Origin: Candidatus Saccharimonadota bacterium
Lineage (GTDB): Bacteria > Patescibacteriota > Microgenomatia > UBA1406 > GWC2-37-13
Assembly: GCA_001790095.1 (NCBI GenBank)
Contig: MGBH01000001.1
Location: 660,001-692,000 of the forward strand
Length of the DNA stretch: 32,000 nucleotides
Direction of reading: 5' to 3'
Below the pieces are notes generated by a model. The model ran no database searches, was not told the DNA's origin, and worked only from the letters and a program-made list of their open reading frames with translations. The position numbers and the translations under genes are program-made. The first letter of the stretch is position 1. Each line of letters begins with the position of its first letter. Below, in pieces: positions 1-32,000 of the stretch.

Positions 1-1
1 C

Positions 2-436
2 GTTGGCTATGCAATACTATTGGATCCTGTTAATACCAACTATTATAAAAAAGATGTTAGAAAAGCTCATATGAAAACGGGGGAGGAGATTGCTAAAAAA
101 ATTTTAGCTTCTGTCAATTACCCAAAAGATAAATCAAAAAGAATCATAAAGTATGTAGGAATCCATGACAACTGGGCGTTTGGTGAAGTTGAAATATACA
201 TAAATGACAGAATACTTGGAACATTTAAAGACCTCGATTATCTTTGGATCTATACAAAAAAAGGGTTTGATGCAATAAAGAAAGTGCTTCATAAGAATGA
301 AGCAGAAATGTTTAAACAGCTAAAAGATGAGGTTTCACCCATATACGGAAAAAAACCCTTTTCAACTTCCCTCACCCGTACATTAAGGGAGATCTATCTA
401 CAAGAACGAAAAATTGAATATAATTTACTGGAATAA
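2..436 (+). CDS. hypothetical protein, 5' end outside window (possibly HD-type phosphohydrolase C-terminal part)
   Basis: The frame of listed ORF 20..436 stays open back to base 2 (VGYAIL precedes the TTG at 20). TAA stop at 434-436. Only a weak motif hint (GIHDNW) supports the function. Confidence 0.45.
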   Translation, partial: VGYAILLDPVNTNYYKKDVRKAHMKTGEEIAKKILASVNYPKDKSKRIIKYVGIHDNWAFGEVEIYINDRILGTFKDLDYLWIYTKKGFDAIKKVLHKNEAEMFKQLKDEVSPIYGKKPFSTSLTRTLREIYLQERKIEYNLLE

Positions 437-796
437 TTTTTTCAGTGCGTCCTGATTTGCTGGAGTTATCATCTCTTTAAGTATATTAGTGCTTGAGGCG
501 GGTAGAGGAGTGTTCATTTGTTTAAACAAAATGGTCGATATACCTATACTTATACCAAGAGCACAGATCGTCAATAAAAAAGCCATCAATCCTGCTTTCA
601 TATCGTCTTTTGAACCGTCACCAAAAAAAATATATTTGATGAAGTAATATAGTCCAATAGGCGGTAACAGAATGCTCAAAACATATGCTTTTATATATCC
701 TTGACGTGAGGCAAAACTACGTTCTTTCGTGTCTATCTCAAGAAGCGCTTGATAAGCTTCAATATCTTTATGTCCCTCCATGTTTAAATTATACAC
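425..796 (-). CDS. small membrane protein, unknown function
   Basis: 123-aa ORF with two clear hydrophobic helices (YVLSILLPPIGLYYFIKYIFF and AGLMAFLLTICALGISIGISTILF). Its 3' end overlaps the upstream gene convergently by 12 nt. Confidence 0.5.
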   Translation of the reverse strand: MYNLNMEGHKDIEAYQALLEIDTKERSFASRQGYIKAYVLSILLPPIGLYYFIKYIFFGDGSKDDMKAGLMAFLLTICALGISIGISTILFKQMNTPLPASSTNILKEMITPANQDALKKLFQ

Positions 797-871
797 CGAA
801 AAATACTACTTGACTTTTTTATTAATAACTATTACTATTTTTGTATTAGTTAATATTAATTACTAAATATT

Positions 872-1318
872 ATGAATAAAACTTATCTCATCATCGCAGT
901 CGTTATAGTCTTGGGACTCATTGGGTTGTGGTATTTTAACCAACCCTCCTTTTCAACAAACAATGAATCTGCGCCAGCGCAGAGCTCTTCTGCTCCAACT
1001 AGTTCATCATCCTTTAGCAGTCCGGCCACCACCGAACAAGAGATGACGATTGTGCAGGTTGAAGCAGGATCTTTTTACTATAAACCAAGCATCATAACCG
1101 TAAAAAAAGGCCAAAAAGTTAAAATTGTTATGAATAGCGTAAGCCTTATGCATGATTTCAATATAGACGAACTTTCCGTCAAGATGCCTATCATACAAAG
1201 TGGAGGTACGGGCTCTGTTGAGTTTGTGCCGGATCAAGTCGGAACATTTGAGTATTACTGTTCTGTAGGTCAACATCGTGCAAATGGACAAGTGGGCAGT
1301 CTTATCGTACAAGAATAG
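872..1318 (+). CDS. membrane-anchored cupredoxin-like (blue-copper fold) protein
   Basis: N-terminal TM/signal anchor followed by a Ser/Pro-rich linker. The C-terminal domain has a cupredoxin_1-like pattern: KKGQKVKIVMNS..MHDF ... FEYYCSVGQHRANGQVGSLIV (His, Cys, His at canonical spacing). Confidence 0.7.
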   Translation: MNKTYLIIAVVIVLGLIGLWYFNQPSFSTNNESAPAQSSSAPTSSSSFSSPATTEQEMTIVQVEAGSFYYKPSIITVKKGQKVKIVMNSVSLMHDFNIDELSVKMPIIQSGGTGSVEFVPDQVGTFEYYCSVGQHRANGQVGSLIVQE

Positions 1319-1338
1319 GTTGTATAATACCTATATCA

Positions 1339-2313
1339 ATGCGTAAAATGTTTCTGATTGGCTCAATCATAGTGTCTGTTATCTTTATACTTTTCCTGTA
1401 CTATACCTTTTTTGCCGCACCAGGAAGCTCAAAGACTATTGAGATTGTAACCGTCCCTCAATCCTCCTCAAACTTTGACATGATGGATCACCTAGATAGA
1501 AAAGAGTTTATTAAAAATAAACAAGCGTTTCGCCTATTAATGGAATTATTCAAGAAGACAGACCAAGTACAGCCGGGCGGTTATCGGTTAAGTCAGAGTA
1601 TGGATTCATTTCAAATTCTAAAAAAAATCTCTTCACGTCCTGATCTTGTATGGGTTAAGATCGGATCGTGTCTGCGCAAAGAACAAATCGGCGAGATCTT
1701 AAGCCATACCCTTTCGTGGAAAAGTGATGAACTTGATAAGTGGAACACTATATACACTGATTCGCTACCTGAGTATTTTGAAGGCGTTTACTATCCTGAC
1801 ACATATCTTATCCCCAGAGACGAACCAGGGGAAGCCATAGCCAAGCGCCTCATCAACAGATTTAACGAACAGTTCGCCCCCTATGCAGCCCCATACATCA
1901 AGGCCAATATCAGATGGACAACAGGACTTAAAATCGCATCTCTTATCGCGCGTGAGGCGGCGGGAGGAGAAGACATGAAGCTCATATCCGGCATCATCTG
2001 GAACAGACTCAATATCGGCATGCCGCTTCAGATTGATGCAACTATGCAGTATACAGCAGGAAAGGGGAGTGATGGCAAATGGTGGGGGAATATCGACATA
2101 AAAGAAAAACAAAAAGACTCTCCCTACAATTCATATCTTTATAAAGGACTTCCGCCTACTCCCATATGCAATCCAAGCATAGAGTATATTGAAGCGGCTT
2201 TAAACCCAGAAGAGACACCTTGTCTTTTTTATCTCCATGATAAAAATAAACAGATTCACTGCGCCAAAACGTATGAAGAACACCTTGAAAATATTACCCG
2301 CTACTTGGAATAA
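1339..2313 (+). CDS. mltG: endolytic murein transglycosylase MltG (YceG family)
   Basis: N-terminal TM plus YceG signatures: PGGYRL, EGVYYPDTYLIP, ASLIAREAAG, NRLNIGMPLQIDATMQY, SPYNSYLYKGLPPTPICNP. TATAAT at 1323-1328 lies 10 nt before the ATG. Confidence 0.85.
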   Translation: MRKMFLIGSIIVSVIFILFLYYTFFAAPGSSKTIEIVTVPQSSSNFDMMDHLDRKEFIKNKQAFRLLMELFKKTDQVQPGGYRLSQSMDSFQILKKISSRPDLVWVKIGSCLRKEQIGEILSHTLSWKSDELDKWNTIYTDSLPEYFEGVYYPDTYLIPRDEPGEAIAKRLINRFNEQFAPYAAPYIKANIRWTTGLKIASLIAREAAGGEDMKLISGIIWNRLNIGMPLQIDATMQYTAGKGSDGKWWGNIDIKEKQKDSPYNSYLYKGLPPTPICNPSIEYIEAALNPEETPCLFYLHDKNKQIHCAKTYEEHLENITRYLE

Positions 2314-2345
2314 TCAATCTACTCGGTATAATGGATTATAGAAAG

Positions 2346-3377
2346 ATGAAAAAAATATCTGTATTTGTTGTTTGTATCTTTATTGCCATAGCCTCTTTCT
2401 ATCTCCTATATACCAGAAAACCTCAAAAACAGGAAGTTAAAGAAATCCAAGAAAAAAAACTTCCGCTTCTTACATATACGTTTAAGAATCTTAAAAAGAC
2501 TCACTTTCCAAGCACGAAGATTACAATCGAAATGAAGATGGGTGAAAAAACAAATTCGTTTTCTCAGATGTTTTATTTTTCTACTCCATCAAGTCCTGAT
2601 AAAAAAGACATGTTGAGAGTAAGCGGCCTCATGAATCTGCCAAAAAAGAAAGGTAATTATCCTATCATAGTAATGCTAAGGGGGTTTGTACCTGATGATA
2701 TATATGCTCCAGGTATTGGGACCCAACATGTAGCTGAGAGTCTGGCAGAACATGGATTTATTACACTTGCTCCTGATTTTTTGGGATTTGGTGAGTCCGC
2801 ACCACCGTCAAGTGATCCTTTTGAAGCTCGTTTCCAGACTTATACGACGGCACTAACTCTTCTTTCCTCACTCTCTACCCTTAACGAAGCACTTGATGCA
2901 AGTTATTCCGGCACTATTCAAGCTAATACCAATAATATTGGTATCTGGGGACATAGCAACGGAGGACACATAGCGCTTTCTCTGCTTGCTATATCAGGAA
3001 GGTCATATCCGACTGTGCTTTGGGCTCCTGTCTCAAAAACATTTCCATACTCAATTTTGTTTTATACAGATGAATCAGATGATCATGGAAAGGCCCTGCG
3101 GAAAGCGCTTTCGAATTTTGAAGTTGATTATGACACGGAGGCTTTTTCGCCATCCATGTATTATGGATGGATCAAAGCCCCTTTATCCATCCATCAGGGA
3201 GACGTAGATGATGCGGTTCCAAAAGAATGGTCAGATGAACTCGTATCAAATCTGGAAAAAAATAAGATCGATGTGATATATCACACATATCATGCCGACC
3301 ACAACATGTTGCCCTCAAGTTGGTCTCAAGCTGTTGGCAAAAGCATCTCTTTTTATGACGCAAACTTTAAAAATTAA
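2346..3377 (+). CDS. membrane-anchored alpha/beta hydrolase (S9/dienelactone-hydrolase-like)
   Basis: GHSNGG nucleophile elbow with later Asp (QGDVDDAVP) and His (YHADHNM). The listed ORF starts at 2331, but that ATG overlaps a TATAAT box (2327-2332). ATG 2346 (MKKISVFVV...) is preferred. Confidence 0.7.
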   Translation: MKKISVFVVCIFIAIASFYLLYTRKPQKQEVKEIQEKKLPLLTYTFKNLKKTHFPSTKITIEMKMGEKTNSFSQMFYFSTPSSPDKKDMLRVSGLMNLPKKKGNYPIIVMLRGFVPDDIYAPGIGTQHVAESLAEHGFITLAPDFLGFGESAPPSSDPFEARFQTYTTALTLLSSLSTLNEALDASYSGTIQANTNNIGIWGHSNGGHIALSLLAISGRSYPTVLWAPVSKTFPYSILFYTDESDDHGKALRKALSNFEVDYDTEAFSPSMYYGWIKAPLSIHQGDVDDAVPKEWSDELVSNLEKNKIDVIYHTYHADHNMLPSSWSQAVGKSISFYDANFKN

Positions 3378-3391
3378 GGAGCAATCTTGGT

Positions 3392-4096
3392 ATGAAGAAA
3401 GAGTCTTTTATCAAATCAGTGTCTAAAATCATCAAAATACTTGAAAGCAGTGATAAGCTCATCTTTCCAAACAACTCTCTTTTTGAGATGAGCAAAAATA
3501 AAATCTTTACGCCTTTTGGTGACGTATTGCCTCTTCTACTTAAATACAGAAGCCCTCTGAAAAATGATCTCATAGACACACAACTTCTTGAAAAAATGAT
3601 ACAACTGTTGATTGATAAACAGGCTCTTATAAGGCTTAATCATATTGGTTTTTGCTACGCGGTGATCGATCAAGAAAAAGAAAGAAAACGCCTTGCACTT
3701 CTTACAAAGAAAACAAATTTCCATCTATACCAAGAAAAGTCAAACGATTGCTCCCTATGGCTTTTTGTCGGTGATACAAAAAACTGGCAAGATCCTATGC
3801 TTGAATTCCTTCCAGTTGCATCCAATACAAAAGACCGATGGATGATCCATTACTGGCTGCCCCATATCCACATCGACTTAGACACTACCCTCACTGAAGT
3901 AGAAATCGAACTTATGATAGATAAAGTATTTGGAGATAAGATCGAACCCTATCGCTCTGTTGTCATAGATAAGGTTACCTATCTTGTCAGGGCATATGTA
4001 GGTACGATCGATGGAATAAATATCCATTTAGACTTTGCAACCAAGAGGCGAAGGGTAAAATACATGAGGGAAGAGTTGCTTAAAAAGCTCGTGTGA
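3392..4096 (+). CDS. hypothetical protein
   Basis: 234-aa ORF with AAGGAG at 3376-3381, 10 nt upstream of the ATG. No family recognised with confidence; LNHIGFCYAV faintly resembles the VOC/glyoxalase fold. Confidence 0.55.
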   Translation: MKKESFIKSVSKIIKILESSDKLIFPNNSLFEMSKNKIFTPFGDVLPLLLKYRSPLKNDLIDTQLLEKMIQLLIDKQALIRLNHIGFCYAVIDQEKERKRLALLTKKTNFHLYQEKSNDCSLWLFVGDTKNWQDPMLEFLPVASNTKDRWMIHYWLPHIHIDLDTTLTEVEIELMIDKVFGDKIEPYRSVVIDKVTYLVRAYVGTIDGINIHLDFATKRRRVKYMREELLKKLV

Positions 4097-4959
4097 ATAT
4101 GCACAAACATATCATTATCACTGCATCAGATAAGACGTATGGTGATTTTCTTATCAACGGCTGGCTCCATTCGCTTAAGAAAAACGTGGACCTCTCCAAT
4201 ACTGACATACTTGTCATTGATTTTGGTTTATCCACGCAACAAGTAACTACTCTCATCAAAAAAGGAGTAATGATAGAAAAGGGGACTATAAAAAACCATA
4301 TAGTCATCCAGCGTTTTTTAGATGCCGGACGCATACTTCAGTTATCTCAGTATAGCCATTATTCCCAGATCCTTTTTATAGACGGAGGAGATATCATATT
4401 CCAAAAAGACATCTCTTCAGTATTTGAACAGACCCCTCACATCTTTCGTGCGGTTACACTGGAGTTAGAAATGTTCTTTTACGATGTCCATGTAAGGGGT
4501 AAATTTGAGGAAAAGCAGGGGAAAATGATTTGGGAATTTCTCAAAGATAAGCCAGTCATCAATGCCGGAGTCATCTTTGCCCCTAGGGGTTTGTTTATTC
4601 ATCTATGTGATGAAATACGGCGCCTCATCTCCTCAAAAGAGCAGTGGGGAAGCGATCAGGTAGTGGTTAACTATGTGTTATATAAAAAAGGCGTCACGCT
4701 TTTGCCCGCAACTTACAACTACATAATCAATACCGCCAAAGAACAATGCATTCTACGAAACGGGTTATTCTTCACCAATGATGGAAAAAAAGCCGCAATC
4801 GTACACAATGCAGGACGATTTAATTTTATGAGGTCTATCGACAATTTCGGATATGGAAAAGGCAGAAACAAACTCCGGGGTTTTCTCTATCATATAAAGC
4901 GGATCTTCTTCATCGTTCTTGACGCTGTAAAGGCGGTTGCAAAATCACATTCTCCATGA
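4093..4959 (+). CDS. GT8-like nucleotide-diphospho-sugar transferase (tentative)
   Basis: ILFIDGGDIIF (DxD-like), INAGVIF and GSDQVVVNYVL resemble GT8 motifs. The GTG at 4093 overlaps the upstream stop (GTGTGA); ATG 4099 is an alternative start. Confidence 0.45.
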   Translation: MNMHKHIIITASDKTYGDFLINGWLHSLKKNVDLSNTDILVIDFGLSTQQVTTLIKKGVMIEKGTIKNHIVIQRFLDAGRILQLSQYSHYSQILFIDGGDIIFQKDISSVFEQTPHIFRAVTLELEMFFYDVHVRGKFEEKQGKMIWEFLKDKPVINAGVIFAPRGLFIHLCDEIRRLISSKEQWGSDQVVVNYVLYKKGVTLLPATYNYIINTAKEQCILRNGLFFTNDGKKAAIVHNAGRFNFMRSIDNFGYGKGRNKLRGFLYHIKRIFFIVLDAVKAVAKSHSP

Positions 4960-4965
4960 TATAAT
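4957..4965 (+). promoter_or_regulatory. extended -10 promoter TGATATAAT
   Basis: Exact TGnTATAAT immediately after the stop of the 4093..4959 gene. The same 9-mer recurs at 5196-5204. Confidence 0.5.
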
Positions 4966-4974
4966 ATATCTATT

Positions 4975-5189
4975 CGCATGGATTATTTGAACCTGCTTAT
5001 TGAACGGATTTCTTCAGTAGTTTACTACTCTTTGTAAAACGTTTCAGTTTCTTCAAATTGAAGGGGATTATGAACAATTATAGTTTAAGGGTCCTTCCTT
5101 CTGGATCGCCTGGGTTGAGACATACAGTCCAATCAGAGTAATCTAACGGTAAGAATAAGCAGATTCAAATACATCTTCCATGCGTTTTT
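4975..5189 (+). ncRNA. candidate structured small RNA (about 210 nt, unclassified; 6S-like closing stem)
   Basis: CGCATGGA (4975-4982) pairs with TCCATGCG (5177-5184). TATTTGAACCTGCTTATT (4984-5001) pairs with AATAAGCAGATTCAAATA (5154-5171) with one C/A mismatch. A T5 run follows (5185-5189). The unit has its own TGATATAAT about 10 nt upstream. Internal hairpins lie at 5016-5029, 5051-5063 and 5090-5107. Confidence 0.4.
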
Positions 5190-5195
5190 GTGTAT

Positions 5196-5204
5196 TGATA
5201 TAAT
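5196..5204 (+). promoter_or_regulatory. extended -10 promoter TGATATAAT for the 5213 gene
   Basis: TGnTATAAT lies 8 nt upstream of ATG 5213, with no Shine-Dalgarno sequence in between. Confidence 0.5.
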
Positions 5205-5212
5205 TTTGGGGT

Positions 5213-5923
5213 ATGGATAAAATAATCTCAACCCTAAATTCGTATGCCAATCCTCAAAAAGCAAAGATACTTCAGCGTTTTTTCAAAACCGGTAGGGAAG
5301 AGTATGGTGAAGGAGACAGATTCTTAGGTATAGTCGTCCCTTTACAGAGAAAGATAGCAAGACAGTATCAAGATCTCACATTAAACGATGTTTTGTTGTT
5401 ACTCAAAAATCCTATACATGAATACCGTCTTGTAGCACTTCTCATCCTTATTCTTCAATACAACGGGGGAGATGAGAAAACTAAGGATAAAGTAGTTCGC
5501 CTATATCTTAAAAATACAAAATTCATAAATAACTGGGATCTGGTTGACTTATCTGCTCCTCAGATAGTGGGAGAGTATTTGAAAGATAAAGATAAATCAG
5601 TTCTTTATAAAATGGCCAAAACTGATGACCTATGGAAAAAAAGGATTGCTATGCTTTCCTGTTTCACGTTTATTAAAAACCATTCATACAAAGATGCGCT
5701 TACTGTCGCCACCATACTTTTGTCTGACAAACATGACCTTATACATAAAGCTGTGGGATGGATGCTGCGAGAAATAGGTAAACGAAACCAGAGAGTTGAG
5801 GAGGAGTTCCTTAAAAAATATTATCATGTTATGCCACGCACCATGCTCCGTTATGCAATAGAACGATTTGAGGATAAAAAAAGACAATTATATATGTCAT
5901 CAACTATCAAGAGACATCATTAA
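5213..5923 (+). CDS. DNA alkylation repair protein (AlkD/AlkC-like HEAT-like repeat family)
   Basis: Family-typical strings are present: NPQKAKILQRFFKTGREEYGEGDRFLGI, NNWDLVDLSAPQIVG, LWKKRIAMLS and HKAVGWMLREIGK. Confidence 0.8.
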   Translation: MDKIISTLNSYANPQKAKILQRFFKTGREEYGEGDRFLGIVVPLQRKIARQYQDLTLNDVLLLLKNPIHEYRLVALLILILQYNGGDEKTKDKVVRLYLKNTKFINNWDLVDLSAPQIVGEYLKDKDKSVLYKMAKTDDLWKKRIAMLSCFTFIKNHSYKDALTVATILLSDKHDLIHKAVGWMLREIGKRNQRVEEEFLKKYYHVMPRTMLRYAIERFEDKKRQLYMSSTIKRHH

Positions 5924-6386
5924 TAGTAAAAATGACTTTTCCTTTTGGAGTTGTGACAATGATTTTGTCTCCTTTTCTTTTTCCCCGCAGAGCTTTTCCG
6001 ATCGGGGAATAGACAGAAATCTTCCCCCTCATAATATCTGATTCATATCCATCCACAAGATAGACTGTTTTTTCTTGACCATCATCCTCTTCTAATGTGA
6101 CTCTTGAACCCAGGTCTATGTATCCGTCTTTCGGGGGATCAACAACCACGGCGGACCGAAGTATTTTATCAATTCGTCTTATACGTGAATCAATCCTTGA
6201 TAGTGCACTGCGCGCTACCCTATAAGCTGCATTTTCTGAGAGGTCACCCATTTCCCTGGCTCGCTGCAGTTCACTTACCGCTTTGACTCTATTTAGTATA
6301 AGACCATCATATTCCTTCTTTAGGTCTGCATATCCCCCCCTTGTAAACTTTATCTTTTGCATATGTATATTGTACTCTACGGACAT
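5907..6386 (-). CDS. greA: transcription elongation factor GreA
   Basis: Supported by ARE.GDLSENAAYRVAR, the coiled-coil N-terminal half and a C-terminal FKBP-like part (ISVYSPIGKALRGKRKGD). Its 3' end overlaps the 5213 gene convergently by 17 nt. Confidence 0.9.
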   Translation of the reverse strand: MSVEYNIHMQKIKFTRGGYADLKKEYDGLILNRVKAVSELQRAREMGDLSENAAYRVARSALSRIDSRIRRIDKILRSAVVVDPPKDGYIDLGSRVTLEEDDGQEKTVYLVDGYESDIMRGKISVYSPIGKALRGKRKGDKIIVTTPKGKVIFTINDVS

Positions 6387-6759
6387 GTTATTTATGCTTT
6401 ATTTTGCCTCAAAACCGACCTATAAATTGATTCTTAAGATGACTTATAGTATAATATACTATACATATTCAATATGTACTTTTATTTGTGCAAGTCCTGT
6501 TGTGGCTTGTTTGAAGAATAGCTCTTCATAACCGGTCCAAGGGGACAGAATATGTAGTGATGAAAGTCATTGCGTTTTTGTTTTGCATAAAACAAATATG
6601 GCTTTTGTCGCACCTTGACAAGCTTGAGTTTAGGGATTTCAAAGCTTCCATTTTACCAATGATGGAACACATCATTTATAAAGCGGAGGCTTTGAGAAAA
6701 GATAAAGTAGAAGACTACGCTTAAATCGCTTAAATCACAAATAAAAAGGAGTAATAAAA

Positions 6760-7185
6760 ATGGACAAAATCACGCGGATTTTGATTCTGATTTTAATTCT
6801 AAGTTTGGTGGGATGCACCACAACACCAACACAAGAAGCATCGCCAACTCAGTCTACCACCGAAGTTGTCAAAACTACCAAATCAACCTATCTTCCAATT
6901 GTATTCTCTACAAGAAGCGTCGGGTGTATTATTACGAACGCTGAAATTGCAGGGACTAACTACAGCACTGTAAGAAGCAACCAGGACTGTGGTTGCTTGC
7001 TCACAGAATATGACGACGTGGAAGGTAGGCATAATATTTATTTCATCCGCCCTGTTACTGATGCGGGGGTAGGCGTGCCATCCGGCACATACCAAACATC
7101 AGCGAGTGAATCGCTGTGTGATGAAATGGCAGCAGAATTTCAGCAACTTACCGTATCCGTCCCCGCCGCATCTGGTTCAAAGTAG
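6760..7185 (+). CDS. lipoprotein, unknown function
   Basis: Signal peptide with lipobox (LILILILSLVGC) followed by a Thr/Pro/Ser-rich linker. AGGAG lies upstream of the ATG. The gene is visibly less AT-rich than its neighbours. Confidence 0.65.
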   Translation: MDKITRILILILILSLVGCTTTPTQEASPTQSTTEVVKTTKSTYLPIVFSTRSVGCIITNAEIAGTNYSTVRSNQDCGCLLTEYDDVEGRHNIYFIRPVTDAGVGVPSGTYQTSASESLCDEMAAEFQQLTVSVPAASGSK

Positions 7186-7226
7186 TCTTAAGTAGTCTTA
7201 TAAGTTTATGAACTAAACTCAAAGCC

Positions 7227-7345
7227 CAAAAAAATGGAGTCTGTATCTGCCCTAAACAAGCAGATTGGTTGCGGCTGCTATTTTGCAGCCCGCTAGCTTT
7301 TTTTTGCTAGCCATTTTCCCAACCACCACCCAGACTCCTTTTTTT
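7227..7345. terminator. composite bidirectional terminator / multi-hairpin element between convergent genes
   Basis: An A-run plus GGAGTCTG (7236-7243) pairs with CAGACTCC (7331-7338) plus T7. Three hairpins lie inside: ATCTGC/GCAGAT (7245-7265), GCGGCTGC/GCAGCCCGC (7271-7293, followed by TAGCTTTTTTTT) and GCTAGC-T8-GCTAGC (7292-7311). Confidence 0.55.
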
Positions 7346-7363
7346 CGTACCAACATTACTAAT

Positions 7364-7729
7364 TTACTCCGTGCTCATGGCGCTTGTGTCAAGTTCATTG
7401 ATGTTGTCGTCATGGTTTAGATCAAGATCAGATGCATAGATGGGATTGTCACCGTCTTTTGTCTTTCCAACTACTTTATTCCAGCATGGATCAACATGAT
7501 TGCATGGAGATGCTTTACGGATAAGGTCTGCATCTTCTGCATCTACCGCACCATCACGGTTAATGTCTCCTTTCAAACTTGTCTGCGATAGATCACCCTT
7601 TCCATTTGTTGTAGATGAGGCATTATTTGAAGGACTTTTCATAAGAAAGAAAAAACCTATTCCTATGGCAAGAATGACGATGAGGGTTAAAACGATTATA
7701 ACTGCGACCGATCCTTTTTCTTTTTGCAT
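7364..7729 (-). CDS. small membrane-anchored protein with dockerin/EF-hand-like Ca-binding repeats
   Basis: N-terminal TM (VAVIIVLTLIVILAIGIGFFFL). Two repeats are present: GDINRDGAVDAEDADLIRKA and DLNHDDNINELD (DxNxDxxxxxxD pattern). Confidence 0.55.
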   Translation of the reverse strand: MQKEKGSVAVIIVLTLIVILAIGIGFFFLMKSPSNNASSTTNGKGDLSQTSLKGDINRDGAVDAEDADLIRKASPCNHVDPCWNKVVGKTKDGDNPIYASDLDLNHDDNINELDTSAMSTE

Positions 7730-7830
7730 ATGATCAACTAGGAACTCTTAATATATATACTATATATTGTATTTACACCTCTTGTCAATAAACCGGAATT
7801 AAATGTATAATGGTTACGCGAACCTGTTCT

Positions 7831-8937
7831 ATGATAACTAATAAATCCTCCTATAAGCGTTATGCTCCTTATATAATCCTGGGTGTTATATCTATCTCGT
7901 TTTTATTGATACTGAGAGCATACCGTCCGCATGAACTCAAAACAAGCCTTTCACTCCGTTTTAAAGAACTATTTTCAAATACCCCAACTGTTGAGATCGC
8001 AGGATTTGATGAAGGAGAGAACTGGAAGGGTAATTATACACGTGACAGCATGCAGACTTTTGATGGCGAAACAGGTGTCAATCTTTTTTCCACTCAAAAC
8101 AAACCAAACACAGTCTCATTATATAAATCGTTTGATCTTTCACCTTATAAGACCATCTTTGCCTATATCTATCTGAAAAATGAACTGATATTTCAGAGAG
8201 TAGAGTCACTTACCGTCGGCTTCCAATCAAAAGACAAAGATAAAACAAGCTACACCATTCATGATCTTAAGAAGGGATGGAGTCTTATCGCCATGGACAA
8301 GGAAGATTTTAAAAATAAAGATTTTGACTGGAAAAAAATAGATTCCACAACACTAGAGCTTGTTTCAAAAAAAGGGGAGACTGTCCAGCTAACGTTTGAT
8401 CGAATCTGGGCTCAAAATCCAAATTCAGATAGTAAACTTTTTTTGTCATATATGTCTCAATTTGTCAATCATAAAACCATCGGCAAGTCTACCTTCCTCC
8501 ATCTAGCATCACCTAAAAGCACTAATCTTGTGTTACGCAAATTGATTGAAAAGAATGATTTTTCATACACGGTCACTTTTGCCCCCCTCAAACTTGGTTC
8601 GTTTGGTCTATCTTTCCTCACAGATCCACAACTGGAAAACGGATATTTTTTTACACTAAACGGAAAACAGATGAACCAATGGCAACTTACCAAAAAGACA
8701 AAAAAAAATATTGCAATTCTTGCAGAGGGCGAATTAAAAAATAATACACTTGAGAAACAGGCTTATCTTTGGCTCCGCGTTGAGAAGCGGGGAGAAAAAA
8801 TAACTCCATCCATATCGCTTGACGGACAAAACTATTTGTCCATACAAGAATACAAAGATAGTGCTTTTTCTAAAGGATACTTAGGAGTACTTTATGAAGG
8901 GTCGTTTCTTGTTGATAGTATTGAAGTTAAGGAGTAA
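7831..8937 (+). CDS. membrane-anchored protein with two beta-sandwich-like (CBM/LamG-like) domains, function unknown
   Basis: The long ORF is listed from 7810, but that ATG lies inside TATAAT 7806-7811, so ATG 7831 is preferred. It has an N-terminal TM. The C-terminal part (YLWLRVEKRGEKITPSISLDGQNY...GYLGVLYEGSFLVDSIEV) looks LamG/jelly-roll-like. Confidence 0.5.
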   Translation: MITNKSSYKRYAPYIILGVISISFLLILRAYRPHELKTSLSLRFKELFSNTPTVEIAGFDEGENWKGNYTRDSMQTFDGETGVNLFSTQNKPNTVSLYKSFDLSPYKTIFAYIYLKNELIFQRVESLTVGFQSKDKDKTSYTIHDLKKGWSLIAMDKEDFKNKDFDWKKIDSTTLELVSKKGETVQLTFDRIWAQNPNSDSKLFLSYMSQFVNHKTIGKSTFLHLASPKSTNLVLRKLIEKNDFSYTVTFAPLKLGSFGLSFLTDPQLENGYFFTLNGKQMNQWQLTKKTKKNIAILAEGELKNNTLEKQAYLWLRVEKRGEKITPSISLDGQNYLSIQEYKDSAFSKGYLGVLYEGSFLVDSIEVKE

Positions 8938-8957
8938 TATAAGTTACCAATCCTACT

Positions 8958-9467
8958 ATGATAGTCAGAAACAAAGATCAAAGAGTGGCTGTACTTGTCG
9001 ATGTACAGAACCTTTATTATTCAGCAAAAAATTTATACAAATCGCGTGTCAATTTTAAGAACCTTCTCTCCATCGTTACACAGAAAAGACTTTTGGTTAG
9101 AGCAATCGCTTATGTTATCAAGGCTGATACCAATGAAAAGGAAAGTGAGTTCTTTGATGCACTCAACTCTGCAGGCTTTGAAGTAAAAGAAAAACCACTC
9201 CAAACATTTTATGACGGAGCAAAGAAAGGGGATTGGGATTTGGGAATCGCTATGGATGCTATACGTTTGGGGCATAAGGTCGACTCAATCATACTAGTCT
9301 CTGGAGACGGTGACTTTAAACCCGTTGTCAACTACCTGCAGCAGTCACTTGGATGCTTGGTCGAGGTAGTTGCCTTTAGGAAAACTGCCAATCATGAACT
9401 CATTGAGATAGCGGATGATTTTTTGGATATTGAAAAGCGTAAAGAATCACTTCTGTTTAAAATTTAA
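8958..9467 (+). CDS. NYN-domain (LabA-like) predicted RNase
   Basis: Motifs present: VAVLVDVQNLYYSA, VRAIAY and DSIILVSGDGDFKPVVNYLQQSLGCLVEVVAF. Confidence 0.8.
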   Translation: MIVRNKDQRVAVLVDVQNLYYSAKNLYKSRVNFKNLLSIVTQKRLLVRAIAYVIKADTNEKESEFFDALNSAGFEVKEKPLQTFYDGAKKGDWDLGIAMDAIRLGHKVDSIILVSGDGDFKPVVNYLQQSLGCLVEVVAFRKTANHELIEIADDFLDIEKRKESLLFKI

Positions 9468-9581
9468 AATACCCCTTTACAAGTAAATACTTTCCTGTTT
9501 TAATGTAATTAGTACAGTATAAGCTGTAACAATTAGATTGTTGGGAAATACATATTTGTTATGTGTTTCATTCTTTTTTTG

Positions 9582-9610
9582 ATTAGCAGATAGTTAGTTT
9601 ATCTGCTAAT
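9582..9610. other. perfect 11-bp hairpin in the NYN/dsbA-like intergenic region
   Basis: ATTAGCAGATA-gttagtt-TATCTGCTAAT. It is preceded, not followed, by a T7 run, so it is not a canonical terminator in either direction. Confidence 0.6.
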
Positions 9611-9721
9611 GAATACATAGTTCGTGTGTAGATTGCTGTGACAATCTAATCCTTAGCCTCTTGAGTCTCTACTTATCTCATCTTGCTTTTTTTAATAAAC
9701 CCATTTAGAATATCAGAACTT

Positions 9722-10363
9722 ATGAATACAAAAAAAATTGCTTTAACAATAGGTTCTGTCGTAGTAACGTTTCTCTTTTTATTTTTAGTCTACACTTTGA
9801 CTAATAAGATCGCAGATTACAAAAATATTACTGTCATTCAACCAAGTGATCATGTGAAGTGGGCGTCAAAAGGGGAACATGTCCTTGTTGAGTACAGTGA
9901 TCTACAATGTCCTGCATGTAAAACATTTCATGAATTACTTAACTCATTTGAATCAAGCAAAAGTGCATATGCCAAAATACCAAAAAATACAACCCTTATA
10001 TATCGCCACTTTCCTTTATACCAAATCCATGAAAGTGCGTTTGATACGGCGTACGCCGCAGAGGCTGCTGGCAAACAAGGCAAATTCTTTCCCATGCTTG
10101 ACATCATCTTTAAAGACCAGGAAAATCTTTCCACAACCACAAATATAAAAGGTTATCTGCTAAGCAAGGCAAACGAACTAGGGCTTGATAAAGCCAAATT
10201 CGAAAGGGATATCGCCTCAAAAGAGGTCAAGGATAAGGTGCAGAGTGATCTAAGCCAAGGAGAAGGAGCTAATATAGGCGGAACACCTAGTTTTTTCCTT
10301 GACGGAAAGAAGCTTGAATTCAAGACGCTTGAGGAGTTCATACAGATCTTGGAAAAACTTTAG
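9722..10363 (+). CDS. DsbA-like thiol:disulfide oxidoreductase (thioredoxin fold), membrane anchored
   Basis: CPAC active site (YSDLQCPACKTFH), N-terminal TM and C-terminal GGTPSFFLDGKK. ATG 9722 (MNTKKIALTIG) is preferred over the listed TTG-type start at 9683. Confidence 0.8.
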   Translation: MNTKKIALTIGSVVVTFLFLFLVYTLTNKIADYKNITVIQPSDHVKWASKGEHVLVEYSDLQCPACKTFHELLNSFESSKSAYAKIPKNTTLIYRHFPLYQIHESAFDTAYAAEAAGKQGKFFPMLDIIFKDQENLSTTTNIKGYLLSKANELGLDKAKFERDIASKEVKDKVQSDLSQGEGANIGGTPSFFLDGKKLEFKTLEEFIQILEKL

Positions 10364-10409
10364 ACTCCTATATAGAGCATAAAATCAAGTAAATCTAATA
10401 TCTACCATA

Positions 10410-10418
10410 TGCTATAAT
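10410..10418 (+). promoter_or_regulatory. extended -10 promoter TGCTATAAT, leaderless configuration
   Basis: TGnTATAAT ends 6 nt before ATG 10425. Confidence 0.5.
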
Positions 10419-10424
10419 GAGTGC

Positions 10425-11153
10425 ATGTATCAGTCTCTAGGGGGTAGAAAAATTCACTATTCCATAGAAGGAAGCGGACCACCTATCATATTTGTACATG
10501 GCTGGGGAGGTACGATACAAAGCTTAACTCCTCTTGCCAATCTATTTTCTCACCATACCAGAGTACTTCTTGATCTTCCTGGGTTTGGTAAAAGCGACCC
10601 TCCTGAAAAGAACTGGGGAGTAGAGGAGTACGCAAAATGCATAAGCGAGTTGCTTTTGAAGCTTAATATAAAACAAACGACATATGTGGGTCATTCATTT
10701 GGAGGATCACTTGGTATTTATCTTGCATCTACTAGTCCCGCATTCATTAACAAACTAATCCTTTGTAGCAGTTCATACAAACGTACCGGCATCACATCAA
10801 ATGCCCGCACCTCTTGGATAAAAAAACTGCCCCTTCCCCCCCTTCTTCTTTTAGCCCTTCGCAAGGCTGCATACCGCATACTCTATCCCGGTTCTGATGC
10901 TCTTAAATTTCCCCATGTTGAGGAGAACTTAAGAAGGGTGCTGTCTCAGGATCTCTCCCTTCATCTTGCCAACATCCACGCCCCAACACTTATCATCTGG
11001 GGTAAACAAGACATAGACACACCTCTTAACCTTGCGGAAGAACTGCACCAGAAAATCGCCAACTCAAAACTTATTTTGTTTGATGATGCGACTCATGGAT
11101 TACCGCTCAAAAATCCAAGGGGAGTTTATAAAGAGATAGTCAAATTCATATGA
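10425..11153 (+). CDS. alpha/beta hydrolase
   Basis: HGWGG oxyanion motif, GHSFGG nucleophile elbow, later Asp (GKQDIDTP) and His (ATHGLPL). An ATGA overlap links it to the next gene. Confidence 0.8.
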   Translation: MYQSLGGRKIHYSIEGSGPPIIFVHGWGGTIQSLTPLANLFSHHTRVLLDLPGFGKSDPPEKNWGVEEYAKCISELLLKLNIKQTTYVGHSFGGSLGIYLASTSPAFINKLILCSSSYKRTGITSNARTSWIKKLPLPPLLLLALRKAAYRILYPGSDALKFPHVEENLRRVLSQDLSLHLANIHAPTLIIWGKQDIDTPLNLAEELHQKIANSKLILFDDATHGLPLKNPRGVYKEIVKFI

Positions 11154-12463
11154 TACATACAACTTTGATCATCTTGGGGATAATATTTGGCATTGCTAAA
11201 ATAAGTGACTATATTTATATATTTCAGCTCAAAGAATACAGAATGGATCGCCTTATATCTGCAATCCACGACAAAGGTCTTGTATATGTTTTTTTAACAT
11301 GGAGACATTTCCCCGCAAAGAGCATTAGAAATATACTTATTTTTATAATATCTCTTTGTTTCTTTATTTTGTTTATCTTAAGGGCAAAGATTACATCCAT
11401 ACGCCTTGCTTTTGTATTTATTTTGATTTCTCTTCCTTTGAGCTTTATAAGTGTATATGTAGGAGTTCTTTTCACTTCAATTTTATCTTATATCAAAAGA
11501 GCTTACGTAATCAAAAAAGCAAAGAGTCTTTTATCAGAATCAAATATTATCACCATAGGAATAACCGGCTCATATGGCAAAACTACAACTAAAGAGTATC
11601 TCTATACTATGCTTTCATCTACGTTTAAGGTTGCAAAAACAGACGCAAACATGAATACTGATGTGGGGGTAGCTATCTCAATACTTAAAAATGTAAAACG
11701 AGAAACGCAGATTTTTATCGCCGAGATGGGAGCTTACAAAAGAGGGGAGATAAGGGCGATCTGTAATCTCATCCAACCCACCTATGGCATCATCACTGGT
11801 ATTGGTAACCAGCACTTAGATTTATTTGGCTCAAAACAAAATCTGATTGACTCAAAAAAAGAACTCCTTTTATCTCTTCCACAGTCTGGCAAAGCATATA
11901 TAAATAAAGGTACATATCAGGAGAGTATTTTTGAAAAAGACGCAAAATCGAGGCTATTTTTCTATGTAGGCGTTGATACTTCATCAAATCTTATCCCCTG
12001 TATTGAACTAGCAAAAGATTTGGGGATTGCTCAAGAAAAAATAAATACGGCGATTGCAGATATACAAAAAATTACAAACTCCCTTACTCCGTTGCGTTAT
12101 AAAGGAGGGGGACTTATCTTGGATAATTCATACAACACATCGGTTGAGGGATTTATAAATACCATCAATGTTTTGGCACAAAGAAATGAACAGAAAAAAA
12201 TTATCGTCTCAAGAGGTATCCTTGAACTAGGTACGGATAAAAAAACTTCCTATGAAAAAATACTGCAAGCACTTAACGCTTCAAAGATTATTCTGTTTAC
12301 GACAGATCATGATTTTAAGATAAATGATTACTCTTCCGTTGTCTATTTCAAAAGCGAAACCGACCTGTCTTCAACTATAATAAATGAACTGAAAGAACAG
12401 GTAATCGTCGCTTTTGAAGGCAGATATGATAAACGAATTATCAATAAATTAAAAAATACATGA
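11150..12463 (+). CDS. murF: MurF-like Mur ligase with N-terminal transmembrane region
   Basis: GITGSYGKTTTKEY P-loop, EMGA, GIGNQHLDLFGS, DNSYNTSVEGF and ILELG match MurF-type motifs. The first roughly 130 aa are 3-4 hydrophobic helices instead of the usual soluble N-domain. Confidence 0.7.
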   Translation: MIHTTLIILGIIFGIAKISDYIYIFQLKEYRMDRLISAIHDKGLVYVFLTWRHFPAKSIRNILIFIISLCFFILFILRAKITSIRLAFVFILISLPLSFISVYVGVLFTSILSYIKRAYVIKKAKSLLSESNIITIGITGSYGKTTTKEYLYTMLSSTFKVAKTDANMNTDVGVAISILKNVKRETQIFIAEMGAYKRGEIRAICNLIQPTYGIITGIGNQHLDLFGSKQNLIDSKKELLLSLPQSGKAYINKGTYQESIFEKDAKSRLFFYVGVDTSSNLIPCIELAKDLGIAQEKINTAIADIQKITNSLTPLRYKGGGLILDNSYNTSVEGFINTINVLAQRNEQKKIIVSRGILELGTDKKTSYEKILQALNASKIILFTTDHDFKINDYSSVVYFKSETDLSSTIINELKEQVIVAFEGRYDKRIINKLKNT

Positions 12464-13665
12464 TATCAACCGATTTTGCACCAAATGAATTAAGAGATGA
12501 CGCTTCAATAAGCCTTATAACTCTTTTTCAACCATGGCTGTGGAGACAAGGAAAAGAAATGGGTTTATGTATAGATATACTGCAATCCATGTTTCCAAGG
12601 ACAAAGATCTCTCTATTTCTATCAGGAAGAGCCTCACTTTATTTGTTGCTTAAAGCCCTTCACCTTTCACCTCATTCTACAGTTGCACTCGTTGGTTTTA
12701 CCTGCGAAGCGGTTGTTCTACCCATCCAAGCGCTCAATCTTAAACCTCTTTATATCGATATTGAAAAAGACATGTACTCCATGGATCTTAATGATTTAAA
12801 AAAGAAAATTTCAGATACAACCTCTGTCATAGTCCTGCAACATACCTTTGGCATTATACCTAAATATCGAGATGAGGTCTTAAAACTTGCTAAAGAAAGG
12901 AATATATATGTCATTGAAGACCTTGCTCATGGATTTGATCCATCGTTTTGGCAAAAGCAGGTCTTGAGTGATAGTCAAGCACTATTACTATCGTTTGGAC
13001 GATCCAAAGCTTTATCCTCAGTGTTCGGCGGAGCTGTGGTTACAAGTAACCATAGTGTTGCGTTGACCCTAGCCTCAATCTCTCAGTCTCTTGATTATCC
13101 GCATTTTTACATCATGATTAAGTTATTACTCTATAAACCTATTTCTTATATGATAAAGATTGCCTATAATATCCCTCTTTTGGGGAAGCTTATCCATAAA
13201 ATCTGTATCTCTACAGGGCTCATCATAGCCGAAATATCAAAGGAAGAAAAGGGGGGAACGTATAGTCCTTATCTTGAGAAAAAGTATCCTAATGCCTTGG
13301 CAAAACTACTCCTTCACCAATTAAATAAGTTTGATGAAGTGAGACAACAGCGTAAAATGATATCTGATTTGTATATCCAGTCATTTGGTGTTACTAACTT
13401 AACGCCGGAAGCGTTTCCTCGTTTTCCAATACTTATAAAAAATAGGCCTCACGTTCTTAAAGAATTTGCCAAACGGAATATATTTTTTGGAAGTTGGTAT
13501 TCGCAACCCGTTGCGCCGAAGGAATTGCTGCTTGAGAAGGTAGGATATATAATGGGATCCTGTCCTGTCGCAGAGCAAATTAATAAAGAAATAATAAATC
13601 TACCGACACTGATTACAGAAAAAGAGGCGGAGGGAATTGTTAGACAACTTAAAAAGTTTCAATGA
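12460..13665 (+). CDS. DegT/DnrJ/EryC1/StrS-like PLP-dependent aminotransferase (tentative)
   Basis: LSGRASLYLLLKAL, VIEDLAHGF and SFGRSKALSSVFGG (candidate PLP lysine) are present. An ATGA overlap links it to the upstream gene. It carries an unusual hydrophobic insertion around residues 210-250. Confidence 0.6.
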   Translation: MISTDFAPNELRDDASISLITLFQPWLWRQGKEMGLCIDILQSMFPRTKISLFLSGRASLYLLLKALHLSPHSTVALVGFTCEAVVLPIQALNLKPLYIDIEKDMYSMDLNDLKKKISDTTSVIVLQHTFGIIPKYRDEVLKLAKERNIYVIEDLAHGFDPSFWQKQVLSDSQALLLSFGRSKALSSVFGGAVVTSNHSVALTLASISQSLDYPHFYIMIKLLLYKPISYMIKIAYNIPLLGKLIHKICISTGLIIAEISKEEKGGTYSPYLEKKYPNALAKLLLHQLNKFDEVRQQRKMISDLYIQSFGVTNLTPEAFPRFPILIKNRPHVLKEFAKRNIFFGSWYSQPVAPKELLLEKVGYIMGSCPVAEQINKEIINLPTLITEKEAEGIVRQLKKFQ

Positions 13666-13748
13666 TCAATTGTCAATTCTCAATGATTTTTCAATATATT
13701 AATTATCAAACAATTAAAAATTGGAATTTGAAAATTGAAAATTTGTTA
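13666..13748. repeat. heptad-phased imperfect palindrome (unit TCAATNN / ATTGNNN)
   Basis: TCAAT occurs at 13666, 13673 and 13680. ATTG-type units occur at 13720, 13726, 13734 and 13741. The element fills the gap between the DegT-like and FemAB-like genes. Confidence 0.7.
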
Positions 13749-13753
13749 GAAAT

Positions 13754-14815
13754 ATGCACATAAAAGAAATCACAGATTATACCGTTTGGACCAATCATTT
13801 CAATCAATTCGATTCTCCTTCGTTCCTTCAATCTTGGGAATGGGGAGAACTACAGAAAAAATTAGGATATATAACACTGCGTTTTGGGATATACGACGAT
13901 GTCATTCCCGCGAAGGCGGGAATCCAGGCTACAAATAGTCTTATTGGAATAGCCCAAATAATCAAGATAAAAGCTAGGCGGGGAAACATGCTCTTTATAC
14001 CTCATGGTCCTATCTTTAAATCAACGCTTCACAGTACACAACTATTTAAGATATTAACTGTACTCAAAGATTACCTTGCAGACTGTGCCAAAAAGGAAGG
14101 ATACGCTTTTGTCCGGTTTGCACCCATTTGGGAAAATAAACCAGAGTATAGACAGATGTTTAAAGATCTTGGATGTAAAACCGCTCCAATCTATATGCAC
14201 TCTGAACGGGTATGGATACTTGATGTCACCAAGCCCGAAGAACAATTGCTTTCTGAAATGAGGAAGACTACACGGTACTCTATCAGAAAGGCTGAGAAGG
14301 AAGGTGTGGTCGTCAAAAAACGAGATGATGAGGAAGCTATCGATGAGTTTGTCCGATTATACAAAGAGACTGCAGATCGAGAAAACTTTACTCCGTTTTC
14401 CCCAAAGTATCTTTTGAATGAATTTAAAGCGTTTCATAAAACAGGTAGCTCGAGCTGGTTCTTTAGTTATGAAAAGGATGGCAGGCTCACAGCTGCCGCT
14501 CTTATCAACTATACACAATCAACTGCCTTTTATCATCAAGGAGCAACGCTCCATAGTAAGATCCCTACATCGTATATCTTGCAATGGGAATCTATAAAAG
14601 AAGCAAAGAGAAGGGGATGTAAATACTATAACTTCTGGGGGACCCTACAGATAGGAAGAACTCCCAAAAGTTGGGGTGGTTTGACTCTTTTTAAACAAGG
14701 ATTTGGTGGTTTCCAAAGGGATTATGTACCAACTCAAGACTATATAGTCAATTGGCCACGTTACCATGTCAATTTCCTGTATGAACAATATCTGAAATAC
14801 AAACGAGGAATCTGA
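13754..14815 (+). CDS. FemAB-family peptidoglycan interpeptide-bridge peptidyltransferase
   Basis: FLQSWEWGELQKKLGY, MRKTTRYSIRKAEKEGV and FYHQGAT..YILQWESIKEAKRRGCKYYNFWG are typical of the FemAB/FemX family. Confidence 0.8.
   Translation: MHIKEITDYTVWTNHFNQFDSPSFLQSWEWGELQKKLGYITLRFGIYDDVIPAKAGIQATNSLIGIAQIIKIKARRGNMLFIPHGPIFKSTLHSTQLFKILTVLKDYLADCAKKEGYAFVRFAPIWENKPEYRQMFKDLGCKTAPIYMHSERVWILDVTKPEEQLLSEMRKTTRYSIRKAEKEGVVVKKRDDEEAIDEFVRLYKETADRENFTPFSPKYLLNEFKAFHKTGSSSWFFSYEKDGRLTAAALINYTQSTAFYHQGATLHSKIPTSYILQWESIKEAKRRGCKYYNFWGTLQIGRTPKSWGGLTLFKQGFGGFQRDYVPTQDYIVNWPRYHVNFLYEQYLKYKRGI
13901..13927. repeat. GC-rich palindromic element inserted in frame in the FemAB-family gene
   Basis: GTCATTCCCGCGAAGGCGGGAATCCAG contains ATTCCCGC-GAAG-GCGGGAAT (13904-13923). 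It translates as VIPAKAGIQ on the + strand and LDSRLRGND on the - strand, and its composition is very different from the surrounding gene. Confidence 0.7.
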
Positions 14816-14825
14816 TTTACTATTC

Positions 14826-14834
14826 TGCTATAAT
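14826..14834 (+). promoter_or_regulatory. extended -10 promoter TGCTATAAT, leaderless configuration
   Basis: TGnTATAAT ends 7 nt before ATG 14842. Confidence 0.5.
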
Positions 14835-14841
14835 TTTTCAC

Positions 14842-15660
14842 ATGGATGTACAACAGATTCTGCAGAGTGCTGCCGCAAAAGGAGGGGAGTCGCTCCTCAC
14901 CTTTTTCCATAAAGAACTTACCCTTTCCAAAAAGACCTCTCATCAAAACCTGGTTTCCCAAGCTGATCTGGCAAGCCAGCAAGTGATTAAATCCGAGATA
15001 CTGTCATTTATGATAGATCGGGGAATAGATGAAAAAGAAATCGGATTTATTGGTGAGGAGAATCTGAATTCCCAAGGAAAACATCTTTTTATCATCGATC
15101 CCCTAGACGGCACTAATAATTTTGCCTCAGGTCATGATCATTTTGGCATATCAATCGCTTATGTCTTTGAAGGTGTACTTTCAGCTGGACTTATCTATCA
15201 ACCATTTACAAACACTTTCTATATTGGCGAACTTAGGAAAGGTGCTTTTAAAATAGGTCCTGATGGAGAAAAAAAAGAGATGAGGATCAAATATACGAAT
15301 TTGGAAAATACGTTGGTTGCCACATATCTTACTTCAAGTCAAGACGCACTTAACAAACTCATTCCTGTGATGTTGCGTCTCAATAAAGTGACAAGGGGCA
15401 TACGCATCCTTGGCTCTTTTGTACTGGATGCCGCATTGTTTTCCAATATGGTAAATAGCATCAATGTCCTCCTTCATGCTCATCCCTATTTGTGGGATAT
15501 TGCAGCCGCCAAACTCATCATAGAAGAATCAGGTGGAGTAATGACGGATTGGCAAGGAAACCCTATACAACTTCGTCTTGATGCCCCTCACATGAACTAT
15601 TCAATCCTTGCCTGCCATCCTGATAATCTTCAGGAGATCCTAAAAATAATCGCCGCATAA
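14842..15660 (+). CDS. inositol monophosphatase family protein (SuhB/IMPase-like)
   Basis: Motifs present: FIGEE, IDPLDGTNNF and WDIAAAKLIIEESGG. Confidence 0.85.
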   Translation: MDVQQILQSAAAKGGESLLTFFHKELTLSKKTSHQNLVSQADLASQQVIKSEILSFMIDRGIDEKEIGFIGEENLNSQGKHLFIIDPLDGTNNFASGHDHFGISIAYVFEGVLSAGLIYQPFTNTFYIGELRKGAFKIGPDGEKKEMRIKYTNLENTLVATYLTSSQDALNKLIPVMLRLNKVTRGIRILGSFVLDAALFSNMVNSINVLLHAHPYLWDIAAAKLIIEESGGVMTDWQGNPIQLRLDAPHMNYSILACHPDNLQEILKIIAA

Positions 15661-15693
15661 AAAAAGACCCGAGTCGTCACCCGGATCTTTTTT
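15659..15693. terminator. weak bidirectional terminator between convergent genes
   Basis: AAAAAAGA..CCG-loop-CGG..TCTTTTTT. An A-run and a T-run flank a short stem. A second small hairpin, ATTCGA-tttac-TCGAAT, follows. Confidence 0.4.
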
Positions 15694-15723
15694 ATTCGAT
15701 TTACTCGAATCAATTAACTTCAG

Positions 15724-16800
15724 TTATGGACATGTTGCGTCAATAAATAAAGTTGGGTAAGTATAACTCTTTGCAGAGTTACACCCACATCTCCATTTAT
15801 CTCCATAAGCATCTTCCGCTGTACAAGAACCAACCGGTAATTTAGTACCGTTAGTCAATGCGCATTGGTAATCAGGAAAATTCGCCTCAACACACGTCGC
15901 TGCTGGTTTGGTACAGTTTGTATTGTCTGAAACGCTTCCTGTCGTTGTTATATCACCTGTTGCATTTGTTTTACATCGAAATCCAGTGTTTGCACCACTT
16001 GATGTCAAAATACATTTATAGATAGTGCCACCAACATCTACATTTGCCCAGTGATATGGAGTTGATACATCTGTCACATTGCTTCCACCATACATACAAT
16101 TAATGACTGGTGTCGGCGCTGCACAAGATGCCTCATTCTCCCAAGTAGGATAGGAAAGTCCACGACTACAATTACATTGTTTCTTACCTTCTGGCGCACA
16201 GGCACCTATAGCATACTCTGTTCCATTGACACCTTCACATGTTCCTGTACAAGTAACAGCCTCTGCACAATCTCGATCACTAGAGGTCGCTCCTCTAATT
16301 GCATTACCTGAGATTGTATCAACAGTAAGTGAACATTTTATTCCTATGTTTTTTGGTGTTGCAGCTCCATCTGTTAGACATTTTTTTGTTACAGCTCCAA
16401 CTGTTACATCTGCCGTTTGATTAAATGTCTCTGCACCTGTACTATCAGTTTTATAGTAGATTTTTTCACCATAAGAACACCTTACAGTTGGTCTACATGT
16501 TGCATAGTCAGTGACTATTGTGCTTGTTACAGAGTCACATTTTCTACCAGTAAGTTCTGGTCTAGTCTTACTTTCAGTACCATCGGCCAATGTGTCAGTT
16601 GTTAACGCTCTTTTTTCACAACCAGATGTTGCGTCCCAATTGCCAGTACCTACGGTGCATGAATTTGTGCCTGCTTTTGTATTACTCGACAGATTTTGAC
16701 TGTTCATGTAATTGGCAAATAACACTACTCCAAGTAGAAGTACTGCCACTGCTGCGATGAAAGCGACACTCTTACTTATACATACTTTTTCGTTCTTCAT
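15724..16800 (-). CDS. secreted/anchored Cys-rich protein with two tandem roughly 125-aa modules
   Basis: N-terminal TM. I count 25 Cys, 24 of them after the TM. Two modules have 10 aligned Cys each (e.g. RCSYGEKIYY / NCMYGGSNVT and KQCNCSRGLSYPTW / WRCGCNSAKSYTYPT). Strong SD (GGAGAGGGGG). The gene is less AT-rich than its neighbours. Confidence 0.75.
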   Translation of the reverse strand: MKNEKVCISKSVAFIAAVAVLLLGVVLFANYMNSQNLSSNTKAGTNSCTVGTGNWDATSGCEKRALTTDTLADGTESKTRPELTGRKCDSVTSTIVTDYATCRPTVRCSYGEKIYYKTDSTGAETFNQTADVTVGAVTKKCLTDGAATPKNIGIKCSLTVDTISGNAIRGATSSDRDCAEAVTCTGTCEGVNGTEYAIGACAPEGKKQCNCSRGLSYPTWENEASCAAPTPVINCMYGGSNVTDVSTPYHWANVDVGGTIYKCILTSSGANTGFRCKTNATGDITTTGSVSDNTNCTKPAATCVEANFPDYQCALTNGTKLPVGSCTAEDAYGDKWRCGCNSAKSYTYPTLFIDATCP

Positions 16801-16959
16801 TTTGTGTCACCCCCTCTCCGTGAAGTAAAAATGATTAAAGGGTTCCCGCAATATAATAAGAAGTTATACATGTAATATAAATTTTTCATGAAAAACTAAT
16901 ACATTATTCATTTAATACTAATTTGAGGGGTGTGTCAAGAGGAAGTGAGACTATAATAA

Positions 16960-17009
16960 CAATATTCAATATTCAATTGTCAATTTTCATTCAATATCAA
17001 ATTATTCAG
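16960..17009. repeat. heptad-phased array (TTCAAT-type units), single arm
   Basis: CAATATTCAATATTCAATTGTCAATTTTCATTCAATATCAAATTATTCAG. It lies upstream of the Cys-rich gene and abuts the end of the extended four-helix-bundle frame. Confidence 0.55.
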
Positions 17010-17012
17010 TTC

Positions 17013-17399
17013 TCAAAAACCTCTCTTCTTACTACTTCTTATGATTGCAGAGAATATTAAGAGAAGTTCGTGCGTTTCTTTCCAATATAATCTTAGTTTG
17101 TCTCTTCGTTCATGATTTACTCTGGCGAGAAGTCTTCACCAATGCTGTGTTTCTTTTATTTCTTTTTTTGCAATACTTATCTTATGAACAAAGTCCTTTT
17201 TGCTCTCTGATTCAACCGCCTCACAATAATTTGCCCCTATTGACCCAGATGAACCAATTAATTGCTCAATAATACGCTTGTTAATGGAGTTGATTGAAAT
17301 TGATTTCACTTCGTCAATTATGTGCTCTGCCAACAGAGCAGTACGCTCTTCAAGATTGTAGTTCTTTGATAAATGATCCCTTGATGCTTGATTGATCAC
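17013..17399 (-). pseudogene. four-helix-bundle protein (23S rRNA IVS protein / Avd family) interrupted by one in-frame TGA
   Basis: Listed ORF 17136..17399 ends ...KKEIKETQHW at a TGA (17136-17138). The same frame continues RLLARVNHERRDKLRLYWKETHELLLIFSAIIRSSKKRGF to a stop at 17013-17015. The QLIGSSGSIGANYCEA..SKKDFVHKISIAKKE.KET..W motif matches the family, where Leu usually follows the W. Confidence 0.65.
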
Positions 17400-17610
17400 T
17401 AAAAAATGATAATTGAACCTTGGTTAACTTACAACGGACTCCATGCTACAAAAATTACAATTCAGATCTTTGTAAAGATGTAAATTTATAGTATTCTCCG
17501 CATACAAATCGGGAATAGGGAAGAGAAAAAGACAAAAAGACTGCCATGATGGGCCAAACACTGAAAAAAGCCATTTTTTGATGGAGTTCCAGGACCGGGG
17601 AGGAAAGTGA

Positions 17611-17695
17611 ACATAAATTGGGAATTAATTAATTTATTATTGCAAAAATAAAAAATAATTAATCATTAATTATCGATTAATTGAAATAAAAAATA
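17611..17695. repeat. extremely AT-rich tract with TTAATNN-type phased units
   Basis: GGAATTAATTAATTTATTATTGCAAAAATAAAAAATAATTAATCATTAATTATCGATTAATTGAAATAAAAAAT. It is partly self-complementary. Confidence 0.5.
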
Positions 17696-17725
17696 TACTA
17701 GTACTCCCCTTGAGTGAGGCTAATC

Positions 17726-17755
17726 AACGTCGTAAAAGATACAATTTACGACGTT
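17726..17755. other. perfect 11-bp hairpin in the ORF-free tract
   Basis: AACGTCGTAAA-agatacaa-TTTACGACGTT. No U-run follows on either strand. Confidence 0.6.
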
Positions 17756-18200
17756 ATACATCTTTATTCTCTGCGGGTTTGGATCCCATTTTTTGCATGA
17801 TGACCCATCGGTAGCAGTTTGATGATATATGGTGCAAAAAGAGAAGCAGCCACACTCACTCTTTTCATAACTACCTCTCTTTAATTGTCAGATCTCCGAT
17901 CACAGTCTCTTTAATGAATACAATAATTTATGTTCTTGCACCTCTCTTGACCTCTTCTCTTACCATCACATGATGCGATTAAATTTAGATTATCATTACT
18001 TGCTAAACATGCATTTTCGAGGCTAAAAAAGTACACTACAGATGATATACCCTGGGCAGTATGTCATCAGTTTAGATTATAAAGACAGTCCATTCTATTG
18101 TTTTCATGCCTATCCACACGCAGATACACAGCTTAAGAGATGAGTAATTTAGATTGCAATATCAATCTATCTTGTAATTTTTGAAGCTAAATACATGTAG

Positions 18201-18209
18201 TTATCCACA
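18201..18209 (+). promoter_or_regulatory. DnaA-box-like 9-mer TTATCCACA (plus 8/9 copy CTATCCACA at 18110-18118)
   Basis: An exact match to the canonical DnaA box and a second near-match lie in the same orientation 91 bp apart, inside the ORF-free tract. A single exact hit could be chance in 32 kb. Confidence 0.25.
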
Positions 18210-18447
18210 TATCACATACATCTACTTACGGAGTGTAGTGACGGTCTGAAATATTGATCCTAAGGCTAGAAACGTATTAACCCAAGCTTGAGTTGTTCAA
18301 ATTCTGTATTAAACTGAATACGAACGTACTAAATAGTCCTATAGTTTATTTTATTATGAATACTATAGGGTATTTTATTATAGGATATTATTCTTCACGT
18401 CCGTACTCCTCTCTTCCCTACCCTGAGAGTCGTAGCCTTTTTTTACC

Positions 18448-19248
18448 TTACCAATTAATCGTAAGAATTATTACAATTAATACAAATCCTAGAACAAATA
18501 AATACTCACGCACTGTCTCTTTAAATAAACGCTGATCAAGGTAAAGATATGTCAACCCTCCTACGCTGTAGAATACGCATGAGATAAGTAAGGCCATGAT
18601 CGATGTCTGTAAGGGTATAAATGAGGCTATCAGACTGGTTTGGAGAATGATAAATCCAACCAGTAACCCAAATTGAATAATCTGTTTCTCCAAGTAAAGC
18701 TCAAGCTTGATGCTCCAAAACAAGTGTGTTGCTATCACGGTCCCCAACAAGAAAAGAAATAGGACACTAAGTAGAAAATTAAGCTTTAAAGACAGGATAA
18801 GATTGGAAAACAAAAACATAACAAGAGATTGATAAAAATAGTTTACTGAGAAGGCGGCACGATAGAGCTGAAGGCTCTTCTCTACTCCAACATTAAAGAT
18901 ATTGGATACAAGAAACATGGCATATATAGATATGGCATAAAAAGTTACAAAAGGTATACGAGTTAACCATCTAACCGGAAAAAGGAAATAAAAGAGATAA
19001 AATGATATCGTCACCAATACCGGCATAAGAAATAAGGTAGCCCATTCTATCTTTTCAATACCTTCAAGTATGGAAAAAAAGGTGCATAGATATGAAACAA
19101 TGATAAAAACCGGGATAAAAAACCAGGCTTTATCAAAGAAAAAAAAGGTAGAGATAAGAAGTATGGTCGTTAGGATCAATGTCGATATGATAAAACGAAC
19201 TCTTTTTTCTATACGACCCATTATTGAGTATATGACCTGATAATTCAT
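18448..19248 (-). CDS. polytopic membrane protein, unknown function
   Basis: 266 aa with roughly 8 hydrophobic helices. Its start overlaps the yebC stop (ATGA), suggesting co-transcription. Confidence 0.65.
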   Translation of the reverse strand: MNYQVIYSIMGRIEKRVRFIISTLILTTILLISTFFFFDKAWFFIPVFIIVSYLCTFFSILEGIEKIEWATLFLMPVLVTISFYLFYFLFPVRWLTRIPFVTFYAISIYAMFLVSNIFNVGVEKSLQLYRAAFSVNYFYQSLVMFLFSNLILSLKLNFLLSVLFLFLLGTVIATHLFWSIKLELYLEKQIIQFGLLVGFIILQTSLIASFIPLQTSIMALLISCVFYSVGGLTYLYLDQRLFKETVREYLFVLGFVLIVIILTINW

Positions 19249-19982
19249 ATATGAAATGAGTCTGGAATATCAATATTTGAAAATACCCCATGGACATCAT
19301 CAAGCCCTTCAACAGCTTCCATAACGCCAAGGACCTGGCTTATCTGGTCATGGGTAGATACGCTAATATTTAAATTTGGTTTATAAATAACCTCGCTAAG
19401 CTTTGGACGGACCTTTTCAAGGTGTTCTTTAATCTTTCCAAAAAGCTCAAAGGGTATATATACATAATAGATGGATTCGCTCTTGTCCATATCAATTGCA
19501 TTTAGACTTTGAGCAAATGTGAAGATGTCCTCCTCTGTATTCTCTCCCTTATCAAACTCAACCATACCACATTTAGTAAAAAGATATGAGACTGAGCCCT
19601 GAGTTCCTAATTTTCCACCATGCTGTTCAATACAATTTTTTATCTCATTCACTGTCCTATTTGGGTTGTCGGTCGTAGCATGGATCATAAGAGCAACCCC
19701 ATGTGGAGCAAACCCCTCATACATAACCTCACGTAATACATTTTTGTTATCTTTGTTTGCTTTTTCAATTGCCCTTTGGATGTTTTCTTTGGGCATATTC
19801 AAAGACTTCGCTTTATCTATGATAAGCCTCAGCTTGAAGTTATGGGAAGGATCCGGGATATTGCCCCCTTCGTGGACAGCAAGAGTAATAAGTCTTGATA
19901 GCTTGGAGAAAACCACCCCCTTTACTTTATCGTTTGCTTCCTTTTTGCGCTTTATATTTGCCCATTTTGAATGACCGGACAT
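19245..19982 (-). CDS. yebC: YebC/PmpR-family DNA-binding regulator
   Basis: MSGHSKWANIKRKKEANDKVKG..FSKLSR.ITLAVHEGGNIPDPSHNFKLR..IDKAKSLNMPKENIQRAI. Confidence 0.9.
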   Translation of the reverse strand: MSGHSKWANIKRKKEANDKVKGVVFSKLSRLITLAVHEGGNIPDPSHNFKLRLIIDKAKSLNMPKENIQRAIEKANKDNKNVLREVMYEGFAPHGVALMIHATTDNPNRTVNEIKNCIEQHGGKLGTQGSVSYLFTKCGMVEFDKGENTEEDIFTFAQSLNAIDMDKSESIYYVYIPFELFGKIKEHLEKVRPKLSEVIYKPNLNISVSTHDQISQVLGVMEAVEGLDDVHGVFSNIDIPDSFHI

Positions 19983-19998
19983 ATGAGTCCAATTATAC

Positions 19999-20026
19999 TT
20001 GACTTTACTGAAAAATCATATATATT
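19999..20026 (+). promoter_or_regulatory. sigma70-like promoter TTGACT-16-TATATT
   Basis: TTGACT at 19999-20004 and TATATT at 20021-20026. The ATG at 20037 is 10 nt downstream of the -10 box. Confidence 0.45.
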
Positions 20027-20036
20027 GTATAAACGT

Positions 20037-20840
20037 ATGGATGATATCGAACTGCTCGAACAGCACGCAATTGACGCTGCGATGAACCTTCAATGGCAAA
20101 ATGCAATAGAGCTCAACAACCAGATTATTAAACTCAATAAAGATAATGAGTCAGCACATCTTCGCCTCGGCTTTATATATCTTCAATTAAAAGATGTAAC
20201 CAAGGCAAAGAGATATTATTCTAAAGCCTTAAAAATCCAACCCCGCAACAGCGTAGCATTACAAAATCTGGAAAGAATCAAGGTCCTTGAAAAAGCAAAA
20301 ACACAAAAGTCAGGTGATGCTCAAGTTTCTTTTGCAGCTGATCTGTTTATAGAAGCCATAGGAAAAACAAAAACGGTAGCACTTGCAAATCTTGGACAGA
20401 AAAACGTACTTGCCAGACTGACCATAGGTCAACCCGTTTGTCTTAAAATCAAAAAACGGCGCGTTGAGGTCCGATCCCTCGCTGGTGACTATATCGGCAA
20501 TCTTCCTGATGACTTGTCAAAAAGACTTATCTTTTTTTTAAAAGCAAAAAGTTCATATTTTACCTTTATCAGAGAATCTACTTTTACCAAGGTAATTGTA
20601 TTTATCAAGGAGGAAAAAAAAGGAAAAGGCGTCACCAAACAGATTTCCTTCCCCCTCAACATTCAAACAAAGATCATTGAGACTCCCCCGAATCAAAGTG
20701 GTGAAGAAAAGGAAGAAGAAACAGAAGACCAAGAAGAACACATTGATGCTTGGGAAAAAATGGCACAAGAACAGCCCAATACCGATGATAAAGAAATGCT
20801 TCTTGATATTCAGCGAGATGATTTGGATGAGGAAGAGTAA
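20037..20840 (+). CDS. TPR-repeat protein with acidic C-terminal tail
   Basis: TPR-like AIELNNQIIKLNKDNESAHLRLGFIYLQLKDVTKAKRYYSKALKIQPRN and a Glu/Asp-rich tail. The listed ORF starts at 19971 inside yebC. ATG 20037 (MDDIELLEQ) fits the promoter. Confidence 0.65.
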   Translation: MDDIELLEQHAIDAAMNLQWQNAIELNNQIIKLNKDNESAHLRLGFIYLQLKDVTKAKRYYSKALKIQPRNSVALQNLERIKVLEKAKTQKSGDAQVSFAADLFIEAIGKTKTVALANLGQKNVLARLTIGQPVCLKIKKRRVEVRSLAGDYIGNLPDDLSKRLIFFLKAKSSYFTFIRESTFTKVIVFIKEEKKGKGVTKQISFPLNIQTKIIETPPNQSGEEKEEETEDQEEHIDAWEKMAQEQPNTDDKEMLLDIQRDDLDEEE

Positions 20841-20992
20841 TGTATGACTTTGTCTCTAAAAAAGACAATGCTTCCTTTTATTTTTCGCATCGAAATAAGC
20901 TTAGTAATTTCTTTTGGTACTCCCATATCTTTCATCGAGACAAACGCAAGTATAAAAGAAAGAACCAAAATGATGAAAAAAATGATTAGCAT
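20810..20992 (-). CDS. possible small single-pass membrane protein
   Basis: 60-aa ORF with an N-terminal TM (LIIFFIILVLSFILAFV). Its 3' end overlaps the TPR gene by 31 nt. There is no other support. Confidence 0.3.
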   Translation of the reverse strand: MLIIFFIILVLSFILAFVSMKDMGVPKEITKLISMRKIKGSIVFFRDKVIHYSSSSKSSR

Positions 20993-20997
20993 AAAAG

Positions 20998-21095
20998 TAT
21001 CTCAAATGGCAAATGTCAAATATACATGTTAAATCGTAAATCTTGTTTAGATTTAATATTTGCAATGTAGATTTGAATTTTGAGATTTGACATTA
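20998..21095. repeat. heptad-phased imperfect palindrome (unit CAAATNN / ATTTGNN)
   Basis: CAAAT occurs at 21003, 21010 and 21017; TAAATC at 21030 and 21037; ATTTG at 21058, 21071 and 21085. The centre is TAAATC-ttgttta-GATTTA. Confidence 0.7.
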
Positions 21096-22022
21096 TTACA
21101 ATATCTCCCATTCCTTTTCCGCTATCCCCAACTGTATAATTATATCAGAACTTTCAGTTCGGCCATGACTTAGCTTGCACGTAAAAAAAGCCGCCATATC
21201 AATTGCGCTTTGGGAAAAACGATCCCCCTGTTCAATGATCTTACATGATCGTTCAGTCCCCTCTTTTGTATTTTCAGAGAGATCCACAACTCGTATACCA
21301 TCGCCTTCGATAATCTTTGAAATAAGGAGAGCCGTATTATAACTTCTGTGATAGATTATTTGAACAGTCTTTTGTTCTTTTCGGTATATACGATTATAGA
21401 GAAACCCTTGGTATTTTTTTGCAAAGTCCTTGTCCTGAAAAAACTCCTCCTCTACCCCTATATAGCTTTTATACTCTATCTTCTCAAATTGCCTCTTTTG
21501 TTTGCCTACAAACTTCAGAAAAATGAATATTCGGTCAAAAATGTTACTATTTGATGGAGAAAAAAAAATATCACCAAATGAAGGAAAACCAAACGATGTC
21601 TCATCAAGCTCCTCTTTCCCGTAATAGATCTCTTGACTACTACGATAGTAGTACTTATCTACGGTTGAAGCAATCGTTGCCGAAAATGCTTTTCTTATCA
21701 AATCGCTTTTTTTTTCAAGAACTATCATTTTGCCCAAAGCTCCAACACGATAGCTTCCATATCCACCGGGTACTTTCACCTTTACGTCGGGATAAAATGA
21801 AATAAAATAGTGAACTCCATCATATTTACCGAGTGAATAGAATATGGTATTTTTTCCATAATAGACGACGTTTATTCTGTCTTTTTTTATAAAAAACAAT
21901 GACGCAGAGAGTTGCTTAAAAAAAATAAACACCATAACACAACTTAAAATAAAAATTAATACATAAAGAAAGATTCTTGAAGATTTGATATTTGAGATTT
22001 GAGATTTGAGCTTTCTTCTCAT
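21096..22022 (-). CDS. LCP-like / LytR_C-domain envelope protein (tentative)
   Basis: N-terminal TM. The C-terminal part (VQIIYHRSYNTALLISKIIEGDGIRVVDL...SDIIIQLG) resembles a LytR_C domain. An ATGA overlap links it to the upstream antiporter gene. Confidence 0.45.
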   Translation of the reverse strand: MRRKLKSQISNIKSSRIFLYVLIFILSCVMVFIFFKQLSASLFFIKKDRINVVYYGKNTIFYSLGKYDGVHYFISFYPDVKVKVPGGYGSYRVGALGKMIVLEKKSDLIRKAFSATIASTVDKYYYRSSQEIYYGKEELDETSFGFPSFGDIFFSPSNSNIFDRIFIFLKFVGKQKRQFEKIEYKSYIGVEEEFFQDKDFAKKYQGFLYNRIYRKEQKTVQIIYHRSYNTALLISKIIEGDGIRVVDLSENTKEGTERSCKIIEQGDRFSQSAIDMAAFFTCKLSHGRTESSDIIIQLGIAEKEWEIL

Positions 22023-23746
22023 ATCCCCTCCTGTTCTAATTTGAAATAATGAAGTTTTTCAATAATCTCCTCCTTGGGGACCCGTTTGAGAAGAAGAAGT
22101 TTTTTGATGATGGAAAGAGACGCCTCAAACTCCGGCTGAACCACTATTCTGACTCCCATATCTTTCATGCGCTTGTGGTCTTTTTTCCTATGTACCCGTC
22201 CAATAATCAATATGGATTTATTAAGTTTTCTTGCATTCAGAATGATTGTCTCTTGAGAAAATCTGTCTGGAAGCGCTGTCACTATAGCTACAGCGCTCTC
22301 TGTCTCAGCATAGTCAAGGATGTCCATGTCGGTTGGATCTCCATAAATTATATTAATCCCCTCCCGCTTTGCCTTTTCAACCGTCCTAAAATTGTAATCA
22401 ATTGCTATAAAGGGAATATTCGAGAGCATAAGAGCCCTACCCACATAGGAACCAATCCTGCCATAACCACATAAAATCACATGGTTTTTAATCTCAAGAG
22501 TATCGATTGGAGACTGATTTCTGTCTAGCCGATGCTTAATATATGTATGGAGAAACGGTATGTATTGGTTTATGAGTGCTCGAATGAATCGATATGCATT
22601 CTCTTTGCCATTTATAAGAAATGGTGTAACAAGCAAGCTCAACATGACAGCCGTAATGACGAAAAGATATTCCTCCCTTGTAAACACTTTATTGGCATAA
22701 GCTACAGACATGAGGATAAAAGCATCTTCATCAATCTGAAACAGAAATAAAGAAAGATAAAAAGCAAGCTTTGAATGAAATCTCATGAAAAGAAAGATCA
22801 TAAGAATTACTATGCCCTTTACCACCATCACCAAAACTCCAAATAAGATAATTTGAGGTAGTAGAAAAAAAACAGTCCCGATTTTAATATTGGTTCCAAT
22901 AAAAATAAAAAAAATGACCGAGAGAAGATCTCGAAGGGGACGAACCTGAGAAAAAATATGATAGTGTTCAAGGGTCTGAGAAACAAGGATACCTGCAACA
23001 AATATACTAACAAGAACCGGGATGTGAAAAAGCGTTGAGATATATGCAATGACGAAAATCGTCAATATAATAAAAAGGTTGAGGAGTTCACGAGAAGTTT
23101 TTGCAATCTTATTGAATACAAATGGAGCGATCCTGTTGCCAAAATAATAAGCAAACCACAGTATGCAACCTGAAGTAATCATGTCAACAAGGATTTTCCA
23201 GGAAATCTCAATAAGTGAAACGTTATTGGACGTAATAGATGTAAAAATGATTACAAAAGGGATAAAAGCTAGGTCTTGAAACATCAAAATACCCATCGCA
23301 AGTTCTCCATGAAACGACCCCTCCTCTCCCCTATCTTGTATGATCTTGGCAACAAGAGCGGTAGAAGAAGAAGACAGAGCAATACCGATAAGAAATGATT
23401 GGAGAGGGGAAAATCCAAAAAAAAGGCTTAAGATACATAGGGCAACAATAGATATAATTATTTGGAGGAATCCTCCTAAAACAATGAATTTTTTCAGAGC
23501 TATCATCTGATCAAACTGTATCTCAAGTCCGAGTGTAAACATGAGGAAAACAATACCGAAGTAGGCAAAATTATTTATGATCTCACGTGAAATAAAACCG
23601 TCAAAGAAGTTACTAAGTACTATCCCTCCTAACATATAACCGATAATGGGTGAAATTCTATTTTTTTTCAACAAAAGTGCAAATACAAACGGTATGAGAA
23701 GAAATAGAGAAAAGTTAAAAAAAAATGACGAAGGAATATCACTCAT
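22019..23746 (-). CDS. CPA2-family monovalent cation:proton antiporter (Kef-type) with C-terminal RCK/TrkA-N domain
   Basis: About 12 TM helices followed by a Rossmann motif, HVILCGYGRIGSYVGRAL. Confidence 0.8.
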   Translation of the reverse strand: MSDIPSSFFFNFSLFLLIPFVFALLLKKNRISPIIGYMLGGIVLSNFFDGFISREIINNFAYFGIVFLMFTLGLEIQFDQMIALKKFIVLGGFLQIIISIVALCILSLFFGFSPLQSFLIGIALSSSSTALVAKIIQDRGEEGSFHGELAMGILMFQDLAFIPFVIIFTSITSNNVSLIEISWKILVDMITSGCILWFAYYFGNRIAPFVFNKIAKTSRELLNLFIILTIFVIAYISTLFHIPVLVSIFVAGILVSQTLEHYHIFSQVRPLRDLLSVIFFIFIGTNIKIGTVFFLLPQIILFGVLVMVVKGIVILMIFLFMRFHSKLAFYLSLFLFQIDEDAFILMSVAYANKVFTREEYLFVITAVMLSLLVTPFLINGKENAYRFIRALINQYIPFLHTYIKHRLDRNQSPIDTLEIKNHVILCGYGRIGSYVGRALMLSNIPFIAIDYNFRTVEKAKREGINIIYGDPTDMDILDYAETESAVAIVTALPDRFSQETIILNARKLNKSILIIGRVHRKKDHKRMKDMGVRIVVQPEFEASLSIIKKLLLLKRVPKEEIIEKLHYFKLEQEGI

Positions 23747-23856
23747 AGTATGAGTATAGCAAGAAGTTAGTATAAAGTATTAAGTAGAAAGTTGCATACG
23801 GTGTCTATCGCCTCAATACTTACTACTTACTACTTGCTACTTTCTACTATTACTTA
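23747..23856. repeat. heptad-phased imperfect palindrome (unit AGTANNN / TACTNNN)
   Basis: AGTA/AGTT occurs at 23769, 23776, 23783 and 23790. TACT occurs at 23817, 23824, 23831, 23838 and 23845. The non-repetitive centre is TGCATACGGTGTCTATCGCCTC. Confidence 0.75.
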
Positions 23857-24219
23857 TTTGTGCATTTTTTTTTCGCACGCGATGCAAAATCGTGCCTCAG
23901 GCACCAATTCCATGCGCACAAGAGGGATTACCTCATTACACTTTTCGCATACACCATATCTACCTTTCTGTATGCGTGTGGTTGCAACCTTTAAATCTTG
24001 AAGTCTTGTTTGAAGGTCTTTTATCTCAGCCTCAACAGTCTCATGCCCCACCTGCTCTCTCACGTCGGTATCAATCGCAGCGTTATCCGATGCATGGTCA
24101 GGATCAGAAAAGGGATCGTCTTTCTTCAATTGTTCAATTTGAAGAATTATTTTTTTTTGCTCCTCTTCTATCTTTTTTTTTTGCTTTACTATGAATGCTT
24201 TTGAAACTCCTTTTGACAT
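23854..24219 (-). CDS. DksA/TraR-family C4 zinc-finger protein
   Basis: C-terminal YGVCEKCNEVIP...ARFCIACEKK (CxxC-17-CxxC) after a coiled-coil N-terminal part. Confidence 0.8.
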   Translation of the reverse strand: MSKGVSKAFIVKQKKKIEEEQKKIILQIEQLKKDDPFSDPDHASDNAAIDTDVREQVGHETVEAEIKDLQTRLQDLKVATTRIQKGRYGVCEKCNEVIPLVRMELVPEARFCIACEKKMHK

Positions 24220-25006
24220 ATTGAATGGTTAAATTTTTAAAATCTTTCACTCTTCCTAATATAAGGCCTCTGAAATAATACACAAAATAAAAACTGAATG
24301 TCAAGAGCAAGATGATAGAAATCATCTTGTTAAAACTATAATTTATGAAGTATAAATGATATTGCTTGATATTGTCAAACAGAAAATATATCAATCCCTG
24401 GCCCCACAATAGAAAATATAGTGTAAAACCTTTTTTTAACCTTTCTTTTCGTATCTCAAATAATAACCGATAAGCAATCAGGGTTAAAATAAAAAAAAGT
24501 ATACTTTCATATAAAGGAGTGATATTTCTCATACCGTCCATGTTTGCGTACTTAACAGACAGAATAAACTTTGTCTTCGTCCCAACTTCAAGACCCGAAA
24601 AAAAACTACCGAGTTTCCCAATAGCAAGAGCTAAAAATGCAGGCGGAACAAAATAATCGATTATCTCGGTAAACTTTATTTTTTTGACATAGGTCCACAA
24701 CAAGAGACTTATGATTATGCCCGCATACATACCATAAAGTGAAAATCCCGGATATCCGTTAACCAAAACAATTTTAAGTATATTGAACCCAAATTCGCTG
24801 AAATGCAAAAACACATATATTAACCGCCCAAATAATAATCCTCCAAGTAAGCTATTAAAGAATGCATCAAACATATCTTCTTCTTTAAATGAACTTAAAC
24901 GTATGAGTTTCCAAAGGAGAAAACTAGACCAGAAAAAAGCTAGTACCACAAATACACCCATGGTATATATTTTTATGAATTTTAGATCTAGTAGTACAGG
25001 CAACAT
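24134..25006 (-). CDS. lgt: prolipoprotein diacylglyceryl transferase (Lgt)-like
   Basis: Polytopic protein with GGLLFGRLIYV, AIGKLGSFFSGLEVGTKT (compare GR.GNF.N.E..G) and NITPLYESILFFIL (compare HP.QLYE). Confidence 0.6.
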   Translation of the reverse strand: MLPVLLDLKFIKIYTMGVFVVLAFFWSSFLLWKLIRLSSFKEEDMFDAFFNSLLGGLLFGRLIYVFLHFSEFGFNILKIVLVNGYPGFSLYGMYAGIIISLLLWTYVKKIKFTEIIDYFVPPAFLALAIGKLGSFFSGLEVGTKTKFILSVKYANMDGMRNITPLYESILFFILTLIAYRLLFEIRKERLKKGFTLYFLLWGQGLIYFLFDNIKQYHLYFINYSFNKMISIILLLTFSFYFVYYFRGLILGRVKDFKNLTIQYVKRSFKSIHSKAKKKDRRGAKKNNSSN

Positions 25007-25010
25007 AAAT

Positions 25011-25125
25011 ATATGTTAAATCGCAAATATCAAATGGCAAATCTACATATTACATCTCAAATATATAAAGATCTCATATTTGAGATGTAGATTTGAACTT
25101 TGCGATTTGATATTTGAGATAGATC
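25011..25125. repeat. heptad-phased imperfect palindrome (unit CAAATNN / ATTTGNN), related to 20998-21095
   Basis: CAAAT occurs at 25024, 25031 and 25038; TACAT at 25044 and 25051; ATTTG at 25078, 25091, 25105 and 25112. The right arm 25084-25115 matches 21064-21095 at 27 of 32 positions. Confidence 0.75.
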
Positions 25126-25150
25126 TATAGTTTAGTATAATTTACCCATT

Positions 25151-25729
25151 ATGAAAAAACAACCCTTACGAGTGGGTTTTGATCTTGATGGTGTCCTTTT
25201 ATACAATCCTATTCGCATCGCAAGACCAATCGTTTCTTTTGTTAAAATCTTTTTTTTGAAAAAGAAAAGGCTTCGATTTTACTACCCGAAAACAAGACTT
25301 GAAAAAGAACTTTGGCGACTGGTACATAAATCAAGTATTTATCTTGCTCCCGGAATCGATGACATAAGACATCTCGTTAAAGAAAAAAAGATTGTAGCAT
25401 ACATCGTAACAGCCCGTTATAGTTTCTTAGGAAAAGAGCTAATGGACTGGGTAAAAAAACAAAAACTTGACTTAGTTTTTTCTGAAATTCACTTCAATAA
25501 AAATGATGAACAACCACATGAATTCAAGGAAAAAATGATCAACACATTAAAGCTCGATTTGTTTGTTGAGGATAATTTTGACATAGTAAAACACACTAAG
25601 AAAAAGACCAAAGCCTCAATCGTCTGGATCTATAATATATTTGACCGGGGAATCCAATACCCATACAAATTTCCTTATCTTAAAAAAGCTGTCGAGCATA
25701 TAAAACGGGAAATTTCAAAACACAAATAA
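25151..25729 (+). CDS. HAD-superfamily hydrolase (phosphatase-like)
   Basis: FDLDGVL (DxDG motif I), VTAR (motif II) and a later K...EDN. TATAAT at 25136-25141 lies 9 nt before the ATG. Confidence 0.6.
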   Translation: MKKQPLRVGFDLDGVLLYNPIRIARPIVSFVKIFFLKKKRLRFYYPKTRLEKELWRLVHKSSIYLAPGIDDIRHLVKEKKIVAYIVTARYSFLGKELMDWVKKQKLDLVFSEIHFNKNDEQPHEFKEKMINTLKLDLFVEDNFDIVKHTKKKTKASIVWIYNIFDRGIQYPYKFPYLKKAVEHIKREISKHK

Positions 25730-25730
25730 C

Positions 25731-25815
25731 AAGTTCCAAACAAATCTCAAATTTCAAGCATCAAATGTTTTGAATATTGGAATTTGTTTGTGGTTTGTTA
25801 TTTGTAATTTGATCG
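25731..25815. repeat. heptad-phased imperfect palindrome (unit CAAANNN / TTTGNNN)
   Basis: CAAA/CAAG occurs at 25741, 25748, 25755 and 25762. TTTG ends at 25790, 25797, 25804 and 25811. Confidence 0.7.
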
Positions 25816-25820
25816 ATACT

Positions 25821-26957
25821 ATGAAGATTCTCTTTTTCTCAACATATTTTTATCCCTATATCTCTGGAATCACCACTTCCCCCTATTCTCTCTTATCCCA
25901 TCTTGCAAAAAAAAACAACGTCTCCGTTTTGACATTTCCTCACCTTTCTCATCTATCCAATAGTGAACAAATAAATGGAATTCAAGTTATTCGTATGCCA
26001 TATTTTTTTCGTCTGTCAAAAGGGTTTATCTCTCCACAATCACTTTTCTTTTTTCTTAGACACGTAAGAAGGTCTGATTTGGTAATACTCAATATTCCCA
26101 ATTTTGAAGGATTATTTTTAGCTTTTATATCCTTTCTTTTTAGAAAAAAAATCTATTCATTATTTAACTGCAAAGTTTTTTTGGGACAAGGTATAATGTC
26201 TTCGATTATAAATTACGGGCTTAATCTGTCTATATATATACAACTACTGCTAAGTGAAAAAATCCTCACTTATACAAAAGACTATGTAACAAATATATCG
26301 ATGCCAAATATTTTTCTAAAAAAAACACATTACGTTTTTCCTGTGATAAGTCAACTGGCAATTGACATAAACTATCAAAAAAAACTAAAAAAAATAAAGG
26401 GAAACGCCATATGGTTAGGGTTTATCGGAAGAGTTGCTCGAGAAAAAGGAATTGAGTATATGATTAATACCGTAAAGCTGGTACAAAAAACGTATCCTCA
26501 ACTTGAGCTCATCATAGCAGGTCCATCTGGTAAACAGGTCATTGGCGAAGATGGGTACTATACGTATGTTTTGCAAGCGCTCAAAAAAAGTAAAATTCCA
26601 TATCGGTTACTTAGAAAGCTTACTGAAAAATGTTTAGGAGCATTTTATAGATCGATAGATCTTCTTATTCTGCCCTCTATAAACAAAACCGAAGCATTTA
26701 GCATCGTTCAGGTTGAGGCAATGCTTCTTGGCACGCCTGTTGTCGTCACAAATCTTCCCGGTGTGAGGATACCGACACAGCTTACAAAAATGGGTAAAGT
26801 CGTTGAACCAAAAAATATTACCCAATTAGCAAATGCAATAATATACATATTGCAAAATAAGAAACTGTTCACGAACAAAAAGCTAATAGAAAATGCCGCT
26901 TCTATCTTTAATATCAAAAGAACTTTAAAAGCTTACCAAGATATCATAGAAGAATAA
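25821..26957 (+). CDS. GT4-family (GT-B) glycosyltransferase
   Basis: MKILFFSTYFYP start, GRVAREKGIEY and PSINKTEAFSIVQVEAMLLGTPVVVTNLPG (E-x7-E region). The listed start 25770 lies inside the repeat element. Confidence 0.8.
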   Translation: MKILFFSTYFYPYISGITTSPYSLLSHLAKKNNVSVLTFPHLSHLSNSEQINGIQVIRMPYFFRLSKGFISPQSLFFFLRHVRRSDLVILNIPNFEGLFLAFISFLFRKKIYSLFNCKVFLGQGIMSSIINYGLNLSIYIQLLLSEKILTYTKDYVTNISMPNIFLKKTHYVFPVISQLAIDINYQKKLKKIKGNAIWLGFIGRVAREKGIEYMINTVKLVQKTYPQLELIIAGPSGKQVIGEDGYYTYVLQALKKSKIPYRLLRKLTEKCLGAFYRSIDLLILPSINKTEAFSIVQVEAMLLGTPVVVTNLPGVRIPTQLTKMGKVVEPKNITQLANAIIYILQNKKLFTNKKLIENAASIFNIKRTLKAYQDIIEE

Positions 26958-26975
26958 ACCTACTTATTCATTTTT

Positions 26976-28469
26976 TTATCTAAATGTCTTTTCATAAATT
27001 TCATCAACCGAATCAAGTCGTTGTGCTTCTATTAAAAACTGATATGCAAATAATGAGGGCCAAACCTGGGCTGCATGATAAAGAATAAAATCTAGCAGTT
27101 TAAATACAATATTCTTGTTGGAAAGATCAAAAATGGGGGGGCCAAAATATCGAATATTTTTTACTCTAAATCCATGTTGCTCAAACAATCTTCTAAATGA
27201 ATCTGTGGTAAATAAACGAATATGAGTCAGGTCAAGAATACCCCTTTTTCCATAATTGAACATACCCAATAACAGACTCAGCCTTATTGGCGCATAAGCG
27301 ATATTGCCTGTACTTGCATAGAGAACACCTGAAGGTTTGAGAATATTAAATATTCGTGCGGCTGTCATCTCAGGATTCTTTAAATGCTCAATTACATCAA
27401 GCGCTAAAGCAATATCATATACTCCCCTCCCAAGCTTCTTATCAAAAGCGCTTTCAAGATCGACCATGAGAGCTTTGGCTTTTCCACTCTGTGTAGGCTT
27501 TTTGATATCAACACTTATTACTTTCTTTATTTTTTTGGCAAGTATTGCACTTAGTCTCCCTTCATTAGCTCCAAGATCAATAACTGTTTTTGTTCGATTG
27601 TCTAATGTTTTTATGATGTATTGATGAATTGAAAAGGGAGATCTTTTTAATAAATATGAATTTGCGGTTGATCCATTTGCTATATCAAATTTTGGTTCAT
27701 AAAAGATACCAAATCGAGAAATATTATATTTAATCACTGATTTTAAACACTGAAAAGCATATGAGATTCCATTGACATGACAAATCTCCATGCCATAATA
27801 GGTCGGAATTTTGATCTCACGGATTTGTTTTCCCATGCCAAGAAGTTGAATAATAATCTCAGTATCAAAATGAAATCCATCACTGTTTTTTTCAAAAGGA
27901 ATGGATGAAAGTGCGGCTACTTTATATGCACGATATCCTGAATGAAACTCAGATAAATGAGCATGAAGTAAGGCATTCTCAATATATGTCAAAATAATAT
28001 TACCAATCCACTTATACACGGGCATTTTCCCCTTTAAGGCATCCCATTTATTGATCATTCTTGATCCAAATACTGCATCTATTGAGATGTCATTGAGTGC
28101 ATTTATAATATCGGGGAGCGATTCAGGAGCATATTGACCATCTCCATGAAGGAGAATCACATAATCAAATTTTCTTTTAATCGCATATAAATATCCTAGT
28201 TTCTGATTACCACCATATCCCCTATTGTATGGTGTTTTAAGAATACGGATATGTTTGTATCCCAGATTTTTTGAGGCTATCAAAGCTTTTTTGATGCTTC
28301 TGTCGGTTGATGAATCATCAACGATAAATATTTCTGTAAACTTATTTCTTAATAATACGGGAATTCTTTTTAGCACGTTTTCGATAAAATGTTCCGCATT
28401 ATACATAACGATGAAGATCGCTATTTTTTTTCTTGCTAGAAGTCTTTGCGTTTTGGGATCAAAATTCAT
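26976..28469 (-). CDS. bifunctional GT2 glycosyltransferase / class I SAM-dependent methyltransferase fusion
   Basis: The N-terminal half is GT2 (IAIFIVMYNAEHFI, IFIVDDSSTDRS, LLHGDGQY). The C-terminal half is a methyltransferase (VIDLGANEGRLS, ALDVIEHL). Confidence 0.8.
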   Translation of the reverse strand: MNFDPKTQRLLARKKIAIFIVMYNAEHFIENVLKRIPVLLRNKFTEIFIVDDSSTDRSIKKALIASKNLGYKHIRILKTPYNRGYGGNQKLGYLYAIKRKFDYVILLHGDGQYAPESLPDIINALNDISIDAVFGSRMINKWDALKGKMPVYKWIGNIILTYIENALLHAHLSEFHSGYRAYKVAALSSIPFEKNSDGFHFDTEIIIQLLGMGKQIREIKIPTYYGMEICHVNGISYAFQCLKSVIKYNISRFGIFYEPKFDIANGSTANSYLLKRSPFSIHQYIIKTLDNRTKTVIDLGANEGRLSAILAKKIKKVISVDIKKPTQSGKAKALMVDLESAFDKKLGRGVYDIALALDVIEHLKNPEMTAARIFNILKPSGVLYASTGNIAYAPIRLSLLLGMFNYGKRGILDLTHIRLFTTDSFRRLFEQHGFRVKNIRYFGPPIFDLSNKNIVFKLLDFILYHAAQVWPSLFAYQFLIEAQRLDSVDEIYEKTFR

Positions 28470-28488
28470 TGATTAGAAAAAATGATTG

Positions 28489-28494
28489 TATAAT
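28489..28494 (+). promoter_or_regulatory. -10 box TATAAT, leaderless configuration
   Basis: The TATAAT box (in context TTGTATAAT) ends 6 nt before ATG 28501. Confidence 0.45.
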
Positions 28495-28500
28495 ACATAT

Positions 28501-30822
28501 ATGAGCTTTTTGAAAAAACATTATGTGAATCTTTTCCTTGTTGTCGCGCTTACATTCGTTTTTATATTCCTATTATTTCACAATTTTTTTAAAAATCCAT
28601 TCTATTATTTTGCCTCAGATAATAGCGAAATCTATTTTCCTTCATGGGTTTTTATAAAAACAGCACTTCGTTCGTTTCAATTCCCTCTTTTGAATAGCTT
28701 TTGGTTTGGCGGTTCCTTACCGTTTGCCGCCACTGAATCAAGCGTGTTTTATACACCTTATATGTTGCTCAACATATTAATGGTTAATATAAACAGTCTA
28801 AACACCGCTTATCTTTATTATTTTTATTTGGAAATTCTTCATTATTTTATCGCAAGTATTGGATTCTATTTTTTGCTCAAAGATGGTCTTAAGTTAAACT
28901 CATTTTCATCTATCTTCGGAGCAATTATATATGCATGTAGCGGATCCATGATTGGCCGTTTTGTTCATGTGATCGTCATATTCACTCTAGCTTGGTTGCC
29001 CTATCTGTACTGGTCGTATCTCAAATTCAGCGAAACAAGGAAGCTTATATATGCAACAGGGGTAATCTTATCACTCATCTTTATCATAACCGGAAGTCAT
29101 CCTCAATTTACTTATTATGTATTTATTTTTTTTGGGCTATTCATACTTTATACAACTATAACGATACAAAAAAAGGAACGTTTATATATATTTGTATATT
29201 CTGTTGTTTTAGTTGTATTAGCATGTCTTCTTTCCGCTCCTAAGCTTCTTCTGACCTATGAACTCTCGCAAAATATCGTCCATTCCACTTTGGAAACAAG
29301 TATAAAGAATTTGTACAACTCTCTTCATCCTTTATACTTCCTTACTCTCCTTGTTCCCTATCTTTTTGGAAGACATCAAATCGGTTACTGGGGATCAGAA
29401 TATCCTTGGGGGAACTGGGAAAATTTTATCTATATAGGAATAATTCCTTTTTTTCTCTTTATTTTTGCACTTAGTTACAAAAATAAAAAATACCTTTTTT
29501 TGTTTTTGCTGAATCTCGTTATTGCCGTTTTTTTTCTGTTGGGTAAATATAATGTCGTCTCCATTTTTATGAACCAAAAACTGCCCCTATCCCAAAGCAT
29601 AAGCATGATAAGCAAGATGACGTTTATGTTTCATTTTTTCTTATCCGTTCTTGTTGCAATCGGAATACATATTTTTTGGGAGCAAAAAAACAAACGAAAC
29701 ACATATATTATGCTGTTTGTTGTAACTGCTATTTTTATCTTTACCCTTTTTTATCTAAAAAATAATTTTGAACTCTTGCTTCCATCAAATAGACCGATAC
29801 CCACTCCCTTAGCAAAGGAATTTGCCTCAAAAAACATCTTCGTCACCTTTCTCCTTTTTGGAGGAGGAGCCGCAATCATATGGCTATCTGTTCTTCTTAG
29901 ACGAAAAAAGATTCTTTATGTACTCATACTTGTATATATGGCGGATATATTTATAAATGGAGGATTCTTTAATCCGATTGACTCTGCCCCATCATCTCCT
30001 GACTCATACTTCGGAACCAATACAACAATATCAAAAATAAAAGAAGATCCAGATGTCTTCCGTGTTCACAGCTTAAACCCTCGGAATATAAACATGATCC
30101 AATCGGTTGAGTCCACCTATGGATATCACACTATCGAGACTAAGGCATATCATTTTGTTGTCCCCTACCTTGAAAACAGCAACATTCTTGACTTATTAAA
30201 CGTAAAATATGCGCTTTCAGCCCCTACCCCCCCGTCTCGTTTTATCCAACTACAACCCTCTCTTTGGCTTAATACCTCTTTTTTAAATAGAGTTTCGTTT
30301 ATACCTTCATATCGTTTGGTGGACCAGGTAGAACAAATTGTGCCGGTTTTAACCAGTCAGACTTTTGAGCCCAAAAAAGAAGTCGTCATTCAAAATACTG
30401 ACACAAACACAAAAGCACTTCAAGATTTCAACATCCCTCTTAATAAAAATAATGTGTCACGCGCTACTCCTAAGTCCTCTGTCATCATACATGAAATAAA
30501 ATCAACATACGTAAGGGCAGAGCTTGATGTGTCACACGACGGTTTGGTCCTATTTTCTCAATTCATTTATCCAGGATGGCGCGCTAAAGTGGATGGCAAA
30601 GAACAGACATTGCTTGAGGCAAATGGGTTTCAGTATGCAACTCCCATTCATAAAGGACATCACATGATAGAGTTTTATTTTCAGTCCAACCCTTTGATAT
30701 ACGGAGCGATACTTCAAATAAGCGCCTTGCTGGGAGTCATTTTATTTATAAGCCTCAATAATAAAACGAAAGGCAAACAACTTAAAAAAGGGCAAATCGC
30801 CAAGAAAATAATTGAGTTTTGA
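28501..30822 (+). CDS. large polytopic GT-C-like membrane protein (YfhO-like)
   Basis: More than 12 TM helices followed by an extracytoplasmic C-terminal domain. That domain carries YPGWRAKVDGKEQTL..ANGFQYATPIHKGHHMIEFYF and a final TM, which I recall as the YfhO pattern. Confidence 0.55.
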   Translation: MSFLKKHYVNLFLVVALTFVFIFLLFHNFFKNPFYYFASDNSEIYFPSWVFIKTALRSFQFPLLNSFWFGGSLPFAATESSVFYTPYMLLNILMVNINSLNTAYLYYFYLEILHYFIASIGFYFLLKDGLKLNSFSSIFGAIIYACSGSMIGRFVHVIVIFTLAWLPYLYWSYLKFSETRKLIYATGVILSLIFIITGSHPQFTYYVFIFFGLFILYTTITIQKKERLYIFVYSVVLVVLACLLSAPKLLLTYELSQNIVHSTLETSIKNLYNSLHPLYFLTLLVPYLFGRHQIGYWGSEYPWGNWENFIYIGIIPFFLFIFALSYKNKKYLFLFLLNLVIAVFFLLGKYNVVSIFMNQKLPLSQSISMISKMTFMFHFFLSVLVAIGIHIFWEQKNKRNTYIMLFVVTAIFIFTLFYLKNNFELLLPSNRPIPTPLAKEFASKNIFVTFLLFGGGAAIIWLSVLLRRKKILYVLILVYMADIFINGGFFNPIDSAPSSPDSYFGTNTTISKIKEDPDVFRVHSLNPRNINMIQSVESTYGYHTIETKAYHFVVPYLENSNILDLLNVKYALSAPTPPSRFIQLQPSLWLNTSFLNRVSFIPSYRLVDQVEQIVPVLTSQTFEPKKEVVIQNTDTNTKALQDFNIPLNKNNVSRATPKSSVIIHEIKSTYVRAELDVSHDGLVLFSQFIYPGWRAKVDGKEQTLLEANGFQYATPIHKGHHMIEFYFQSNPLIYGAILQISALLGVILFISLNNKTKGKQLKKGQIAKKIIEF

Positions 30823-31440
30823 AAGCAAATATATACGATTGAAAAGAGGGGGCGGAAACAAACCAAAACCAGATAATTTAATATCCTTAAAACCATACCG
30901 TTTTAACTTCGATATAAGATTAAAATAGCTACATTGCAGTATACCCTTCTCTACTTCCCAATTCCCTCCTATTAAAATGTGTATAAACCAAAATATATGC
31001 CACGCGTTTGGTTCAGAAAAAATAATACGGCCATCCTTTGACAAACTGTCATAAAAATCAGGAAGATAAGATGCAATGTCTACATGGTGAAGAACATCTG
31101 CCCCAATAATTGCCTTTTTATTTTTTTGCTTTGTCAAATCAACAGCAGTTTTTAAATACACACTTTTATGTATGTTTTTGGCGAATAGAACAAGGGTTTT
31201 AAGGGACTGTTTGCTTATATCAACAGCAGTGATCTTATATTTTTTTTGTATAAGAGGTATTGTCACTCTTCCTACTCCCGCACCAAAATCAACTATCTCT
31301 TCTTTTATACCGCCAAGTTTTTTTTTGATTATTTCTAATTCCTCCCTTACATGTCTTTTTGGGTGTAAAAGAAGAGTCTCATCATACTGGTTTTGTTTGA
31401 CGTTGAAAAACGCCCTTTGTTTCGGATCAACGCGCATCAT
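30742..31440 (-). CDS. class I SAM-dependent methyltransferase
   Basis: VDFGAGVGRVTIPL (motif I), AVDIS, GADVLHHV and DGRIIFSEPN. Start MMRVDP at 31440 is preferred over 31506, leaving a 14-nt overlap with the upstream gene. Confidence 0.75.
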   Translation of the reverse strand: MMRVDPKQRAFFNVKQNQYDETLLLHPKRHVREELEIIKKKLGGIKEEIVDFGAGVGRVTIPLIQKKYKITAVDISKQSLKTLVLFAKNIHKSVYLKTAVDLTKQKNKKAIIGADVLHHVDIASYLPDFYDSLSKDGRIIFSEPNAWHIFWFIHILIGGNWEVEKGILQCSYFNLISKLKRYGFKDIKLSGFGLFPPPLFNRIYLLSKLNYFLGDLPFFKLFAFRFIIEAYK

Positions 31441-31939
31441 GGGTTTTTTTTGAGTTCTGAAAAATAAATACTGAAGGATGATCATAGACGGTAAATGACT
31501 CATCAAACCAGTTGTTTAACCAAGACGACGGATGAAAGGGAAAAAATGATTGATAGAATGGAATAAATTTCTGTATTAATTTATACTTTGTCTTCCCATC
31601 AAACAAATCCTTGTAATATTGGCCCATGCGTGGATACTTATCTGGTATCGTTGGAACACTCGCCCAGGCACGATTTGACGAAAGGATGTAGTAATCGGCT
31701 TGTTCAAGCTGTTTTTCTATTTTGTTCCATTTTTCCGGTGTATCCGGATCAAAAACTCCCATTGACTCAATAGTGAACTGTTTATTGTCTTCACCATCAA
31801 GCATCATAGGCAATGCATCATCCCAATATTCAGCTAGTATGACCGATTTCTTCGGGAGATTCTGATGTATCCAAAAAGATGCCTGGTAACGGGTATGTTT
31901 TTGCAGATAAATGCTTGAAAAAATAAGCGACCAAGCCAA
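31427..31939 (-). CDS. extracytoplasmic domain protein (resembles C-terminal region of DUF2298/GT-C-type membrane proteins); may extend beyond window
   Basis: DESFTVYDHPSVFIFQN and SNRAWASVPTIPDKYPRMGQYYKDLFDG resemble DUF2298-type C-termini (from memory). The listed start is a TTG. The frame stays open to base 32000, but that stretch is a heptad repeat. Confidence 0.45.
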   Translation of the reverse strand: MAWSLIFSSIYLQKHTRYQASFWIHQNLPKKSVILAEYWDDALPMMLDGEDNKQFTIESMGVFDPDTPEKWNKIEKQLEQADYYILSSNRAWASVPTIPDKYPRMGQYYKDLFDGKTKYKLIQKFIPFYQSFFPFHPSSWLNNWFDESFTVYDHPSVFIFQNSKKTHDAR

Positions 31940-31940
31940 T

Positions 31941-31990
31941 AATATAAAAAGTATAAAGTATCTAGTATTAAGTATTTTGTATCTTCGAAT
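31941..31990. repeat. heptad-phased array (AGTATNN units), single arm at window edge
   Basis: The array reads AAGTATA AAGTATC TAGTATT AAGTATT TTGTATC. Any partner arm would lie outside the window. Confidence 0.5.
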
Positions 31991-32000
31991 AAACTCCCTT

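Follow-up and report, generated by a model that had tools for sequence, protein, structure and literature searches.

Seven-nucleotide-phased palindromes in Roizmanbacteria and other Microgenomates behave like repeat DNA inserted and lost between genes

Several spacers in the genome of Candidatus Roizmanbacteria RIFOXYB2_FULL_38_10 contain tracts in which short A+T-rich units recur every 7 nt and, in many cases, turn back into their reverse complement. Are these tracts conserved regulatory switches, or repeat DNA that comes and goes? We analysed a 32,000-nt stretch of this genome (the window) together with 1.2 Mb of sequence from about 80 relatives. Such tracts are common across Microgenomates, a group of tiny uncultured bacteria, and their behaviour is that of selfish or neutral repeat DNA, inserted into and lost from the spaces between genes, and not that of conserved regulatory switches. 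Their effects on gene expression are probably secondary.

The seven-nucleotide period in the window and among relatives

We scanned for self-matching segments at each lag (28-nt scanning windows, self-match of at least 64%) and used block shuffles as the null. Lag 7 yielded 12 clusters in the window, where block shuffles gave about 1.3 and other lags between 2 and 15 gave 1 to 5; at a stricter self-match of at least 71%, seven lag-7 clusters remained against 0.06 expected. TRF independently reported period-7 arrays at 13666, 13712, 16960, 21003, 21069, 21981, 23769, 23817, 25078 and 31949. The 7-nt phasing claimed by the original prediction is therefore real and far beyond chance, and two further arrays (21981–22014 and 31948–31976) join those first listed. 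The excess extends to the loci of relatives. Across 1.25 Mb, window included, there are 95 lag-7 segments and at most 13 at any other lag except 14. Their density per 100 kb is 8.8 in Roizman-like loci and 7.5 in other Microgenomates loci, with none in 94 kb of labelled non-CPR loci.

These segments are 5.5 times denser in non-coding than in coding DNA, and the period is explained neither by coding nor by helical phasing, as had been argued. Arrays show no junction preference, occurring at 5.2% of convergent, 5.6% of tandem and 6.6% of divergent junctions, and the median spacer is 24 nt long without an array and 162 nt long with one. The unit does vary from locus to locus, with 56 different units among 96 arrays. 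The proposed unit of five fixed and two free positions keeps its period but loses its fixed/free split, because the seven columns share the mismatches evenly (column-wise dispersion 4.74, null 4.74) and no conserved core appears inside the units.

Elements of the window and the pairing of their arms

The first element, S1 (13659–13748), occupies the whole spacer between DegT and FemAB, two genes that in L006 and L007 either abut or overlap. It consists of TCAATNN units (13659–13684), an AT-rich centre and AATTGNN/ATTTGAA units (13712–13743); TRF finds period 7 at 13666–13684 and 13712–13743, and the arms pair at 36 of 46 positions, above 99% of the null. A single-arm array of CAATATT/CAATTGT units on the plus strand (16960–17009; TRF period 7, 4.3 copies; lag-7 segment score 14) lies about 160 nt upstream of a Cys-rich secreted protein gene; an inverted partner was sought there and none was found (fold z −0.25). 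Element T (17611–17695; lag-7 cluster 17636–17683) is nearly pure A+T with TTAATNN units and forms a weak palindrome, its arms pairing at 32 of 42 positions and exceeding only 95% of the null.

Element A (20998–21095) is a CAAATNN ... NNATTTG palindrome between the stop codon of a LytR-like ORF and a conserved small ORF, a pair that overlaps or abuts without a spacer in L004, L006 and L007. Array D (21981–22014, minus strand; four CAAATCT units; TRF period 7, 4.9 copies) lies in the LytR-like gene, within its first 15 codons (MRRKLKSQISNIKSS), where orthologues in L004, L006 and L008 carry other heptads. Element K (23747–23856) is an AGTANNN ... TACTNNN palindrome (TRF arrays 23769–23792 and 23817–23856) with TACT exactly at the predicted 23817, 23824, 23831, 23838 and 23845. 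On one side it is bounded by the DksA-type stop codon and on the other by the Kef gene's conserved TGCTATACT box; the orthologous spacer in L004, L006, L007 and L026 is 28–35 nt long and without heptads.

Element B (25011–25125) stands in the divergent lgt/HAD region, as described originally, and comprises seven CAAATNN units and six NNATTTG units, with 42 of 48 positions pairing across 25020–25120. Its site is empty in L004, L007, L014 and L022 and holds different heptad palindromes in L010, L012, L016 and L025. Element C (25731–25815; lag-7 cluster 25770–25820), a degenerate CAAA-type ... TTTG-type palindrome whose arms pair at 27 of 37 positions, fills a HAD–GT1 spacer that measures 4–40 nt in L007, L014, L016, L017 and L022. 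Array Z (31948–31976, plus strand; AAGTATN ×4; TRF period 7, 4 copies) is cut by the window end and adjoins the 5′ end of the last ORF on the minus strand; it has units similar to K's (local score 34).

Arm alignment at the DNA level exceeds 95–99% of the null at 13650–13748, 17620–17708, 21011–21080, 23757–23839 and 25726–25801. Fold energy relative to shuffles is unusual only for B (25008–25128; −25.9 kcal/mol, z −7.5) and A (20995–21098; −16.7 kcal/mol, z −5.1). It is moderate for K (23745–23858, z −2.6), marginal for C (25728–25818, z −1.7) and no better than shuffles for T (17608–17698, z −0.8) and S1 (13660–13752, z +0.5). The inverted-arm design attributed to at least seven tracts thus applies to five or six, though not uniformly, and only A and B fold strongly; the tracts are nonetheless capable of hairpins or cruciforms whose arms pair in several registers. 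The placement of all copies at gene starts or operon junctions, as claimed, is incomplete too: D falls within the 5′ end of the LytR-like ORF, and in relatives there are in-frame copies in conserved genes encoding an RluA-type pseudouridine synthase, YebC, TGT, dihydroorotase and FemAB. Those in the pseudouridine synthase occupy one and the same loop in five genomes, with a full palindrome in L056 and L059.

Arms remain about 82% complementary despite differences in unit sequence between orthologous elements; something maintains palindromy, be it selection, arm-to-arm conversion or youth. The polarity of the palindromes (A-rich left and T-rich right in 31, the reverse in 11) and the tight spacing of the TTTG family to start codons could reflect selection for function. 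These points, like the family's lean towards gene starts (below), tell against a reading as plain repeat DNA.

Gain, loss and a proposed origin

The architecture, described as conserved, is conserved for the lineage and not for the locus. S1, A, K, B and C are missing from the matching junctions of the nearest relatives (L004, L006 and L007), while more distant ones (L010, L012, L016, L025, L026 and L027) bear other, independently acquired heptad palindromes, unrelated in sequence, at two of these junctions. Several elements sit between cistrons that overlap in relatives. A 110-nt heptad element, a 26-nt (ATAAAGT)3 array, and indels of 28 and 14 nt within arrays distinguish L004 from L006, two genomes with 82% nucleotide identity.

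Some of these elements belong to a dispersed family. A and B are members of a CAAAT/ATTTG palindrome family of about 116 nt and align end to end with each other at a score of 85, compared to 31 ± 6 for a unit-shuffled null. In the metagenome family, 25 full palindromes have unit order and centre in common, and both A and B can be aligned with these over their full length. The arm pattern matched at least 113 metagenome contigs and no viral contigs. In this TTTG/CAAA family, the A-rich arm begins within 15 nt after a stop codon in 33 of 229 cases (peak at 0–3 nt) and the T-rich arm ends just before an ATG in 31 of 230 (peak at +7), with 5 and 5 in the opposite orientations; gene starts flank 35 sides and gene ends 18. 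Because no transposase or RAYT partner was identified, no unambiguous target-site duplication was seen beyond a recurrent TAAT...ATTA end, and no recent near-identical copy pair was found, we infer the family's mobility rather than demonstrate it.

We consider it probable that the tracts are slippage-built heptanucleotide arrays together with dispersed foldback elements, similar to MITEs, REPs or Rickettsia palindromic elements (RPEs), that are tolerated at gene boundaries. Short A+T-rich heptanucleotides would grow and shrink in 7-nt steps, as replication slippage predicts, and would afterwards decay through random point mutation. The sole proposal that we found for a step of 7 is the polymerase footprint, which PMC4679880 attributes to Mrazek et al. 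2007. Part of the arrays would be foldback palindromes, each an array, a short centre and the reverse-complement array, and at least the CAAAT/ATTTG palindrome would land at new sites as a multi-copy family, with transposition or template switching perhaps both spreading the copies and making the palindromes. Surviving copies would be nearly neutral, being those that do little harm. In these compact genomes, harmless sites may be spacers that separate a stop codon from the following start, positions upstream of −10 boxes close to an ATG, and protein surface loops, where an insert must be in frame and stop-free.

The stop and start geometry suggests an alternative, which we regard as unlikely, for operons whose genes formerly overlapped: a transcribed palindrome would bring the upstream stop, 0–3 nt ahead of its 5′ arm, together with the downstream ATG, some 7 nt beyond its 3′ arm, at the base of a stem, leading to termination-reinitiation coupling, RNase III processing or 3′-end protection. 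The preferred orientation of family arms, the positions of A and S1 in place of overlapping or abutting junctions, and the strong folds of A and B agree with such intercistronic hairpins. However, the geometry arises trivially whenever an A-left/T-right palindrome enters a spacer of 24 nt. Stem mismatches read on the sense strand are balanced between G·T (50) and A·C (45), indicating no RNA-specific pairing signal, and RNAalifold found no common register among 16 family members. Divergent and convergent spacers are equally occupied, and single arrays in unbiased loci lack polarity.

Less likely still are promoter cassettes, in which outward ATTTGAC/ATTTGAG units would act as tandem −35 hexamers (TTGACA/TTGAGA) every 7 nt, providing the −10 boxes on either side with −35 or UP-like sequence and tolerating spacing shifts. 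Element B offers pattern matches of this kind on both sides: TTGCCA-16-TAACAT, 6 nt before the lgt ATG (25013–25040, minus strand), and TTGAGA-16-TATAAT, 9 nt before the HAD ATG (25114–25141, plus strand). Both come from a consensus scan, in which the HAD-side match agrees at 11 of 12 positions; their −35-like hexamers are a unit of B's left arm and the last unit of its right arm, respectively. In Roizmanbacteria junctions the −10 boxes stay near the ATG, 35 of the 53 sides of family members look onto a gene start, and metagenome copies with an ATG 21–31 nt away have a TATAAT-like box 6–9 nt before it, with a TTGNNN unit 16–18 nt upstream in 7 of 10 by eye (43% expected). Against this, matches across the window equal shuffled expectation (68 versus 72.6), most lineage units (AGTANNN, AGAAGNN, AGCTNNN, CTAAANN) are unlike a −35 hexamer, element A faces a gene's 3′ end, and at the commonest spacing, with the ATG 7 nt beyond the array, a −10 box does not fit.

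We give little credence to operator- or centromere-like arrays bound by a protein at one unit per 7 bp, whether an omega-like ribbon-helix-helix protein or, on RNA, a cold-shock or S1-type protein. The period of 7 and the direct and inverted units do recall omega-type operators. CspB binds heptamer repeats with one protein per unit (PMC4679880), and, like those of Beggiatoa and Nostoc, the arrays here adjoin start codons (PMC4679880; bioRxiv 10.1101/2022.06.06.494920). The diversity of units, several of them within this window, and the absence of a within-unit core speak against a repeat-reading protein, as do the gain and loss of sites between close relatives and the copies within coding regions.

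The remaining suggestions, register-tolerant terminators or insulators and slippage-driven phase-variation switches, are very improbable: the long hairpins with T-rich 3′ arms, sometimes followed by TTTTATT, fail a terminator-like scan for a G+C stem and T run, whereas a canonical terminator of that kind is used at 15661–15700, they lie within operons and in divergent spacers without enrichment at convergent junctions, and the multiple-of-7 indels seen between species have no counterpart among three independent assemblies of the window's population, identical across 12–20 kb with most window elements, or between two strains that are 10 SNPs apart over 18.6 kb and show no indel.

Comparison with known repeat systems

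The omega operators of pSM19035 likewise consist of contiguous 7-bp units, direct and inverted, upstream of genes, but they have one core read by one protein, whereas the present units share no core, vary from site to site and turn over rapidly.

Known heptanucleotide long simple-sequence repeats include the cyanobacterial STRR, GGGAATC of Xanthomonas (70–75 inverted pairs per genome) and TAACTGA of Beggiatoaceae (PMC4692102, PMC4679880, bioRxiv 10.1101/2022.06.06.494920); none of the papers that we found mentions CPR or Microgenomates. Both kinds are tandem, mainly intergenic, lineage-restricted and often beside start codons, with some convergent inverted pairs of constant type and variable length. 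Those repeats have one to three dominant units per genome, whereas ours have many A+T-rich units, in degenerate rather than perfect copies and without G-quadruplex potential. Ours also include full palindromes, a dispersed family with conserved unit order, and in-frame copies in conserved genes.

With MITE, REP-REPIN and foldback elements, the tracts share short, non-coding, palindromic and multi-copy intergenic sequences, variable presence among relatives and a recognisable family. Unlike MITEs and REP-REPINs, they have arms with a 7-nt period and come without an identified partner transposase or RAYT or an unambiguous target-site duplication. Internally periodic arms are typical of eukaryotic foldback elements and not of bacterial REPs or MITEs. 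RPEs are 100–150 bp long without heptad substructure; Ogata et al. in 2000 are said to have described them both between genes and in frame in protein genes, translated as extra surface peptides. Although the sequences are unrelated and many coding copies here are single arrays rather than whole palindromes, the Microgenomates tracts resemble RPEs in that palindromic repeats occur in intergenic DNA and also, in frame, within conserved protein genes.

Heptanucleotide arrays in the window and among relatives

We quantified period-7 structure as the self-match of the sequence shifted by 7 nt (lag 7), scored in a 28-nt sliding window at thresholds of at least 64% or at least 71% and compared with composition-preserving block shuffles. 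At the lower threshold, the 32,000-nt window contains 12 lag-7 clusters, compared with ~1.3 in shuffles and 1 to 5 at each other lag from 2 to 15; at the higher threshold it contains 7, compared with an expected 0.06. The excess over shuffled sequence, a check named in the original prediction, is thus present in the window, and Tandem Repeats Finder, run independently, reports ten period-7 arrays. The arrays are confined to 13.6–32 kb and include two absent from that prediction: four CAAATCT units on the minus strand within the first codons of the LytR-like gene (21981–22014) and four AAGTATN units at 31948–31976. The window sequence is identical to MGBF01000001.1 (assembly GCA_001790045.1), two further assemblies of the same population also match, and the Kef protein carries the name Candidatus Roizmanbacteria bacterium RIFOXYB2_FULL_38_10 (Microgenomates group, Candidate Phyla Radiation, CPR).

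The same design recurs in relatives with other units (for example AGAAGNN/NNCTTCT, AAAGTTN, AGCTNNN and CTAAACC). In the window together with 80 loci centred on YebC homologues of species-representative genomes and three centred on Kef homologues (1.25 Mb in all), maximal self-match segments numbered 95 for lag 7, 70 for lag 14 and at most 13 for any other lag from 3 to 15. Strong arrays occur at 8.8 per 100 kb in Roizman-like loci and 7.5 per 100 kb in other Microgenomates loci; 38 of 78 Microgenomates loci carry at least one, and none occurs in the five loci labelled Chloroflexota, Bacilli or Bacteroidales (94 kb). Their density per 10 kb is 3.2 in non-coding and 0.57 in coding sequence. Locus L007, syntenic and Roizmanbacteria-like with a much higher G+C content (51%), has zero heptad arrays across 20.7 kb. 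The arm pattern described below also matched G+C-rich contigs (L107, L130 and L141, 63–65% G+C; L097 and L104, 53–60% G+C), in which different heptads (TTCTAAC, TGTTCCC) come after ATTTGTC or ATTTGAN units; such mixed arrays are therefore not confined to A+T-rich CPR genomes.

The reading that fits best is that the tracts are repeat DNA. Heptanucleotide arrays would expand and contract by whole units before decaying randomly; foldback elements would be built of such arrays, at least one of them forming a dispersed family; and both would be retained where harmless. A unit with a fixed core and two free positions, as originally proposed, did not survive examination: the column-wise mismatch dispersion is 4.74 with a null of 4.74, mismatches are distributed over columns as randomly expected, and the two most variable columns are neighbours in 34 of 98 arrays, the chance level.

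Gain and loss at orthologous sites

The gene order GT1-HAD-Lgt-DksA-Kef-LytR-like-small ORF-TPR-YebC is conserved in ~18 Roizmanbacteria loci, and orthologous junctions can therefore be compared. The DksA-Kef spacer is 28–35 nt long with a conserved TGCTATACT box in four relatives (L004, L006, L007 and L026); in the window, ~85 extra nucleotides, the AGTA/TACT palindrome K (23747–23856), lie between the stop codon and this box. In L004, L006 and L007, no spacer separates the stop of the LytR-like gene from the start of the small ORF, the two abutting or overlapping; in the window a 98-nt palindrome lies between them (element A, 20998–21095), and other palindromes, of CTAATTN and CTAAANN units, occupy the junction in L026 and L027. 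The divergent lgt/HAD spacer is without an element in L004, L014, L022 and L007, has three ATAAAGT units in L006, and holds unrelated heptad palindromes in L010, L012, L016 and L025. In the nearest relatives, DegT abuts FemAB and GT1 abuts HAD. Between L004 and L006 (82% identical), the differences comprise one heptad element of 110 nt, one array of 26 nt, and indels of 28 and 14 nt inside arrays, the indels being length changes by whole units; the arms of element B (25011–25125) have seven units on the left and six on the right. The claim of a conserved architecture consequently stands for the lineage and falls at the level of the locus: filled sites, empty sites and unrelated elements at orthologous junctions indicate that the architecture is a lineage property, repeatedly re-created and not inherited in place.

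By rough gene calls, 54 of 95 strong arrays lie within ORFs, many of them genuinely, and the statement that all copies sit at gene starts or operon junctions is too narrow. In-frame arrays occur in conserved genes for an RluA-type pseudouridine synthase, YebC, TGT, dihydroorotase and FemAB. The RluA-type inserts share one common loop in L047, L056, L059, L063 and L065, those in L056 and L059 being full A-rich/T-rich palindromes read in frame, and L077 is without an insert; YebC carries (AGAGTCA)4 in L077 and CAAATCT units in L074. The T-rich arms within genes are built of TTTGGA-type units, so that TGA is avoided.

The FemAB gene of the window also contains a G+C-rich perfect hairpin, GTCATTCCCGCGAAGGCGGGAATCCAGGC (13905–13937), translated in frame as the 11 residues VIPAKAGIQAT, which are absent from orthologues in seven relatives; L006 has two copies, as VIPAEAGIQ. 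The hairpin represents another class of palindrome inserted in frame, unrelated to the heptad elements. Judging from sequence, a further small repeat family in Roizmanbacteria looks likely from 25–45-nt G+C-rich hairpins of the form GTAGRGACRG-loop-CYGTCYCTAC (L004 146–181, 316–360 and 2256–2280; L006 1590–1621), which differ between the two loci and in several cases have lengths that are multiples of three and lie inside ORFs.

Folding, dispersal and candidate functions

The inverted design is real, though unevenly developed. Arm-versus-arm alignments exceed the genomic null at six tracts (13.66, 17.6, 21.0, 23.75, 25.0 and 25.7 kb), and the single-strand fold is exceptional only in 25008–25128 (−25.9 kcal/mol, z −7.5) and 20995–21098 (z −5.1); it is moderate in 23745–23858 (z −2.6), marginal in 25728–25818, and no better than shuffles in 17608–17698 and 13660–13752. 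A reverse-complement partner lies within 120 nt of 21 of 95 arrays, about a fifth, compared with 6 and 3 in two composition-matched controls. Within 42 palindromes, 82% of arm positions pair (166 transversion-type mismatches), and 31 have an A-rich left and a T-rich right arm. Sense-strand polarity is absent for single arrays in unbiased loci and present only in the pattern-biased TTTG set, and a general polarity of arrays was dropped.

The two strongest folds are related. Elements A and B align over their full length (20995–21098 and 25008–25128) with a score of 85, whereas shuffling the units of B lowers it to 31 ± 6 (maximum 60), and a pattern for all four arms (ATGTAKATTTGNNNTTTGNNATTTG) matches at least 113 metagenome contigs. 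Among the matches listed, the left arm also matched in about half of the distinct hits, and 25 full palindromes, adjoining unrelated genes, were extracted. Sixteen sequences, including A and B, yield a ~116-nt consensus (62% mean column identity) in which the order of variant units is kept around a TTAAAAG-like centre. The ends are often TAAT...ATTA, which could be a TA duplication or just belong to the inverted repeat; neither the 110-nt insertion in L004 nor element K showed a clean target-site duplication. Most metagenome copies, and neither window copy, have an arm asymmetry (CCACAAC left, ATGTAGA right), whose orientation relative to transcription (9 versus 3 in tandem contexts) is not significant.

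Could this CAAAT/ATTTG palindrome instead be a domesticated intergenic module, with its period under selection? As RNA, the fold would place the preceding stop codon next to the following ATG at the base of the stem, so that ribosomes could reinitiate across a 100-nt insert; as DNA, outward TTGACA-like hexamers every 7 bp would serve −10 boxes near the ATG; the heptad period would be selected because both jobs tolerate register shifts. The A-rich arm begins 0–3 nt after stop codons, the T-rich arm ends ~7 nt before ATGs, 35 of 53 sides face gene starts (a mild upstream preference), and the outer units of B match the −35 hexamer well and are paired with a −10 box on each flank. Spacers without an array have a median length of 24 nt, those with one are ~160 nt long, and the stop/ATG geometry is therefore mostly that of an A-left/T-right palindrome inserted into a tiny spacer. 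Promoter-like matches in the window are as numerous as in shuffles. We consider the module unlikely, while the family, as repeat DNA, may secondarily serve coupling or promoter supply.

An RNA hairpin under selection is disfavored by the balance of sense-strand mismatches over the 42 palindromes (50 G·T versus 45 A·C) and by RNAalifold, which found no common register or consensus fold across 16 family members. A terminator or insulator, one of the roles first suggested, fares no better: none of the heptad elements is among the 17 terminator-like sites flagged by an intrinsic terminator scan, and array-bearing junctions are nearly equal among convergent (5.2%), tandem (5.6%) and divergent (6.6%) arrangements, without a convergent excess. 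A slippage-prone switch predicts frequent change in unit number. We found no array length differences among L001–L003 and the window, identical over 12–20 kb, nor between strains L088 and L089 (10 SNPs and 0 gaps in 18.6 kb), all of these being consensus assemblies in which minority variants could remain; the slippage rate is therefore not high, and a phase-variation switch is disfavored. In a search for closer strains, the nearest Kef homologue was 83% identical, and assemblies with the same protein showed no differences, or SNPs alone. An array read by a protein (an omega-type operator or iteron) is disfavored by mismatches spread evenly over columns and by 56 different units among 96 arrays, with no core shared per unit. 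A known RNA family is made unlikely by the absence of an Rfam match at gathering score in the window or 20 family loci (by E-value, only weak plant miRNA-precursor matches appeared), and phage carriage by 0 matches to ATGTAKATTTGNNNTTTGNNATTTG in 2.9 million viral contigs.

Several neighboring features were observed. The genes for inositol monophosphatase and the Cys-rich protein converge on a canonical A-run, G+C stem and T-run (15661–15700) that is not among the sites listed by the terminator scan; on visual inspection it resembles a normal bidirectional intrinsic terminator, a type that the organism thus seems to use too. In many genes, a TATAAT/TATACT box that is often TGn-extended stands only 6–9 nt ahead of the ATG, and a Shine-Dalgarno sequence is absent (23720–23746 and 25126–25153 in the window; junctions in L004, L006, L007 and L026), which suggests that leaderless mRNAs may be common; others, such as the LytR-like gene, have a strong AGGAGG. 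A hairpin at 17727–17773 (AACGTCGTAAAAGATACAATTTACGACGTT), within the ORF-free stretch 17700–18447, is conserved in over 30 loci of Microgenomates (77–100% nucleotide identity), lies at ~12.2 kb, downstream of the TM266 gene, in YebC-centred loci not cut by a contig end, and has no Rfam match; it could be a new small RNA or a binding site. A gene of the PF05635 family (23S rRNA intervening-sequence proteins) is located close to the gene for a Cys-rich secreted protein and to a long ORF-free stretch (17136–17399 and 15724–16800). Some accessory proteins of diversity-generating retroelements belong to PF05635.

Significance and comparison with known repeats

The genomes of CPR bacteria, including Microgenomates, are very small and compact and are generally regarded as poor in repeat DNA, yet here ~5–7% of gene junctions, and loops of core enzymes (YebC, pseudouridine synthase), hold heptad insertions. 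In practice, spacers swell from ~24 nt to ~160 nt, low-complexity peptides are inserted, and assemblies may break, as at L075, where a perfect (GCTATCA)8 occupies positions 1–66 at the very contig end and may have interrupted short-read assembly. In several loci, TTG codons within TTTG-type units give rise to spurious start calls upstream of the true one; in the window (25770–25817), the ORF list starts the GT1 glycosyltransferase at TTG 25770, inside element C (25731–25815), and homology favors ATG 25818. The lineage also offers a new phylum for the old question of why the unit in long simple repeats of bacteria is predominantly 7 nt, a question that many independent gains at the same junctions make testable by comparison. 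The only proposal found, based on the polymerase footprint, is attributed to Mrazek et al. 2007 in PMC4679880, and our literature search found no paper on CPR heptamers.

Rickettsia palindromic elements are known for in-frame copies in protein genes. The heptad elements have these in common with them, being inserted in frame in conserved genes and absent from orthologues. In their dispersal, the heptad palindromes are like REP and MITE elements, with several sequence-related copies at unrelated sites and with filled and empty sites among relatives. As tandem repeats, with their period-7 excess, non-coding enrichment, lineage restriction and length change by whole units, the tracts are of one kind with the cyanobacterial STRR, the Xanthomonas GGGAATC repeats with inverted pairs, and the Beggiatoaceae TAACTGA repeats (PMC4692102, PMC4679880).
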